From a virus: 64,000 nucleotides of DNA. A model generated the notes under the pieces. It was given only the letters and a program-made list of their open reading frames with translations. It did not search any database and had not been told where the DNA came from. The translations under genes were made by a program, and so were the position numbers. Positions 1-64,000 of the stretch are shown here, piece by piece; within the stretch, counting starts at the first letter, position 1, and every line of letters begins with the position of its first letter. The stretch lies in the IMG/VR virus record IMGVR_UViG_3300034175_000017, positions 17,357 through 81,356 of that record; one strand, given 5' to 3'.

Positions 1-200
1 CGCCCTCGACCAACCTTGGCCTCGACTTGGACTTCCTTTTCGACTACCACTTCCTTGATTTCGGGGGCCAGCAGCTTCTTCAAAAGGTCAACGACCTCCT
101 TGTCATACGGACATTCAGGTGCATCGAGCATTGCAAGATTGTCCTTGAGGGTGTTAAGCCCTGTAAGGACGGCGAGTCGGAGTTGGGGGTAAACTATCAT
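1..200 (-). CDS. Partial ORF divergent from the terminase gene (MIVYPQLRLAVLTGLNTLKDNL...), runs off the window; candidate terminase small subunit
   Basis: Manual translation: ATG at 200 preceded by GAAGGTG, open to position 1. Function guessed from position only. Confidence 0.55.
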   Translation of the reverse strand, partial: MIVYPQLRLAVLTGLNTLKDNLAMLDAPECPYDKEVVDLLKKLLAPEIKEVVVEKEVQVEAKVGRG

Positions 201-275
201 GGACACCTTCTCTCTCTTATTCTCTCATAACGCAAACTGTTTTTTGGATAATAATAAGTAATATAGAGAAAACTA

Positions 276-290
276 GGTTGTAGAGCAACC
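276..290 (+). promoter_or_regulatory. GGTTG-N5-CAACC inverted repeat, candidate late promoter/operator
   Basis: ggttgtagagcaacc, 52 nt upstream of terminase ATG (328). The same architecture recurs at 4010. Confidence 0.45.
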
Positions 291-327
291 ATTGCCATCC
301 CTTTCAATCTCGGTCACAGAGGCCCCC

Positions 328-2079
328 ATGTTTGAACAGCTATACCAGCAAGCGAAGCTACGGTTCGGTGATTCCAACGCGTCCCAATCTATGGGCGATT
401 GGATGATGTCGAACACGACGATCAAGAAACGACCGTTCTCGTTTGACGATTACCCATTCCAGAAGGCTATTGCCGACGATATGCACGGCAATCTCTCGGT
501 GAAGAAGTGTTCACAGGTCGGCCTGACCGAAGTGCAGATCAGGAAGTATCTCGCCATCCTGTCGCGCTCGAACGCCATCAACGGCATCTTCTCGCTGCCG
601 AATGAGAAGATGTTCACCAAGATTTACAACGGTCGTATCAAGCCGATCCTCGAACAGGATAACGTCTTCAATCCGCCAACGGGTATCAAGCCCACACGGT
701 CGAAGGATCAAATCCAAATCCGAGACAGCTTCGGTTACATCACGGCTTGCACCGAGGGTGACGCTACCTCCATCTCTGCTGACTTCCTGTTTCACGACGA
801 GTTAGACCTCTCGCCGCAGGAGATAATTGCGCTCTATCAGTCCCGTCTTCAAGGTTCTGATATGCGTATTACGCAGTCATTCTCCACGCCAAGCTTCGTG
901 AACTACGGCATCGACAAAAACTACAAGCTGACGGACCAGCGCGAATACACGATGAAATGCGAGGCGTGCAATCACGTCCAAATCCCACGCTTTGAGCCGA
1001 AGTTCATCCACCTCGATCACTTCCCCTTTGATGTGGAGTCGTTCACGGAACTGACGGCGCAAGAGATTGCGACCATCGACCTGAGCAATACATATGTTAA
1101 GTGCGAGAAGTGCGATGCACGCTTGGACCTGTCGAACGCCGATCAGCGCGAATGGGTCGCTACGTTCCCAACGCGTCTGAACTTCCGGGGCTATCAGGTT
1201 CGCCCCTTCTCGACGCACCGCATCAAGCCGGATTACATCTTCAACCAGCTTGCCAACTACCAAGAGCGCAGCTTCACTCGCGGTTTCTACAATACTGTGT
1301 TGGGTGAGGAATACACTAGCTCAGACGCGAAGATTCAGCGTGCCGACGTGGAAGCAGCGATGCAGAAGGGAACGGCCAGTATCCCCAACATCAGCAGCGA
1401 CGATGCCTGCTTCCTCGGGATCGACGTTGGTATGGCGTGCCATATCACGATTTCCAAGGACGATGCGAACGGCTTCCCTGTGTTCGTCCTGTTCGAGACG
1501 GTGCCAGCGTCATACCTCGTCCGTCGCGTCGAGGAACTGATGTCTATCTACAACATCGTGCAGGGTGCCATCGACCGCTTCCCTTACACGAACGAGGCCA
1601 ACGAACTGCGTGACCTGACGATGAGCCGCATCATGCCGATCCAGTATCGCGGCAACGCAGGTTTGCAGCCAGTATTCGAGCCTGACACCAAGATCATCTC
1701 CCACTACTCGGCCAACAATACGATGGCTCTCGACCGGGTGCGTGCGCTGGTTTCCAATCGAAAGATGTCTATCTCTGGCTATCAGGGAGCGAAGGAAACA
1801 GTCATCGCCCAATTGACTGACATGGTTCGTAATGACGCGCCGGGTGGTGACGATATGGGTGAGTGGCTGAAGGTCAGCGGCAATGACCACTACATGCACT
1901 CGATGGCCTTCAACTTGCTGTCGCGTCGTATTGGTGATCACTTGTTTGCAACTCAAGGCTCAACCATGCTAACAAGCCCCTCGTTTTTTGGTCAGACCTT
2001 TGGTAGTGGCCAAGGTTCACTTGACCTCAACGCGGGGATGAGTATGAAATCAATCCAACGTATTTCGAGGTTAGGGTAA
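328..2079 (+). CDS. terL: Terminase large subunit (lambda GpA-like ATPase + nuclease)
   Basis: GpA-type Walker A variant VKKCSQVGLTE, Walker B FHDELD, CxxC..CxxC Zn finger, nuclease motifs LGIDVG and NDHYMHS. ATG 328 preferred over TTG 292. Confidence 0.9.
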   Translation: MFEQLYQQAKLRFGDSNASQSMGDWMMSNTTIKKRPFSFDDYPFQKAIADDMHGNLSVKKCSQVGLTEVQIRKYLAILSRSNAINGIFSLPNEKMFTKIYNGRIKPILEQDNVFNPPTGIKPTRSKDQIQIRDSFGYITACTEGDATSISADFLFHDELDLSPQEIIALYQSRLQGSDMRITQSFSTPSFVNYGIDKNYKLTDQREYTMKCEACNHVQIPRFEPKFIHLDHFPFDVESFTELTAQEIATIDLSNTYVKCEKCDARLDLSNADQREWVATFPTRLNFRGYQVRPFSTHRIKPDYIFNQLANYQERSFTRGFYNTVLGEEYTSSDAKIQRADVEAAMQKGTASIPNISSDDACFLGIDVGMACHITISKDDANGFPVFVLFETVPASYLVRRVEELMSIYNIVQGAIDRFPYTNEANELRDLTMSRIMPIQYRGNAGLQPVFEPDTKIISHYSANNTMALDRVRALVSNRKMSISGYQGAKETVIAQLTDMVRNDAPGGDDMGEWLKVSGNDHYMHSMAFNLLSRRIGDHLFATQGSTMLTSPSFFGQTFGSGQGSLDLNAGMSMKSIQRISRLG

Positions 2080-3582
2080 ATGGCAGGTATCATCGACGGA
2101 CTAGGCGCTGTTCTCCTGCCCAAGGGTAAGGGGGTCAAGGGCGGCAAAGGTTTCACGCCGACGTTCAACCCACGTTCGGCAACGATGACTGCTCCGCAGT
2201 ATCGTGACCACCTCACCGACCTCTACAGTTCGCGCCAATCGAGTGACAGTCGGTCGCTCATGGCGATCCTCGCCAACATGGACCCTGACGTATCAGCGGC
2301 CATGACTGCGTTCCTGTCTATCGCTGGCTCTGTCGATCCTGTTGTCTATGCCTACAACGAGAAGGACGAGATTGACCCTGAGGGGATCACCCTCGGCCAG
2401 CAGTTGCTTGCCTTGCTGACGACGACCAACGATTACACAATTGGCTACTCGGCCAAGCCCACTGTCGATGCGCTGTGCAACGACCATCGCTACCTCACGC
2501 TGCTTCGCGGTGGCACAGCATGCGAACTGGTGCTGGACAAGACTTATGTCCCGAACGAACTGCGTCTTGTGGACCCGGTTAGCCTTGAGTGGGAACAGCG
2601 GCAGAATGGCGTCTACTCGCCCATCCAGCGTCCTGCCAACTCGAACGTGCCTATCGACTTGAACATCCCAACGTTCTTCACGTCGAACTTCCATCAGTCG
2701 CCGCTCGACCTCTACACCTATTCGACCTTTGTGAGCGCGATCAACACTATCGCCTCGCGTCAACAGGTCATCAATGAACTCTACCGGATCATGAAGATCG
2801 TCGGCTATCCTCGCGTCGATATCGAAGTGATGGAAGATATGCTGGCCACCGCTGCGCCGCCTTCCATGCGGACTGACCCTGTGAAGATGCGTGCCTTCGT
2901 TGAGAACGAGCTTGGGCGTATTCGCGCAACTATCTCAACACTTGGCAGCGCCGATGCTTTCGTGCATACGAGCGCAGTCAAGGCTACGATCATCAACGAC
3001 AAGAACCCGTCAGCGGGTATTCAAATCGACAACGTGATTGAAGTGTTGAACGCACAAAACCAAGCGGCACTTAAGGTCATGCCTTCCGTGGTCGGCAAGG
3101 GGAACAACGGACAGGTCGCTTCAACAGAGGCCCGTCTGTTCGCTCTCAACGCGGACGCTCTTAATCGGTCGGTGGCAGGATTGTTCACTAAGGCATTGAC
3201 CTTGGGTGCGCGCTTAAGCGGCTACGCTGGTCGCATTGAAGTTGTCTTCCCGCCTGTAGAACTTCGTCCTGCGCTTGAGCTTGAACCGCAGAAGACGATG
3301 CGTGCCAGCCGCTTGAAGACTGACCTCTCCCTCGGCATCATCACCGACATTGAGTATTCGATGGAAATGTATGGTCGCCCACCACTGCCGGGTGCTCCAC
3401 CTCTGTCGGGCACGAACTTCCTTGACGCCAAGGAAGAAGAAGTTACGATGAAGACGGACGACGTTTCATCGAACACCGACTCCTTAGGCCGTAGCCTGAG
3501 TGGTGAAGGTGGTAATGGTGTTGCGAAGGACAACGCTGCGAAGAGCGGCAATACCAAGGCTAAGCCTGCTGGAAAGCTATAA
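2080..3582 (+). CDS. Portal protein
   Basis: 500 aa directly after terL; DPDVSAA and GYPRVDI segments resemble phage portals; synteny. Confidence 0.8.
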   Translation: MAGIIDGLGAVLLPKGKGVKGGKGFTPTFNPRSATMTAPQYRDHLTDLYSSRQSSDSRSLMAILANMDPDVSAAMTAFLSIAGSVDPVVYAYNEKDEIDPEGITLGQQLLALLTTTNDYTIGYSAKPTVDALCNDHRYLTLLRGGTACELVLDKTYVPNELRLVDPVSLEWEQRQNGVYSPIQRPANSNVPIDLNIPTFFTSNFHQSPLDLYTYSTFVSAINTIASRQQVINELYRIMKIVGYPRVDIEVMEDMLATAAPPSMRTDPVKMRAFVENELGRIRATISTLGSADAFVHTSAVKATIINDKNPSAGIQIDNVIEVLNAQNQAALKVMPSVVGKGNNGQVASTEARLFALNADALNRSVAGLFTKALTLGARLSGYAGRIEVVFPPVELRPALELEPQKTMRASRLKTDLSLGIITDIEYSMEMYGRPPLPGAPPLSGTNFLDAKEEEVTMKTDDVSSNTDSLGRSLSGEGGNGVAKDNAAKSGNTKAKPAGKL

Positions 3583-3583
3583 T

Positions 3584-4006
3584 ATGACCACCATTGCTTG
3601 CGACCTCAAATCAATGTCCGGTGACGGATACACTACCAAGGGCGATACCATCGTTGGTCACGACGATGAGAAAGTCTTTCGTTTGCCTGACGGCAAGATC
3701 GTCGGCGGATCAGGTGACGTGGTAAACATCGCGCACTTCATCGAGTGGATACAAGAAGACGTGACGGACGAAGGTCCGAAGCTGAGCAAAAACTTTGAAG
3801 CCTTAGTTCTCCACCCGGATGGCAAGCTTTACCACTATGACAATCGACTTACCCCGAGTCTCTGTCTAGGTCATAGCGCGATTGGTTCGGGTGGAGACTT
3901 TGCCTTGACTGCGATGGACATGGGTGGCGACAGCAAGAAGGCTATTGAAATGGCGATCTTGCGCGACTTGTCCACTGGCGGTAAGATCACAACTCTCAAA
4001 TTATAG
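3584..4006 (+). CDS. HslV/proteasome-beta-like Ntn-hydrolase peptidase
   Basis: N-terminus MTTIAC (Thr nucleophile), AIGSGGDFA, D..TGG C-terminal motif. Confidence 0.8.
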   Translation: MTTIACDLKSMSGDGYTTKGDTIVGHDDEKVFRLPDGKIVGGSGDVVNIAHFIEWIQEDVTDEGPKLSKNFEALVLHPDGKLYHYDNRLTPSLCLGHSAIGSGGDFALTAMDMGGDSKKAIEMAILRDLSTGGKITTLKL

Positions 4007-4009
4007 AGT

Positions 4010-4024
4010 GGTTGCCCAACAACC
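4010..4024 (+). promoter_or_regulatory. GGTTG-N5-CAACC inverted repeat, candidate late promoter/operator
   Basis: ggttgcccaacaacc, 54 nt upstream of ATG 4064. Confidence 0.45.
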
Positions 4025-4063
4025 ACTGGACTCCTGACATCACTCCGTAATACAGGCCACAAC

Positions 4064-5221
4064 ATGAAGCAGTTACCAATGACCGCCGAGCTTTCGGCAC
4101 TGATTAAAAGTCGGGTGGGCGAGGACGTTGACACGTCCAATCTCGCGGTCTTTGAAACGATTGCTCTCAATACGAAGCCCCTACCCGGCAAGCGTGGCAC
4201 CATTTGGGAAAACGCAGTTGTTAAGCCGGTCACTCTAGCGCAGATGGTGGACTACATCATTTCGGGAAACCACCTCCCGTTGATTGCAGACCATGAATTG
4301 TTTGGTGCCCCCAAGGGCCGGTTCTTCGACGCCGCGCTGTTCTCGGACAGCAACAGCCTAGACGATCTGGAAATGCGGGCGCTGTTCTATTTGGACGAAA
4401 CTGAGGCTGTCACCATTGCCAAGCTGAACGCAGGTTCGCTTGACGAAGTATCGGTCTCGTTCCTTCCTACTGCGTTTCTCTGTTCCGATTGCGGGTTTGA
4501 CTATTTCTCGCAGGGTGATATGGACAACATCGACTCTCGGACTTGTGATCTCGGTCACACCTTGGGTTCTGATGGCGTCCACGCAGAGATGGTTGGGCTT
4601 AATCAGTTTGTTGAGCTTAGTTTGGTTGCACGCGGTGCAGCAGACAAGCCTAAAATAGTTGGCAAAAGTAATTCAAAGCTTGCGCCTGAATCTGTCTATC
4701 GCCTAGCGGCGAAAGGTTTTGCAACCGATCGCCTCGTTTTACAGGCGTCAATTAAGAAAGTAGACGACATGGATACCACTGTTCTTGTGACCAACCTTGC
4801 CGAAGTTACGGGCAAGTTTGCTGTCAGCGAAGCCGACAAGGCCCGCCTGACGACTGAACTTTCGGAAGTGAAGGGCAAGCTGACAACTGCTGAAGCTGAT
4901 GTCGCTCGTCTCACGACCGAACTCGCCGCCGCCGTTTCCGCGCAGCCTGCAAAGCCTGCCGATTACGACACCGCCGTTGCAGGCAACACGGCTGCGGTCG
5001 CGTTCTTGCAAGAGCAGCTAAACGGCCTCTTGGTCGCCAGCGGCAAGCCGAAGCTTGAGGGTGATGCGCTTCCTAAGGAAGTGTCTGAACTCAAGGCGTC
5101 AATCACCGAGCACACCAATAACCTCACTGCTATCATCCCTACGGGTGGTGTTTCGCAGAGCGGCACTGGTGCCTCAACCGAGCCGAAGGTCGATTACTCG
5201 AACTTCTCGGTTCGTCGTTAA
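4064..5221 (+). CDS. Prohead protease fused to a coiled-coil scaffold
   Basis: LIADH, EVSVSF and ELSLVARGA protease motifs, CSDCG Zn ribbon, C-terminal coiled coil with repeated ARLTTEL; located before capsid genes. Confidence 0.8.
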   Translation: MKQLPMTAELSALIKSRVGEDVDTSNLAVFETIALNTKPLPGKRGTIWENAVVKPVTLAQMVDYIISGNHLPLIADHELFGAPKGRFFDAALFSDSNSLDDLEMRALFYLDETEAVTIAKLNAGSLDEVSVSFLPTAFLCSDCGFDYFSQGDMDNIDSRTCDLGHTLGSDGVHAEMVGLNQFVELSLVARGAADKPKIVGKSNSKLAPESVYRLAAKGFATDRLVLQASIKKVDDMDTTVLVTNLAEVTGKFAVSEADKARLTTELSEVKGKLTTAEADVARLTTELAAAVSAQPAKPADYDTAVAGNTAAVAFLQEQLNGLLVASGKPKLEGDALPKEVSELKASITEHTNNLTAIIPTGGVSQSGTGASTEPKVDYSNFSVRR

Positions 5222-5243
5222 TCTGAAACAAGGATAAGAGCAC

Positions 5244-5672
5244 ATGGCTTACACTGGTTCCGGCGTCGTCGCCAGCGGGTTCCCTCAGACCGCTGACAAG
5301 TTCACTTTCACCTACTACCTGACGGGCGCGTTCGCTGACGAGAATGCTGTCCGTGCCACAGAAGGCAAGGCTGTTTCTCAGGACACCGCCGCTGCCAGTT
5401 CTGTGAAGCTTGCTGCCAACGGCGAGCGCATCTTTGGTCGCGTTTACGTTGCCGAGCGGCGTGCGATCTTGGGCTTCAACACGGCTTCCATCCAGCGGAA
5501 GTTCAAGGAGAAGCTTCCTGCCGCAGTCGGCCACGGCATCGGTCTCGGTGCTTCGGTTGTCGGCGCGGGTAATGGTCTCGTTCGTCTCGCTGCTGCTGGT
5601 GCAGAAGCGGGTAGCGCGGGCAACATCGTAGTCGAGACGGGTGACAATTACGTCGTCGTCGAGCAGTTCTAA
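5244..5672 (+). CDS. Head decoration/cement protein
   Basis: 142 aa, Gly/Ala-rich, GKAVS..VKLA motif, immediately upstream of the major capsid gene. Confidence 0.65.
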   Translation: MAYTGSGVVASGFPQTADKFTFTYYLTGAFADENAVRATEGKAVSQDTAAASSVKLAANGERIFGRVYVAERRAILGFNTASIQRKFKEKLPAAVGHGIGLGASVVGAGNGLVRLAAAGAEAGSAGNIVVETGDNYVVVEQF

Positions 5673-5684
5673 GGGATACCGAAC

Positions 5685-6887
5685 ATGACTAATCTGCTTT
5701 CCATTGTTAAGGGTCGTCAGCCAGCCGAGACGCTGCTTGCCGGTCTGCGGGACGAGAACCGCGCCGCCTCTTTGTCTGCCGGTCAGAACCTGATCGCCAA
5801 GGCAAAGGAAGCTCGCGTCAGCGTTCCTGATTACCTTCGTCTGGCCGTTGACACGACCACGGGCAAGTTTGCCGGTGCGTCCGCTGACGGCTTTGAGGTC
5901 GCACTCGCGTTCCTGAACCTCCCGGTCAAGGAAGACTTCAGCAAAGGCATTCTGCTTGAAGCTGCTGCCGAAGCGTTTACGACCTTCCCCGGCACGCGTG
6001 CCCTCTTCCCTGCCGTGATCGACACACAGGTTCAGTGGCGCTACCGTCAGGATCAGATCGAAGACGTGACCAACTTGGTCTCGCAGAGCCGCAACATCAG
6101 CGGCGTCGAGATGATTACGACTGTGGTTGACGACCGCCCTGAGGACTACCAGCAGGTCGGCGTTATCGCGGAAGGTGCGAACATCCCCGTTCGTGCGCTT
6201 CGCACCAGCGAGAAGGGCGTCAAGTTCTTCAAGTTCGGTGGCGGTATCGAGTTCACCTATGAGTTCGAGCGTCGGGCTTCGCTGGACATCATCAACCCAT
6301 ACGCTGCGCGTATGGAGCGTGAAGTTCAGATCGGTCAGACTGCCATCGCCACGGCGATGCTCATCAACGGCGACGGCGTGAACGGCGCTGCCCCTGTGGT
6401 GAATGCGAGTGACCTCGCCCTGTCGCTCCCTGAGTCGGGTCGTCCTGTTGCTGCGGCTGGCCGCATCAATTGGGAAATCTTCCTGACGTGGCTCGTTCGT
6501 CGCGCACAGACGGGTGCTCCGATTGATACCATCGTAGGCAACTACGACATGTATCTTGAGTGGGTCCGCATGTTCGCCACGCCTTCGGCCAACTCGGGTG
6601 CTCCGCAGATTCAGGCGCTTCAGGCGGCGGGTGTGCAGGTTGCAATCGACAACCCGAACTTCCCGCTGAACGTGCGTTTCGCGCTCAGCACCACGGCCCC
6701 CGCCGCGAAGCTCATCGGCTTCATCAAGTCGGAGACCTTGGAGGAGTTGGTTGAGAATGGTTCGGATATCGAAGAGTCGATCCGCGCCATCGAGAACCAA
6801 AAGGTTCGTTACTTCAAGACCACCAACAAGGGCTATCGTTTGATCTTCAACGACACCCGGTCGGTCCTCAACCTCAACGCCGCATAA
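5685..6887 (+). CDS. Major capsid protein
   Basis: 400 aa, IAEGANIP and KFGGGIEFTYE (HK97-fold-like); followed by a terminator. Confidence 0.88.
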   Translation: MTNLLSIVKGRQPAETLLAGLRDENRAASLSAGQNLIAKAKEARVSVPDYLRLAVDTTTGKFAGASADGFEVALAFLNLPVKEDFSKGILLEAAAEAFTTFPGTRALFPAVIDTQVQWRYRQDQIEDVTNLVSQSRNISGVEMITTVVDDRPEDYQQVGVIAEGANIPVRALRTSEKGVKFFKFGGGIEFTYEFERRASLDIINPYAARMEREVQIGQTAIATAMLINGDGVNGAAPVVNASDLALSLPESGRPVAAAGRINWEIFLTWLVRRAQTGAPIDTIVGNYDMYLEWVRMFATPSANSGAPQIQALQAAGVQVAIDNPNFPLNVRFALSTTAPAAKLIGFIKSETLEELVENGSDIEESIRAIENQKVRYFKTTNKGYRLIFNDTRSVLNLNAA

Positions 6888-6904
6888 GCGTTGACATCTA
6901 ACGG

Positions 6905-6932
6905 GAAAGGGGGCTAAGGCCCCCTTTCTTGT
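6905..6932 (+). terminator. Intrinsic terminator after capsid gene
   Basis: gaaagggggc-taag-gccccctttc then tt. Confidence 0.75.
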
Positions 6933-6963
6933 ATCTGTTACAAGTCCTTGCAAGGAGAATACA

Positions 6964-7353
6964 ATGCCCCGTAAGCCTGAAGACACGAAGCTTCCAGAGA
7001 ACGCTTCGCCCACCGATTTGAATGCCAACAACAACACCCGCGCCGAAGAGTTCGAGCTTAACCGCACGACCGACACGGACAGCGGCGAAGTCCTTGAGAA
7101 CTCCACCGGCTCCAACTCGGTCGATGGCGAAGACAGTTCCAAGGAAGGACGCGACGGCGGTCCTCCCCCTCCCGGCACCGACAACTCGACTGCCGAGCGC
7201 ATCAAGGTGAAGACCTCGGGTGCTTTCCTGTTCCACGACCCGTTCAGCAACACAACCGTGGACAACAGTGACGACGGCGGCAACAAGGACGGCGTGCTTC
7301 GTTCTGCACTTGTGCAGGGTGCGCTTGACGACGGTCGGCTGGTCGAAGCCTAA
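6964..7353 (+). CDS. Hypothetical virion-associated protein, acidic and low-complexity
   Basis: RBS AGGAGA; lies between capsid and connector genes. Confidence 0.65.
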   Translation: MPRKPEDTKLPENASPTDLNANNNTRAEEFELNRTTDTDSGEVLENSTGSNSVDGEDSSKEGRDGGPPPPGTDNSTAERIKVKTSGAFLFHDPFSNTTVDNSDDGGNKDGVLRSALVQGALDDGRLVEA

Positions 7354-8066
7354 TGCTGCGTAGCGGAAACGCTGCCAGCTTTCTCGTAGAGTTCCCGTCA
7401 GGTGCGCCTGACGGGAATCTCTCTTGGACGCTATTGGGGCCTGATGGAACGCTTCTGACGAGCGGCTCTATCAACACGCCTGACAATGCCGTCTCTGAAC
7501 AGATTGTAGTTCCCGGCCAGTATAACACGCTCCCGGCTGGTGAGCTTACTTCTTACCGTGATCTGACGTGGACCTATTCAAAGGGCGGCGCAATCATCAA
7601 CGGTGAAGAGCGTTACACGCTTCAAGGCCGAGTGCCTTACGGTGCCACCCCTCAGGGTGTTCGCAACAAGTTGGGTGTCGATCCACACGATCTGCCTGAC
7701 GACGAGATAGACTTGGTGAAGGCATACTACGATTATGGTGTGCTCGTCGCACGCACAGCCTTCCCTGACGTGATTACCGTGCCGCAGCAGGACATACGCA
7801 TTCGAGACGCGATAGAGGCGCTGGCGGCGCTTGTGCTGGTTCCTAGCATGCAAGTTCGCATTGCCTCGAAAGAGAGCAGCGGCACTGATACGTTCCAGCG
7901 TCAGAAGATTGATTGGGCGCTACTCGCTGATAACCTCAACGCCATCGTTGTGGGCGGTGCGCTCATTCTCGATCCGGCGTTCGATGAGACGGCAGGCTTC
8001 GGGGCTGTGTTCATTCTTGCTTCGCCAACCACCGATGCCATCACCGCAGAGGGAGCGGTGGGTTAA
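7353..8066 (+). CDS. Putative head-tail adaptor
   Basis: TAATG coupling to upstream gene; VRNKLGV...LPDDEI motif; synteny. Confidence 0.6.
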   Translation: MLRSGNAASFLVEFPSGAPDGNLSWTLLGPDGTLLTSGSINTPDNAVSEQIVVPGQYNTLPAGELTSYRDLTWTYSKGGAIINGEERYTLQGRVPYGATPQGVRNKLGVDPHDLPDDEIDLVKAYYDYGVLVARTAFPDVITVPQQDIRIRDAIEALAALVLVPSMQVRIASKESSGTDTFQRQKIDWALLADNLNAIVVGGALILDPAFDETAGFGAVFILASPTTDAITAEGAVG

Positions 8067-8533
8067 TCCCCACGCTCATGCGCTATCTCGGTGCGCTTCA
8101 CTTCCAAACCAATGGTCCGGTAGTTACGGATTTCTGATTGAGCCATCGGCAGCATGCTGAAGTTGCTGATGACCAACTCGCTGACTTCATCGCCATTGTC
8201 CATGTTCAGCAGCTTGATCTTCGCGCCTTCGTAGAAGTAACCATGTATGGCGTCGATGAGTTCGATCTCGTCCAGCAAGTTCAGGTCTCGGTAGCTTGAC
8301 ACAGCAAGAGCAACCCGGATCGCCCACAGACCGCCGTTCTCGTCAAACGAGAAGCCGTCTAATCCTACCAGCGTGTGCTTCGGTAGTTCGTTCTCGTCGT
8401 TGCGGCTCTCAAAGTTGTGCCACTCCAAGAAGCCGTGCGTGCCTCGGGCGTTCAACTCATCAATCGTGTCGGTGACGTGCCGCATGATTGACTTGTAGAC
8501 AGGTTCGATTACGGAGGGACGCGGAGAAGACAT
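8063..8533 (-). CDS. Putative tail terminator/completion protein on the antisense strand
   Basis: 156 aa, size and alternating beta pattern like gpU-type terminators; fills the gap between plus-strand genes exactly. Confidence 0.55.
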   Translation of the reverse strand: MSSPRPSVIEPVYKSIMRHVTDTIDELNARGTHGFLEWHNFESRNDENELPKHTLVGLDGFSFDENGGLWAIRVALAVSSYRDLNLLDEIELIDAIHGYFYEGAKIKLLNMDNGDEVSELVISNFSMLPMAQSEIRNYRTIGLEVKRTEIAHERGD

Positions 8534-9445
8534 TTGGCGAGACTTTCACAAAGTGCTGTTGTTATTCGTTTCGTCCTTGGCAAGGGCCTTGTCAAGGCTC
8601 GTCAGCGTTACGACGACACCGCTCGCGCTATCTTCCGTCGCGTTACTCTTGAATATGCCGAGGGTGCTTACGAGGAAATGCGTAAGAACCTACAGGCCAC
8701 TGTCGAGGCCGACGTTCGAGCAGAGCTTGTTCACATGGCCCTCCTGTTCCGTCGTCACATCATCGGAGCCGCAGGCACCAAGACTACGCCATCTGGCGGA
8801 TTAGATACCGTCACGAAAGGGTCCGGTGCTCCACGCCAAACTCTAAGTTCTATGCTTCCTGCGTGGGCACCTCGCAATGCTGAGTATCTTCAGCGCAAGC
8901 GCACTGCCACAGGTGGCGTAGGATGGTTCGACAATCGCGGCTGGAAAGAGTCGCAGTATGACGCCCGATACTCTAGCCGTGTTAGCCGCAAGCCGGGTAG
9001 GGCAGCTATGCACGGTTTGCTGTTTCGTGAAATGCGGCAGGATACTTGGGAGACTATGTTCGGTCCCATCAGCGTTCGCTTCTATCGTCAGCGCAAGCTG
9101 GAATCCACAGATGGCGTTGCCAACTTGGGTGTCGCCAAGAAGAAGAATATGCAGGTGCAGATCGGCAGCATCCAAGTGCGGGCGCTTGGCCGCATCACGC
9201 CTGCAATGCTCCCCGGCTTCACGTCAGGAGACGTGCGAGCAAGTGTCGCAGGCAATCCAGAGTTGATAAAGCTGGTGTATGGTTATGACCCACAACTTGC
9301 TCTGCGCTTGGGTCAAATGAACAACGGTGTGTATCGTCCTACCCTTGAGCCGTTCCTTGGCTTCTTCCTCACCCGCTCGCTGCCGTATGCAGTGAACGAG
9401 CGGCTGAGGAAGGGTGTTCTCAAGACTGCATTTAGATCGTCATAG
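8534..9445 (+). CDS. Putative tail completion/neck protein (basic)
   Basis: TTG start after GGAGAAG; WAPRNAEYLQRK resembles virion morphogenesis family motifs. Confidence 0.55.
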   Translation: MARLSQSAVVIRFVLGKGLVKARQRYDDTARAIFRRVTLEYAEGAYEEMRKNLQATVEADVRAELVHMALLFRRHIIGAAGTKTTPSGGLDTVTKGSGAPRQTLSSMLPAWAPRNAEYLQRKRTATGGVGWFDNRGWKESQYDARYSSRVSRKPGRAAMHGLLFREMRQDTWETMFGPISVRFYRQRKLESTDGVANLGVAKKKNMQVQIGSIQVRALGRITPAMLPGFTSGDVRASVAGNPELIKLVYGYDPQLALRLGQMNNGVYRPTLEPFLGFFLTRSLPYAVNERLRKGVLKTAFRSS

Positions 9446-9833
9446 CGCGATTGATCGCGGCTACAGCAGCATGGACATCAGCATGACCAGCCGCAAGGTT
9501 CTTCACGCCCTCATCACCCACCTTCGGTGGAGTAGGCTGACTACCCTTACCACCGCCAAGTGCAGCGTTAAGAAGAAGAGCCATAGAGTTGTGACGTGCA
9601 AGGGACTGCGAAGTAGTGAACCCTAGCTTCAACTGAAGCTTAGCTTGGATTTCACGCCGAGCTAGGCTCCAGTATATTCCATCAAGATCGGATTCTACGC
9701 AGTCGAATCCCCAACAGACGGCATCTCCGAAGTCGAGGGACTCGAACCATTCGGTAATGGCACTGATGGGGCTGGCATCATTGCTTGAAACTGGACGCTG
9801 AGGTTTGCCAGACCCGTGGTCCGCTTGGCGAAA
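9432..9833 (-). CDS. Tail assembly chaperone C-terminal (T-like) segment reached by -1 frameshift
   Basis: No good independent start; -1 frame relative to 9695..10168, entered at T TTT TTC (9836-9830). Confidence 0.7.
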   Translation of the reverse strand, partial: FRQADHGSGKPQRPVSSNDASPISAITEWFESLDFGDAVCWGFDCVESDLDGIYWSLARREIQAKLQLKLGFTTSQSLARHNSMALLLNAALGGGKGSQPTPPKVGDEGVKNLAAGHADVHAAVAAINRAMTI

Positions 9834-10168
9834 AAATACAGGGCATGCTCCGCTGCCCACATAAGCATCCGCTCAATTACTTCACCATCAAGATCAACTT
9901 GATCCGGCTTGATGAGGTCGGCCTCAGGGTCCGTGATGATTTGGTTCTTGTCGGTGAGGCAGCGGCGGATGACGTAATCCTGTGTGAAGGGATCGTTCAT
10001 GAGCAAAGCCATTGCCGTCTGAGGATCAGGCAGCATCCGACGAATGTCCATCTCAAGACCGTAGGTCATCTTGAGGGGAGCTTTGCCGGTCTCTGGAGGG
10101 AAGGTGAAGAACAACTCAGGACGGGGCATATCCTTGAGTGCTTGAAGAGTTGCGGCCTGATCGTCCAT
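9695..10168 (-). CDS. Tail assembly chaperone (G-like)
   Basis: 157 aa next to the major tail gene; contains slippery heptamer in LYFF codons. Confidence 0.7.
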   Translation of the reverse strand: MDDQAATLQALKDMPRPELFFTFPPETGKAPLKMTYGLEMDIRRMLPDPQTAMALLMNDPFTQDYVIRRCLTDKNQIITDPEADLIKPDQVDLDGEVIERMLMWAAEHALYFFAKRTTGLANLSVQFQAMMPAPSVPLPNGSSPSTSEMPSVGDSTA

Positions 10169-10368
10169 TATTCTTTCTCCGATACGACCATTCGCTTGAC
10201 GAACTTGGCAATGGCCTCGTTCAGCGAAATGTTCTGCTTCATGCCGAGTGTGAGAAGCTCATTGACCTTTGCGTTCAAGTTGGTATTGTCGGCGCGTGCA
10301 AGGTCACTCATCTCGCTGTATCTCGCAAGCGGCACCCTGATTGTGAAACTACGGTGTGATTCAGCCAT
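10168..10368 (-). CDS. Ribbon-helix-helix (Arc-like) DNA-binding protein
   Basis: SFTIRVP strand followed by two helices; TAATG-coupled to the chaperone gene. Confidence 0.6.
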   Translation of the reverse strand: MAESHRSFTIRVPLARYSEMSDLARADNTNLNAKVNELLTLGMKQNISLNEAIAKFVKRMVVSEKE

Positions 10369-10477
10369 TATATCTTCCAGCGGTTATCTGTGGTTGTCTT
10401 CGTCTCTATTGAGTAAAACTCGAAAGAAGGCAAGGGACAATTACCAAACACCCGCGAGTTTCAAATAGGAGCCACAC

Positions 10478-11326
10478 ATGGCCGACGTTCAGAAGTCTGC
10501 ATTTTCTCTCTCCTCGGCCACGATCATGCTTGGCCGTGCATTTCAAGACGATGTTTTTGGTTTGAAGCCTGCCACCGATTCTGTCGGTATGGTCTCGGAA
10601 GTCAGCATCGGCATCGACAGTTCTATTACGGAACTGTTGAACGGCGTGCAGCAAGTTGCTGTTGACGCCAAGCGCACAGGCGTTTCGGCGTCGATCACTG
10701 GCAACGTGTTCGAGTTTACTGCTCAGAACTTTATGCGTTCGCAGGCAATGTCGGGCACGGCCACTCAGGTCAAGCGCGGCGTTCTGTCTGCTGACGTTGC
10801 TGGCGGTGCGGTTTCACTCTCGGTTACGTCTGACCCAATTCCGGGTGAAGCTGCCTCGGCCATCACGGCGATCAGCGACATTCCATCGGGTTCGACTATC
10901 CTGATCCAGCGCACTGGTGGTGAGACCGACTATGTGTTCCCGACCAAGACTTCGGCTGCTGCCACCGGCACTGGTCCGTATGTTCTGCCGATTGCTGCTC
11001 CGTATGCAATCCCTACCGGCACCACCTTCAAGGCCGGTGATCGCGTGTGGGTTGTTTCGCCTGTTGGTGTTGGCGATATGGATGCGGACGCACTCTTCTG
11101 TGCGAAGATTGTCGGCACCCTGTCGGGCTACGACCGTCCTGTGATGTATATCGCACCGAAGGTTCGCATGGTTCGCGGTTTCCAAGTCTCGTTCAACGAG
11201 ACGGCATACAGTTCTATGCCTTGGGAAATGCGTCCTCTGAACCTGTCGGCTGGTGAAGTGTCCTCGTCTGCCCGTCTTGGCGACATCGGCACCCGCCGCA
11301 CCGGACTGCTCTACGTCGGCGGTTAA
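10478..11326 (+). CDS. Major tail (tube) protein
   Basis: Strong RBS AGGAG, 282 aa, followed by a terminator; synteny. Confidence 0.75.
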   Translation: MADVQKSAFSLSSATIMLGRAFQDDVFGLKPATDSVGMVSEVSIGIDSSITELLNGVQQVAVDAKRTGVSASITGNVFEFTAQNFMRSQAMSGTATQVKRGVLSADVAGGAVSLSVTSDPIPGEAASAITAISDIPSGSTILIQRTGGETDYVFPTKTSAAATGTGPYVLPIAAPYAIPTGTTFKAGDRVWVVSPVGVGDMDADALFCAKIVGTLSGYDRPVMYIAPKVRMVRGFQVSFNETAYSSMPWEMRPLNLSAGEVSSSARLGDIGTRRTGLLYVGG

Positions 11327-11350
11327 TCTGTTACCCATTGACTGAACTTG

Positions 11351-11385
11351 AGGGGCGTTGCATTAGTGCAGCGCCCCTTTTGTTT
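11351..11385 (+). terminator. Intrinsic terminator
   Basis: aggggcgttgca-ttag-tgcagcgcccct then tttgttt. Confidence 0.8.
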
Positions 11386-11394
11386 GGACCGTAG

Positions 11395-11889
11395 ATGCAC
11401 ACCATTCCTGTTGAACACGTCAAGGACTCGCATCAGCTAATCGCTGAGGGGCGAGTAGACTTGTTCACCCTCACTCCTTCTGGCGGATCGGGCAACGTCA
11501 ACTTCAAAGCCGACAACGATGTAACCTATCGCGGCATCGTTTACACTGGCCTGCCAATGACCTTGAGTGGTGAGAAGCGCACGGCAGAGACCGGCCTCAA
11601 TATGCCCAAGCTCACTATCGGTCAGACCGACATTGACTTGTCGCTGTTCAAGCCAATGATCTATGACGGCTACCTCGACAACGCTGTGATCGTAAAATCC
11701 ACGGTGCTGACCAACAACCTCATCAACAACGCGAACATCCGTGAGCTTCGCACCTACCGCGTCAAGCGCGTTGAGCAGTATTCCCGCACGCAGATCATCA
11801 TGCAGCTTGCCACGCTGTCGGACAGCCTCGGCTTCATGATGCCCTATCGACAGTATCTCCCACCCGCATTCCCCACGGTGAAGCTGTGA
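11395..11889 (+). CDS. Minor tail protein (gpL-like)
   Basis: Precedes NlpC/JAB/I genes; LFTL, PKLTIG, PYRQY features. Confidence 0.6.
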   Translation: MHTIPVEHVKDSHQLIAEGRVDLFTLTPSGGSGNVNFKADNDVTYRGIVYTGLPMTLSGEKRTAETGLNMPKLTIGQTDIDLSLFKPMIYDGYLDNAVIVKSTVLTNNLINNANIRELRTYRVKRVEQYSRTQIIMQLATLSDSLGFMMPYRQYLPPAFPTVKL

Positions 11890-12368
11890 CCCTAGAAGAC
11901 CTCAAGTATGAGCACCTCCAAGCCATTCCTTTCACTGAGATTGGTGATCGCGATTGCTACGAATTGTGCCGTGACTTCTTCCGCGAGAACTTCAAGATCG
12001 AGCTAACGCCCTATGTGCGTCCGCACGATTGGGAGTCCGACAGCCTCGACCTGATCCGCATGTTCCACGACAACGAGGGCTTCGACAGCATCACCGATTG
12101 GCGTCCCAAGGACCTTCGCCCCGGCGACGTGCTGGCAATGTCTATCAACGAAAGCAACCCGAACCACCTTGCAATCTATGTGGGGGATGACAAAATCCTT
12201 CATCACCTGTATGGGCGCATGTCGCGCATTGAACCGCTGCACGGCTTCTGGCGTAACCACACGTCATTTATCCTTCGACACAAGGACGTTCCTGATCTAA
12301 GGCCCGTCTATCCCGATGTAGATTATATGGAATTGCTCCGTGCTAGAAACACTCCTCCAGCCGAATGA
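11886..12368 (+). CDS. NlpC/P60 tail tip assembly protein (C-terminal half of gpK)
   Basis: DCYELCRDF catalytic Cys; NHLAIYVGDDKILHH. Confidence 0.85.
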   Translation: MTLEDLKYEHLQAIPFTEIGDRDCYELCRDFFRENFKIELTPYVRPHDWESDSLDLIRMFHDNEGFDSITDWRPKDLRPGDVLAMSINESNPNHLAIYVGDDKILHHLYGRMSRIEPLHGFWRNHTSFILRHKDVPDLRPVYPDVDYMELLRARNTPPAE

Positions 12369-12672
12369 TCCTATCGAACGGTGCGGTCTCGTCCTAAAGG
12401 ATGGGTCCTACGTTGAGATAGAAAACATCGCAGATGACCCAGTAATAAGCTACGAGATGAGTCCCATTGAGGTGCTCCCTTACTTGACAGGGGATAGCAT
12501 CATCGGCACATGGCACACTCATCCCTTCTCCCCGCCGCGTCTCAGCGGTGAGGACTATGTTGGGTTCATGGGCTGGCCGCACCTCACTCATCACGTCATT
12601 GGCGTGGAGAATGGTGAGGTCAAGGTGAAGTCCTACTACATCAAGAATGGAGCTATTCTCGAATGCGATTAA
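12340..12672 (+). CDS. JAB/MPN metalloprotease (N-terminal half of gpK)
   Basis: ERCGLV ... WHTHP....SGED JAMM motif. Confidence 0.85.
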   Translation: MLETLLQPNDPIERCGLVLKDGSYVEIENIADDPVISYEMSPIEVLPYLTGDSIIGTWHTHPFSPPRLSGEDYVGFMGWPHLTHHVIGVENGEVKVKSYYIKNGAILECD

Positions 12673-13211
12673 TCTTCCACGGCATTCTCAGGGACCTATT
12701 CGGTCCAGAGGCACGGATGGAAGCATCGTCTATCAAAGAGGCGGTGGAAGGATTCTCACGTCAGGTAGATTGGCCCAAGGACCTTCGGGTTGATATTGTC
12801 GGCTACCGTGACGAACATAAGCTTCTCACCGAACGTCCAGATGAAATCAACATCATGCCCTCGCTGCATGGCGGCGGCGGCAAGTTCGGTCAGATTATCA
12901 TGGGTGCCGTAGTCGTGGCTATCGGTGCTGTTGTCTTCTTCACTCTCAGCCCCACAGTCGGCATTTCGCTGATGATTTCGGGCGGCATGATGATGGCACA
13001 AGGCGTGGTGGGCTTGTTCTTCAAGTCCCCTAAGATGGATAAGTCCGTCGATCCCGAAGACTCAAAATATCTCGGCATCAACCGAAATACTACGGCGGCA
13101 CGAACGCCGATCACAATGGCGTGGGGTCGTGTCAATCTTTACCCCCACTGGCTAAGCTTGCAGTCCGACAGCAATCAACTGTCGCATGGAGCTTTCCCTG
13201 TTACTCCTTAA
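12663..13211 (+). CDS. Tail assembly protein I-like
   Basis: Ubiquitin-like N-domain ending LHGGGGK, hydrophobic segment, PITMAWG motif. Confidence 0.8.
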   Translation: MRLIFHGILRDLFGPEARMEASSIKEAVEGFSRQVDWPKDLRVDIVGYRDEHKLLTERPDEINIMPSLHGGGGKFGQIIMGAVVVAIGAVVFFTLSPTVGISLMISGGMMMAQGVVGLFFKSPKMDKSVDPEDSKYLGINRNTTAARTPITMAWGRVNLYPHWLSLQSDSNQLSHGAFPVTP

Positions 13212-13223
13212 AGGATCATATAT

Positions 13224-14501
13224 ATGCGAAGCGGAACTACAGACAGTCTTGAGGAACTGAAGGCATGGGCAACACCCGCTCAAAGCCGCATCATCGACGC
13301 TATCCAAAGCGCGAACGGAAACAGGCGGGAAGCAGCGCGGGCGTTGGGTCTCCATCACAGCGTCGTCCAGCGGGCTATCAAACGCGTGAAGAAGAACGCA
13401 GCAGCGCACGGCTTCTCACCGGAGCATGGCTTGGAGCGGGTGATCCCGGCACCGTTCGTAGCGCGTGGCCACTCGACAATGGACAAGGTGGACCCGGAGA
13501 CGGGCGAGCGTCGAATGATGTTGCAGTGGACGAAGACTCGTCTGGACGACACACAGTGGGTTGAGAAGGTCGAGCAGGGCATCGCTGCCTTTGTCGAAGG
13601 CATCGAACACAACATCGTCATCCCTGACGCGCCACTTGACGCCGACGATGACATCATTCCTTGGATTCAGATCGGTGACGCTCACTTGGGTATGCTCGCT
13701 CATGAAGCCGAGACCGGCGCGAACTTCGACCTCAAGATCGCAGAGCGTGAACTGCTCACCGCCATTGCGATGCTGATTGCTGAAATGAAGCCTGTAAAGC
13801 GCATGGTCATCAACGACCTTGGCGACTTCACCCACTACGAGAACATGAAGGGCGAGACGGAGCACAGCGGTAACAAGCTGGACTACGATGGCCGCTTCCC
13901 CAAGATGATCGACGTTTACTCCCGCGTTATGCGGACCATCGTGGACCTTGCGCTCACGAAGGCCGAGACAGTGGACATCATCATCAATCAGGGCAATCAC
14001 TCCCGCACGAATGACATTTGGATGGCTGTCCTTCTGCGCGAGGTCTATGGTGCTTCTGGCCGCGTCAACGTGCTCAACAACCATTCGCCCTTCATCGGCT
14101 ACCGAATGGGCAACACGTTCGTAATGACCCACCACAGCGACAAGACTCGCCCCAACAAGCTGGCACAGGTGATGACCAGTGACTTCCGTCGTGACTTCGG
14201 TGAGACCGAGTTTCACTACATCGACATTGGTCACATCCACCACCACATGCGCTCTGTCGAGCATCCCGAAGTTATCATTGAGAGCTTCGGCATCCTAGCG
14301 TCCAAGGACGCCTACGCACACGACAACGGCTATCGCTCACGTCAGTCGATCACGGTCATCAATCGCAGCCGCAAGTATGGTGAGATTGGTCGTCGCCTTC
14401 TGCCGATCCAGCAGGTTCGTGATCGTATTCGTGCGATTGCAGAAGCCAGCGGCAAGGCAGTTCCTTACATGCCACAGCCGATTAAGTCCTTCACCGTATA
14501 G
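13224..14501 (+). CDS. HTH-fused calcineurin-like metallophosphoesterase
   Basis: NRREAARALG HTH; GDAHLG, LGDFTH, GNHS, HHSD, GHIHH motifs. Confidence 0.85.
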   Translation: MRSGTTDSLEELKAWATPAQSRIIDAIQSANGNRREAARALGLHHSVVQRAIKRVKKNAAAHGFSPEHGLERVIPAPFVARGHSTMDKVDPETGERRMMLQWTKTRLDDTQWVEKVEQGIAAFVEGIEHNIVIPDAPLDADDDIIPWIQIGDAHLGMLAHEAETGANFDLKIAERELLTAIAMLIAEMKPVKRMVINDLGDFTHYENMKGETEHSGNKLDYDGRFPKMIDVYSRVMRTIVDLALTKAETVDIIINQGNHSRTNDIWMAVLLREVYGASGRVNVLNNHSPFIGYRMGNTFVMTHHSDKTRPNKLAQVMTSDFRRDFGETEFHYIDIGHIHHHMRSVEHPEVIIESFGILASKDAYAHDNGYRSRQSITVINRSRKYGEIGRRLLPIQQVRDRIRAIAEASGKAVPYMPQPIKSFTV

Positions 14502-14555
14502 CGGTTGCCCACTGACCCCTTGATTTCGCCATGCTTTATCTGAAAAGGATAGGGC

Positions 14556-17500
14556 ATGGCGAAACCATATGAACAAGATGTCGTTTTAGACGCTGACGGC
14601 AAGCCGCTCTTTTCGGCTATGGATATTTTTCAACGTCGCGTTGATGCTATCCAGAAGACAATCACCAACATTCAGAAGGACAGCTACAAGACCGTAGCTG
14701 ACCTCAACAAGACCCTCGACGCCAACGTCAAGTCATTGCGCGATGCGATGAATGGTCTGCGTGCAGTCAGCACGCCCAAGGCTACCCGAGACCGAGACTA
14801 TACTGCTGCCCTCAAGGCCGAAGCCAATGCGGTCAAGGACACTGATCGTGTTGTTAAGGGTGCCCTTCGGGAGCAGGCCGAGCTTCGCAAGAAGGGCTAT
14901 GACGAAGCCCGCGCCTTTACGCTAAAGGAAGCCAAGGATCGTCAAGCGGCCAGCCGTGAGACTACTCAGCGTATTGCTGCTGACGAGCGTGAGGGTGCCC
15001 GCATCGTTGCAGAAAATAATCGTCGCCGGGTGCAGCAGGAGATTGAAACTCAGAAGCTCATCCGTGCTTCGCGTATCAGCGCAGCGCGTGACGAAGCTGT
15101 TGCAAACGCCAAGAGCATTCAGGATTCCAATGCTCTGACGCGTGCGCGTGTTGACAACATGAACAAGATGCAGATATTTCGTCAGGCGCAGAAGACCGAG
15201 ACGAACCCCGAGCAGCTTCGCGCACTGGCACAGCTTATTGCGATGGAGAAGGCGCGTGGCCAAGCTCTTGAGCAGAACATGCGGACCTTTGAAGCGGCTA
15301 ATCGTCGCATGTCCGGTCTCGACAACAAGACACAGAAGGCCCTTGCGCCTGCTGCCGCGCAGCGTGACGTGCAGATTTACGGTATATCCAACGCACGCAG
15401 CCGTGCTGTTGACGCGCAGACCCTAGCCACGCAGAACTTGCTGAACGCCGCTTCCGAGCGTGAGCGTGTTACTGCCCTGCAAAGTCTCGACCTTGCGCGT
15501 GCCAAGCTCGCTGCCATTGAGCGTATGGTCGCCAAGGAGAACCAACTGGCTGCTGCCGCCGAGCGCGTGAAGAAGGCCGACGAGCGGGCTGCTGCTGGCG
15601 ATGCAAACCTTAGCGGTCGCAGTCAGAAGATGCTGGCCAATCGCTATGCGACGGATGCCATTGCTTCGCTTGGTCCGCAGCAGGCTTTGAATGCTGCCTT
15701 GGGTCGTCAGCTTATTGCACAGAACGCTCTCAAGGGTGCCGTTGGTCAGCAGCAAGTCGCTGCTCAACGCCTGCTTGGTATTGAGGACGCTCGCGTTGCT
15801 GCTATTGAGCGTCAGATTGCCGCAGCCAGCCGTCGTGCGGCTCAAGATGCACGCGAAGCTGCGCGAGGTGCGCCCGGTCCTGAGAAAGAGAACCCGCTTA
15901 AGCGCATCCTGTCACCCGGCTACGCTGTCTCAGCTATCGCACGCACCGGAGTTTACGGAGCGGCTGCTGGTGCGGCTTACGGCGCGTTCAACGCGGCACA
16001 ATCCGGTCTGTCGAACACCATCGAAATCGAAGACGAGATGGTCAAGCTACAGGCCATTGCCAATGCGACCGATACGCAGATGCAAACGCTGCGTGGGTCG
16101 ATCTTCGCTATCGGTGAAACGTCGCGGTTCGCCACGACTGATCTTATCAAGATTTCACAGACCCTCGCACAGGCTGGTGTCGCCGCTGGTGACATGCAGA
16201 AGGTGCTGGCATCTGTCACCACGCTCGCTACCGCATCAGGTTCCACGCCTGAGGAAGCTGTGCAGCTTGTCACGTCGGCCCTTGGATCGTTCCAGTTGTC
16301 GGCCAGCGAGAGCAGCCGCGTTGCTGACCTGATGACTGAAGCTCTGAACCGCACCAAGTTGACGGTGCAGCAGGTTGGTCAGGCCATCCAGTATGTCGGT
16401 GCCACCGCATACGAGCAGAACATCAGCCTTGAGCAGTTGCTTGCCACTGTTGGTTCCGTCGCACAGGCTGGTATCAAGAGCGGTTCCACCATCGGCACCG
16501 GCTTCCGTCAGTTCCTTGTGGACTTGCAGGACCCAAGCAAGAAGCTCACCGAGCAGCTTACGCTTCTCAAGCTAACCTCGGCTGACATTGACGTGAGCGT
16601 GCGTGGCTTGCCTGCTGTGCTCGACACGCTGCGTAACGCTGGCTTCGGTGCCTCACAGGCTTACGCTGGTCTTGAGACCCGCGCTGCTGCGTTCTACCTG
16701 ACCGCGAAGAACAACGTGGACGTGGCTGACCAGTTGCAGTTGTCGTTCTCGTATTCGACGGCTGCGTTGGTAGCTAACGAGCGTGCGATGAACTCGGTCA
16801 CGGCTCAGTGGCAGCGGTTCAAGAACATCGTCGGCCAGCAGTTTACAGAAGATATGCAGGGCGTCGTCAGTCAGATGGAGAATACTCTCCGTTGGATCAG
16901 CGATAAGCTTGTGCAGTCCGAGAAGTTGTTAGACGAGCGTCAGGGTCGTCGTGACAAGGGTCAGGAGAAGTTCTATGAAATGGACATCACTGGCGGCTAC
17001 AGCAACACCGAAGGTTTGGCTGGTGGTCTCAATAGCCTGATCTCTCTCGTCTCTACGAACGATAGTGTTGCTCAGTGGTTCGTTGATATTCAGAAGAGCA
17101 GCGACGGAGCTAGTGCTGCTTCGGAGCGTCTCGGCACGCAGATCAACGAGACCAGCGGTAAGATTGATGAGCACAAGCAGCGGGTTACTGAACTCGACAA
17201 GGAGCTTATTCGTCTCATCACGCAGAAGGATACTCTGCGGAACAACGACACACGCTCTGCTGCGGAGACTGCTACTCTTACGTCGCGCTTCGTTGGTCTT
17301 GCCAATCAGTTGACCGTAACGGGCAATCGTTACGATGATCTTGTGCAGGCTGCTCGTCGGTATCGGCTTGAGCAGTTGCGCCTTATGGGTGTCGAGCTTC
17401 AGGTCCAGCAGCTACAGCTTGGCCAGCAGTCACGTGAGTCCCGCAGCAACTTGCGGACTAATCTTTATCAGATCAACAACAACGCCGAAGTCATGGCGGC

Positions 17501-19925
17501 TCTCAACCCGCAAGAGCGCGGCGCGGTAAAGGGTCTGTATAATAGCGAAGTTGGTAGTCAGGCGTTCACGGCTAACTTGGGTATTCTTTCGGCTGCTGTT
17601 GAGCGTCTTGGAAAGACCAATCAATCTGTTGCCAATGTGTTGTCGCGTGGTCTCAATCCTGCCGGAACCTACGCACAATCTACCGCGCAGCTTGGTGCTA
17701 TTGCTCCTGCTCTTGGTGCGGCTCGCGCTGGTCAGACCGGAGCAGGTGCTCAACTGAACACCGGCTATACAAATATCTCGGCCATCATTGAGCAGCTTGG
17801 TTCGCAAACCAACGGTTCGCCTGAGAAGCGTAGGCTCACTGGACAGGGCAACGCCATTCTCAACGAGATGGACACCCTCATCAATCGTAGGCTTGCCCAA
17901 AATCCTAACGCTGGTGAGAACCGCACCTACCTGCTTGGGATGCAGCAGGAAGTTACCAGCTTTCGCACGCAGCTTCGTGCTCTTAATTCCGCTACGGCAG
18001 AGGAAGTGGCGACCGGCAAGAAGCTCGCACGCGAGCGCACGCAGCAGGAGCGTAGGGCGGGTGCCGAAGCACGTCGCGCTGATAGCGAAGCTGCTAAGGG
18101 GCCAGCGATCACACAGGCACAGTTTGACGAAGTGCTTGCTCGCGTCACTGGTATGCCGCTTGGTAGCGGACAGCGCACTGCCGCCGAGCAGAATGACTTG
18201 CATCGCCGGGGCAAGACCCGCGCTACTGCTGATACATCCTCTCACTCCAAGCCGGGTGGTATCGCCCGCGACGTGAGGACCGGAGCGATCAGCGATGCTC
18301 GCGGTGAGCAGCTTGAGGAAGCTGTTCGTGCCGAGTTTAAGCGTGCCTACGGCATCGACGTTTATGTGAAGTATGAGAATGGGCGAGGCAAGAACAACGG
18401 CACCGCTCCGCACCTTCATGGCAACACCCTGCCCGGTCAGAATCGCATCAAGCCGGGTAGCGAAAGCCGTGGTGCCAGCGAGCAGTTCCAGTATGACACG
18501 GCGATGGATCAGGCGCAGCTTGAGCTTGATCGCAAGGGGCTTGCCGAGTCCCTGAAGCAGATGGCCACGGCCACTACCAGCGAGACCTTTGACGCTGCTG
18601 CTGCAAGCGCACAGAAGGCGTTGGAGCGCGTCAATCAGAACCTCAAGGACATCGCTGGCAACGAACTGGCTTCGGCTGGTATCGCCAATACATCTGACCC
18701 TCGCTGGCAAGCGAAGATGGCTCAAGTCGATCAGGCTATCGCGCAGAACATTGAAGCCTATCAGCGGCAGATCACTGACGGCTTGCTCAAGAGTTTCAAG
18801 GCTACCGTGAAGCGTGTGCAGGAGTCCTTTGAGGCTTCGCTGAAGCCATCACAGAATACCCTCGCAATCGCACAGGCGAGCGCGTCAGGGCTGAACAACT
18901 ATACGATGCGTAACCGTGTGCCAGAGCAGACGCGCATTCTTGCTGACGCCCGCGTAGCACAAGCCCAAGAGGGCGCGCAGCGTGCCGAGTTGCAGCAGCT
19001 TCCGGGTCGTATCGCTGGTGAGGAAGCTGCGCTTGCAGATTTGAAGTCGCGTGCTGAGAAAACTAGCGGCCTCGACCTCGACCGTATCAACGCACAGATC
19101 GAAGAGACCAACAACAACCTCGCCAACCTTCGCACAACGCGTGAGGCGCTGGCTGCTTCGCTTGGTGTTGAGGGCTTGCTGCCACAGACTTTAAGTCAGG
19201 GCGTCAGTCAGGCGATTGCTGCCTACAAAGAAATGAACAACATGAATCAAACGTTCACGCAGACGCTGAACGGTGAGATGTTGGGCGGCATCACGACTAT
19301 CGGTGACGCTTTCCAGAATATGTTCAGCGGTATCATCAGCGGTTCGCAGAGTGTGCTTGGTGCTATTGGTGGATTTGCCAAGGCGATCATGAGCGCGATC
19401 ACACAGATCGTGACGAAGATCATTGCGACCAAGATCATCAGCCTGATGTTCAGCATCTTCGGCGGTTCGCTTGGTGGTGATCCCTTCTCGGCAAGCAACG
19501 CTGGTCCGGTCAATATCGACTCCAGTTCTGTTGCTAGTCTTGTGCCGTCATTCGCTGGCTATCATGGTGGTCAAGTTCCCGGCTTTGCTGGCGGCGGTCA
19601 AGTAATGGGTGGCCACGATATGCGCGACAGCACGCTTGCTAAGCTGTCGAAGAAAGAGTTCGTCGTTCGTCGCGCAGCCGTCGAGAGCGTTGGCACAGAT
19701 TTTATGCACAAGCTCAACAAGCGGGGTGCTGCTGCGCTTGACAGCACGAAGGACACGCCGCCTATTGCCGTAGCCGCGCAACAGTCGGTCAACGTCTGGA
19801 TGGTCAAGCCTGACGAGAAGCCTTCGATGGGACCGCAGGACGTTCTTGTCACTTGGCAGAACGACGTGCTAAGCAATGGCGAGTCACGTCGCCTCATTCA
19901 GCATGTTGCTAGGGATTCTCGTTAA
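14556..19925 (+). CDS. Tape measure protein with embedded peptidase M15-like domain
   Basis: 1789 aa Ala/Gln-rich; TP901-type core; FAGGG..GGHDMRDS..LSKKEFVV C-terminus. Confidence 0.92.
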   Translation: MAKPYEQDVVLDADGKPLFSAMDIFQRRVDAIQKTITNIQKDSYKTVADLNKTLDANVKSLRDAMNGLRAVSTPKATRDRDYTAALKAEANAVKDTDRVVKGALREQAELRKKGYDEARAFTLKEAKDRQAASRETTQRIAADEREGARIVAENNRRRVQQEIETQKLIRASRISAARDEAVANAKSIQDSNALTRARVDNMNKMQIFRQAQKTETNPEQLRALAQLIAMEKARGQALEQNMRTFEAANRRMSGLDNKTQKALAPAAAQRDVQIYGISNARSRAVDAQTLATQNLLNAASERERVTALQSLDLARAKLAAIERMVAKENQLAAAAERVKKADERAAAGDANLSGRSQKMLANRYATDAIASLGPQQALNAALGRQLIAQNALKGAVGQQQVAAQRLLGIEDARVAAIERQIAAASRRAAQDAREAARGAPGPEKENPLKRILSPGYAVSAIARTGVYGAAAGAAYGAFNAAQSGLSNTIEIEDEMVKLQAIANATDTQMQTLRGSIFAIGETSRFATTDLIKISQTLAQAGVAAGDMQKVLASVTTLATASGSTPEEAVQLVTSALGSFQLSASESSRVADLMTEALNRTKLTVQQVGQAIQYVGATAYEQNISLEQLLATVGSVAQAGIKSGSTIGTGFRQFLVDLQDPSKKLTEQLTLLKLTSADIDVSVRGLPAVLDTLRNAGFGASQAYAGLETRAAAFYLTAKNNVDVADQLQLSFSYSTAALVANERAMNSVTAQWQRFKNIVGQQFTEDMQGVVSQMENTLRWISDKLVQSEKLLDERQGRRDKGQEKFYEMDITGGYSNTEGLAGGLNSLISLVSTNDSVAQWFVDIQKSSDGASAASERLGTQINETSGKIDEHKQRVTELDKELIRLITQKDTLRNNDTRSAAETATLTSRFVGLANQLTVTGNRYDDLVQAARRYRLEQLRLMGVELQVQQLQLGQQSRESRSNLRTNLYQINNNAEVMAALNPQERGAVKGLYNSEVGSQAFTANLGILSAAVERLGKTNQSVANVLSRGLNPAGTYAQSTAQLGAIAPALGAARAGQTGAGAQLNTGYTNISAIIEQLGSQTNGSPEKRRLTGQGNAILNEMDTLINRRLAQNPNAGENRTYLLGMQQEVTSFRTQLRALNSATAEEVATGKKLARERTQQERRAGAEARRADSEAAKGPAITQAQFDEVLARVTGMPLGSGQRTAAEQNDLHRRGKTRATADTSSHSKPGGIARDVRTGAISDARGEQLEEAVRAEFKRAYGIDVYVKYENGRGKNNGTAPHLHGNTLPGQNRIKPGSESRGASEQFQYDTAMDQAQLELDRKGLAESLKQMATATTSETFDAAAASAQKALERVNQNLKDIAGNELASAGIANTSDPRWQAKMAQVDQAIAQNIEAYQRQITDGLLKSFKATVKRVQESFEASLKPSQNTLAIAQASASGLNNYTMRNRVPEQTRILADARVAQAQEGAQRAELQQLPGRIAGEEAALADLKSRAEKTSGLDLDRINAQIEETNNNLANLRTTREALAASLGVEGLLPQTLSQGVSQAIAAYKEMNNMNQTFTQTLNGEMLGGITTIGDAFQNMFSGIISGSQSVLGAIGGFAKAIMSAITQIVTKIIATKIISLMFSIFGGSLGGDPFSASNAGPVNIDSSSVASLVPSFAGYHGGQVPGFAGGGQVMGGHDMRDSTLAKLSKKEFVVRRAAVESVGTDFMHKLNKRGAAALDSTKDTPPIAVAAQQSVNVWMVKPDEKPSMGPQDVLVTWQNDVLSNGESRRLIQHVARDSR

Positions 19926-20323
19926 TGGCCGAAACGTTCAACTTCTGTCCTAATGGTCAAGTGCCAGAAACGCTTCCGCGTGAACTGACCAGTGCCATGA
20001 CTATGAACGGATGGACTTTCGTATCCAAGCCGACGACCCCTTATGTTCGCAAGTTCCGAGTGAAGCTGCACGGCCTACGCTGGTTTCTAAACACAAACGG
20101 TTTGTATGATGTAGCGTCGTCACAAGATGTCAACGCCAAACTATTGGAGGAGTTCTATGAGCGTCATGAAACGTGGAATCCGTTTAATTGGGTTCATCCT
20201 CATCGCGGCACTATGCTTGTACGGTTTGCCAGCCCTGTTATTGTTCCTGCTGCTCTCCCAGCAAGCGGAGGCTTTATTGAACCTGTTGAAGTAAACTTCG
20301 TTCACCACAATCCGGGCTACTAA
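19925..20323 (+). CDS. Distal/minor tail protein (gpM-like)
   Basis: Directly after TMP; EEFYERH..WNPFNWVHP motif. Confidence 0.7.
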   Translation: MAETFNFCPNGQVPETLPRELTSAMTMNGWTFVSKPTTPYVRKFRVKLHGLRWFLNTNGLYDVASSQDVNAKLLEEFYERHETWNPFNWVHPHRGTMLVRFASPVIVPAALPASGGFIEPVEVNFVHHNPGY

Positions 20324-20325
20324 TC

Positions 20326-20877
20326 ATGGTTTCTCTTAAGACAGTTGGTGAGCGTTTCTATCATCACTTTGAAGTCATTGATAATGGCACAGGATTTGTG
20401 CGCGGCATCTTGTCTGAGACTGAACAGCAGTCGCAGCCATCGTATGTGTTCGTTGCACCACGTCACGTCTTCCGCACGCCGCACCCTACGGCCTTGCGCC
20501 CCGGCATGGCTATTCGTGATCGCATCGGTGACGTGTTCATTGTTGGCGTCAACGGCCCCTCGGAGCGTCGTGAGGGAACACTGTGGCAGAGCTTCCGTCT
20601 GATGCAGGCCACTGGCCAATACACTTGGACTCGCCGCCGCAGGATCATGGACCCTATCACCAAGACGCTGCGCGAGAACGGCGTAGAAGACAAGGGCCTG
20701 ATATGGGCTGCGCTTGAAGCACTGGACCGTGAGGTTACTGACCGTGAGATGCGTCAGAACTTTGAGCAGCGCCGCGTCATCACTGGTGCGAACATCCAAG
20801 CTGGCGACTTGATTGACAACCAAGCCATTACCAAAGTAGACACGCAGCTAGGTTTGAGGATAGGAGTTCTCACCTAG
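20326..20877 (+). CDS. Structural protein, possibly a displaced head-closure protein
   Basis: Tightly packed in late operon; function is a guess from size and beta-rich pattern. Confidence 0.5.
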   Translation: MVSLKTVGERFYHHFEVIDNGTGFVRGILSETEQQSQPSYVFVAPRHVFRTPHPTALRPGMAIRDRIGDVFIVGVNGPSERREGTLWQSFRLMQATGQYTWTRRRRIMDPITKTLRENGVEDKGLIWAALEALDREVTDREMRQNFEQRRVITGANIQAGDLIDNQAITKVDTQLGLRIGVLT

Positions 20878-20889
20878 TCTCGTTAAGGT

Positions 20890-23800
20890 GTGCGTGTGTC
20901 GATTCAGGTTTTCAAAGGTGCAAAGGGTGGACAGAGCAGCGGCTCCGGTAGCAGCTTCGTGCAGACTGCCGACAACCTGCGTTCCGAGGATACGTTTGAA
21001 GGACTGATGGGCGTCTGCATCGGCCCTATCAAGGGACCAACGAAGGGCCTCAAGTCTGTGAAGCTCGACGGCACTGCTGTCCAGAGCGAGAACGGTGAAA
21101 GCAACTTCCCCGGCTTCATCACTATTATGTCGGACGGCAACCCTGCCAACCACCCTGAGAAGCCTATTCTTCGTCTCGGTGCTGGTGCTGCTCCTACGCC
21201 TGTCAATCTTGCTCTGACTAACCCACCCAACGGCACGTCGCAGTGGGTAACGAAGACTGTCAACAACATTGCACCTGACTATATCGACCTGCGTTTCATT
21301 GCCAATCAACTGTTCACGCAGAACAAGCAGGGCGTCTATAACGGCACCGCCAGTATTGAAATTGAAATGAAGCCAACTGGCTCGGCAACATGGGTTAATC
21401 CTATGGCCTATGCTGCTGGTGTTCCTGCTGGAACGCAAATGCAGACTTCGATTGTTGGGTTGGTCGCTCAAGTTTATTTCAACGACTCCTATAATCAGAA
21501 TGCTCAGACCGGCTATGCTGCTCAGCGAGCCTTTCAGATCACCGGCAAGACGGGTAGCCCATCTGTGCATGAGCTTCGCATGTGGGTGCCTTCGACCGGC
21601 GCGTATGCGAACCGCACTTGGGACATTCGCTGCCGTCTCGTTGAGAAAGACAGCGTTGACGCTGATCCGATCTTTGAGAAGCGCAACATCAATTGGGAGT
21701 CGGCTGCTGCCGTCTATCAGGATGAGATTGGCGAAGAGGAAGATTGGCGCGGCGTCTCTTGGCTTCAGATTTACGGCAAGGCATCGAACCAACTTTCGGG
21801 CGTGCCTGACGTTGAGGTCGAGACCGACGCAAAGATCGTCTCTGTGCCGCCGACTTCGATCTTCAACCCTGAGACCCGCGTCTACAACGCTGGCATTTGG
21901 GATGGCTCTTGGGCGAAGGGCTGGACGAACGATCCGGCTTGGGTCATCAATGACATTATCTCTGACGAACTGAGCGGCATTTCCCTGCTCGCACCCGGCT
22001 CGTATCTAAACAAGTGGGATGCGCTGGAAGCGTCCAAGTGGTTCAGTGAGATGGTGCCTGACGGCAAGGGCGGCGTGCATCCTCGCTACAGCCTCAACGT
22101 CGTTGCCAACCAGCAGATGAAGGCCGAAGAGTTTGTTCGCTACATGGCGGGCGCTGTAGGCGGCTTTGCGTGGGACGAAGGTGACGGCCAGTGGAGGATG
22201 AAGGTCGATAAGCCTGACAATCCCGTTGACCTGTTCACGCTTGACAATATCGAAGGTGACTTTGTTTACAGTCACAGCGACGTGGATTCGCGCTTCAACG
22301 ATTACACCGGCACGTTTCTCAATGCCGAGATGGACTATCAGGAAGATACGGTTCATCTCTACGACAATAACAGCATTGCGCTGATTGGGCACAAACCATC
22401 CAGCATTGCACTGGTGGGCTGCACCAATCGTCAAGAAGCGATGCGTCGTCTGATGATCCGTCTGCGCTCGTCTGTGAATGAGACACGGCTTGTCAGCTTC
22501 ACTACGAACCGTCGTGGCCGCAACATCGAACAGCTTTCCACGATCCTCGTAGCGGACGGCCACCTTGGCGATCAGGCCAAGCGCACCACTGGTCGCACGA
22601 TCACTGTGGCTGCTGATCGCATGTCGATCATCGTGCGCGACCCTTTGCGTCTTGAGCTTAACATTCCCTACAAGCTCAAGTTCGCTTATATGAATCCGCT
22701 GTATAATCCTGCGAGCACGACGCAGCCAACGAACTCGGATTGGACGAAGCCGACGATTGTTGCAGAGCGCAATGTCACCAACAACTTCGCACAGCGCGGC
22801 TCGGTCACGACCATCTATCTTGACGCTGCATTGCCTGCTGGTCTGCCAGACAACCTCGCCATTGCGCTTGAGGCTGCAACGCTTGTTACCCTGCCGCTGC
22901 TGTATCGCGTGACGAACGTAGAATACAGCGACGATGGCGAGCGCGTGACGATCAGCGCACTGGAAGTGGACACTGGCAAGTGGGCTGCTTCTGATGGCGT
23001 GAGCAACGTCAACACTGTCTATCAGACTTTGCGGGGCAACGTGCCAACCCCGTTGCTACCGCCTGACAACACGCTGCTGCGCGTCATGGTGACGGAAGCT
23101 GTGCAGGGTCAGAACGTCAGCCTCACCGCCAACTGGCAGCGTCCTTCAGGCGCACAGGTCAGCGGCTTCCGCGTCACCTACTCGGTGAATGGTGGCGTTG
23201 AGCAAGTGCTCACTGAGAAGACCACGCTGACAAGTGCTGACTTAGTGAACCCACCTGATGGCACCTATATCTTCAATGTTTATACGATCAATCGTAGTGG
23301 TGCGCGTTCTGCGCCCCTAGTTGGCACGGCTGTTGTCGATGCCAATACGATTACTGCGGCTCAGGTCTTCTACTCGGGTGGCCAGCAGACGCTTGAAGAC
23401 TTGCGTCCTGCTACGCCGGGTGCCACACGTAACAATCCACGCGGCGCATGGGCCAGCAATACTGACTACTTTGTGGGCGACATCTTCAGCCACCAAGGTG
23501 TGAGCTACATGGTTACTGCGGACCACAGGTCTACTGGAACTGTGCCGACCTTTGAGAAGATCGTTCTCTTTGTGGATCGCGGTGCTCCGGGTCTGAATAC
23601 TGCGACGGTCTATCTGTATCAGCGCAAGGCTACTACGCCTGATCTACCAACAACTGCTGCGACCTACACGTTTTCGTCGGGTGTTCTTACCGGACACAAC
23701 AACGGTTGGGTGCGAACAATCCCCACCACCAATGGTCTGCCGTTGTGGGTTACTGTCGCGTCAGCAAGCAACGACACGAACTCTGACATCATCCAGCCAA

Positions 23801-26352
23801 ACGAGTGGGCTGGTGCCACGATTCTTGCACAGGATGGTCCTCCCGGCACTGGCAGCGAAGGCCCCGCTGGTCTCAACGTGGCGACGGTGTTCTTGTATAG
23901 GCGTTCGCCTGTTACAACTGTGCCGACGAAGCCGACAACGAATCTGACTTTTACGTTCGCTACGGGTCTGCTGTCTGGCGATCTTCAGGGCTGGCAGCAG
24001 ACTGTTCCAACCAACGACGGCAACCTGCTTTACGTCACCACTGTTACCGCCTCGTCAGCAGACCCCACAGACGTTATTCCGGGGGCCGAGTGGGCTGCGC
24101 CTACTGTCATGGCCCAAAACGGTGCTGGTGGCTCACAGGGCTTGAACAACGCCATTGTCTACATCTACCAGCGTGCGACCAATGCTCCTACCTTGCCAAC
24201 GTTAGGCGTGACCTACACGTTCTCGTCGGGTGTTGTGGCCAATCTCAACAACGGTTGGCAGGCTACCATTCCAAACGACAACGGCTTGCCGTTGTGGGTT
24301 GCTGTCGCCACGGCAAGCAACGTCAATACGACAGACACCATTGCTGCGACTGAGTGGACGGCTCCACAGATTTTGGTCGCCAGTGCCAGCGGTAGTCAGG
24401 GGCCATCGGGTATCAGCGTTGCGACTGTGTTCCTCTACAAGCGTGCCGCTTCGATCCCAACCAAGCCAACTTTGAACACGACCCTCACGTTCCAAACCGG
24501 CGTGCTGTCTGGCGATCTTCAGGGCTGGACGCAAGCTGTGCCCACAGTCAACGCGGCTAACGATCCCCTGTATGTGACCACGGCCACTGCTGCTGCTGCT
24601 GCTGCGACGGACACGATCGCTCCTACCGAGTGGGCCACTCCTACGGTCATGGCATCGAATGGTTTGAATGGCTCTGTCATCAAGCTGACGGCTGACCAGC
24701 AGGCGTTCCTTTTCTTGGACAACGTGGCTGTCAATCCTAACCAGCTAATCACGCTGACGGCTACGCCGCAGAATGCCAGCGAGACTATAACGTGGACGGT
24801 CTCGCCCAACGTGACGCTCAATGGAACGGGCAACACTCGCACGCTTTCGCTCGCCAACTTCGGCGGCAACCTGCAAGTGACGGTGACTGCCAAAGGAAAC
24901 CTCACCAACATCACAGATACGTTCACGATCATTCGCACCGACAGGTCTACGGCTGCTGCTGGTGCAGACGTTACCTCGCTCAACACCGCGCTTGGTGACG
25001 GCAATCGCGTGCGCTTCTCCTTAATGGAGGGCGGCACTAACGGTTGGGCACCTTTGCTCGCTGTCGCTAACAATGTTTATTTTGACAAGCAAGTAATAGA
25101 TGGTCGTGCTTTTATCGTAGGCACGACTCGCTTTGGTGCTGCTGGAACTGAAACAGCTAGTATCGGAACTAAGTTAGCGGTAGCACCAATTCCTGTTCGT
25201 CCTTTTGAACGTCTTAGTGTTTCAGCTTACATTGGCATTGATGCACAAGGTCAAAATCGTGCTTGGAACTTTGTGATTTGGTGGGTTGATGCCAACGGTA
25301 ACGGCATAACCAATACTTCAATTGCAAGTGGAACCGGAGGCACTCCTCTACTTTACAAGCCAGCAGCCTTTGTAAACGTGCCTGCCAATGCTTATTATGC
25401 TTGGCTTGAAGTCTATGCTGGTGCAGGCGGTGGCCCTGCTGGCGACATGATTACCTACATCGGTGAACCAATGGTGACGACTGCTGGTTCGTCTCAGACT
25501 GTGCATCCTAACTTCACGCCGGGTCCCGGCAACGAGATGGGTGCTGACGTTACCGCGAACTCGCAGGTGACTTCAGAATACACGGTTACAACTGTAACGC
25601 TCAATGCCAATAGCAGCGGTGTTCTTGACGCGGGTCAGTTTCCTGTCACGTTGGCTCTGCCTAAGGTGCTCAAAGGCGGTCAGTTAGTGACGACCAGCGG
25701 GGATACTACCTACGCTATTTCCGGCCAGACTCCCGCTTTATCCGGTATCTCTGTTGACAACGGCGCTGGCAGTCCATCGAAGGGCCAAGTCACTCTTCCT
25801 AACACTGTGACAGGCAGCGGCAGCTTCACGCTGAACATTTACTACAAGGGCACGCTTGTTTCGGCTCACCCTGTAGCTGTAGCTAAACAGAACGCGGTTT
25901 ATGTGCCGCCACCTGTTACTCCTCCTCCCACAGGTGGAACAGGATCAGGCGCTGCTGTCTATATGCCGACGAACGTAACGGCAGTAGCGGGAACACCGGC
26001 TGTCACTGCGGCTGCTCCTGTCTATGTGGGTTCGGGCAAGACGTTGGTGTGCAACTTGAGTGCTCAATATTCCTGCTTCGGTATCACTAGGTCCACGCGT
26101 CTTGTGGCGAAGTTCCAGTATTCTCCTGCGGGAGCCAATAGCTGGACGGACATTGGGCCATATGCCACCGGAAGTGTTACCTCTACGGATCAAGAAGGAA
26201 ACCTAAATGACTATGGTGAGCTAACTATGGTTCAATCGGTCGCGCCTGCTGCGGGAAACTATGACGTTCGCCTCAATTTCTACAAAGCCTTGACCGCGAA
26301 TGCGCTTCGCCTAGAACCAAACTCCGATGGTTATGCGAATGGTAATGGCTAA
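20890..26352 (+). CDS. Central tail fibre / host-specificity protein (gpJ-like) with FN3, four tandem repeats and a carbohydrate-binding-like module
   Basis: WTNDPAWV, VGCTNRQEAMR, FN3-like WQRPSG..GFRVTY; 1820 aa. Confidence 0.9.
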   Translation: MRVSIQVFKGAKGGQSSGSGSSFVQTADNLRSEDTFEGLMGVCIGPIKGPTKGLKSVKLDGTAVQSENGESNFPGFITIMSDGNPANHPEKPILRLGAGAAPTPVNLALTNPPNGTSQWVTKTVNNIAPDYIDLRFIANQLFTQNKQGVYNGTASIEIEMKPTGSATWVNPMAYAAGVPAGTQMQTSIVGLVAQVYFNDSYNQNAQTGYAAQRAFQITGKTGSPSVHELRMWVPSTGAYANRTWDIRCRLVEKDSVDADPIFEKRNINWESAAAVYQDEIGEEEDWRGVSWLQIYGKASNQLSGVPDVEVETDAKIVSVPPTSIFNPETRVYNAGIWDGSWAKGWTNDPAWVINDIISDELSGISLLAPGSYLNKWDALEASKWFSEMVPDGKGGVHPRYSLNVVANQQMKAEEFVRYMAGAVGGFAWDEGDGQWRMKVDKPDNPVDLFTLDNIEGDFVYSHSDVDSRFNDYTGTFLNAEMDYQEDTVHLYDNNSIALIGHKPSSIALVGCTNRQEAMRRLMIRLRSSVNETRLVSFTTNRRGRNIEQLSTILVADGHLGDQAKRTTGRTITVAADRMSIIVRDPLRLELNIPYKLKFAYMNPLYNPASTTQPTNSDWTKPTIVAERNVTNNFAQRGSVTTIYLDAALPAGLPDNLAIALEAATLVTLPLLYRVTNVEYSDDGERVTISALEVDTGKWAASDGVSNVNTVYQTLRGNVPTPLLPPDNTLLRVMVTEAVQGQNVSLTANWQRPSGAQVSGFRVTYSVNGGVEQVLTEKTTLTSADLVNPPDGTYIFNVYTINRSGARSAPLVGTAVVDANTITAAQVFYSGGQQTLEDLRPATPGATRNNPRGAWASNTDYFVGDIFSHQGVSYMVTADHRSTGTVPTFEKIVLFVDRGAPGLNTATVYLYQRKATTPDLPTTAATYTFSSGVLTGHNNGWVRTIPTTNGLPLWVTVASASNDTNSDIIQPNEWAGATILAQDGPPGTGSEGPAGLNVATVFLYRRSPVTTVPTKPTTNLTFTFATGLLSGDLQGWQQTVPTNDGNLLYVTTVTASSADPTDVIPGAEWAAPTVMAQNGAGGSQGLNNAIVYIYQRATNAPTLPTLGVTYTFSSGVVANLNNGWQATIPNDNGLPLWVAVATASNVNTTDTIAATEWTAPQILVASASGSQGPSGISVATVFLYKRAASIPTKPTLNTTLTFQTGVLSGDLQGWTQAVPTVNAANDPLYVTTATAAAAAATDTIAPTEWATPTVMASNGLNGSVIKLTADQQAFLFLDNVAVNPNQLITLTATPQNASETITWTVSPNVTLNGTGNTRTLSLANFGGNLQVTVTAKGNLTNITDTFTIIRTDRSTAAAGADVTSLNTALGDGNRVRFSLMEGGTNGWAPLLAVANNVYFDKQVIDGRAFIVGTTRFGAAGTETASIGTKLAVAPIPVRPFERLSVSAYIGIDAQGQNRAWNFVIWWVDANGNGITNTSIASGTGGTPLLYKPAAFVNVPANAYYAWLEVYAGAGGGPAGDMITYIGEPMVTTAGSSQTVHPNFTPGPGNEMGADVTANSQVTSEYTVTTVTLNANSSGVLDAGQFPVTLALPKVLKGGQLVTTSGDTTYAISGQTPALSGISVDNGAGSPSKGQVTLPNTVTGSGSFTLNIYYKGTLVSAHPVAVAKQNAVYVPPPVTPPPTGGTGSGAAVYMPTNVTAVAGTPAVTAAAPVYVGSGKTLVCNLSAQYSCFGITRSTRLVAKFQYSPAGANSWTDIGPYATGSVTSTDQEGNLNDYGELTMVQSVAPAAGNYDVRLNFYKALTANALRLEPNSDGYANGNG
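23590..24666 (+). repeat. Four ~90-aa tandem repeats (ABAB) inside the tail fibre
   Basis: Units start at 23590, 23869, 24139, 24409; exact 26-nt repeat at 23969-23994 and 24503-24528. Confidence 0.9.
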
Positions 26353-26353
26353 G

Positions 26354-26656
26354 ATGAAAAAGTGGCTGGTCTTTGACGAAGATGGGAAGATGCATCAGGT
26401 TCTAACGAACCCCGGCGAGGACCCGCCAGAGGGGCACATCGTTCGTGCCACGACGAAGCATACGACTGATCCTGCCTGTGAATGGTTCGACCTTGAGAAG
26501 GGCCGTTGGGTCAAGGACAACGCCAAGCGTGAGAAACTGGATAAAGAAAATCGCCGTAGCGGCGTGACAAGAGGCGAGTTGGTTGATAGGGTGGAAGCTC
26601 TGGAAGCCCAAGTCGCAACCCTGTTGGAGAGGATCAATGCCCAAGGTCAAGCGTAA
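26354..26656 (+). CDS. Tail fibre assembly/chaperone-like protein
   Basis: Follows J; WFDLEKGRWV and C-terminal coiled coil. Confidence 0.55.
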   Translation: MKKWLVFDEDGKMHQVLTNPGEDPPEGHIVRATTKHTTDPACEWFDLEKGRWVKDNAKREKLDKENRRSGVTRGELVDRVEALEAQVATLLERINAQGQA

Positions 26657-26927
26657 CCCTGTCGCAGCCTCGCTGCGTTTGCCTATTAACAGACCCAAGG
26701 TCGTGAAAGACAAGCGGCGTAAGGTATTAAATCTGATACACAAAAAAGAGGGGGCTTTCGCCCCCTCTTCCTTTATCTGCGGAACGACTGTGTATCTCCG
26801 AAGCGTCGGATCATTTCTCCTGACGCTCCCTTGGTCGGTCGGTCGTCAACAAGATTGCCGGTCTCGTTCGCGTCCGCGAGGATGCCGAGGCAGGCCCGCG
26901 CATGACCGACATGATGCACGCCGCTGA
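26637..26927 (+). CDS. Small basic ArfA-like peptide; ORF crosses a terminator
   Basis: RBS GGAGAGG then ATG 26637; MPKVKRNPVAASLRLPINRPKVVKDKRRK; no stop before hairpin at 26746-26769. Confidence 0.55.
   Translation: MPKVKRNPVAASLRLPINRPKVVKDKRRKVLNLIHKKEGAFAPSSFICGTTVYLRSVGSFLLTLPWSVGRQQDCRSRSRPRGCRGRPAHDRHDARR
26742..26774. terminator. Probably bidirectional intrinsic terminator between convergent arms
   Basis: aaaaaa-gagggggc-tttc-gccccctc-ttccttt. Confidence 0.8.
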
Positions 26928-27453
26928 TAGGATCGAAGTCCTCACCATCAAGAAGCTGATAAAGATGCCGAATGGCAGCCGCGATATAAACCCGGTAGAG
27001 AACGGGGTTGTCACGCCAGTTGTATGGGCCATACTTCTTCGCTCCGTCCATCATTGCCTGCGACTCATAGAGTAGCGCGGCACCGGGGATAAGCGACAGG
27101 TCTGGCTTCGTCAATCCGATCAGGTCCTTGGGGTTCACGCCGGTTGTCAGCGGCTCCGTCGAGTTGTCAGCTTCACCAGCATAGGTGAAATCACCAATCA
27201 CGTTGGGACCAACGCCGTTGTCAATCGCAAGAGTGACATCGTGCGAGTATGCCTCAATCTCTTCGGCAGGGATCGGCTCTGGCATGTGCGAGATACCGAC
27301 AGCCTGCAAGGCGGCGAGAGGATCGAACGGCTGCTCGTCGCTGATGACTTCCGTCAGTTCCAAATCGGGCAACTGAACAGGAGCCTTACCGGCTGCTTCC
27401 AGATCGTCGGCCTCGGCTTCGCTGCCGAGGTGCATGTATTGGGAATCGCTCAT
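26773..27453 (-). CDS. dATP/dGTP diphosphohydrolase-domain (DUF5664) protein with acidic N-terminal extension
   Basis: [37 protein letters not shown]; start ATGA-coupled to thyA stop. Confidence 0.8.
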
Positions 27454-28451
27454 ACTGAAACTTCCGCTTTGATTGAGGGGAGGGGGCTGTAGTTGAAGAG
27501 TTGAATATCTTCCGAGTTCAGGTCGAAGATGTCCTTGTCGCCAACAACCTTGAGTGACGGAAAGGGTGTTGGGTTTCGTGACAACTGTTCCTTCGCCTGC
27601 TCGACGTGGTTGGCATACAGGTGAAGATCGCCAAAGGTGTGGATGAACTCGCCCACACCCAAGCCAACTTCGCGGGCAATCAAGTGCGTCAACAGCGCGT
27701 AGGATGCGAGGTTGAAGGGCACGCCAAGAAAGATGTCGGCGGATCGTTGATACAACTGACATGAGAGCTTTCCATCCTTGACGTAGAACTGGAACAGGGC
27801 GTGGCAGGGACGCAAGCGCATGCTGTCAATGTCAGCCACGTTCCATGCGCTGACGATATGGCCGCGATCATTTGGCTTCTCGATCAAGCTCTTGATGACG
27901 TTGGAGATTTGGTCGATCACAAGAGGCTTCTGGATAGACCAATCCATACCCATGAACTCGGTCTCTCCGCGCTCTACGGTCGTTCGATTGGTTTCCCAAG
28001 CCCGCCACTGTTTACCATACACAGGGCCAAGCTCGCAGTTCTCGTCGCACCACTCGTCCCAAATGTGAACGCCCTTCTCTTGCAGAGGCAAGGCGCTGGT
28101 GCTGCCTGACAGCATCCACAACAGTTCCTCTACGACGCCACGAAAGAACACCTTCTTCGTGGTCAGCAGAGGAAACTCGTCCTCAATGTCGAACCGCATC
28201 TGCCGTCCGAACGTCGAGAAGGTGCCAGTGCCTGTGCGATCTTCGCGTGGCGTAGGGTCTTCCTCATGCAGATCGACTAGCTCTTGGAGCAGGCCGAGAT
28301 ACTGTAGCTCGCCGTGGTAGGGGCGATTGCCGTTGCGTAGCTGCGAAGCGTCCACCTGAATGACAGACGACCCGGCAACAGGCTGGAACACGCCGCCGTT
28401 GGGGTCAACGATGGCCGGTCCACCCGACATGATTAGAGGATGCTTTTTCAT
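27450..28451 (-). CDS. thyA: Thymidylate synthase
   Basis: [45 protein letters not shown]. Confidence 0.97.
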
Positions 28452-28837
28452 TACGCGACCTCTGGCAGGAAGTAACCCGGCATTGGATCAGGACGACCCT
28501 TGCGCGGGATTGAATAGAGGATCAGGGTGCCGCCGTCACGACCAGTGGCCATGATGTGCGTGCCTGCCTCATAGTCTGCGCGTGCCTTGATAATGGCGGG
28601 GTTGTCATTGTCCCAACCTAGCAGCGTGGCAGAACGACGAGCAACAGTGTGCTTCCGAATGTCAGGGCGACCAAGGCCACCATAACGCTCTTCGGCTGTG
28701 ACGACGCGCTCTTGCTGGCTGTTGATGACCGAGAACACTTCGTCAACGCTGACACCTACGGAGGTGGCAGTCTTGAAAGGGGAGCGGGTCTGCTTGTAAC
28801 GCACAAGTATGTCCGCGATGACTTCGGGGGTAAGCAT
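28451..28837 (-). CDS. Hypothetical protein with N-terminal HTH-like segment
   Basis: RBS AGGAGA; [16 protein letters not shown]. Confidence 0.6.
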
Positions 28838-28904
28838 TTCTAAATCTCCTGTGATACAGCCAGATACAACTAAGCTCTGCTACTGCAAAACGAATATCAG
28901 GCTA

Positions 28905-30665
28905 TTACTCAGTATTACCTAAGTCGATCACATGATCGGCTGCTGCCACGCCGCGATGCGTGACGAGGATGACTTGCTTGAGGTGGCCCTTGTCGAGCAG
29001 CGCAGCCATTGCTTCGGCCACTGCTTCACGTCGGCTCTCGTCAGCAAAAGCATCCATTTCATCCCCAAGAAACACAGGGAAGGTCTCAACGACGAGCACC
29101 TGCCCAAGCGCAAGACGAAGGGCGATGTTGGCGACGGTCTCGTTGCCGCCAGATAGGGTCTCGATACTTTGACCGTTGACCGTTATCTCCATGTCGTCGT
29201 CAACAATTACTTCGGAATACTTTCCGTTGGTCATATCGTTTAGGAGACGCGAAGCGACTCGACTAAGAGACGGAGCAAGGAGCGCCTTGAGCGTGGCCCT
29301 TGCATCTGCAAGGCTAGTTGCTCCTTCTCGGAATGCGTCAGCAAGTCGCAGGGCTTCCGCGATTTCTGCCGAGGTTTTTTCGTATCGGTCTTGCTGCACT
29401 TGGTAATCATTGAGTAGCCTTTCATAGTAGCGAGCGTCAAACAGCCGTGTCTTGAGAGCGTCCAAATCTGCTGCGGTGGGCACGTCACCCATGAGAGCAA
29501 GGTCACGCTTGGCGTTGGCGTTGATTACACGCTGACCTTCGGCACGCTTGGTTAAGGCATCAAAGCCGTTCCACTGTGCGATCAGGTTATTCACTGAGTG
29601 CAGTTCTTCGTTCACGTCTTGTGTCTTAGGCAATGCCGCCAGTTCTGCGCGAGCCTTGTTGGAGTCCTCGATCAACCGCATCATCTGACCGTGACGACGT
29701 ATCTCTTCTCGCGTCAGGTCAGGACCATCAGGCATAGTGACATGACCAACCCCCGGCACGAAGTTGTCGCCGCAGGTGGGGCAGGTGACAGCATTCTCAG
29801 CAAGGGCATGATAGGCTAGACGCTCGACAGCTTTCTCAAGCTGCTCTGGCGTATATTCGTTCTCAGTCTGCTCAACGATCTGTGCTTGGAGAGCTTTTCG
29901 TTGAGCCTCGACGCGCTTGTGCTTGTCCTGTCGGGCTATCAAAACCTCACGTTCACCGTCCTTCGGGCGCACACCATCGGGCTTAGGGATTTCTTTCTCG
30001 GGTCGAATAAGCTCGCGTAGTTTTTGTGCCAGCTTGTAGCGATCTTCATCCTGCGCGTATTCCAGCCCAAGGTCGCTGCTGGTTTCATAGTCGTCGGGCT
30101 TGACCGGCTTCTCGGGCACGAAAAGCTGTCGCGTCAGCGCCTCGGCCTCGCGCTTGTAGGTCGCAGCCTCGTTCTTCACAGCCTTCTCAACCTGCTCGTT
30201 GCTGGTAAGGCCCACGACTTCATCGACCATGCGCTTGCGCTCGGCTGGTCGCATGGCTCCGAAGATGTCAGCCTTCTTCTGCACGCTGGCATTGCACACG
30301 TCGAACACGGACAGGCCGTAGCCCATCAGTTCGATGATCTTCTTGTTGACAGCATCAGCACCAACGGCCAGCACCTCTCCGGTGGTGTCCGTAATGGTTT
30401 CCTTCTTGCTAGAGCGTGCGATTGTGTAGTCAGCACCCTTGATGTTGACAACGCCTGACGCATCAAGCTTCTTGTAATCTGACGCTGGCCCTCGTAGGGC
30501 GGCTTTCCCGTAAAGCAGGAAGCGGGACATCTCGATGGAGCCGAAGGTCTTGCCAACTCCATTGGGTCCGATGACGGCGGTGAGGCCCGGTTGTGGTTCA
30601 AACTTCCCTTCCAAGGCAACTTGGTTTATAGGGAAGGCAACCGAGTAGGTGATATTTTTCAGCAT
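28905..30665 (-). CDS. sbcC: SbcC/Rad50-like ATPase
   Basis: GPNGVGKT, CPTCG zinc hook, LSGG signature, DEMD Walker B, VTH. Confidence 0.9.
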   Translation of the reverse strand: MLKNITYSVAFPINQVALEGKFEPQPGLTAVIGPNGVGKTFGSIEMSRFLLYGKAALRGPASDYKKLDASGVVNIKGADYTIARSSKKETITDTTGEVLAVGADAVNKKIIELMGYGLSVFDVCNASVQKKADIFGAMRPAERKRMVDEVVGLTSNEQVEKAVKNEAATYKREAEALTRQLFVPEKPVKPDDYETSSDLGLEYAQDEDRYKLAQKLRELIRPEKEIPKPDGVRPKDGEREVLIARQDKHKRVEAQRKALQAQIVEQTENEYTPEQLEKAVERLAYHALAENAVTCPTCGDNFVPGVGHVTMPDGPDLTREEIRRHGQMMRLIEDSNKARAELAALPKTQDVNEELHSVNNLIAQWNGFDALTKRAEGQRVINANAKRDLALMGDVPTAADLDALKTRLFDARYYERLLNDYQVQQDRYEKTSAEIAEALRLADAFREGATSLADARATLKALLAPSLSRVASRLLNDMTNGKYSEVIVDDDMEITVNGQSIETLSGGNETVANIALRLALGQVLVVETFPVFLGDEMDAFADESRREAVAEAMAALLDKGHLKQVILVTHRGVAAADHVIDLGNTE

Positions 30666-30694
30666 GAGATTTCCATAGCAACCACTTCCTATCA

Positions 30695-30741
30695 TTGATA
30701 TGTTTTTTTCTTCTATTACTAAGTATAATACATAAAAGAAA
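30695..30741 (+). promoter_or_regulatory. AT-rich conserved intergenic motif (candidate promoter) upstream of endolysin
   Basis: TTGATA..T-tract..CTATTACTAAGTATAAT; related copies near 247-273 and 49911-49958. Confidence 0.5.
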
Positions 30742-30751
30742 GCCTTATAAA

Positions 30752-31366
30752 ATGAACCTCCCCGTATTTTATGACCGACTCCGCAAAGGGAAACTGCTTG
30801 GGCCGGTGTTGGATGCGGACGAGTTCGAGGGGACCAGCGAGATTGTCAACGCAGCATTGGTGCGGGGTGTTGGCCTAGCACAATTGGCTTACATGCTGGC
30901 GACGACCTACCATGAGACCAACGGCACCATGCAGCCGATCAAGGAACTCGGTGGACACGGCTATCTCACTCGTATGTATGACCCTCGCGGCACGCGCCCC
31001 ACGTTGGCGAAGCGCAACGGAAACATTTATCCCGGCGACGGAATCAAGTATGCTGGTCGCGGTTTTGTGCAGTTGACGTGGCGCGGGAACTACGCTCGCG
31101 TCGGTGCGCTGTTGAAGATTGACCTTGTGAACAACCCCGACCTTGCTATGACGCTGCCGGTCGCCGCTCGTATTCTCGTTGAGGGGATGATGGCCGGATG
31201 GTTTACGGGCGTGTCGCTGACGAAGCGACTGCCTGCCAAAGGTAAGGCTACTCGCGCACAGTTCGTGCTTGCACGTCCTATCATCAACGGAACGGACAAA
31301 GCCGACAAGATCGCTGGCTATGCCATGATCTTCCAAGAGGACTTAATTGTAGCGGGGATGTCATGA
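30752..31366 (+). CDS. Endolysin, glycoside hydrolase family 19
   Basis: AYMLATTYHET, YAGRGFVQLTWRGNY, ARPIING. Confidence 0.92.
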   Translation: MNLPVFYDRLRKGKLLGPVLDADEFEGTSEIVNAALVRGVGLAQLAYMLATTYHETNGTMQPIKELGGHGYLTRMYDPRGTRPTLAKRNGNIYPGDGIKYAGRGFVQLTWRGNYARVGALLKIDLVNNPDLAMTLPVAARILVEGMMAGWFTGVSLTKRLPAKGKATRAQFVLARPIINGTDKADKIAGYAMIFQEDLIVAGMS

Positions 31367-31545
31367 CACCACTCGAATGGCTGCTGATACTATCCATCGG
31401 TAAACTGGTGGTTGGCTCGCTGCTTACCCTAGTCCTTTGGGAGAGCTTGCAAAAGTTCAAAAAGTCAATATTGACAATCGTCACAATCTTAACGGTTGCT
31501 AATATCTTTTGTATCTACATCCTCATTGAGATTTTGTTTCCATGA
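31363..31545 (+). CDS. Small 2-TM membrane protein (holin/antiholin candidate)
   Basis: Two hydrophobic helices, ATGA-coupled on both sides, AT-rich. Confidence 0.55.
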   Translation: MTPLEWLLILSIGKLVVGSLLTLVLWESLQKFKKSILTIVTILTVANIFCIYILIEILFP

Positions 31546-31937
31546 TTTCGCCACCTGCCACACTCAAGAGCCGCTACGGATGGACGCTTGTTGCGTTTGC
31601 TCTGGCTGCATTCACTGTCGCCGCCTTCGTGGGCTGGCAACTCTATGAGACTGCGCCGCGTGCGTGGTGCGCTCTTGCGGAAGCTACGTCTCCTGAGAAC
31701 ACGAACGCGTGTCTCGCTGTTCTGCTCAAGCTCATTGACATGAAGGACCATGCGCTCATTGGTCTCATGTCCATCCTCGGCATCACTGTGGTCAGCATCC
31801 TTGCTGTCGCCTTGGGCCTTCGCATTTCTGCGGCTGGCCCCGGTGCCACCTCAATCAACGTTGGTGCCAGCGACACTACCGTTCAGAATGAAGACGTTTC
31901 GCTGACTGTCCCCACCCCTCCCTCAGAGTCCAAATAA
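31542..31937 (+). CDS. Holin-like 2-TM protein
   Basis: Two TM segments within the lysis cassette. Confidence 0.6.
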   Translation: MISPPATLKSRYGWTLVAFALAAFTVAAFVGWQLYETAPRAWCALAEATSPENTNACLAVLLKLIDMKDHALIGLMSILGITVVSILAVALGLRISAAGPGATSINVGASDTTVQNEDVSLTVPTPPSESK

Positions 31938-31938
31938 A

Positions 31939-32382
31939 ATGGCATTGTCTATCAAATCCATCCTCGGCGGCTCACTCTGGAAAGCCGCTACCATCGTTGC
32001 CTTTCTCGCTTCGCTCGTTGTCGGCTACTTCCTGATTCAATCAGGGTTCGAGAACAAGCAGATCACCAAGGAGCGCGACCGTCTTGCATTGACGATCACC
32101 GATCCCAAGACCGGCTACATCGCACGGCTCACACAGGCTAATGCGAACGTGGTGATCTTGCAGAAGGCTATCGAGACGCAGAACATCGCGTTTACGAAGC
32201 AGTCTGAGGCGTCGAAGGTTGAACTACGACGCTTGACAAAGGAACTCGCCTTGGCCCAAGCAAAGTCGCGTGAGGCTGAACGTCGCCTAGCGGAGTTCAT
32301 GTCACGGAAACCACAGGGTGCTACCTTGCAGGACCGGATCACCGACATTGATAACCGAGTTCTGAAAGACCTGAAACGATGA
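31939..32382 (+). CDS. i-spanin (Rz-like)
   Basis: N-terminal TM plus long coiled coil. Confidence 0.8.
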   Translation: MALSIKSILGGSLWKAATIVAFLASLVVGYFLIQSGFENKQITKERDRLALTITDPKTGYIARLTQANANVVILQKAIETQNIAFTKQSEASKVELRRLTKELALAQAKSREAERRLAEFMSRKPQGATLQDRITDIDNRVLKDLKR

Positions 32383-32669
32383 AAGCCGCCTTCCTTCTAC
32401 CTCTATTGCTGTTGTCAGCCTGTGCTACCAAGCAGGCAGCAGTGCCAGAGCCGATCATCAAGACGGTAACAGTCAACGTGCCGGTGTCGCAAGCGTGCGT
32501 CCCGAAGACGATGACAGCACCGCCAACCTACGTTGATACTGACGAGGCTTTGCTTGCAGCTAAGGATGCAGCAGAGCGTTATCAGCTTGTCTACGCTGGT
32601 CGCATGCAGCGCGTAGCGCGGCTAGGCGAAGTAGAACCAGTGATCGCGTCATGCCCGAAGGAAAAGTAA
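32379..32669 (+). CDS. o-spanin (Rz1-like lipoprotein)
   Basis: Lipobox LLSAC, Pro-rich, extra Cys residues. Confidence 0.85.
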   Translation: MKAAFLLPLLLLSACATKQAAVPEPIIKTVTVNVPVSQACVPKTMTAPPTYVDTDEALLAAKDAAERYQLVYAGRMQRVARLGEVEPVIASCPKEK

Positions 32670-33059
32670 GTGCCCGAAACCGAGGATTACCGGGAGTTGC
32701 GTGATAAGGTCGCCTCGCTTGAGCTTGCTACTGCCGAGAACCGGCATGCCCTCGCTAACAGCCGTCAGATTCTTGACGTAAAGCTGGACAAGATCACTGG
32801 CGACATCACCGACTTGAAGAATGCCCTAAAGTGGGCCGGTGGTCTCATCATATCTTTGATGCTGTCGTTCATGGCGTGGGCTGCACTTCAGCAGTATAAC
32901 GCCAACGAGTCGCAGAAGAAGGATTTGCAAGAGCAAGTCTCGCTCCTCAAGACGCAAGATCAAGCGGCCAAGGAGCGAGACATGATACTCAAACAGATTC
33001 AGGCACAGCAGGGTGGGTCAATAGTTCGTATTGACCCTGATCCTACGCCACGCCAGTAG
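32670..33059 (+). CDS. Coiled-coil membrane protein closing the lysis cassette
   Basis: Coiled coil - TM (WAGGLIISLMLSFMAW) - coiled coil. Confidence 0.6.
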   Translation: MPETEDYRELRDKVASLELATAENRHALANSRQILDVKLDKITGDITDLKNALKWAGGLIISLMLSFMAWAALQQYNANESQKKDLQEQVSLLKTQDQAAKERDMILKQIQAQQGGSIVRIDPDPTPRQ

Positions 33060-33495
33060 AAGAGAAGCGGCCTTCGCCGCGCTCGGTCTCTTCTGTGTCA
33101 ATGAAATCGACTTCATCAATCTCGGCCCGTAGCACTGGCGCTGTAACAGCCTGCGCTACGCGGTCGCCACGCTTGATATAGAAATCTTCCAGACCCAAGT
33201 TGGTCAACAGCACCATGATTTCACCACGGTAGTCGCTGTCAACAGTCCCCGGCCCATTCGTAACGAAGATACCTTTCGAGGCCAGCCCGCCCCTTGAGCG
33301 TATCTGAATCTCGTAGCCTTCGGGGACCACCATTCGGATGCCGGTGGCGACGACCTTTGTCGCGCCTCTTGCGACCATCACGTCCTCTGCGGACGACAGG
33401 TCCATCCCCGCCGAACCCTCTGTTTGGTAACGTGGGAAGGGTAGGCCCGCCCCATGCGGCAGGACTTCCAGCTTCACTTTGATTGTGCTCTGCAT
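33043..33495 (-). CDS. dut: dUTPase (trimeric type)
   Basis: AGMDL, RGGLA, GTVDSDYRGE, GDRVAQ, RGEGRFSSTG. Confidence 0.95.
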   Translation of the reverse strand: MQSTIKVKLEVLPHGAGLPFPRYQTEGSAGMDLSSAEDVMVARGATKVVATGIRMVVPEGYEIQIRSRGGLASKGIFVTNGPGTVDSDYRGEIMVLLTNLGLEDFYIKRGDRVAQAVTAPVLRAEIDEVDFIDTEETERGEGRFSSTGVA

Positions 33496-33772
33496 AGGTA
33501 TTCTCCATCCATTCGATACCAGTGGTCACAGCCGATGCTAGTCTTTGTGGCGTGTGAACATCTAGCGATAGTTGATACGATGCCCCCTCAGGGGGGCGGT
33601 GACTGCTGATGCGGATTACCGCTCTGTTCCAATCACGCGGGAACAGGATGACGTAACGACTGTCAGATCGTGCAACCAACGAGGATTCAACCCTCGCTGG
33701 TATTCCCATCTGTCTCGCCTTGTCGAACAGCTTCAGGGCTACCGTCATGCTGTTCTGCGGTGGTGTCTTCAT
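33239..33772 (-). CDS. Hypothetical protein overlapping both sbcD and dut
   Basis: Fills the gap; SDSRY..IRISSH core; start uncertain. Confidence 0.5.
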   Translation of the reverse strand: MKTPPQNSMTVALKLFDKARQMGIPARVESSLVARSDSRYVILFPRDWNRAVIRISSHRPPEGASYQLSLDVHTPQRLASAVTTGIEWMENTYAEHNQSEAGSPAAWGGPTLPTLPNRGFGGDGPVVRRGRDGRKRRDKGRRHRHPNGGPRRLRDSDTLKGRAGLERYLRYEWAGDC

Positions 33773-34715
33773 AAGGCAGGCGCTCCTTAATGAAATCCCG
33801 AACCTTGGGATCGAGCTTAGCGATACGCTCGGACAAGATTTTATTCCAGTCAAAATCTGCAAGTGACGCAGTAACCTTTGTCGGTTGCTCATCGACCTTC
33901 ACCCTCTTTTGGGTGACTGCCAGCGCGTCTAGGTCAGGCAAATCCTCGCCGGGTTTCAGCAGGACGCGAACATGCTTGCCCTTAAAATCGTCAGCAGGGC
34001 GGCTACGCGCCTCGTCAGCCGTGATTGTCAGGTAGAGACGGCCCGCAGGGTCCTCACCGTGGCTGTAGGGCTGTAGCGAGCCTGTGCAGATGACTTCTCC
34101 ATACCTGCCGGGGACATGATAGTGGCCGCTCCACAGTGGCACGTCACCGAAGGCAGCGCGAAGCTCCTTGATGGGCACAAAGTGCTTGTCTTTCTCGGCG
34201 TCGAACAGGGTCAGGTCCCAATGCCCTACCACTGTAAGGATGCCGGTCTCACCTGCGAGGTCTGAAACTTGCTCGTCGGCTCTGCGGTCCCATTCCCAAG
34301 GAAAGAGGGCTACTGATTTGACGACCATTGGCCGACGAGCAATTAAGAGATTCTCATAACGACCTCCCAAGCGTTCTTCAAGGTCGTGGAAGGCCCCCAC
34401 AGCGGTTGTGTTGCGAGGCATGTCGTGGTTGCCAGCCATCATGACGTAAGTCACGTCAGGGTTATTAAGGGCTGCGCTTACTAAGGCTTGCTGTGTCTCT
34501 GTAACTACTGCGTAGCCTACATAAGGATGATCGAAGAGGTCTCCGACCATGATAATGAGGTCTGCGTCCACCTCAAGGCGGTCGCGGAAGTCTTGGAACT
34601 GGCTGGCCTCACGCTTTCCCCTGTTACGCAGCGACACACCCTGCTCGAACTTCTTGCCAAGGTGGGGGTCTCCGATCAGGTGAACGCGCAGGCCGTCAGG
34701 CAGCACGAAGTCCAT
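33687..34715 (-). CDS. sbcD: SbcD/Mre11-like nuclease
   Basis: GDPHLG, GDLFD, GNHD, SGHYH, GSL motifs. Confidence 0.88.
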   Translation of the reverse strand: MDFVLPDGLRVHLIGDPHLGKKFEQGVSLRNRGKREASQFQDFRDRLEVDADLIIMVGDLFDHPYVGYAVVTETQQALVSAALNNPDVTYVMMAGNHDMPRNTTAVGAFHDLEERLGGRYENLLIARRPMVVKSVALFPWEWDRRADEQVSDLAGETGILTVVGHWDLTLFDAEKDKHFVPIKELRAAFGDVPLWSGHYHVPGRYGEVICTGSLQPYSHGEDPAGRLYLTITADEARSRPADDFKGKHVRVLLKPGEDLPDLDALAVTQKRVKVDEQPTKVTASLADFDWNKILSERIAKLDPKVRDFIKERLPYEDTTAEQHDGSPEAVRQGETDGNTSEG

Positions 34716-34936
34716 TAGGCTTTCCGCTTCTTCGGCTTACCATGACGATCCAGCACGATCCAAGAGCGCGGACGGCTCTGTAGGTGAGGGATGGTGTTGA
34801 TGCAGTCCTGTAGGTTCTCGTAGGACTCGGTGGTCGCGTAGATTTTGCGCCCGTTCTTGCTGACATACCGCCAACGCCACTTGTCTTTCAGCAGACCCGA
34901 GGGGTAGACGTAGAACTGTCCTTGAATGTCATCCAT
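34715..34936 (-). CDS. DUF1508/YegP-like protein
   Basis: WRWRYVSKNGRKIYATTESY. Confidence 0.7.
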   Translation of the reverse strand: MDDIQGQFYVYPSGLLKDKWRWRYVSKNGRKIYATTESYENLQDCINTIPHLQSRPRSWIVLDRHGKPKKRKA

Positions 34937-35502
34937 TACAGCACCTCACTTGGAATGAAACGGGACTTGATGTGCATGAGCATATCAATCTGATACGCGC
35001 AGTCATGCAGACCATTGTGTGCGTCACCCTCGTTGACGACGCGGCCCTCCAAGTCAGGATGCTCCGGGTTGCCGATCAGACCAGCGGCGAAGCTGTTGAG
35101 GTCACGCGCATAGCGAAAGTGATACGGCATCTTCATATCCAAGGACTCCAAGGCGTCCGCAAGGAACGCAAAGTCGAAGGAGAGAGGCTTGCTCCAGAAG
35201 CGATAGCCGTTGGCAGGCGCACCATCAGTGGAGAACTTCACGAAGTCCTCATACACAGGACGTGCAGGCTCGGAGCGCATGATGATGCTCTCGTAGACCT
35301 TGCGGTTACGACCATTCCAGAACTCACGCGTGCTGTCGCTCCACCCTCGGAAGGGGAGCGGCATAGGACAGCGGTCGAACATGCCCCCTAGCTCGCCGGT
35401 CTCGTAGTTGAACTTGATAGCAGAAACTTGGATGATCCCTGACGTGTGGGGGTTGGTGCCCATCGTCTCAATATCAACCATCACGTCAGTCATATTTTCC
35501 AC
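34936..35502 (-). CDS. DEDDh 3'-5' exonuclease
   Basis: MVDIETMG, SFDFAFL, HNGLHDC. Confidence 0.85.
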   Translation of the reverse strand: MENMTDVMVDIETMGTNPHTSGIIQVSAIKFNYETGELGGMFDRCPMPLPFRGWSDSTREFWNGRNRKVYESIIMRSEPARPVYEDFVKFSTDGAPANGYRFWSKPLSFDFAFLADALESLDMKMPYHFRYARDLNSFAAGLIGNPEHPDLEGRVVNEGDAHNGLHDCAYQIDMLMHIKSRFIPSEVL

Positions 35503-35906
35503 GGCTGCAAATCCTTAAACTTAATGGATCGCTTACCGTCTTCGATGAGCGATGAATATTGAAGGCAAGACATAACAAACCATTGCCCTAATTCATAGGA
35601 GAAAATGTAGAATTGATAGCTGTGGGAGCCTCGCTTGGCCTCACGAATAGCAGCCTGATGCTGTCCGTCTTGTATCGCACCAAAGGGGAAGCTCACGCCT
35701 TTCAGCGTGGACTTCACCTCGGCATAGTGCAGCGGATCAACAGGTGACGAGACAAGGAAGTCAGAAGGCTTCTTGAAATCGCTGATGTTCTTGACGCCGG
35801 GGTTCAGGGCCATCAAGTCCTTGCGATCACGAAGACGCTGGACGTGCCCCTTGGCAGACCAGTGTCGTTCAAATGCCCTCTCGGCTTCCTTGCCGTCGTT
35901 TTTCAT
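35490..35906 (-). CDS. Holliday junction resolvase (RecU/PD-(D/E)xK type)
   Basis: GKEAE, PSDF, YAEVKST, HQ motifs. Confidence 0.75.
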   Translation of the reverse strand: MKNDGKEAERAFERHWSAKGHVQRLRDRKDLMALNPGVKNISDFKKPSDFLVSSPVDPLHYAEVKSTLKGVSFPFGAIQDGQHQAAIREAKRGSHSYQFYIFSYELGQWFVMSCLQYSSLIEDGKRSIKFKDLQPWKI

Positions 35907-36160
35907 GATCGGAAGTCGTCAGCAGTTTCAGGGACCGTCCGTGACGCTGCGATAGCTCCGCGAATATACAGGCCAAACGCCGTGCCGATCTGCATCATCA
36001 GCATGGCTTGACGGTCCTGCCGCTGCCACCATGCAAGGTTGAAGTCCCACAGGGCCACAGCCACAATCAGGTAGGGCACCACTAGGATCAGGAAAGCGAG
36101 GATCGCATAGCCGATCAGCCGTCCCGTCATTTCAGGGCTTATCTTCATGTAAACATCCAA
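35903..36160 (-). CDS. Small membrane protein
   Basis: Hydrophobic helices; fills gap after polymerase. Confidence 0.55.
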   Translation of the reverse strand: MDVYMKISPEMTGRLIGYAILAFLILVVPYLIVAVALWDFNLAWWQRQDRQAMLMMQIGTAFGLYIRGAIAASRTVPETADDFRS

Positions 36161-38745
36161 TCCAAAAGGGTTTCAATCTGTGGTTCGTCAAGGGCCTTAC
36201 CCTCATACTCCTTGCCGATCACACCTTCAATAGCCGAAGCCTCGTCCAACTCGATCTGCGTCATCTTAGGATCGGTCTTGGAGAATGGCCGGAAGGTGCG
36301 TCCCATTGCAACGGTGCAGTGGAGCGGCAAGGTCTTCACAATGTCAGGGTGAGTGGTCATAGCCTCACGCAGGACGGGGATGAAGGCAGGCACGTCACGC
36401 TTATTCACGCTGAACACAAGCTCGTCGTGAATAGGCATCATCAAGCGAGCCTTGATGTCAGTTTCGATCAGCTTGGGCTTGAGGTTGAGCAGAGTGCGCT
36501 TGGCCAACGTGGCACAGGTGCCTTGGATTTCTGCGTTCACCACCTGATTGCGAGCACGGCCCTGTATCTTACGGATGGCCTTCTCGGCATAGTTCTGCAT
36601 CCCCGGCGCAGCCGTGATCTGCATGAACTTGTCCTTCATCTGCCTGCCCCACTCGCTCGTCGTCTCGAAACGATTGCGGCGGTGCCCGTCAGGGAGAATG
36701 ACGTAGCCGTGCTCTGCTGCGAACTGGTGCCGCCCGACACGCCACGCTTCCTCGTCAGGGAAACGCTCACGATACTTGTCTACGGCGTCCCAATGCTCTT
36801 TGTCTGACCAACCAAGGTTTGCCGCCACCGTGGAAAGAGCACCCGAATACCAGTAGGAGAAGTTAATCCCCTTTCCGACAGCAGTGCCCCGCGCCCACTT
36901 GTGAAAGTCCGAAGGTGAAAGGGTCTGACCGGACATATCAACGAGCGTTCGATTGTTGGGGTTTCGGCCATACTTGAACTCCTTGAACTCTTCCTCAGTC
37001 AGCCCCGGCAGGGTCTTGACCGACAATCCATCGACTGCTGCGCCCGAGTGCATGTCTCCATAGGGCAACTGCCCATAGACCTTGCGAAATCCCTCGCCGC
37101 CAGACAGTTCACCAATGAGGACCAACTCGATGGCAGACCAGTCAGCGGAAACGACGACGCTATCGTCATCATCAGCAAGATAGAACCCTCGGATATATGC
37201 GGACTCTCCCAACTTGGCGAGTTGCATAGGGTTTGGGAACGACGTGGCAAGTCGTCGCGTGGCAAGCTGTGAGGAAAGGCTAGGATAGACACGGCTGGTA
37301 TCGGGGTCCATAAGTTGAGTGTAGGGCGTCAGATACAGCTTCATGCGCTGGTCAATGTCGGCCATTAGCTGAATGGACTCCATCAAGTCCATCTTCTGCT
37401 GGTCAACCAACTTCAATCTGATCTTACCGCGAGCGTCACCGTCCGACTGCACCTTGCCATGCTCATACACGATAGGCAGGCCAGCCAGATCATACATCAG
37501 CACACGCATAGTCTGCCAGTAGCCGAGGTTCAGCTTGCCAGCAGGCACGGCCATGTTGTTCTCTGCCGCCCATCCATTGCCGACAGGGTTGGCAGTCTGG
37601 AAGCACTGCGTGAAGTCATCGTCGCTGTCATCTGAACGTGCCCACAATTCAATCTGATTGCGCTTCTTCATCCAGTGCGTAGCATACCAATCTTCCTTCT
37701 CCATCAGCTTCTCATTGGGCTTGCCGGGGAAGGGGAGCATGGCCTTGACCTGTGCTTTGAACTTGCGAAGCAGCTTCGCCATTTCCTCGCGCTCAATGTC
37801 ACGACGCTTGAAGACTTCAACAAGGTTAAGTCGAATACCTTCCAACCATGCGTCAGCATAGAGGTAGATCATCGGGTTCTCGGTCAACAAGAACGCCTTG
37901 AGCGCAGCCGGATTAGTCTTGAGCATGTCGTTGAACATGCGACGGAAGTGTAGCACCGCCCAATAGGCATCGTCGGCACCGTAGGCCACGACTTGCTCAC
38001 CAGTAAGCTCGCCCATGTGGTTCGCGCCGTTCTCTTTCAGCACTTCGTCATAGGTCTTCTGCTTCACACCGTAGGCGCTGAACGTCAGCTTCTTAAGTGA
38101 GTAGCCGTAAGCAATACTGTCAACGAATCCGTTGTAGTTGTGAGCAGACTTACTCTCTTTGGCTGTAAACTTTCCAAGGAGTTCTTGCTGCTTGGCGTTC
38201 GGGCTGGCCCCACGCTCATAACTAGCCCATTCCGTGACGATAGGTGCTGCGAGCGTCTTGGAGAAAGCGTAGGGGAGCGGCGTTTGCGCGAACGTGGTGA
38301 GGTCATATTCGTCAGGTCCATGATGGGACACCGCCATCTGCATGGTGCAGATCACGTTGTCGAGTTGAACACCCAAGCACTGGTTGAACATCACCAGTTC
38401 AAAGGGAGCGTTATGAGCGATGCACAAGGCATCCTTGCTTGCTGCTTCCAGCACCTCAAGCGCCACGCTCTGCTGCAAGCGGTTCGCTTCGTCAGCGTGA
38501 GCGAGGTTGAAATAGTATGCGGTGTCGCTGCCCTCGACGTAGGTCGAGAAGCCGGTCATCACAGTGCGGCGGTGGTCAAAGACGTGCCGCTTCTTGTTGT
38601 TATAGATTTCGAGACCCGGATGCCGGTTCTCGTCCTGCGTCTCGCAGTCAAGGCCATACACCTCGCACGTTGCAAGCTCTGCCTTAATGGCGTCGAGCGT
38701 CTCACGCGGGGTATTGGCGTCAACGAGGACTGACTTGATGCTCAT
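36145..38745 (-). CDS. polA: DNA polymerase family A with 3'-5' exonuclease domain
   Basis: GLDCET, AHNAPFE, YGADD exo motifs; ADWSAIE (A), KGINFSYWY (B), IHDEL (C). Confidence 0.93.
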   Translation of the reverse strand: MSIKSVLVDANTPRETLDAIKAELATCEVYGLDCETQDENRHPGLEIYNNKKRHVFDHRRTVMTGFSTYVEGSDTAYYFNLAHADEANRLQQSVALEVLEAASKDALCIAHNAPFELVMFNQCLGVQLDNVICTMQMAVSHHGPDEYDLTTFAQTPLPYAFSKTLAAPIVTEWASYERGASPNAKQQELLGKFTAKESKSAHNYNGFVDSIAYGYSLKKLTFSAYGVKQKTYDEVLKENGANHMGELTGEQVVAYGADDAYWAVLHFRRMFNDMLKTNPAALKAFLLTENPMIYLYADAWLEGIRLNLVEVFKRRDIEREEMAKLLRKFKAQVKAMLPFPGKPNEKLMEKEDWYATHWMKKRNQIELWARSDDSDDDFTQCFQTANPVGNGWAAENNMAVPAGKLNLGYWQTMRVLMYDLAGLPIVYEHGKVQSDGDARGKIRLKLVDQQKMDLMESIQLMADIDQRMKLYLTPYTQLMDPDTSRVYPSLSSQLATRRLATSFPNPMQLAKLGESAYIRGFYLADDDDSVVVSADWSAIELVLIGELSGGEGFRKVYGQLPYGDMHSGAAVDGLSVKTLPGLTEEEFKEFKYGRNPNNRTLVDMSGQTLSPSDFHKWARGTAVGKGINFSYWYSGALSTVAANLGWSDKEHWDAVDKYRERFPDEEAWRVGRHQFAAEHGYVILPDGHRRNRFETTSEWGRQMKDKFMQITAAPGMQNYAEKAIRKIQGRARNQVVNAEIQGTCATLAKRTLLNLKPKLIETDIKARLMMPIHDELVFSVNKRDVPAFIPVLREAMTTHPDIVKTLPLHCTVAMGRTFRPFSKTDPKMTQIELDEASAIEGVIGKEYEGKALDEPQIETLLDWMFT

Positions 38746-38882
38746 TTCGGGTTCCATTTCGGTAAGCTCTTGCCCTTGAGGGCAGCGTAGTCAGAGCAGG
38801 TAGGGGAGACACAGAGCACTCTGCTGCCTTCGACCACGCGAAGGTGCCGAGGGTGTAGGTAGTCGGTGTGCGTAGCCTTCAC
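38742..38882 (-). CDS. Small ORF (46 aa) not in the ORF track
   Basis: GTGA and ATGA coupled to both neighbours; MKATHTDYLHPRHLRVV... Confidence 0.5.
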   Translation of the reverse strand: MKATHTDYLHPRHLRVVEGSRVLCVSPTCSDYAALKGKSLPKWNPK

Positions 38883-39100
38883 GTCCGCACCCATTGATCG
38901 TTAAGATGCGCTGGCTTGCCGGGGATAGTTTCATGCCGGATGCGACCGGCCTCGCGCTCACGCTGTAGCAGGCTGTTGGTAGCGTTCTCAAGGTCGTCAA
39001 TGGGCACGTTGGCACGCTGCAAGGCACGCCGAATGTCAGCGTGGGTGAAGGTGCCTGTTGCCATGAGAGACAGGGCTGCTCGCTCTTGTGCTGGTGTCAT
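38879..39100 (-). CDS. Small winged-helix-like hypothetical protein
   Basis: ATGA coupling; LLQREREAGRI. Confidence 0.55.
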   Translation of the reverse strand: MTPAQERAALSLMATGTFTHADIRRALQRANVPIDDLENATNSLLQREREAGRIRHETIPGKPAHLNDQWVRT

Positions 39101-39462
39101 TGTGGTAACGCCGATCCTGTTGGCTTCGCGGCCTGCTTGGCACGAATCTTCTGCATGATAAGTGGGTTAGAGATACGCTTCATTTCGGTGTTAGCAGCAC
39201 CATTAAGATTGATATTGTTGGCGTTGCACAGAGCAGCAAGAGTAATCATCACACCGCCTACCTCTTGCACAGGATTTCCAGTAGGACGATCAAACACATA
39301 GTCCACCAGTGCATGAGCACGCTCACGCGTGAACTCTGGCGTGGTCTGTGCCAGTTCCAACGCCTCTTCGGTAAAGCGGTCAGCACGTTCTAGCGTGTCA
39401 CTACTAATAGCTCGACCAAAACAAATGTCTGTCCATGCTTTCACTCGGGTCTGTAAGGTCAT
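39097..39462 (-). CDS. MazG-like NTP pyrophosphohydrolase
   Basis: RFTEEALELAQ ... QEVGGVMITL. Confidence 0.65.
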   Translation of the reverse strand: MTLQTRVKAWTDICFGRAISSDTLERADRFTEEALELAQTTPEFTRERAHALVDYVFDRPTGNPVQEVGGVMITLAALCNANNINLNGAANTEMKRISNPLIMQKIRAKQAAKPTGSALPQ

Positions 39463-40241
39463 AGAAAGAACTCCGTCAATCGTTGGTGTGCGGCCATTCG
39501 GTTAAGCTCGCCATTCTTAATGCCGCCCTCAAGCTCATCGTCTGGCACGTCCTCAAAGTAGGTGACAGTCAGCATGGCTTGGAGCAGGTTCACGTTCTCT
39601 TGGTCTTGGAGCCAAGCGATAACTCCGGGCTTGAAGGGTAGCCCAACAAACCCCGCAGGATTTCCTTGGGCAATGGCCCGCTCGATCTGCGCCCAATGAT
39701 CTTCCATCGCCTCCCACCGCTTGTGTCCGAAGTTGGGGATGCCTTTAATGTTGTCGCTGGTGTCACCGTTCATCGCCTTGTAGAGAGGAACCCACCGCGC
39801 TGGCACGCCCTTGGTGTTGACACCAACGAGGGTGACACCCGGTAGGTGCGCGAGTTGCGCGTAGTCCATATCATTAGAGTGTATATTGACGGGAACGCCC
39901 TTACTGGAAAGTCGTCGGGTGAGTGTGCTGATAACATCATCTGCTTCCCATCCATAGACTTCGACCTGTGTTGCGGTGGACATGGTGAGTATCTCTTTCC
40001 AGAGCTTCACCTGTGCGAATACGTCCATAGCCGCAGGCTCGCGGTTGGTCTTGTAGAGCGGGTAGATCGCCTGACGGCGCTCGTTGTGCTTATACCCATC
40101 CCACACCCAAATCTCGGTGCCTTTAGGCTTGGCAATGGTGGCCTCGTAGCGTTGGCGAAGCGTCATTGGTGAGGCTGGCCCCACCTGCTGCTTCTCCATT
40201 GCCCGACGCATGACGTTGTTGCCGTCATAAAGGTTAATCAT
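39459..40241 (-). CDS. 5'-3' exonuclease / flap endonuclease
   Basis: YDGNN, VWDG, YKTNR, EADDVI, SNDMD, GDTSDNIKGIP. Confidence 0.92.
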   Translation of the reverse strand: MINLYDGNNVMRRAMEKQQVGPASPMTLRQRYEATIAKPKGTEIWVWDGYKHNERRQAIYPLYKTNREPAAMDVFAQVKLWKEILTMSTATQVEVYGWEADDVISTLTRRLSSKGVPVNIHSNDMDYAQLAHLPGVTLVGVNTKGVPARWVPLYKAMNGDTSDNIKGIPNFGHKRWEAMEDHWAQIERAIAQGNPAGFVGLPFKPGVIAWLQDQENVNLLQAMLTVTYFEDVPDDELEGGIKNGELNRMAAHQRLTEFFL

Positions 40242-40404
40242 CGGTCTTCTCCGCATCTTCCACCACTTCACGTTGCATGACGATACGATGGCTAGGCTGT
40301 GGAGAGTTAGCGAGGGTCGCCACTACCTGATAACCCTCACGACCAAGCTCGTTGAGAGCACGTTCGGTAGGAGACTGCACGATCTTAAACTCGAACCAAG
40401 GCAT
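40234..40404 (-). CDS. DUF4177-like small protein
   Basis: FEFKIV..LNELGREGYQVV..MQRE. Confidence 0.6.
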   Translation of the reverse strand: MPWFEFKIVQSPTERALNELGREGYQVVATLANSPQPSHRIVMQREVVEDAEKTDD

Positions 40405-40417
40405 AGGTCTCTCCAAG

Positions 40418-40450
40418 AAAAAAAGGGGAGGGAGTTGCCCCCCTCCCCTT
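40418..40450 (-). terminator. Intrinsic terminator
   Basis: GC hairpin followed by T7 on the minus strand. Confidence 0.8.
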
Positions 40451-40472
40451 CAAGGACGTAAGGGATTGAACC

Positions 40473-41129
40473 TTACGAAGTTGCTTCACCGATCAGGACG
40501 AACTCAACGACGCCCCACTCGTTGCCCTTGGAATTGACCTGACCCTTGTGGCGGATGGTCACATCCACGGTCGAGTTCTGCAAGCCCTTCTTGCGAAGCT
40601 CGTTGTAGAACTTCGTCCAGAACTTCACGCCGGTAATCGCCGGGGTGATGCCGATGCGCTGGCCCTCGGAGACGCCGCCTGCATCTGCAAGCAACTCGGC
40701 AGGGATTTCGACAGTCTGATAAGGACCGTCCACCTTGTCGTTCTGAGCGCGAAGCTGAGCAGTGGCCTGCTCAAAGTTCTGACCCTGCGAGGTCATGCGT
40801 CCGTCATACGACTTGATGAAAGTCGTCTGGCCTGCCCGGTTGGCACGAACCGACAAGATCGGCTGCACTTCGGAAAGGTCGATACGGACGGTAGCCTCCG
40901 TGAACATCTTCGCCTTGGCATCGCCAAGACGGAAGCCGCTGTCCTTGACGGTCAGGTATTCATCAACCTGAATGCCTGCGCTGTCAGCGATGCTGTCGAG
41001 CGTGGGCCGCGAGGACTCGTTGGAAACGGCGGGAACATTGGAGGGGGTCTGAAGCGCGGGAGCCTGAAAGTTAGCCGAAGCGTCTTCGGCCTGTGACATG
41101 ACGCGCTCAAGTGCAGAGGGATTAGCCAT
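40473..41129 (-). CDS. Putative single-stranded DNA-binding protein
   Basis: Own promoter and terminator, in replication cluster; fold inferred. Confidence 0.55.
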   Translation of the reverse strand: MANPSALERVMSQAEDASANFQAPALQTPSNVPAVSNESSRPTLDSIADSAGIQVDEYLTVKDSGFRLGDAKAKMFTEATVRIDLSEVQPILSVRANRAGQTTFIKSYDGRMTSQGQNFEQATAQLRAQNDKVDGPYQTVEIPAELLADAGGVSEGQRIGITPAITGVKFWTKFYNELRKKGLQNSTVDVTIRHKGQVNSKGNEWGVVEFVLIGEATS

Positions 41130-41180
41130 TCTGTTTTCCTATCAAGTTTGTTGTTGGTATCGGTATCGGGTAGAAGCCTG

Positions 41181-41209
41181 TATTTAGGCCGAGGTGTCTG
41201 AGTTAGCAA
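41181..41209 (-). promoter_or_regulatory. Sigma70-like promoter
   Basis: TTGCTA-N17-TAAATA in intergenic DNA. Confidence 0.5.
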
Positions 41210-41239
41210 GCCCTCCTGTTGAATGTTACCGGGTATTAG

Positions 41240-41389
41240 TTACCCGCCGACCATCAGATTGCACTGACAAGGGCCTTCTTCGCACACCTTGCACGACACT
41301 GGCTTGCTCAAACAGGTGCCGATGGTGCTGGCCTTGAAGCCACGCGTGCCGGTGCCTCGACAGTGAGGACAGTTCTTATCGCCTTTCAC
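41240..41389 (-). CDS. Small Cys-rich zinc-finger protein
   Basis: CPHCRGTG, CKVC, CQC. Confidence 0.55.
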   Translation of the reverse strand: MKGDKNCPHCRGTGTRGFKASTIGTCLSKPVSCKVCEEGPCQCNLMVGG

Positions 41390-41900
41390 GGAGAATCCTT
41401 TCTTCTGTAAGCAGTTGGTTCCAAACGTGACCACGCAAGGGTGCGTAACCATCACCCATCACAGCCAGTTGCAGCCGCTTCTCTGGCAGATACACAGCAG
41501 CGAACTTGGGATCATCCGTCGCTAGGTTCGTGATGTTATCCAGAATATCAGCATACTTGATGTTCTGTGCCTGCGGCGTGATGATGGCCAGCTTATCTCG
41601 CTGATACTTGGCACGCTGTGTGCGGTTCAAAGCAGGCTGCTTGGCATTGGTGACTTGCAACACCAGCGTAGATACCTGTGGTCCGAACCGACGCTGAATA
41701 TCGAAGATGTCGTAGGGCGTATCTTCAACCACGTCATGCAGCGCACCGGCTACGAGCGTCGTCAGGTCCACACCACGAACCATCGTGGCAAGTGTATGCA
41801 CCACAGCGCGTGGATGCACGCTGTAGGGCTTGCCAGACAGCTTTCGTATCTGTCCAGCGTGTGCCTGCTCCATGAATTGAATTGCATCGCGTAGGATCAT
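41376..41900 (-). CDS. Small alarmone hydrolase (Mesh1/SpoT-type HD domain)
   Basis: AHAGQIRK..G.PYSVHP, LHDVVEDT, KYADILDN. Confidence 0.88.
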   Translation of the reverse strand: MILRDAIQFMEQAHAGQIRKLSGKPYSVHPRAVVHTLATMVRGVDLTTLVAGALHDVVEDTPYDIFDIQRRFGPQVSTLVLQVTNAKQPALNRTQRAKYQRDKLAIITPQAQNIKYADILDNITNLATDDPKFAAVYLPEKRLQLAVMGDGYAPLRGHVWNQLLTEERILRERR

Positions 41901-42475
41901 AGTTGTCCTCCTAGTTCGGTGGGGAAGAGGTCCGAGAAACGAGCACGGAACTCATGATAGGCGCGACCGGGGTCCCAACTGCCAAGATCGACGTAAGCGA
42001 TATATTGATCGAACTCGACGCCGTTCAGAATGGCATGCTCTTCGGGGTTCTGGCCGCGAAGATACTTCATTTCGAGGCCGAGCATCACCCGGTCAACAAA
42101 ATGCACCTGCTCCGACAGCGGGTAGACGAACTTGAAGCGGTCGGCCATCGCGGTCTCGATCTTCACTTCCAAGGTCTTGAAGAGAGGAACTGCAACCTTG
42201 AGCGGCGTCACAATGTCGTTCGTGAATGCCTCTGCGGTGTCGTGCATCAGCGCCGAGTAGCTCTGAGTAGGATCAATCGCATCCATGATGAGCGAGGCAT
42301 TCACGGCGTGCTGTGCAACCGAATAGAAGTGTGGTAGCTGCCCTGCAAAGCGGCAGATGTTCGCTAGTGGGCGAGCAATGTCGTCCAGACCGACGATAGC
42401 TAGTTCAGGCTGCTCGTATGAGAAGCGTTGGCCGCTCAAGAGCGTGATGCCGTCAGTAAGTTGAAGCTGTTCCAT
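41897..42475 (-). CDS. HD-domain 5'-deoxynucleotidase (YfbR-like)
   Basis: CRFAG..YSVAQH, LMHDTAEAFTNDIVTPLK. Confidence 0.85.
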   Translation of the reverse strand: MEQLQLTDGITLLSGQRFSYEQPELAIVGLDDIARPLANICRFAGQLPHFYSVAQHAVNASLIMDAIDPTQSYSALMHDTAEAFTNDIVTPLKVAVPLFKTLEVKIETAMADRFKFVYPLSEQVHFVDRVMLGLEMKYLRGQNPEEHAILNGVEFDQYIAYVDLGSWDPGRAYHEFRARFSDLFPTELGGQL

Positions 42476-42497
42476 AGGTTGTCTCCGTTTTGAGGGC

Positions 42498-42527
42498 AAA
42501 AAGATAGGGGCCACTCGGCCCCTATCT
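42498..42527 (-). terminator. Intrinsic terminator
   Basis: agataggggcc/ggcccctatct stem plus T-tract on the minus strand. Confidence 0.75.
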
Positions 42528-42547
42528 CTCTAACAATGTGCTACGGC

Positions 42548-43045
42548 TTAGAACCTAAGTCCGAGGCCGACGAGTGCTTCATGACGGCCAGCGTTGCGCT
42601 GGAAGTCACTGTATCGGTATTCAATCTTGGAATACAAGCCCCGACCGCTTGCAATTTCAGCACCGCCGCCGACGCGCAGCCCTTCAAGGGTGCGGAAGTC
42701 ATTGGGTGAGCGAACGTCACGCAGTGGGCGCAGCGAGGCATAACCTGCCGTGCCGTAGAGCAACAAGTTGTCCGAAGCAGCGACACCCAAGCGCACAGCG
42801 GCACCCAAGTCCTTGCGGTCGAACACGTTGTTGGCATTGACCTCGGCACCTACCGTCAGGCGATCACCGAGAGGCAAATCAACGCCAGCATTGGCACCGT
42901 AGTTGATCGTGCTGTCGCGGAAGCGGTTCAGATCATCCAGACCAGCCGTCACGTCGATGCGAGGGCCGGTGAAGTTGCTGTTTGGTGCGGCAACGGCAGG
43001 AGTGGCAGCAAAGAGGGCTGCAAGAACGAGAAAAAATGACTTCAT
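42548..43045 (-). CDS. Small outer-membrane beta-barrel protein
   Basis: Signal peptide (..TPAVA), amphipathic strands, EYRYSDF, C-terminal Phe (GLGLRF). Confidence 0.88.
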   Translation of the reverse strand: MKSFFLVLAALFAATPAVAAPNSNFTGPRIDVTAGLDDLNRFRDSTINYGANAGVDLPLGDRLTVGAEVNANNVFDRKDLGAAVRLGVAASDNLLLYGTAGYASLRPLRDVRSPNDFRTLEGLRVGGGAEIASGRGLYSKIEYRYSDFQRNAGRHEALVGLGLRF

Positions 43046-43046
43046 G

Positions 43047-43391
43047 TTATTGTTCCTTTCCAATGGCTTGTTCGATTGTCCGTATCACAACTTCATCAGC
43101 GATACGGTAGCACAGAACAGCAAGCTGTTCATAATACACACACGTCATGTCCACGATTTGGGTCATTTGTGTGCGCGTTGCGATGAAACGCACAGGTATT
43201 GTGCGATCCTTGTATAGGTCGCCGGTCTTGGGATCAACCCATTGACCGACAGCCGGTTTCATGATGGTTAAACCACCTGAAATGTTTCTGACCTTTTCGT
43301 CCCATATCCGGTGATACCGAAGGTAAAAGGGACGACCGTCATTGCGTGTCGTGGGGACCAGTATCTCCCACAGGTAGGTGGGGTCATCCAC
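43047..43391 (-). CDS. Hypothetical protein (possible PII/ferredoxin-like fold)
   Basis: GGLTI...GQW, YEQLAV pattern. Confidence 0.6.
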   Translation of the reverse strand: MDDPTYLWEILVPTTRNDGRPFYLRYHRIWDEKVRNISGGLTIMKPAVGQWVDPKTGDLYKDRTIPVRFIATRTQMTQIVDMTCVYYEQLAVLCYRIADEVVIRTIEQAIGKEQ

Positions 43392-43623
43392 GGCGGCGCT
43401 TCGCAGCCTGCTTCTTGTCAACGACATTGAGGATGCCAGCGACACCGAAGAAGGCTCCTGCAATGCCCAAGAGAATGACGACAGGACCGTAGAGCGGCAG
43501 CAACACTAGCCACCACGACCAATCAATCTTGCCGAGTAGCTTGAGGGTGACAAAGACGATGGTCAGCAGGCCAAGAAAGCCGATGCCGCCGCTCGATGCT
43601 GATGAGGTGGTAGGTGTGGTCAT
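43384..43623 (-). CDS. Small phage membrane protein
   Basis: GIGFLGLLTIVFVTLKLLGKIDWSWWLVLLP, a pattern common in phages. Confidence 0.75.
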   Translation of the reverse strand: MTTPTTSSASSGGIGFLGLLTIVFVTLKLLGKIDWSWWLVLLPLYGPVVILLGIAGAFFGVAGILNVVDKKQAAKRRRG

Positions 43624-44255
43624 TATTTTGTTTCCTTTCGTGATTGATTTTCGGCCCACTTGCCCTGCTCGTCGTAGTCGAAGGTGCGCTTGAACAGCGT
43701 CTTCGACGGACCATGATACATGACGATGCCCTCAGGGTTCATGAAGCCGGGGACCAGCTTGGACCCGGCGAGGCTAAGGTCGATCAGAGCGTTGTCGAAC
43801 ACGCCAGCGTGTGACAGGTAGCCCTCGAACAGGACAGGCACCACGTCCACGCGGTCAGGCAGTTCAACGCCACGCCAGCGAGGATTGAAGAGGGCAAAAC
43901 GCTTCTCGGTCAGACCGTAGTTGCGCTGGATGCCTGCACCATACCACTCACCGAAGTGACGACCGGCACCGAGTGTCTCGACAAAGCCTCGCGCATTGTC
44001 AGCAACGAAACGAGCGAAGCCAGCATGATCGCCGGTCTTGCTGGTATCGAGCAGACGATTGCGGCTTCCGGCGAACACCGAATAGACCACATTTTCGTGC
44101 ATAAGCACTGCTACAGCAGGCCCATACTTGATGTTAGGGGACATCGTGTCTTCAGGGACGATGTTGATCTGTGCGTTGCTGCCGTCGATCTTCTCGCTGA
44201 TCGTCCAATCGTGGCTGAAGCGGGTTAGCTTGGGGAATGGTTCAAAGGCGCTCAT
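43623..44255 (-). CDS. RNA ligase (Rnl2-like adenylyltransferase domain only)
   Basis: EKIDGSN motif I, GSRNR, GEWYG, FALFN, PEGIV. Confidence 0.8.
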   Translation of the reverse strand: MSAFEPFPKLTRFSHDWTISEKIDGSNAQINIVPEDTMSPNIKYGPAVAVLMHENVVYSVFAGSRNRLLDTSKTGDHAGFARFVADNARGFVETLGAGRHFGEWYGAGIQRNYGLTEKRFALFNPRWRGVELPDRVDVVPVLFEGYLSHAGVFDNALIDLSLAGSKLVPGFMNPEGIVMYHGPSKTLFKRTFDYDEQGKWAENQSRKETK

Positions 44256-44425
44256 TGGATTTGATCCTCAGGTGTAAGTGAATGTTGAATCTCAAGGTAG
44301 AGGCGTTGCACTTCCAGTGCGGCCATTCCTACCTCACGCTCAGCGTCTTGCTGACGCTGGTATGCCTGTCCTTGCTCGAATGCGATGCCTAGCATCTCCT
44401 GTATCTTGTTGAAAACTTCTTCCAT
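44252..44425 (-). CDS. Hypothetical protein
   Basis: RBS GGAG, ATGA-coupled to the ligase gene. Confidence 0.55.
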   Translation of the reverse strand: MEEVFNKIQEMLGIAFEQGQAYQRQQDAEREVGMAALEVQRLYLEIQHSLTPEDQIQ

Positions 44426-44434
44426 GTTCACTCC

Positions 44435-44472
44435 AAACAAAGAGGCCCACCTACATGGGGTAGGTGGGCCTC
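44435..44472 (-). terminator. Intrinsic terminator after the GH5 gene
   Basis: gaggcccacctac stem plus tttgttt on the minus strand. Confidence 0.8.
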
Positions 44473-44498
44473 AAATGCACTAATAATGTGAGATGTTA

Positions 44499-46352
44499 CT
44501 AAGTAAGAGCTGCCTTGGCGGCAGTGATCTTGTCGGTCAATCCCTTGACCTGAGCATCGCGGGTTGCAACCAGCGCCTCAAGCTCCTTGATGCGAGCATC
44601 GCGGGGATCAGTCGTTGGCGGCGGCGGTGTCACAGGTGGTGGTGGAGCCGTGTCAGCGGCCAACGTGACCGAGTTCCAAGAGTCCACCCATCCGCTGTCA
44701 CCCTCGGCATCGAAGGCAGTAACGCGGCCCTTGATGGGCTTGCCAAGATGCTCCGCTGGGATGGTCAGCCGTGGTGTATCGCCCGATGCCAACGTGACGC
44801 CGTTGCTGCGTGCCTCATAAAAGCGACGAACAATCGGCTGGCCGTTCCAATCGGCACCTTCGATGGTCACGTCCTTCGTGCCAGCGACGACGCTGATGTA
44901 GGTCTGCGCCTTAGCAGTAGGAACGGTGTTGGTCGTTGGAGCAACAGGCGGCGGGGCTGGTGGGAGCGGTTCGCCTGCCATATCGGTGATCCAGTTGGAA
45001 ATGGTTGTGGTCGAAGTGACCAGCCCGCCCGTCAGGTTCCCAATGATGATGTCAGACTGCTCTTGATTGCCCGCAACCCACGACGACTGATCGTTGGTCT
45101 CGGCTACGTTGTCCAGCTTGATCGGACGCTCCACCGTGAAGGTGAAGTTACCAGCCTGCGTGATACGCACGGTGCCAGAGTTTTCGTTGGCCGGAACATA
45201 TACGATGCCGGTCTTGGCAGCGAACATATCCGCAACAGACTTGGTGAAGTCCGCAGCGTTCACCGTGTTCTGATAGGTGATGGTGAACGACTGATCGACC
45301 TTGCCGTTGGCGACCTCAAACGTCAGCCCTTGGTTCTGTCCCTCGTTCAGCGTGTCGCTTCCGACGCGGCGAACAGTAAGACGGGACTCGACAGGGGTAG
45401 GCGCAATCACAACAGGCGTTCCGGGGACAGCCGTGAAGTAATTCTTGAGCAGACCGAAGGCAGACGAGTCGGCTGTTCCGGGCTTGGACAGATACAACTC
45501 GTAGTCGGCAGGCCACCAAGCACCAACGGACCATGCAGTGCCGCCGATGGTGTTCGCCACCATGTAATCGAGCATGTTCTTCTCGGCGTCCAGCCAACGT
45601 GCGTCGTTGCTAGGCACACCGAACTCACCGATCATGCCACGGAAGTTGTTGGCCTTGATCCAATCGACAAACTTCTTGAGCTTGTCCACGCCGACCATCG
45701 GGTAAGCGCCCTCGCCGTCATAGCTATACTTGTAGCTGCCGGAGCTATCCCGGTCGAGATACTGGTGAGCCTGATAGACGAGGTTGTTGGCTGGATCGTT
45801 GACGATGAACGTCGGGTCCCAAGAGTGAGCACCGGACCAGTTGTCACCCTCGATATAGATCGTGTGGGTGGTGTCCACTTCGCGGATCGCATTAATCGCA
45901 GCCTGTGCTGCAACCTTCCAAGCCGTTGCCGAGGGCATGTTGTTCGGCTCGTTCATCACGTCGTAGCCCTCAAGGGCCGGATGATTTTTCACTGCTGACG
46001 CCATCTTTCGCCAGAAGTCAGCGAGGTTGGCAGCGGTGGGTCCACCCGTCGAGCCGATAGCGTTGCCGCCGTGGCGTGCGTAGCTGTGGTTGTCGATGAA
46101 CAGGGTCATACCGAGTGTCTGTGCGTCGTTCAGCACGCGGGTCATGAGCGCAAGCTCTGCGGTATTGAGTGGACCGTTCAGAACGTTCTGCATGCGGTCC
46201 CAAATGAACGGCAGGCGGAACCACAGGATGCCCTTGTTCTTGTAGTAGAGCAACTCGTCGTAGGTGGGGTAATGGTATTGCTGATCGTGGATGCCAGCGG
46301 TGCCGCCGAACTCGGCACCGGAAATGTTGGCGGAAATAAGCTGATGAGCCAT
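44499..46352 (-). CDS. Glycoside hydrolase family 5 endoglucanase with Pro linkers, beta-rich domains and C-terminal coiled coil
   Basis: NISGAEFG, RLPFIWDR, DNHSY, MNEP (acid/base), HQYLD, IGEFG (nucleophile). Confidence 0.92.
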   Translation of the reverse strand: MAHQLISANISGAEFGGTAGIHDQQYHYPTYDELLYYKNKGILWFRLPFIWDRMQNVLNGPLNTAELALMTRVLNDAQTLGMTLFIDNHSYARHGGNAIGSTGGPTAANLADFWRKMASAVKNHPALEGYDVMNEPNNMPSATAWKVAAQAAINAIREVDTTHTIYIEGDNWSGAHSWDPTFIVNDPANNLVYQAHQYLDRDSSGSYKYSYDGEGAYPMVGVDKLKKFVDWIKANNFRGMIGEFGVPSNDARWLDAEKNMLDYMVANTIGGTAWSVGAWWPADYELYLSKPGTADSSAFGLLKNYFTAVPGTPVVIAPTPVESRLTVRRVGSDTLNEGQNQGLTFEVANGKVDQSFTITYQNTVNAADFTKSVADMFAAKTGIVYVPANENSGTVRITQAGNFTFTVERPIKLDNVAETNDQSSWVAGNQEQSDIIIGNLTGGLVTSTTTISNWITDMAGEPLPPAPPPVAPTTNTVPTAKAQTYISVVAGTKDVTIEGADWNGQPIVRRFYEARSNGVTLASGDTPRLTIPAEHLGKPIKGRVTAFDAEGDSGWVDSWNSVTLAADTAPPPPVTPPPPTTDPRDARIKELEALVATRDAQVKGLTDKITAAKAALT

Positions 46353-46372
46353 CAAGGTTCTCCATTGTGTGT

Positions 46373-46408
46373 GACGTGTAGGATATAGGGCATCACACCC
46401 TACACGTC
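46373..46408 (-). promoter_or_regulatory. Leader RNA hairpin (15 bp with three G-U pairs), no U-tract
   Basis: gacguguagggugug / uauauccuacacguc pairs fully only on the minus strand. Confidence 0.55.
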
Positions 46409-46420
46409 CAGAAACACAGG

Positions 46421-48106
46421 TTATATTCCGCAGGTTCCGCCGCCGGTCAGGTCACAAACGTCGTGCGTCTGCTCAACATATTCCTGACCGTCATGCTTCA
46501 CTGCTTCCGAGTATGGAACAGGAGTGAGAGGCTGACCGCCACGACTACCATCAGGGTAGCAAGTGAAGCCGCGCAGACGGTGAGCGTAGCGAGCCAAGGT
46601 AGATGCGAACTCATCGACTTTATCCTCGTTGTTCAACTCGCTGCCCCAAGCAGGCAGATTGATGGTGGAACTGATCGCCATGTCAACGTAGTCCTGCACG
46701 TCAGCTTGGAACGCGATGCGGCGCTCGTAGTCTGCGGCGAGGTCAATGGCCGACTCGATCTTCTCCGGGTCAGCACCGTAGAACTGGATCAACTGCTTGG
46801 CAGTTCCGTCCACGACATACTGGTAGTGCCACTCGGTTCCGTTCTTGAGATAACGGCGCATGTAGGAGACAGCAAAGAGGGGTTCGATGCCTGACGTGGT
46901 GCCTGCCACGATAGCCAAAGTGCCTGTAGGAGCAATAGCCCGATTAGCAACAGGCCGAGAGATGCCCAAGCGGTCCGCAAACTCACGCGAAACCGTGTCC
47001 GAGATGTCACGGTATTCTGCGAGCCATTGGTGTAGTTCAGGGACGACTTCATAGCGGTGGCCTCTCTGGATCAACCATTCATGGACGCCCATGAGACCGA
47101 GACCAAGCCGACGATTCTTTTCGCGGACCTGATACACCTTCTCGTAGGGCAGCTTTGCTTTCAGGGTGCCGCACATCAGGAACATGGTGCCGAGCCGAAT
47201 GACTTCGCACAGTTCCTGAATGTTGTCGATGCGGGACAGGTTCAGCGAGCCGAGGTTGCACACGTCGCTGTCGTCTTCCGACGTAACTTCCGTGCAGGCA
47301 TTCCGTAGCGTCTCTTTAGCCTTCGCACCGAAGTTGAAAGCGAAGCCGGGTTCAGCCGTCTTCAACGCCTGCCGCATGTTGGTGCGGAACGTGTGACCAA
47401 CGTCACCAGTGGACTGAAAGTTCTTCAGCCACTCGTCGCCGTAGTTCAGGCTGATGTTGGTCATGTCCAGCGGGGCATGCCAGTTGAAGTCCTTGTTCTT
47501 CAGGTCAGCGACCGTCAGGTCCGTGCCCGGAACAGGCATCGTTGACCAATCCTTGGCGACGAGAAACTTCTCGGCGTCAGGATGTTCAGCGGACAGCGAG
47601 GCGTAGAGAGCGGAGCGACGTGAGCCACCCTGCATTACGTTGCGGCCAATCTCGTTGAGCATCATCATCTTGGGGATAGGACCCGAAGCCAGACCACCAG
47701 TGTCACCAAGAGGCGAGCCTTCGCCACGATACACAGAGTAGTCGGCACCGATGCCACCGCCTGTCATGAGAGCGGACTCGGCCTTCCAAGAAAGGTTGGC
47801 CCAATCTTCGCGGGTATCTTCCTCGGCCTTGAGGAGATAGCAATTGTTGAAGAACTTTTTCGGACGACCTGCATAATACAGGTAGCGGCCACCGGGGATG
47901 AACTTCATGTCAGCAATATACTGTGCCAACTGCGTCATATCTCCGAGGCTCATGTAGGGAGTGCAAACATCAGCGACCAGCGTGTCTGCAAGCTGGTCCC
48001 ACGTCTCCGCGCCTTCGTGCTTATACTTGTAGTTGAAAATATTCTCGCTGAACTCAGAGCGAAACGTTGGAACTGCCGCAGGCGCGGAGGATGTGATTGC
48101 TAACAT
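46421..48106 (-). CDS. nrdJ: Ribonucleotide reductase, probably class II (B12-dependent)
   Basis: PGGR, NNC, GGGIG, NACTE, CNLGSLNL, APTGT, SGIEP, C-terminal Cys pair; no small subunit in the window. Confidence 0.85.
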   Translation of the reverse strand: MLAITSSAPAAVPTFRSEFSENIFNYKYKHEGAETWDQLADTLVADVCTPYMSLGDMTQLAQYIADMKFIPGGRYLYYAGRPKKFFNNCYLLKAEEDTREDWANLSWKAESALMTGGGIGADYSVYRGEGSPLGDTGGLASGPIPKMMMLNEIGRNVMQGGSRRSALYASLSAEHPDAEKFLVAKDWSTMPVPGTDLTVADLKNKDFNWHAPLDMTNISLNYGDEWLKNFQSTGDVGHTFRTNMRQALKTAEPGFAFNFGAKAKETLRNACTEVTSEDDSDVCNLGSLNLSRIDNIQELCEVIRLGTMFLMCGTLKAKLPYEKVYQVREKNRRLGLGLMGVHEWLIQRGHRYEVVPELHQWLAEYRDISDTVSREFADRLGISRPVANRAIAPTGTLAIVAGTTSGIEPLFAVSYMRRYLKNGTEWHYQYVVDGTAKQLIQFYGADPEKIESAIDLAADYERRIAFQADVQDYVDMAISSTINLPAWGSELNNEDKVDEFASTLARYAHRLRGFTCYPDGSRGGQPLTPVPYSEAVKHDGQEYVEQTHDVCDLTGGGTCGI

Positions 48107-48138
48107 GAGGGACTCCTAAGGGGGTCGATCTTGTTAGC

Positions 48139-48372
48139 TCATGCGTAGCGGGGAGGTCCACCCTTTCCGCCACCATTACTAGGTGATGTGGCGGGCTGGT
48201 TGCGGGCCAACCAATTGGTGATCCGATTACGCATCACTTGGCTGGTGGTCGTGCCGAGAAGCTCAACCATATCCTTGCGGGCAACCTTACGCATCAACGC
48301 CTGATCCTTGAAGCGATTGTAGCGGGTCACGATTGCCCAATAGTCCTTGCCCTGCTCACGAAGTTCAAACAT
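48139..48372 (-). CDS. Hypothetical protein
   Basis: RBS AGGAG; fills gap. Confidence 0.6.
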   Translation of the reverse strand: MFELREQGKDYWAIVTRYNRFKDQALMRKVARKDMVELLGTTTSQVMRNRITNWLARNQPATSPSNGGGKGGPPRYA

Positions 48373-48871
48373 TCTTATCTCCTTTAAGCCATTCGTCTAC
48401 AAGCTGACCCGGCGTGCGATTTGCACCGGCTTGCTCCTTTAGTTCATACTCCAAGCACAAGATCAGCAGCTTGGTGAAGTCAATGCCCGACGCCTTAGCG
48501 AACCGATCAATCTGTGCCAGCGTCCAATTGTGCTTGCGGGGCGAGCCGTTTGTTGCCTTAAGCTGGTGCCGCATTGGAATGCCGGTGAGGTGGCCTACCT
48601 CAAGGTGGTGAAGCTCTTTTCGTTTCGCCCAATTATACAGGCGATTACCAATCTGATTGCGGAACTGACGACTCGCTGGTGACAAGCCGAAAGGTGTGCC
48701 TTCATTGGTTGTCTCACTTGGCTTGGCCAGCCCTAGTTTCTTCGCTCGCTTGTTGACGTAATCAGGCTGCAAGCCCTCACGGTCAGCGATCTCTCGGTCA
48801 CTCAAGCCTGCCGCAATATGTTTGGCCAACCGTGCATCGCGTTCCTCCACAAGGATTTTGAAGTTACTCAC
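48365..48871 (-). CDS. HTH DNA-binding protein
   Basis: GLSDREIADREGLQPDYV. Confidence 0.7.
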   Translation of the reverse strand: MSNFKILVEERDARLAKHIAAGLSDREIADREGLQPDYVNKRAKKLGLAKPSETTNEGTPFGLSPASRQFRNQIGNRLYNWAKRKELHHLEVGHLTGIPMRHQLKATNGSPRKHNWTLAQIDRFAKASGIDFTKLLILCLEYELKEQAGANRTPGQLVDEWLKGDKNV

Positions 48872-49322
48872 CGCTAATCTCCCTTCGCACTCGGTCTGCC
48901 TTCTCCATAACAGCGGCGAAGAACTTGGAGAGAGTGAAGCTGTCACTCTCAAGGATATGATCGACCACCTTGTCATCGTCCAGACGGGTGCGGACCTTCT
49001 CAATGGGACCAGCGTCGATCATTTCGACCAGCCTGCGTGTGAAGGACGCCTCGCTGCGGGGTTCGATGCCGCTGCTGACACCTGTCAACGGCTCAACACG
49101 GGCAAACTCTGGCTGCTCGACAGTGAGCAAGGCATTGCGAATGCCATCAGACTGCACAACCATCGAAGCCTTACGGCGTAGCTCGTTGATGTGGTCGCGC
49201 AGTCCATCCTTGTCAGTGGGAACCTCGAAAGGCTCCGGGTTTTTGATGCCCGCTGCTTTCGCTTCGGCCTGTGTGTCAACCAGTTGCAGACCATCGTCTG
49301 TGGGTATCTCGTAGAACTTCAT
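48864..49322 (-). CDS. Hypothetical protein containing an RNR-like SSGIEP segment
   Basis: RBS GAGG; EVPTDKDGL; LTGVSSGIEPRSEASFTRR. Confidence 0.65.
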   Translation of the reverse strand: MKFYEIPTDDGLQLVDTQAEAKAAGIKNPEPFEVPTDKDGLRDHINELRRKASMVVQSDGIRNALLTVEQPEFARVEPLTGVSSGIEPRSEASFTRRLVEMIDAGPIEKVRTRLDDDKVVDHILESDSFTLSKFFAAVMEKADRVRREISGE

Positions 49323-49337
49323 GGGTGGTGATCCTCT

Positions 49338-49619
49338 TTAGAGCGGGCCGACCTTTTTGCCAGCGGTGATACGGGACGTAATCAGAGACAGGACAGATGC
49401 CGCCGTTGCGATAGGAGAACTCCAAACGCGTCCCAAGAATGAGGCCCTTGCGCTTGGCTGCTTTGCAGGCTTTGCAGGGGCAAATGCCGTTAGCCATAGT
49501 GGTCTCCCGGTGATGTGGCACATGTCTTCGATGTCGTCCCACTCATGCTCGTAGTCATACCAAACGATTGCGTCATTTGGGGTGGCTAGATGCCGAGCTT
49601 CTTCAGACGGCCAGCTCAT
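49338..49619 (-). CDS. Hypothetical protein
   Basis: ATGA coupling to the upstream gene. Confidence 0.5.
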   Translation of the reverse strand: MSWPSEEARHLATPNDAIVWYDYEHEWDDIEDMCHITGRPLWLTAFAPAKPAKQPSARASFLGRVWSSPIATAASVLSLITSRITAGKKVGPL

Positions 49620-49894
49620 GCTTCGTCGCTCTCGCTGCGGTTCTGCCGGGTGAAACGATCCGTCGTCCACTCGGACATTCGCCGGGTGTAGGGGATGCGG
49701 CTGTCGTAGTCATACTTGAAGTCGGGACCAGCGATGCGAGTGTATCGTATCTCTGCCTCTTGGTAGCCGGTGCTGTAGGAATAGCCTGTCACCATGTAGT
49801 GCCCGCCATGCTTGTGTAGCCACACGCTGCCGAGAGGGGCGACGAAGCGAGCGAACTCAAGCTCCGCGATAATCAGCTTGGAATCTTTTCTCAT
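49616..49894 (-). CDS. DUF1653-like protein
   Basis: WLHKHGGHYMV ... YTRRMSEW..RF. Confidence 0.6.
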   Translation of the reverse strand: MRKDSKLIIAELEFARFVAPLGSVWLHKHGGHYMVTGYSYSTGYQEAEIRYTRIAGPDFKYDYDSRIPYTRRMSEWTTDRFTRQNRSESDEA

Positions 49895-49910
49895 ATCTCT
49901 CTATACTCCA

Positions 49911-49958
49911 TTTCATTTTCTTCTTATACTAAGTAATAATAGAAAAAGAAGGTTACAA
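49911..49958 (-). promoter_or_regulatory. AT-rich conserved intergenic motif (candidate promoter)
   Basis: TTGTAA-N17-TACTTAGTATAA on the minus strand; resembles 30695-30741. Confidence 0.5.
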
Positions 49959-49967
49959 GGGGACGAC

Positions 49968-51626
49968 TCACTCTTCACTGAAAGTGAGCACTGGTCGGGA
50001 CGGGTCAACAAGATTGGCAAGCTGACTCTTGGCAGTGAGGATGGCATACATCCGGTCCTCAATCGTATCGCGGTAGCGGATGTAGATTACCCGCAGTGTC
50101 GATGTCCGAGTGCCCCGCGATGCACGGCGATATGCTTGCAGAATGTTAGTGTCCATGAAATCGACCGACGCAAAGATGACAACATCAAACATCTCCCAAT
50201 TGAAACCAACAGCAGCAGTTGGACCTGACGCCACGATAACATCAAGCAAGCCTGCTTGGGCCAACTCATCGACACGCTCACGCGCCTTGCCGGTAACATC
50301 ACTGTTGACCAGCCCAACACGCAGACCCATGTCTTCTGCAACACGAACCAAACGTTCCTGCTCCGGTTTAAGTGACGCAAAGATTAACGTCTTCTTGCCT
50401 TCGGACAAGTGTATCTGAACACGCTCGTCTTTCGGCGTCCACTGCGGGATGTTGTTGAACATCGTTTCAGGGTGGGCAAGTATTTGTCTGGCCCGTATCT
50501 GTGCAACGCCAGCCATTTGACCGTCGAGCACACGTCCATCTTCTAGCTCAAGCATCGCCTGTTCGTGGAACTCAGCGTAGAACGGCTCGACTTCCTCACC
50601 TATATCAACATACTCGGTGAAGAATACAACGTCCTCTTTGCCATAGACTTCCTCGAACGTGCGCTGGATGGAGTGCTTCTCCAATATCTTACGCAGCCTA
50701 TCCTCGTTCTTCCAGACAATCACACGGCCATAGTCGTCAGTCACCGCAGCATGCTCAAGCATGAAGCCATTCAAGTCACCGTAGTAGCGTGGCTCAATGA
50801 CGTGCAGCGACGGGAACGCGCTGTCCAGCCTGCCGTTGATAAGCGTGCCGGTCATGCCGACGAAGCGGCTGACGTGCTTGTTGATCCAGAAGAAACTTTC
50901 GGTCGTCTTAGTTTCCGGCGTGCTATACCCGCCGGGCATGTGAAGCTCGTCGGATATGAACAGATCAATGTCAGGCGCAGCTTCAAGTAGCCGCTGCCAA
51001 TGGTTGCTGCCGAACTTGAACGTGGTGATGAACACCTTGGCGTTCGCATTCTGCTTGATAAGGTCCTTGAACGTTTGGATTTCGTCCAGCTTGATGACCT
51101 TCGGCGTCACGCCGTCAGGTCCGAACACCGGTTCAACCACAATGGTCTGGCCGTTCTTGGAGGGCTTATTGAGAGGCGTCTCAACAAACTTGAATGATGG
51201 ACCAACGTCCAGAATGTCAGCCACGATAGTCATGTAGACGAAGTTGACAGGCTGACCGATAGTCTCGCGGATAGCGATGGTGTCAGTGCGCTGGCCGTTA
51301 TAGTTAACGACGAAGCCACGCTTCTTGCGGACAGCATTAATTGTCGGGCCAGTATAGTCCTTGGTCATGTTGGCACGGTCGGTGCGTAGAATTACCACGT
51401 CCTCTGGCTCAAAGTCTGTGAAGCGAAGCATCTCTTTCAAGTTCTTCTTGAGCAGAGACTTAGGCATCGTCCACAGAGTTTTCTTTTGATTCTTGAGCCA
51501 GTGCCAGTAACTATACACACAGACAGGCGGCGTCTTGCCTGTGCCGGGGTGTGAAGTGTCGAGACACTTGGGGTTTGCGATATAAAAGGCAAGCTGATCC
51601 ACTTGCTTCTGTCGAAGAGTTGGCAT
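49968..51626 (-). CDS. SF2 (SNF2-like) helicase
   Basis: PGTGKT, DELH, TGT, VGFNW, QAYRRASR. Confidence 0.88.
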   Translation of the reverse strand: MPTLRQKQVDQLAFYIANPKCLDTSHPGTGKTPPVCVYSYWHWLKNQKKTLWTMPKSLLKKNLKEMLRFTDFEPEDVVILRTDRANMTKDYTGPTINAVRKKRGFVVNYNGQRTDTIAIRETIGQPVNFVYMTIVADILDVGPSFKFVETPLNKPSKNGQTIVVEPVFGPDGVTPKVIKLDEIQTFKDLIKQNANAKVFITTFKFGSNHWQRLLEAAPDIDLFISDELHMPGGYSTPETKTTESFFWINKHVSRFVGMTGTLINGRLDSAFPSLHVIEPRYYGDLNGFMLEHAAVTDDYGRVIVWKNEDRLRKILEKHSIQRTFEEVYGKEDVVFFTEYVDIGEEVEPFYAEFHEQAMLELEDGRVLDGQMAGVAQIRARQILAHPETMFNNIPQWTPKDERVQIHLSEGKKTLIFASLKPEQERLVRVAEDMGLRVGLVNSDVTGKARERVDELAQAGLLDVIVASGPTAAVGFNWEMFDVVIFASVDFMDTNILQAYRRASRGTRTSTLRVIYIRYRDTIEDRMYAILTAKSQLANLVDPSRPVLTFSEE

Positions 51627-51644
51627 TGTCTACCTTTCATGAAC

Positions 51645-51674
51645 AAAAAGAGGGGGACCACTTGGCCCCCCTCT
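51645..51674 (-). terminator. Intrinsic terminator
   Basis: gaggggg.cca stem plus T-tract on the minus strand. Confidence 0.7.
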
Positions 51675-51699
51675 CGTATCAATTAACCGCCGCCACTCA

Positions 51700-51960
51700 T
51701 TAGTCACGGGGGGCGAAACGTGTAACCTTCGCATCCTTGGGCGCATCGCTGCGGTCAAGGCCATCGAACTCGATGAAAGCGTAATGGTTACGCTTGGCGT
51801 TGTCGTCGTCCAGTGTGACACCCTCACCGAGGGTGGCGAGAAAGACGCGACCGTCTTCCATCTGCAAGGTCACGTCCGTCGAACGAACGTCAGCGACCTT
51901 GAAGCGGTTCTCGGGAGCCTTTGCAGGCGGGCGAACGTCAGTCTTTGGGGCATCAGCCAT
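51700..51960 (-). CDS. Hypothetical protein, stand-alone transcription unit
   Basis: RBS AGGAG, own promoter and terminator. Confidence 0.7.
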   Translation of the reverse strand: MADAPKTDVRPPAKAPENRFKVADVRSTDVTLQMEDGRVFLATLGEGVTLDDDNAKRNHYAFIEFDGLDRSDAPKDAKVTRFAPRD

Positions 51961-51982
51961 TTGTTTTTCTCCTGAACGAGTG

Positions 51983-52011
51983 AATATACGGGCAAGGCGT
52001 AGCATTTACAA
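51983..52011 (-). promoter_or_regulatory. Sigma70-like promoter
   Basis: TTGTAA-N17-TATATT. Confidence 0.65.
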
Positions 52012-52015
52012 GCGC

Positions 52016-52423
52016 CTAGCCGATAAAGTTTTTCCCCTCAACCCCATACGAGTGCTTGATTGAGGCCGGTTGCACCTCGTCGGCAGAGAAAGCAACGTGC
52101 CCCCCGGTATCGTCCATCGCAACAACGATCACTCGACCGTTGTTTTCAATTGAACGCACCATGCCCTTGCGGTTCATCGCTCGCACCGCTTGGCCTACAG
52201 TAAACGTGTCGGCCTGTTTAGGCTGCGGCATCTTGGCCACCAATCGTTCCAAGTCTTTGATGCGAGCGTTCTGCTGCCGCGCCTCAAGCCCAAGACGCTT
52301 GGCAAACATGAGCAGCGCGTCCTTCAACGGCTGTAGCTTACGCACAGGGAACAGTGCGATCAGCAAGAACAGTAGAAGAATGGCGATGCTCTGAAGTAAA
52401 TCAACTACGGTCATAAGATACAT
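52016..52423 (-). CDS. Membrane-anchored protein with SH3/KOW-like C-terminus
   Basis: N-terminal TM, coiled coil, FTVGQAV..GMV. Confidence 0.6.
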   Translation of the reverse strand: MYLMTVVDLLQSIAILLLFLLIALFPVRKLQPLKDALLMFAKRLGLEARQQNARIKDLERLVAKMPQPKQADTFTVGQAVRAMNRKGMVRSIENNGRVIVVAMDDTGGHVAFSADEVQPASIKHSYGVEGKNFIG

Positions 52424-52652
52424 CCTGTGTTGTCCATGAAATAGTTACCGGCGTGCCCTTGTCTACATCTATCTCCATGTTAGACCAGTTACCTCCACCC
52501 GGTGTTGTGAAGGTAACTTGTGCGTTGTCAGGAATAACCGGGCCGTTTGTTTCGGACAGCCTAGTATTCAGAATGTCAATGATGTCAGCACCCGTCAGCA
52601 ATACTTTGTTGCGGGTAGTGACTTCCTTTTGGGTTACGACTTCGACGTTCAT
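52401..52652 (-). CDS. Hypothetical protein
   Basis: Coupled ORF; PGGGNWSN motif. Confidence 0.6.
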   Translation of the reverse strand: MNVEVVTQKEVTTRNKVLLTGADIIDILNTRLSETNGPVIPDNAQVTFTTPGGGNWSNMEIDVDKGTPVTISWTTQDVSYDRS

Positions 52653-52927
52653 AAAACCTCCGTCAGAATGCGAAAGAACTGCACTGTGTGAGCATCAACT
52701 GTCACAGCAACGGGTTTGCCCTTCAACTGTGACACGTTCTCGACCTTGGCATAGGTGAGGTAGCCTTTGATTGCTAACTCTTCCCCGATGAAGAGGCCGC
52801 TGGCCTCTCCCTCAAAGGACAAGTCAACCTTCAATCCAAGTTTAGTGTCGGGGCCACCACCCCCGTAACCATATTCGGCAGAGGTGATCTTGCCGAGGCG
52901 TTCGTTAGGCTTGAGCATGATGTGCAA
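52649..52927 (-). CDS. Hypothetical protein
   Basis: GKITSAEYGYGG, LKGKPV; coupled ORF. Confidence 0.6.
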   Translation of the reverse strand: MHIMLKPNERLGKITSAEYGYGGGGPDTKLGLKVDLSFEGEASGLFIGEELAIKGYLTYAKVENVSQLKGKPVAVTVDAHTVQFFRILTEVL

Positions 52928-53699
52928 ATCCTGTCCTGTCTGCGAGACCCTTAGTCCCCTTGATCTTCAGTCCAACGACGACACCCTTAGCGTCGATGGG
53001 GCGGTAGTCGTGCTCGTCACCGTCGATAACTGGCAGGCCCAAGTGAATGGTGGGCACACCCTTCTTCGGAAACACGGATGCGATGTTCATGCCGCGAGCA
53101 ATCTCACTCTGGACGTGCTTGGCGTTGATTTCGCTCTCGCTGAACGTCAGGTGATAGTTGGCAGGCGGGTTGCGCCCCGGTGCCTTCGTGTAGTCATAGA
53201 ACTGCACGTCACTGAACAGGTTGATGATGCTGATCTTTCCGTCAGCCTTGCGACCGATCTTCTCGGCCACCCAAGGATAAAGATTGAACAGCTTATGCTC
53301 GTAGAGAATGTCCGACGTGCCGTTGAGACGAAACGCGGCTTCCATCTGTGCAGCCTTGGCTTGCGGCAGGGCCTTGTTGATTTCGAGCGCAAGTATATTC
53401 ATGAACAAGTCGCGGTTGTCGAAGTAAAGATTGGTCTTCTTAAGACGAGCTTGGTTTTTCGCCTTGAAATACAGTGGGTTGCCAGCATACTGCAAGCAAG
53501 CATCGGAGCAACCCGGCGAGCGGAACGGGCAGACCTCGCGGCCACTGGTATCACCAGCGGCAAGGTGCAGGACCCAAGTCATTACGCCAACCTTGCCGTT
53601 CTTGGCGACCTTAGGGTTGGCGAGTGGGTCAGAGAGCAGGCTGTTGATGCCAGCTTCACGATACAGGGCGGCGAGGCTTTGGTTCTTGGTCTTAGTCAT
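52905..53699 (-). CDS. GP88-like protein (degenerate radical-SAM-like, Cys cluster)
   Basis: CPFRSPGCSDAC, RLNGTSDI, FYDYTK, YHLTFS, DGDEHD.R. Confidence 0.75.
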   Translation of the reverse strand: MTKTKNQSLAALYREAGINSLLSDPLANPKVAKNGKVGVMTWVLHLAAGDTSGREVCPFRSPGCSDACLQYAGNPLYFKAKNQARLKKTNLYFDNRDLFMNILALEINKALPQAKAAQMEAAFRLNGTSDILYEHKLFNLYPWVAEKIGRKADGKISIINLFSDVQFYDYTKAPGRNPPANYHLTFSESEINAKHVQSEIARGMNIASVFPKKGVPTIHLGLPVIDGDEHDYRPIDAKGVVVGLKIKGTKGLADRTGFAHHAQA

Positions 53700-53731
53700 G
53701 TGGATTTCCTAATAGGTGAGGGTTGGTTTGA

Positions 53732-54031
53732 TTAGTCGAACGTCGGCACGCTGCCGTCAGCACGTTGGAGAATGACGCAGCGACCGCTGTATCTGATTGG
53801 CTCGGGAGAATAAACTCGACCATCATATACACGCTCAAAGTAGGTGGTCGTGTAGTTTTTTCCACCCTTGATCTTAGCGATGTAACCGATGTTTAGGCTG
53901 GCTCGTCCGTTGCTACCGCCCTCGGGCTTGGCCACAAGATCACCGACGAGTATTTCTCGGCCATACATGTCGAGGCCGTCATTGATGTGACTACGCCGAC
54001 GCTCTGCGACTTCGGGCTTTCTAAAGTGCAT
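53732..54031 (-). CDS. Hypothetical protein
   Basis: DMYGREILVGDLVA motif. Confidence 0.6.
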   Translation of the reverse strand: MHFRKPEVAERRRSHINDGLDMYGREILVGDLVAKPEGGSNGRASLNIGYIAKIKGGKNYTTTYFERVYDGRVYSPEPIRYSGRCVILQRADGSVPTFD

Positions 54032-54087
54032 GAGTTTTCGTCCTTTTGAAAAAGTCGGGCAATTCCCGCGCAATTTTTTTCGTGTTT

Positions 54088-54240
54088 TTAGGAGGACCAG
54101 TAGGTCTCGCTACCGACACTCATGAAAAACGGCGTGCCGTCTGCTTCCTCAATCCACTTACCGGACATGATGTTCATGACCCAACGATAGCCCTCGCGGG
54201 GAGGCGTGGTTGGTTTTGGTTCGCGCTTATACTGCGGCAT
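54088..54240 (-). CDS. Small phage protein (50 aa) ending TPFFMSVGSETYWSS, not in the ORF track
   Basis: Manual translation; resembles a recurrent small phage family ending SETYWS. Confidence 0.7.
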   Translation of the reverse strand: MPQYKREPKPTTPPREGYRWVMNIMSGKWIEEADGTPFFMSVGSETYWSS

Positions 54241-54243
54241 GGC

Positions 54244-54477
54244 TTATATCCAATCAGGATTTATGGTGATGTTCAAAGGCGGGATTTTTGTGACCCACCC
54301 TGCATCAAGTGTCTGCACTTGACGACGCGGCTGCGGTGCCCCTGTCTTAGTCAGGAGAGGCACGATTTTAAGGAGAGGGTTGGTTCCTTTTCGTTCCGTC
54401 ACCTCTATCACGATGCCTTTCCAAGCAGCGTGATAGTGTGACACAACAAACTGGCCCTTTTCCCATTTGGGCTTCAC
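54244..54477 (-). CDS. Hypothetical SH3-like protein
   Basis: GTG start after GAGGG. Confidence 0.55.
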   Translation of the reverse strand: MKPKWEKGQFVVSHYHAAWKGIVIEVTERKGTNPLLKIVPLLTKTGAPQPRRQVQTLDAGWVTKIPPLNITINPDWI

Positions 54478-54478
54478 G

Positions 54479-54838
54479 TTACCCTCGCTGGTTTTGATTT
54501 GGATGGAACTCACCGAACAGGCAGTGTGTCATTTCGTGCCCGATTGCTTCGGGCTTATAGCTTACTGCGGGGTCGATGGTGTGGATGTAGCAGGTAGTGC
54601 GGTTGATCGTGCTGAACCCGAAGAGTTCTTCTCCGGGGGACAGGACACGACCGCCCTTACGAAGTTTGTAGCTATCCTGCAACGCCGCGTTGGTTGGGTA
54701 AAGTATCACCTTTACGTCACGTTCTGGCAGCAGCAGTTCGTTCCCTTTCTCAAAGGTGTAACCGTCTGCGGCTCCAGTGCCAACGTCACACGACGCAAGC
54801 AATAGGCAACTCGCTGCTAGGGCTAGGATTTTCTTCAT
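54479..54838 (-). CDS. Lipoprotein with HExxH motif
   Basis: Lipobox LLASC; GHEMTHC. Confidence 0.7.
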   Translation of the reverse strand: MKKILALAASCLLLASCDVGTGAADGYTFEKGNELLLPERDVKVILYPTNAALQDSYKLRKGGRVLSPGEELFGFSTINRTTCYIHTIDPAVSYKPEAIGHEMTHCLFGEFHPNQNQRG

Positions 54839-55085
54839 GGTCAGGCTCCGTGGGGACGAGGGTGAGTAGGTGAGTGTCAACTTCTAACCACAATCGAGCG
54901 CCGCAGGATAGTGGCTTGTGAGGCCGGTAGACGAACCTACCGACCTCACGCCCTTCGACCATCAACGCTACTTCATGGGCACGCTCGGCACCCTTGTAGT
55001 CACGGACGATAATCGCAGGGTCATTCGTTCCTTCTTTGGTGTTACGGCGGATGGCGTCTTGTGCGACGTGCAGGATTTGCTTCAT
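54786..55085 (-). CDS. Hypothetical phage protein
   Basis: LHVAQDAIRRN ... KPLSCGARLWLE. Confidence 0.65.
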   Translation of the reverse strand: MKQILHVAQDAIRRNTKEGTNDPAIIVRDYKGAERAHEVALMVEGREVGRFVYRPHKPLSCGARLWLEVDTHLLTLVPTEPDHEENPSPSSELPIACVV

Positions 55086-55088
55086 GAT

Positions 55089-55481
55089 TTAGCCGAAGGC
55101 CCTCTTCAAGAGTTGATAGTCAGACGAATTGGAAAATCCAACGTTGCGAGGCGGCAAGTGGATTGTCTTGCCGGATACGAACCGATCAAAAGCAATCGCC
55201 ACGCCCACCTTGCGGTCGAACTGATCGTGCTTGGACACAATCGCTGTGGCAACTTCCAGCGGGCCGGTCTTGTTTCCTCGGGGACGATACACCACCGTCA
55301 CGTCACGCTGAATGCTGGACACATCACTCATGCGGAAGTGAGCGACGTTCAAACCGGCTTGCTTGACCGCTTCGCCTGCCGAGGCAGGCTGTTCGGCGGT
55401 GCAGAACTGGCGATTGTCAACAAAATTGGCACCGAATATCGTATTGAAAAGCTCGGTGATGGTTGGCAGTGGAGTGCTCAT
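55089..55481 (-). CDS. Hypothetical phage protein
   Basis: SKHDQFDRKVGVAIAFDR motif. Confidence 0.65.
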   Translation of the reverse strand: MSTPLPTITELFNTIFGANFVDNRQFCTAEQPASAGEAVKQAGLNVAHFRMSDVSSIQRDVTVVYRPRGNKTGPLEVATAIVSKHDQFDRKVGVAIAFDRFVSGKTIHLPPRNVGFSNSSDYQLLKRAFG

Positions 55482-55684
55482 TGTCCTGTTTCCTTTTCGA
55501 GGAGGTCGATTAGCTTGGCGTAGGCGTCTCGGGCGTCGAGCATGTTCGCACCCTTGTCGGCATCGAAGTCGTCACCGAACTTTTTGACGCCCTTGTCTAG
55601 CTTACGATAACGCTCACGCAATCCGCTAAGGATGCGACCTACGTCACGGCGATCAAGGGGAGGAAGCGTAGTCATCTTCGACAT
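55478..55684 (-). CDS. Hypothetical protein
   Basis: Coupled ORF. Confidence 0.6.
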   Translation of the reverse strand: MSKMTTLPPLDRRDVGRILSGLRERYRKLDKGVKKFGDDFDADKGANMLDARDAYAKLIDLLEKETGQ

Positions 55685-55745
55685 AATGTTCTTCTCTTTC
55701 GTTGGTAAGCAGGGGGCGGCAATACAACGCCGCCCCCGTATTTAG

Positions 55746-56600
55746 TTAAGCAGACTTCTTGGCGAACTGCCCTTTGGCATTACGCACCGGACCAGTGACA
55801 ATCGCAGCAGGCGGTGCAACAGGCTGTATGTCATGGATGCGACGACCCTGCGGGTAGAAGTCCTTCACCTGATCGAGCGGCACCTCACCGACGACCTGAT
55901 AACGGAACGCACGACCTTTCTGCCAGCCGTAGTCGCGTGGGAACGCCACAACGTCGGCAGGGTTGATCTTCAACGCAACGATGCGGCTACCACCCGAAGC
56001 GAACTGCGGCAGGTAATCGGCAGAGCAGAAGTGCAGACCCGTCGAGCAGGTGTTGTCAGGGTTCGCATCACACTCGGTGCGGTCCATTTCCAGCGTGTTA
56101 CCGATGTGATGGTCGAAGTCCTGCGCTCCACGACGACGGCTCGAATGGATGCTGCCGTAGTTCTCGGTGACAGCCTTCCACGCGAGGATGTGACCATCCG
56201 GGGTGATCGGCAGATTGCTGTTCACGACCCAATCGTAAAGGTCGGTAGCAGCACGCGGGTCAGGGTTGGAGAACGCATTGGCTAAGAATGCCTTGAACGG
56301 CGCAGCCGCAGCTTCCTTACCCTCGCTGGAGAAGCCGAGAATGAGCTTCGCCAGAGCACCGGCAACTTCGTAGCCCTTGTAGAACAGCTTGCCGTTCTTC
56401 ACCAGCACGTCGCCGTCAGTGAACGCCTCAATTGCCTTGGGAATGGACAACAGAGGCTCAAGGGTGGCCTCGTCGGCTCCGTCAAGCAATGCCTCACGGA
56501 TTTGGGTGAAGTTGGGATGCGTCTTGGGAATCACCTTCGGGATGAAGTTGATCGTCGCGGTGATGGTCGTCTCGGTGATGCTGTAGGGAACCTTGTTCAT
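55746..56600 (-). CDS. rIIB: rIIB-like protein
   Basis: ITPDGHILAWKAV, CSTGLHFC, KINPADVVAFP.DY; follows rIIA. Confidence 0.88.
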   Translation of the reverse strand: MNKVPYSITETTITATINFIPKVIPKTHPNFTQIREALLDGADEATLEPLLSIPKAIEAFTDGDVLVKNGKLFYKGYEVAGALAKLILGFSSEGKEAAAAPFKAFLANAFSNPDPRAATDLYDWVVNSNLPITPDGHILAWKAVTENYGSIHSSRRRGAQDFDHHIGNTLEMDRTECDANPDNTCSTGLHFCSADYLPQFASGGSRIVALKINPADVVAFPRDYGWQKGRAFRYQVVGEVPLDQVKDFYPQGRRIHDIQPVAPPAAIVTGPVRNAKGQFAKKSA

Positions 56601-56623
56601 ATCGTTTTCCTTTTGTTTTCGTT

Positions 56624-58807
56624 TTAGAGATTGTTGAGAAGAAGTGCGCCGTTTTTGTCGTCGCTGCTGTAGTCAAAAAGACCGAGGACTTGCTTAGCGA
56701 AGGGCTGCTTCGTTTCAAAGTCCGCAATCAGCTTGTCGAAGTCAACGTTTGCAGGCTGGATTGGCACAATGTCTGCCGCAACGGCCAGCATACGAACATC
56801 GCCGGTCAGTGGAACGATGTTGTCGTCATACAACTTGAGGATTTGACCGAACGGAGTTGCTTCCTGTGCCGCCGTCAACGTGAGTTGGTCACGAATACGA
56901 CGGATACGAGTGAACAACTTAGCCAAGCCGCTGTGATTAGCAGTCGCCAACCACTCACCAAGATTTGGATACTTTCCTTTCTCTGCATCGAGACGTGGCT
57001 GATACACGTCGTCGAACTTCTCAAACCCAACAGCTTTCAGCTTGGGAGCATCTGAAGTATTGACGAACAAAAGCTCGTCCCACTTGATGATACCGGACTT
57101 CATCTTGCTGATGAAACCATCAGGGAACGACCACGCCGTAAGCTCCACAAGAATACCAGTGGTAGGCTGATCGGCGTAAGCAATCTCCTTAACTACATCG
57201 CGCTTGGCGCGAGCCGGTGATAGATTGTAGACCGTGTTGCCATGAAGGTCACGCTCACCGTTGTAGGTGAACATACGAACCCGAGGCCGAACAATCGCAG
57301 CAGCACCGCTGCCAACAGTCCGAACCATACGAGCAGGTTCAGGCAAGCTGGACAACGTGACAGTATTCGTCGGACCGCCTAAGAAATCGAGCAATTGCTT
57401 GATCGACTTTGCGTTAGTGTTGTCGGCAGCACGAAGAACAAGAGCACCGGACTTGTTGTGCGTCTCAAGATACTGCTCGATACGCGCCCTTGTGCGGCTC
57501 TTACCGGCAATCACCATATCGTCAATCAACACAACAGGCCATGCACCCGGCGTGATTTCCGTAATCACGTCTCCAAGCGTCTGGAACTTGGGAGTGCCGA
57601 TGCCACGGTTCACACCGTAAGTGCGCTTGGAAGCCTGCCACGCAGAAGCACCCTTCGGAAAATCCTTAGGCCACTGTGCATCGTAAAGCTGCGTAACACG
57701 GTTCCAAAGCGTCTTGACCTTGAAGTCCGTGCTGGCATGCAACTGCTCACCCTTATACTTCGCATAGTTGCGAAGCATTCCGGTGCGACCACCGTTGCTG
57801 CCGTAACGCTGGCTTCCACCAAGGTTCGACAACTGATTGTAGAGGTCAACCTGCGCTGACCACTTGGTCTTGTGATGGTCGAACAGCGTGGCAAAGGTTT
57901 CAGCAACCTCGTCCACGATGCCGCTCATAGCCTTAGCAATCGCCAGACCAGTGCGCTCCGTGTAGGACAACGCCTCACGACTGATCGCAATATCAACCGA
58001 ACCAATCGGCAAGGTCAGGTCGATGCCGTAATCGAGCAGCGGTGCAGCCTTGCTGTCACGCCGCACAGACCACGGAAGCGAGTCGGTGGACACTGGATAA
58101 CGCACGCCGCCCATAATCACGCCCAGCGGGCCGCTCTGTGGCCGCATGGCCCATTTGCCAGCCGCCGAGACATGCGAATAGTCAGGAGCACTGATCGAGC
58201 CGTTGGTGATCGTCGGCAGCGGGTTGAAGAACTGCAACGCTGTCTGCGCTGCGCTGCGAAAGTCGTCCATGTCGTCAAGCTCAACAGGGAAGCTGACCTC
58301 GACGCCATTGCTCTCGTCGGTCGTGGTCTGTGCGACCAAGCCAACCGAAGGGATGCCGTCAGCATCCTTGAACATGGTGTAGACCGACAGCACAGCGTTA
58401 TGCACCACACGCAGCGTGAACTGGTCAGTATAAGCGAAGGGCGACTTGGAACCGATGCCGAAGCCACCGATCTGATCGTTCGACTGATCCTTGGTCGAAC
58501 CGTCCGTGTAAGCCATGAAAGGCCCCATCACGAAGTCGTGAGCCATGCCGGTGCCGTGGTCCTTGACCTTGAACTCTGGCTCAAGCTCGGTGGGCAGGGT
58601 CACTTCGACAGGGATTTCAGGGGTGCCAGCGGCAGTGTGAGCGTCGATGCCATTCGCTACAAGCTCACGCGCAATGGCGACGGGCTTGTTGGCGTAGGTC
58701 TGATCGGAGAACATGTCGAACACTTTCTTGCTCGACTTGATGGTGGCCTGTGCCACCTGCATTTGTCCGCTTGAAATGATCGGACGAACTACGTTGTTGA
58801 GTTGCAC
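56624..58807 (-). CDS. rIIA: rIIA-like protein (GHKL/Hsp90-type ATPase N-domain)
   Basis: RELVANGIDAH, VKDHGTGM, STK, IGGFGIGSKSPFAYT, SREALSY. Confidence 0.9.
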   Translation of the reverse strand: MQLNNVVRPIISSGQMQVAQATIKSSKKVFDMFSDQTYANKPVAIARELVANGIDAHTAAGTPEIPVEVTLPTELEPEFKVKDHGTGMAHDFVMGPFMAYTDGSTKDQSNDQIGGFGIGSKSPFAYTDQFTLRVVHNAVLSVYTMFKDADGIPSVGLVAQTTTDESNGVEVSFPVELDDMDDFRSAAQTALQFFNPLPTITNGSISAPDYSHVSAAGKWAMRPQSGPLGVIMGGVRYPVSTDSLPWSVRRDSKAAPLLDYGIDLTLPIGSVDIAISREALSYTERTGLAIAKAMSGIVDEVAETFATLFDHHKTKWSAQVDLYNQLSNLGGSQRYGSNGGRTGMLRNYAKYKGEQLHASTDFKVKTLWNRVTQLYDAQWPKDFPKGASAWQASKRTYGVNRGIGTPKFQTLGDVITEITPGAWPVVLIDDMVIAGKSRTRARIEQYLETHNKSGALVLRAADNTNAKSIKQLLDFLGGPTNTVTLSSLPEPARMVRTVGSGAAAIVRPRVRMFTYNGERDLHGNTVYNLSPARAKRDVVKEIAYADQPTTGILVELTAWSFPDGFISKMKSGIIKWDELLFVNTSDAPKLKAVGFEKFDDVYQPRLDAEKGKYPNLGEWLATANHSGLAKLFTRIRRIRDQLTLTAAQEATPFGQILKLYDDNIVPLTGDVRMLAVAADIVPIQPANVDFDKLIADFETKQPFAKQVLGLFDYSSDDKNGALLLNNL

Positions 58808-58830
58808 TTGATGCTCCCTTTAGGAATATA

Positions 58831-58867
58831 CCCTACAAGGTATAAAGCTAGTTTATACCCTGTAGGG
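58831..58867 (-). promoter_or_regulatory. 16-bp hairpin in the rIIA leader, no U-tract
   Basis: cccuacaggguauaaa-cuagc-uuuauaccuuguaggg; the single DNA mismatch is G-U on the minus strand. Confidence 0.6.
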
Positions 58868-58874
58868 GATGAGG

Positions 58875-59228
58875 TTACGCTGCGATTTCCAGCAAGATGT
58901 GCGCTAGGTGCTTGTCGTTGGGCTTGAACCCTTCACGCGGCGCTTGGCTCTCGGTAGCGAGAGCCTTTGCATCGCGGATTTTGTCAAGCCGGAACATCCG
59001 CCAACCCGGCAAGGGCTGGCTGGACTCACCAGCAGTTTGGTAGGCTCGCACGGCGAGCTTCCCATCCTTCGTGATACCGAGGGAGTGAGCCTCGGCTACT
59101 CGTAGCTGATCGTCATACTGAAATGACAAGAGCCGGTTTACCCGAAGGGCGTTGTAGACTTCCCGCACGGCGGCGAGAGAGAACTGGTCAGCACCCAAAA
59201 GGGCGTGAACAACATCAGCGGTTTGCAC
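58875..59228 (-). CDS. Stand-alone WYL-domain protein
   Basis: LSFQY..R..EAHSLG..VRAYQ..GWRMFRLDKI; RBS GGAGAAG before GTG. Confidence 0.8.
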   Translation of the reverse strand: MQTADVVHALLGADQFSLAAVREVYNALRVNRLLSFQYDDQLRVAEAHSLGITKDGKLAVRAYQTAGESSQPLPGWRMFRLDKIRDAKALATESQAPREGFKPNDKHLAHILLEIAA

Positions 59229-59436
59229 GGTTATACTTCTCCACTTGAACTGGTCGGTCCGAACCGGGGGCGATTGCACGACGCGCTGGAACCACACGCT
59301 TCGTCTTCTTGGTCACATGCACATCAGGCACGCTAAGGTGCCGTTTGCGGGCACCGATCAAGAATGGGTGGGCGTAGCCAAACCGGGGCGTTCCCGTCAG
59401 TTTGTCTAGGCCAGTCTGAATGAGTAGCATCGTCAT
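59215..59436 (-). CDS. Hypothetical basic protein
   Basis: Fills gap in operon. Confidence 0.5.
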   Translation of the reverse strand: MTMLLIQTGLDKLTGTPRFGYAHPFLIGARKRHLSVPDVHVTKKTKRVVPARRAIAPGSDRPVQVEKYNRANR

Positions 59437-59490
59437 AATATGGGGTCTTTCTGTGTTGATAACAAGGTGGTGAAATGATTATACCTCGTA

Positions 59491-59889
59491 TTAGATTTCG
59501 TCCACGCCATACTGTGTGCCGGTGTGAACCTTGGACTCGACCACTTCGTCATCCTCGAACGTAACCTCAAGAACAGGCCAGCCCTTGTAGGTTGAGGAGT
59601 GCTCCATGCGGCCATAGTTCAAGCTGGTAAGAGCTTGGCCCAAGTTCAGGAAGCGGGTCTTGCGGACGGGCGGGGGCGGCGGGTTGATTAGGTCAGCGTT
59701 GTGTGGGTCGCCTTTTGGACGAGTAGAGATAAAGCGACCGTCTACCGTGTAGTTGTAAACAACCTCTCGATCTTCCTCGCTGGTGACAAGAGCAACAAGA
59801 GGATAATCCTTACGCTTCGCATCAGTTGCAACAATGCGGGCGGGCCGACCATCGCGGGTCGTGAGCGGCTTTGTTAGGTCTAGGCTCAT
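59491..59889 (-). CDS. Hypothetical phage protein
   Basis: KPLTTRDGRPARIVATD..YPLVALV motif; RBS AGGA. Confidence 0.7.
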   Translation of the reverse strand: MSLDLTKPLTTRDGRPARIVATDAKRKDYPLVALVTSEEDREVVYNYTVDGRFISTRPKGDPHNADLINPPPPPVRKTRFLNLGQALTSLNYGRMEHSSTYKGWPVLEVTFEDDEVVESKVHTGTQYGVDEI

Positions 59890-59898
59890 GTGTATTCC

Positions 59899-60288
59899 TT
59901 ACCAATCGTATGTGAAAGATGCGTTGCCCTTTTCAAGGACCCGTTCCTGCCACTCGGCAAGATTTTCTCGGGCGGCATAGAGGTTCTCGTCCTCATGCTG
60001 CTCGGCCTCGACAATGCGCTGATACATGTCGATGAACAGGACCGTCTGACCACGATCATTGTTGAAGTCGTCGTATTGGGTCATGTCAGGACCCAACGTG
60101 TCGATATATCCGTCACCATAGGTCTCGTTATCAGTCAGCACGTCGCCCTCAACGAGCTTGGTATAAGCCTGCCAACGAGTATCAAGGTCAATGTTCTTGT
60201 CCTTGAGCGACTCCAACACCGGAATGGTGTTTTCCGAAATAACTCTGCGAGCGTCAAGCAACTCGGTAACTGAATGAACTAGGCTCAA
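59899..60288 (-). CDS. Hypothetical acidic protein
   Basis: RBS AGGAG, TTGA coupling. Confidence 0.6.
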   Translation of the reverse strand: MSLVHSVTELLDARRVISENTIPVLESLKDKNIDLDTRWQAYTKLVEGDVLTDNETYGDGYIDTLGPDMTQYDDFNNDRGQTVLFIDMYQRIVEAEQHEDENLYAARENLAEWQERVLEKGNASFTYDW

Positions 60289-60617
60289 AGTGTTTCTCCT
60301 GCTCTTAACATGATGCGGGCTGCTCGCCCACTTGGTGCCTTAGTGAGAAAGCCCCCACCCTTGCCAACGGAATAGTCGAAGCCGTCAGGGTATTGGGCGG
60401 CGGTTACGTCAAGGATGCTTCCGTCCTTTCGACGCAGCCACCAATGACCCCCACCCCGAACGGGAGTTAGCCCGCTCAATCGCCCTCCCATCAGGTGATA
60501 CACCGCCTCGCTGGCGGCGTAGCACTGATCTTTTGGGTCTCCGACTGCTCGTTGAACAGCCGCAGTTACATCCTGCTCCCTCTCCGTGAGGATCAGGCGT
60601 TTCGTCTCGCAAATCAT
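60285..60617 (-). CDS. Hypothetical protein with Cys-His-Asp (papain/transglutaminase-like) pattern
   Basis: QCYAASEA, GHWWL, ILDVTAAQY. Confidence 0.6.
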   Translation of the reverse strand: MICETKRLILTEREQDVTAAVQRAVGDPKDQCYAASEAVYHLMGGRLSGLTPVRGGGHWWLRRKDGSILDVTAAQYPDGFDYSVGKGGGFLTKAPSGRAARIMLRAGETL

Positions 60618-60704
60618 AGCTCCCTCAAAAATTGAGCCACGTCATAAGGCACGTCAGGCTCGGGAGCCTTTGGCCAGAACTTGGCTAGGTAACTGTCAGG
60701 TATC

Positions 60705-61037
60705 TTATTTCCGTAGTCGGGCAAGCTCTTGCTCAAGTTGGGCGACTCGGCGCTCTTGAATTGAGAAGGCTTCTCGCTTGGCTTTGTCAATTTCTTCCTC
60801 CGTCTGCTCGCGGTAGCCGGTGATAATGAAGCGATCAGTCGAACCGCACCCATACTGGTTCACGTCGTCATACGACGTGGAGAAGCTGGTCGCACCTTGA
60901 CTGCGAAGCGTAGCTTCAATTTCGTCAATCTCCTTGCGGAGACTGTCGAGGTCGCTGTCGTATGCCGACAATTGCCCATCGCCCACTCGAACTTTACTCA
61001 CAAGACTTGCTCCGATCTTCGCATTCTGAACCGGCAC
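60705..61037 (-). CDS. Hypothetical coiled-coil protein
   Basis: Operon packing; YREQTEEE motif. Confidence 0.55.
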   Translation of the reverse strand: MPVQNAKIGASLVSKVRVGDGQLSAYDSDLDSLRKEIDEIEATLRSQGATSFSTSYDDVNQYGCGSTDRFIITGYREQTEEEIDKAKREAFSIQERRVAQLEQELARLRK

Positions 61038-61236
61038 GCACTACCGGCTGTGGGTTGAGGTGGTTGGTGAGCCACGCCTGCGCTGCTTCCACGTCCTTGG
61101 CACGATGAATGCTCTCCATCAGGCCGGGGTTGTGGCCGCAGCACTTGCAAGCAGTCTGCTGCCGATAGACAATCCACTCGACAGGGTTGCTGTAGCTGAT
61201 GATGTCGTAGCCCTTGGGCATGTTGAACTCGGCCAT
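60994..61236 (-). CDS. Hypothetical protein (CKCCG)
   Basis: RBS GGAGG. Confidence 0.55.
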   Translation of the reverse strand: MAEFNMPKGYDIISYSNPVEWIVYRQQTACKCCGHNPGLMESIHRAKDVEAAQAWLTNHLNPQPVVRAGSECEDRSKSCE

Positions 61237-61239
61237 GTA

Positions 61240-61359
61240 TTAATCCTCCATCCAAAGCCACACCAAACTGCCCAACGTGGGCAGAATGGGGTGGACAAAA
61301 TACAGCACAATCGCTGCGGTGATTAGTGCCTTGAGCACCATTACGCGGTGAAGCGTCAT
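61240..61359 (-). CDS. Small membrane peptide
   Basis: ATGA-coupled, hydrophobic, 39 aa. Confidence 0.45.
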   Translation of the reverse strand: MTLHRVMVLKALITAAIVLYFVHPILPTLGSLVWLWMED

Positions 61360-61574
61360 GCCTTGTCTCCGAACATGGAGAACAGCATGGCGATGCAGCA
61401 CGCCAGCGCAATGTAGCCGTAGGCTGCATGGCTGGTGTAATACACCGCAGCGAGGTAGCCCACATGCAGTGGGTGTTCCACTTTGTGAGCAGTTCTGTTC
61501 ATCAGGTGGATGCACAACTTGAAGCGGCACTTGACGCTCAAGCACGGCAGATTGGATACGTCAGTCATGGACAA
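61356..61574 (-). CDS. Small Cys/His-rich membrane protein
   Basis: Hydrophobic C-terminus; RBS GGAG. Confidence 0.5.
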   Translation of the reverse strand: MSMTDVSNLPCLSVKCRFKLCIHLMNRTAHKVEHPLHVGYLAAVYYTSHAAYGYIALACCIAMLFSMFGDKA

Positions 61575-61620
61575 AATTGCTCCAGTTTCTCCGAAGAGGA
61601 TGGGTGGCAGTGGTAGTTAC

Positions 61621-62025
61621 TTACTTACGCATGGCCTCCAAGATCGAGTGAATGTCCTCCGGGTTCACAACCTTGGGCTGTGTTCCGGCGATGCGACCAG
61701 TAGGCCGACGAGCGACAGGCCGTTCGGTCTCAACGAACGGGTTGGGGCGATTACGAGCACGCTCGATAAACTCCCAAGCCGTGGCCTCACGCTTGCACCG
61801 ATCGGCAATTGCCTCGTTCGTGCCCGGTGTGGGCTGCAACCCTTGAGCCTCATTGCGCTGTGCAATTTCGGCCTTCGTGGCTAGGGCCTCCTGCAAGATG
61901 TCACCAAGTGACTCGTGCCGCGCTGGTGGGTAGCACTCCGCAGGCAGAGGTTGGGGTTCCTCTGCCTGCTGCTGCGGGTTGAACAACTTCTTCAGAAAAT
62001 CCAACATATTGTTAGTCCTTTTCAT
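61621..62025 (-). CDS. Hypothetical protein
   Basis: Operon packing. Confidence 0.6.
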   Translation of the reverse strand: MKRTNNMLDFLKKLFNPQQQAEEPQPLPAECYPPARHESLGDILQEALATKAEIAQRNEAQGLQPTPGTNEAIADRCKREATAWEFIERARNRPNPFVETERPVARRPTGRIAGTQPKVVNPEDIHSILEAMRK

Positions 62026-62052
62026 AGAATGTAACTGTTTTTCATAGAAAGA

Positions 62053-63225
62053 TTAGAACTCGTAGCCCTTCTTCACAGCGAGGGCCTCGACAACGTAGCG
62101 AGGAATGGTCTGGCAACCGATAGTAACCTTGCCCGGATAGACATTAACATCGTAAGTGCTGCCAGCGCCGCGCACTGTAATAGCTTCACGATAGCCATGC
62201 AGTCGCTCAGTGGTATTCCGCGTTGGCGTCGTGTTGGTCTTCCAGAAGGTCTTGGCGAAGTCCCACACCTGCTTGACCTGTGAATTGGTCAGAGCATAGG
62301 TGCCGTTGTAGACGGTGCCGGTCCGCAGCGTGTAGCCAACCAATGCATCCGTCACGCCAGCAGGCAACGTCTGGAACGGGTAGGCAGGCTTCGGCAGTTC
62401 AGGAAGCGTGAACGCCTCCTTGAACTTCGCCTTGAGGCTCTTCACCAAGTCGAGCGCCGCGATTTCCTCGGCAGTCAACTCGACGCCGCTGGTCTCGCCG
62501 GTCTTGACGAACTCCTTATAGCGAGCCTCGGCGTCGAACGACTCCTTCAAGTCCGAGACATACTTGACCGACAGGCCAAGCGTGCTGGCCGTGCTGGTCA
62601 GCGTGTCGAGGAAGGTGTGAGTGTCCACGTTGGTCGTGTTGCGAGCGGCAACCTCGATCAGCAGGTTCTTGCCCTGCGGAGCGGCGACGATGCGCTTGGT
62701 GACACGGCCTCGGACGACGATGCCGCCGACGACAGACAGATCGCCATAGTCGCCGTCGATCAGGTTGAGTGGGCCGGTGGGGGTAGGAGTTGAGGTGGTG
62801 GATTCAGTCACAGGTGATACCTTTTCAAAATGGTCAGAAGAAAAACCGCCGTCTACGCCGCTTGAGCCGTTTGTTCGCCAAGGCACAGGCACGTTGACGA
62901 CAATGTGGCCGTGCTCGTCTGCTCGGACAACATCGAACTCGTCGCCCGTCTTGAACCACTCGGGATAGTCCTTGACTGCACGAACTCGGTCGCCCGTATT
63001 GATAAGTTCGGGTGTGCTCACTGTTGGGATTACCTTTTCAAAGCGTGTGGGAAGGAAACCACCGTCCCCCTTGTCGGGGTTTTTAAGCGGTATGACGTAT
63101 AAGTAGCGGTCGTCGTTTCGGGCAACCTTAACTAGGTCGCCCACGTCGAACCACGAACCTACGCGCTCCACGGCGCGGAGGGTGTCGCCAACCTCCACGC
63201 CGTCAGTTGTTCTAAGTGCTGCCAT
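62053..63225 (-). CDS. Multidomain hypothetical protein with two N-terminal SH3-like repeats
   Basis: GD..RAV.....WF..GD...V.R.D ... DGGF....FEKV occurs twice. Confidence 0.75.
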   Translation of the reverse strand: MAALRTTDGVEVGDTLRAVERVGSWFDVGDLVKVARNDDRYLYVIPLKNPDKGDGGFLPTRFEKVIPTVSTPELINTGDRVRAVKDYPEWFKTGDEFDVVRADEHGHIVVNVPVPWRTNGSSGVDGGFSSDHFEKVSPVTESTTSTPTPTGPLNLIDGDYGDLSVVGGIVVRGRVTKRIVAAPQGKNLLIEVAARNTTNVDTHTFLDTLTSTASTLGLSVKYVSDLKESFDAEARYKEFVKTGETSGVELTAEEIAALDLVKSLKAKFKEAFTLPELPKPAYPFQTLPAGVTDALVGYTLRTGTVYNGTYALTNSQVKQVWDFAKTFWKTNTTPTRNTTERLHGYREAITVRGAGSTYDVNVYPGKVTIGCQTIPRYVVEALAVKKGYEF

Positions 63226-63227
63226 GT

Positions 63228-64000
63228 TTACTCCGTTGGATTGAGGAAGTGAAAGACACGCTGAATGCAGGCTGCTCCCTCGCCTGCTGCATTCGCAACT
63301 CGCTTGATGCTGCCAGCACGAATGTCGCCAACAGCGAACACACCGGCCTTGTTCGTCTCGAACACGTCGTTGGTGAGGATGAAGCCCTTTGCGTCCTGCT
63401 CAACGAGGCCGTCGAGGAAGTGGCAGTTGGGCGTGGCACCGACCATGACGTAAATGTCACTCACAGACAACGTGGAGCCGTCCTTGAAGATCATGCCGCC
63501 GACCTTGCCGTCCAGATTGGGCAGGATAGCTGCCGTGTCTGAATGGTAGTGAACGACGATGTTGGGCTGCTCCAAGATGCGGCTGTAGAGGTAGTGCGAC
63601 ATTTGCTTGGCAAGGTCGCCGCCTCGAATGACAAGGTGAACCTGCTTGCACTTGCCAGACAGGAACATCGCAGCCTGACCAGCAGAGTTGCCGCCACCGA
63701 CCACAGCCACAGTTTCATGGCCAGCGTGTCGCACAACGTCGGCAGTGCAAGCGTAGTGGATGCCCTTGCCCTCGAAAAGGATCGCCCAATCAGGGCGATT
63801 GTAATGAGCACCGCACGCCAGAATGAGCGAACGAGTTGAGAGCCGAGTGCCGCAGTCGAGGTGAACTTCAAAGCCGTCACGCAGCCGATCAACCGTGCCC
63901 TCATGGATCATTGCGCCGAACTTCTTGGCTTGCTTGCAGGCACGCTCGGTCAAGTTGGGACCGCTGATGCCGTCAGGAAAGCCAAGGAAGTTCTCGATGC
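63228..64000 (-). CDS. Thioredoxin reductase-like FAD/NAD(P)H oxidoreductase (5' end outside the window)
   Basis: IENFLGFPDGISG, VVGGGNSAGQAA, GVFAVGDIR, AAGEG; CxxC replaced by YACTAD. Confidence 0.88.
   Translation of the reverse strand, partial: IENFLGFPDGISGPNLTERACKQAKKFGAMIHEGTVDRLRDGFEVHLDCGTRLSTRSLILACGAHYNRPDWAILFEGKGIHYACTADVVRHAGHETVAVVGGGNSAGQAAMFLSGKCKQVHLVIRGGDLAKQMSHYLYSRILEQPNIVVHYHSDTAAILPNLDGKVGGMIFKDGSTLSVSDIYVMVGATPNCHFLDGLVEQDAKGFILTNDVFETNKAGVFAVGDIRAGSIKRVANAAGEGAACIQRVFHFLNPTE

Follow-up and report, generated by a model that had tools for sequence, protein, structure and literature searches.

The window analysed here, a stretch of 64,000 nucleotides in all, belongs to an 81-kb virus record from IMG/VR (IMGVR_UViG_3300034175_000017; estimated completeness 97%) that represents an uncultured soil phage. 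A structural block encoding a terminase, a capsid protein, a tape measure protein and a GpJ-like tip protein extends over the plus strand from position 292 to 26352, and the final plus-strand ORF after these structural genes is a small gene facing a convergent gene on the minus strand. The following features define the locus:

20890–26352, plus strand: GpJ-like tail tip protein, the final large gene of the structural block (annotation)
26327–26656, plus strand: upstream ORF of 109 codons without a family match (ORF list; Pfam, PHROGs and NCBIfam)
26626–26632, plus strand: Shine-Dalgarno-like GGAGAGG, 4 nt 5' of the ATG
26637–26774, plus strand: portion of the small gene that would effectively be translated, 46 codons counted from the ATG up to where the T-rich tail ends (Pfam DUF7230)
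26637–26927, plus strand: complete open frame of the small gene, 96 codons plus TGA (26925–26927) (translation)
26655–26716, plus strand: conserved core N-P-V-A-(11 residues)-V-V-x-D-K-R (pattern match, alignment A3, hhalign)
26746–26769, no strand assigned: GC-rich hairpin AAGAGGGGGC-TTTC-GCCCCCTCTT, a predicted bidirectional terminator (fold, terminator scan)
26773–27453, minus strand: convergent gene with PF18909, the N-terminal domain of a dATP/dGTP diphosphohydrolase (domain match)

The end of the upstream 109-codon ORF and the start of the small gene overlap by 20 nt. A preliminary description of this DNA had proposed GGAGAGG as ribosome-binding site and the ATG at 26637 as start codon, both of which are present, and had placed the first in-frame stop at 26927 with none ahead of the hairpin, which agrees with a frame that stays open for 96 codons up to its TGA. 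Codons 47–96 are antisense to the convergent gene and gave no family match. As the stop codon of the convergent gene (TAA on the minus strand) occupies 26773–26775, 152 nt of the small frame lie inside that gene, in line with the earlier figure of about 150 nt; the gene, then named as DUF5664, carries PF18909 and, with an ORF open as far as 27762, has an uncertain start. The 46-codon part is the product expected for transcripts stopping at the terminator, and its translation counts 13 Lys/Arg and one His against two Asp/Glu; a peptide of this length is probably disordered. Neither tRNA or tmRNA genes nor other Rfam families were detected in the window or in the whole record. The same phage also encodes a protein with an RNA ligase domain and an HD_4 hydrolase; the two fit a theme of translation protection and are proof of nothing.

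Contigs from three further soil/biocrust runs, spanning 26428–26896 (X3), 26300–26789 (X4) and 26300–26767 (X5), were compared with the window and contained not a single other letter or gap, and the stop-less frame is therefore not an assembly error. From the run of A residues at 26742–26747 to the hairpin the other two frames are also free of stop codons, so an error in the length of this run could not yield a stop ahead of the hairpin. The three runs possibly stem from one sampling campaign or one population, and their lack of variation is thus uninformative on selection. None of the sequencing runs listed with this stretch is an RNA run.

A predicted terminator inside the reading frame

The hairpin has a stem of 10 bp, 7 of them GC, closed by the loop TTTC, with a local fold z-score of -4.96 and a predicted dG of -16.9 on the plus strand and -21.6 on the minus strand. 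On the minus strand it lies directly 3' of the stop codon of the convergent gene and is followed by TTTTTTGTG, a perfect T-run, and on the plus strand by CCTTTATCTG. Relative to the small frame it covers codons 37–45, or codons 37–47 when the T-rich tail is included. The window contains eight compact perfect-hairpin terminators; the one at 26746–26769 alone falls within an open frame, the other seven being intergenic. It had been cautioned beforehand that the U-tract on the plus strand is imperfect; this is true, yet typical of the phage, as the other two compact plus-strand terminators of the window have the equally imperfect tails TATCTGTT and TTGTTTGG.

At the DNA level the small gene shows the BrfA-type design, in which a rho-independent terminator sits within the reading frame, and also the ArfA-type layout, in which a hairpin or terminator precedes the stop codon. 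As reviewed in PMC8012679, a hairpin in arfA leads to a non-stop mRNA by premature termination or RNase III cleavage, while brfA carries a rho-independent terminator before its stop codon and likewise gives a non-stop mRNA, its product being kept at a low level by trans-translation. The same review describes BrfA as evolutionarily independent of ArfA.

The small protein as a member of DUF7230

The peptide matched the uncharacterised Pfam family DUF7230 (PF23876) with an E-value of 5.3e-6 and 26.9 bits (38 aa; cut-off 27), residues 4–40 being aligned to positions 2–37 of the 42 in the profile. The 96-residue translation scored 26.3 bits, and 27.5 bits, over the cut-off, were obtained in a search of the whole genome with neighbours in frame. 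Judged by the 27-bit cut-off, the peptide is thus admitted to the family as a borderline case. NCBIfam gave no match, and PHROGs only weak ones (phrog_20887, E 0.011; phrog_6310, E 0.064).

At E<=0.01, a profile built from three sequences including the window peptide retrieved 216 proteins. Of the 120 listed, the majority had already been annotated as PF23876, and these PF23876 proteins showed 40–58% identity with the window peptide over the stretch that aligned. In an alignment of 22 DUF7230 sequences, N7, V9 and A10 are invariant and P8, V22, V23 and D25 nearly so. In viral contigs, 13 loci matched a degenerate 62-nt DNA motif derived for the core, and every one of them is a true small gene with a start codon just upstream and an ORF of 47–54 codons (112 in one case); in metagenome contigs the same motif found 88 stretches, 80 of them listed as loci. 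The product of the small gene is a basic protein within the range of 40–70 residues and has the N-terminal core N-P-V-A...V-V-x-D-K-R. Taken together, the sequence comparisons support the peptide as a genuine member of the conserved DUF7230 family.

Close relatives were searched for at the level of the protein, the gene and the phage. A word search over proteins of 25–81 residues, the PDB sequences and phmmer over 1.84 billion representatives (0 matches at E<=0.001) returned no relative of the small protein, and the same was true of tblastn against phages and plasmids, where the low-complexity filter was possibly responsible. Genome contigs gave no match to the query (P0001), a narrow DNA motif gave none in metagenome contigs, and tblastn confirmed 0 of 288 pattern matches obtained in viral contigs with alignment A2. 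When neighbouring genes served as queries for related phages, the convergent gene led to three loci, the upstream 109-codon ORF to one marginal locus and the GpJ-like protein to none; the 4 records reached in this way gave no match to DUF7230. DNA similarity to GenBank phages was confined to thymidylate synthase. Neither the small gene nor its neighbours therefore led to a close relative of the phage in the databases searched.

Relationship to ArfA

The preliminary description had likened the peptide to ArfA of E. coli, citing a core that agrees with the fetched sequence. The gapless alignment it reported gives 8 identities over 22 positions (N, A, L, P, R, V, K and K), and hhalign chose the same register independently. 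The Pfam ArfA model (PF03889; cut-off 25.5 bits) matched neither the 38-residue nor the 96-residue translation at E<=10 and found nothing over the whole virus record; as positive controls, E. coli ArfA scored 89.7 bits and six phage proteins (see below) 27.3–37.3 bits. BLASTP of the peptide against E. coli ArfA also returned nothing. When 22 DUF7230 sequences were compared with 13 ArfA sequences by hhalign, the families aligned over 28 columns with a probability of 74.7% and an E-value of 2.6e-5, placing window residues 2–29 on ArfA residues 9–36. The claimed likeness to ArfA was borne out between family profiles, and through intermediate phage proteins (see below), but not by the ArfA model or by BLASTP against E. 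coli ArfA.

A second profile–profile run with 35 DUF7230 and 30 ArfA sequences gave P 5e-5. The score of the trimmed profile, 25.9, was reached by none of 200 column shuffles (mean 7.6, sd 2.0, maximum 15.0), and the reversed profile scored 9.3; among untrimmed shuffles, 1 of 100 produced an outlier score of 129. By these comparisons the N-terminal core (N14...P23-x-F-R-x-R-V29) is alignable beyond an effect of composition. The DUF7230 model itself was also run against genomes bearing ArfA: in E. coli its single match at E<=1 lies inside arfA and is weak (E 0.95), and since arfA was matched in 0 of 5 other such genomes, this cross-check was given little weight.

The aligned core runs from ArfA N14 to about K36 and includes Q27–E30, the strand that, according to a review (PMC8012679), recruits RF2; the best-conserved segment of DUF7230, R/K-x-R/K-V-V, falls on these residues. 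The same review describes a small residue at ArfA A18 as important, a bulkier one abolishing RF2 activation. At this position the window peptide has Ala and most DUF7230 members have Lys. The invariant residues K34, G35, K36, G37 and S38 of 13 diverse ArfA sequences (alignment A4) have no counterpart: as had been cautioned from the outset, KGKGSY is absent from the window peptide, which reads V-V-K-D-K-R-R-K-V at the aligned place. In the region of the KH motif, which is part of the channel-binding tail of ArfA (PMC8012679), the window peptide has I34-H35-K36-K37, and BLASTP places H35 on the His of K-H in the ArfA-like protein of Roseobacter phage CRP-212.

A complementary distribution of DUF7230 and ArfA was considered as well and set aside. 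To collect family members, the Pfam model was run over 401 Pseudomonadota genomes; both of the positive genomes (2 of 401) lack ArfA, but so do 364 of the 401, and the distribution is therefore uninformative.

ArfA-like proteins of cultured phages

Phage genes annotated as ArfA appear in print for Citromicrobium phage RXM (g10) and pelagiphage HTVC027P (gp30), the latter reported as highly expressed; both are given there as annotations (PMC8953757, PMC12753301). With RXM g10 as tblastn query, ArfA-like ORFs were found in five further cultured alphaproteobacterial phages, namely Roseobacter phage CRP-212, Brevundimonas phages Kikimora and Bajun, Caulobacter phage Cr30 and Erythrobacter phage XM05. 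All six proteins, of 36–60 residues, score above the ArfA cut-off (CRP-212 with 33.3 bits and RXM g10 with 29.6 bits), and among the five found by tblastn, three gave sub-threshold matches to DUF7230 in addition. BLASTP of the window peptide gave an E-value of 8e-4 with RXM g10 and of 3e-4 with the CRP-212 ORF, in the latter case with 15 of 37 residues identical, an alignment starting near both N-termini and a 3-residue gap at G-S-Y. The CRP-212 ORF joins an N-terminal half of the DUF7230 type (K-N-P-V-A-K-I-L-R-T-P-R-Y-R) to K-K-G-K-G-S-Y and K-H.

Given the profile comparisons and these intermediate phage proteins, the relationship of the DUF7230 family to ArfA looks real, and we conclude that the two are probably sister families, with the window gene on the DUF7230 side.

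Apart from RXM g10, the ArfA-like genes of the cultured phages have an ordinary stop codon right after the basic tail (5/5); in RXM g10 an 11-bp hairpin that lacks a T-tract is located 21 codons ahead of the stop. Other phage copies have early or metabolic genes as neighbours and not virion genes.

Stop-less frames in other members of the family

In the 11 distinct viral relatives, no terminator-like hairpin precedes the stop codon. The peptides retrieved with the DNA motif, 70 distinct ones including that of the window, were sorted by eye into 55 true and 15 false members, according to whether a start codon lies a short way upstream, the N-terminus is basic and the core of the family is present; as two of the true peptides run off their contigs and were left out, 52 scorable relatives remained. 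Of these, 49 lack an internal terminator and three have one, an AT-rich internal hairpin in a further locus (L195, dG -8.1) being left uncounted. The three (L152, L160 and L192) form a high-GC clade with a strong terminator within the frame (dG -21.6 to -28.5, tail TTTTCTTTT). Conservation of their DNA extends up to the T-tract and ends right there, and their stop codons lie at different places. None of the three passes the Pfam DUF7230 cut-off (L192 with 17.2 bits, L160 without a match), and their assignment to the family therefore relies on the core motif together with alignment A3.

In the order to which genome G180 belongs, the family is present in 8 of 151 genomes, and two of these eight members (L089 and L105) have a terminator at the same codons (K-H-K-G-R...R-P), their frames continuing for 32 and 265 codons past it. 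A terminator within the frame thus recurs in two other clades of the family. Whether homologues carry a stop ahead of the hairpin had been named beforehand as a check on the non-stop layout, and the outcome is divided: most have an ordinary stop (11/11 viral relatives, and 49/52 motif-retrieved relatives without an internal terminator), and five (L089, L105, L152, L160 and L192) share the terminator within the frame.

Proposed function and alternative explanations

The reading we favour, with a confidence that falls just short of even, is that the small gene is an ArfA-superfamily gene of the DUF7230 branch, whose basic protein of about 46 residues would be made from a non-stop mRNA and would serve in ribosome rescue gated by tmRNA. 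Plus-strand transcripts would end at the terminator, around 26772–26778, as non-stop mRNAs; since they would end there without a stop codon, ribosomes would stall at the 3' end with the peptide of about 46 residues still attached to tRNA. As long as the tmRNA–SmpB system of the host has spare capacity, the peptide would be tagged and degraded, and once trans-translation is exhausted, as may happen late in infection or when host nucleases cut mRNAs, untagged peptide would accumulate. By analogy with ArfA, its basic tail (K21–K37) may then probe the empty mRNA channel of stalled ribosomes, while the N-P-V-A...R-x-K-V-V segment may recruit a class-I release factor, freeing ribosomes for the synthesis of phage proteins. 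The broader proposition, that DUF7230 as a whole is a large unrecognised branch of the ArfA superfamily, present in phages and bacteria and devoid of KGKGSY through loss, and that its phage member is a working release-factor recruiter self-gated by the tmRNA capacity of the host, seems to us somewhat less likely than not.

What speaks against the favoured reading is that the convergent gene, on whose strand the T-run is perfect, requires the hairpin as its terminator in any case, and that the T-tract on the plus strand is imperfect. The gene could instead be a real DUF7230/ArfA-like gene that lost its stop codon by accident when the late and the convergent blocks were joined at a common terminator, with a product that is either constantly tagged and destroyed, as in a dying gene, or a 96-residue read-through protein with a meaningless tail, and with no selected sensing of tmRNA. 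We regard this as unlikely but well worth weighing: the convergent gene alone explains the hairpin, most relatives have ordinary stops, a stretch of 18 codons without a stop is by our estimate not improbable by chance, and no relative of the phage lineage was found in which the layout could be seen to have been kept. However, the start codon, the ribosome-binding site and the core are intact, the 46 codons up to the terminator correspond to the usual family length of 47–54, and although one base change would suffice to regain a stop, all four runs, possibly from one population, are identical. Moreover, at least two further clades of the family, as well as ArfA and BrfA, have acquired or retained the same layout, which argues for selection in the superfamily.

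A distinctly unlikely alternative to tmRNA-gated rescue concerns the activity of the protein, which might be real, and perhaps made from a non-stop mRNA, without being a rescue factor. It could instead bind the mRNA channel and block trans-translation or translation of the host, or be a basic nucleic-acid-binding protein made together with the virion genes. The missing KGKGS, invariant in ArfA, and the Lys found in most DUF7230 members at the position of A18 would agree with such a role, as would the long acidic tails of the betaproteobacterial members and the position of the gene at the end of the structural block; other phage copies are nevertheless situated among early or metabolic genes, the best-conserved segment of the family (R/K-x-R/K-V-V) aligns with the RF2-recruiting Q27–E30 of ArfA, and the intermediates that combine a DUF7230-type N-half with KGKGSY pass the ArfA model. 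That the frame is open by chance, resembles basic peptides by chance and is not a gene at all seems highly improbable to us. The ORF is short and overlaps the upstream ORF by 20 nt, its score of 26.9 bits compares with a cut-off of 27, and single-sequence searches returned no close homologue; but it has a ribosome-binding site, it shares the degenerate 62-nt motif with 13 of 13 true small viral genes, and it aligns near both N-termini with a phage ArfA-like protein at a BLASTP E-value of 3e-4. The earlier warning that short basic peptides can align by chance likewise loses its force in view of the Pfam E-value of 5.3e-6 and the 40–58% identity to many PF23876 proteins.

Back-up systems of ribosome rescue (ArfA, BrfA and ArfT) are thought to be narrowly distributed and chromosomal, and ArfA and BrfA are specific to their species. 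If DUF7230 proteins act like ArfA, the mechanism would range more widely than now known, over many phages as well as bacteria that lack ArfA, phages would manage stalled ribosomes themselves, and the non-stop trick would have been reused repeatedly. The window gene would in that case be a virus-encoded, self-gating rescue factor, placed as the final gene of the late transcript, and it would keep ribosomes free at times when broken mRNAs flood the cell as a result of host defences or late infection. As the peptide is small enough for synthesis, a standard release assay could test this directly. A search of the full-text literature returned no paper naming DUF7230 and none describing a stop-less phage rescue gene, the only related entries being phage genes annotated as ArfA. 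The available part of a survey on release-factor evolution makes no mention of phages, and according to a review there are probably more small release-factor recruiters, which are difficult to find (PMC8012679). The stop-less DUF7230 layout is an unpublished pattern.

Comparison with known systems

Among known proteins, the window peptide shares its core, size and charge with the DUF7230 family (PF23876). Most members of that family end in a stop codon after a variable tail of 15–28 residues, whereas the window peptide has no such tail before the terminator; in betaproteobacterial members the tails are long and acidic and are followed by stops, unlike in ArfA. With the ArfA-like genes of cultured phages the window gene has the motif of the N-terminal half in common, seen as R-P-R-V-V in Kikimora. 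All six of those proteins keep K-G-K/R-G-S/A-Y/F and pass the ArfA model, and the window peptide does neither.

ArfA (YhdL) of E. coli and other beta- and gammaproteobacteria is a small, basic protein with a core followed by a basic tail, as is the window peptide, the core (N-x-x-x-A/K-x-L...P-x-F/N-R-x-R/K-V) aligning without gaps, and in both genes the frame passes a hairpin before it reaches a stop. The window peptide differs in having VVKDKRRKV instead of KGKGSY, and it reads IHKK at the place of the KH motif. Its gene is phage-borne, and the truncating element is not an RNase III hairpin but a predicted bidirectional intrinsic terminator common to the small gene and the convergent one. 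In this last respect the window gene resembles brfA (yqkK) of Bacillus subtilis, which also has a rho-independent terminator before the stop codon; the likeness concerns the design, BrfA being a chromosomally encoded protein of about 62 residues and the window product a phage-borne one of about 46.

Terminators and further genes of the phage

In a scan of the window, the terminators of the phage proved uniform, each a compact and perfect GC hairpin with a loop of 4–8 nt, and those on the plus strand have a T-A-T-C-T-G-like tail in common. The gene convergent with the small DUF7230/ArfA-like frame encodes a PF18909 domain (dATP/dGTP diphosphohydrolase N-terminal domain; 86 bits) and adjoins a gene with a DNA match to annotated phage thymidylate synthase genes; together the two look like a nucleotide-pool module. 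Domain searches additionally identified an HD_4 protein (RelA/SpoT-type hydrolase) and an RNA-ligase-domain protein, the latter with a score of 28.4 bits where the cut-off is 27; both fit a proposed set of translation-protection genes.

Terminators and genes of the window
6902-6931, plus strand, hairpin terminator
11350-11379, plus strand, hairpin terminator
26746-26769, plus strand, hairpin terminator
26773-28451, minus strand, span holding the PF18909 gene and its thymidylate synthase-like neighbour
40422-40451, minus strand, hairpin terminator
41379-41900, minus strand, HD_4 domain protein
42503-42526, minus strand, hairpin terminator
43626-44255, minus strand, RNA-ligase-domain protein
44442-44472, minus strand, hairpin terminator
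51648-51675, minus strand, hairpin terminator

ArfA and DUF7230 frames in other genomes

Two cultured phages were found to encode ORFs scoring above the Pfam ArfA cut-off in records that carry no ArfA annotation: that of Roseobacter phage CRP-212 (locus L230:398-520) overlaps gp38, lying wholly within its annotated 3' part and in the same orientation, and that of Caulobacter phage Cr30 (L232:356-499) lies between two annotated genes. The ArfA-like genes of phages Bajun and XM05 are annotated as hypothetical.

A C-terminal Ala-Ala followed by a normal stop codon was found in six of 30 ArfA ORFs (L129, L130, L135, L137, L138 and L140) and in three of the eight DUF7230 ORFs of one order (L104, L107 and L108), these nine ending in LMAA, SKAA, RQAA, LLAA or QAA. 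The ssrA degradation tag likewise has a C-terminal Ala-Ala, and by this resemblance the endings may act as a built-in degron, an alternative to the non-stop design in which a hairpin precedes the stop codon.

The degenerate DNA motif for the DUF7230 core also matched a recurrent frame, Y-K/R-N-P-V-A-C-S...V-V-G-D-K-R-K-I-L, on marine metagenome contigs (L154, L156, L158, L164, L171, L173, L175, L188 and L209). This unrelated frame, which lacks a start codon and was counted as false, probably belongs to a conserved marine gene read in another frame or on the other strand.

Among the betaproteobacterial DUF7230 proteins (P0004-P0122), the members of a tight clade (Sulfuritortus, Thiobacillus, Gallionellaceae and others) have a near-invariant N-terminal half (K-R-x-S-G-P-P-R-R-P-R-N-P-V-A-K-A-V-R-T-P-x-F) followed by a tail that varies in sequence and is strongly acidic, an architecture that differs from that of ArfA.
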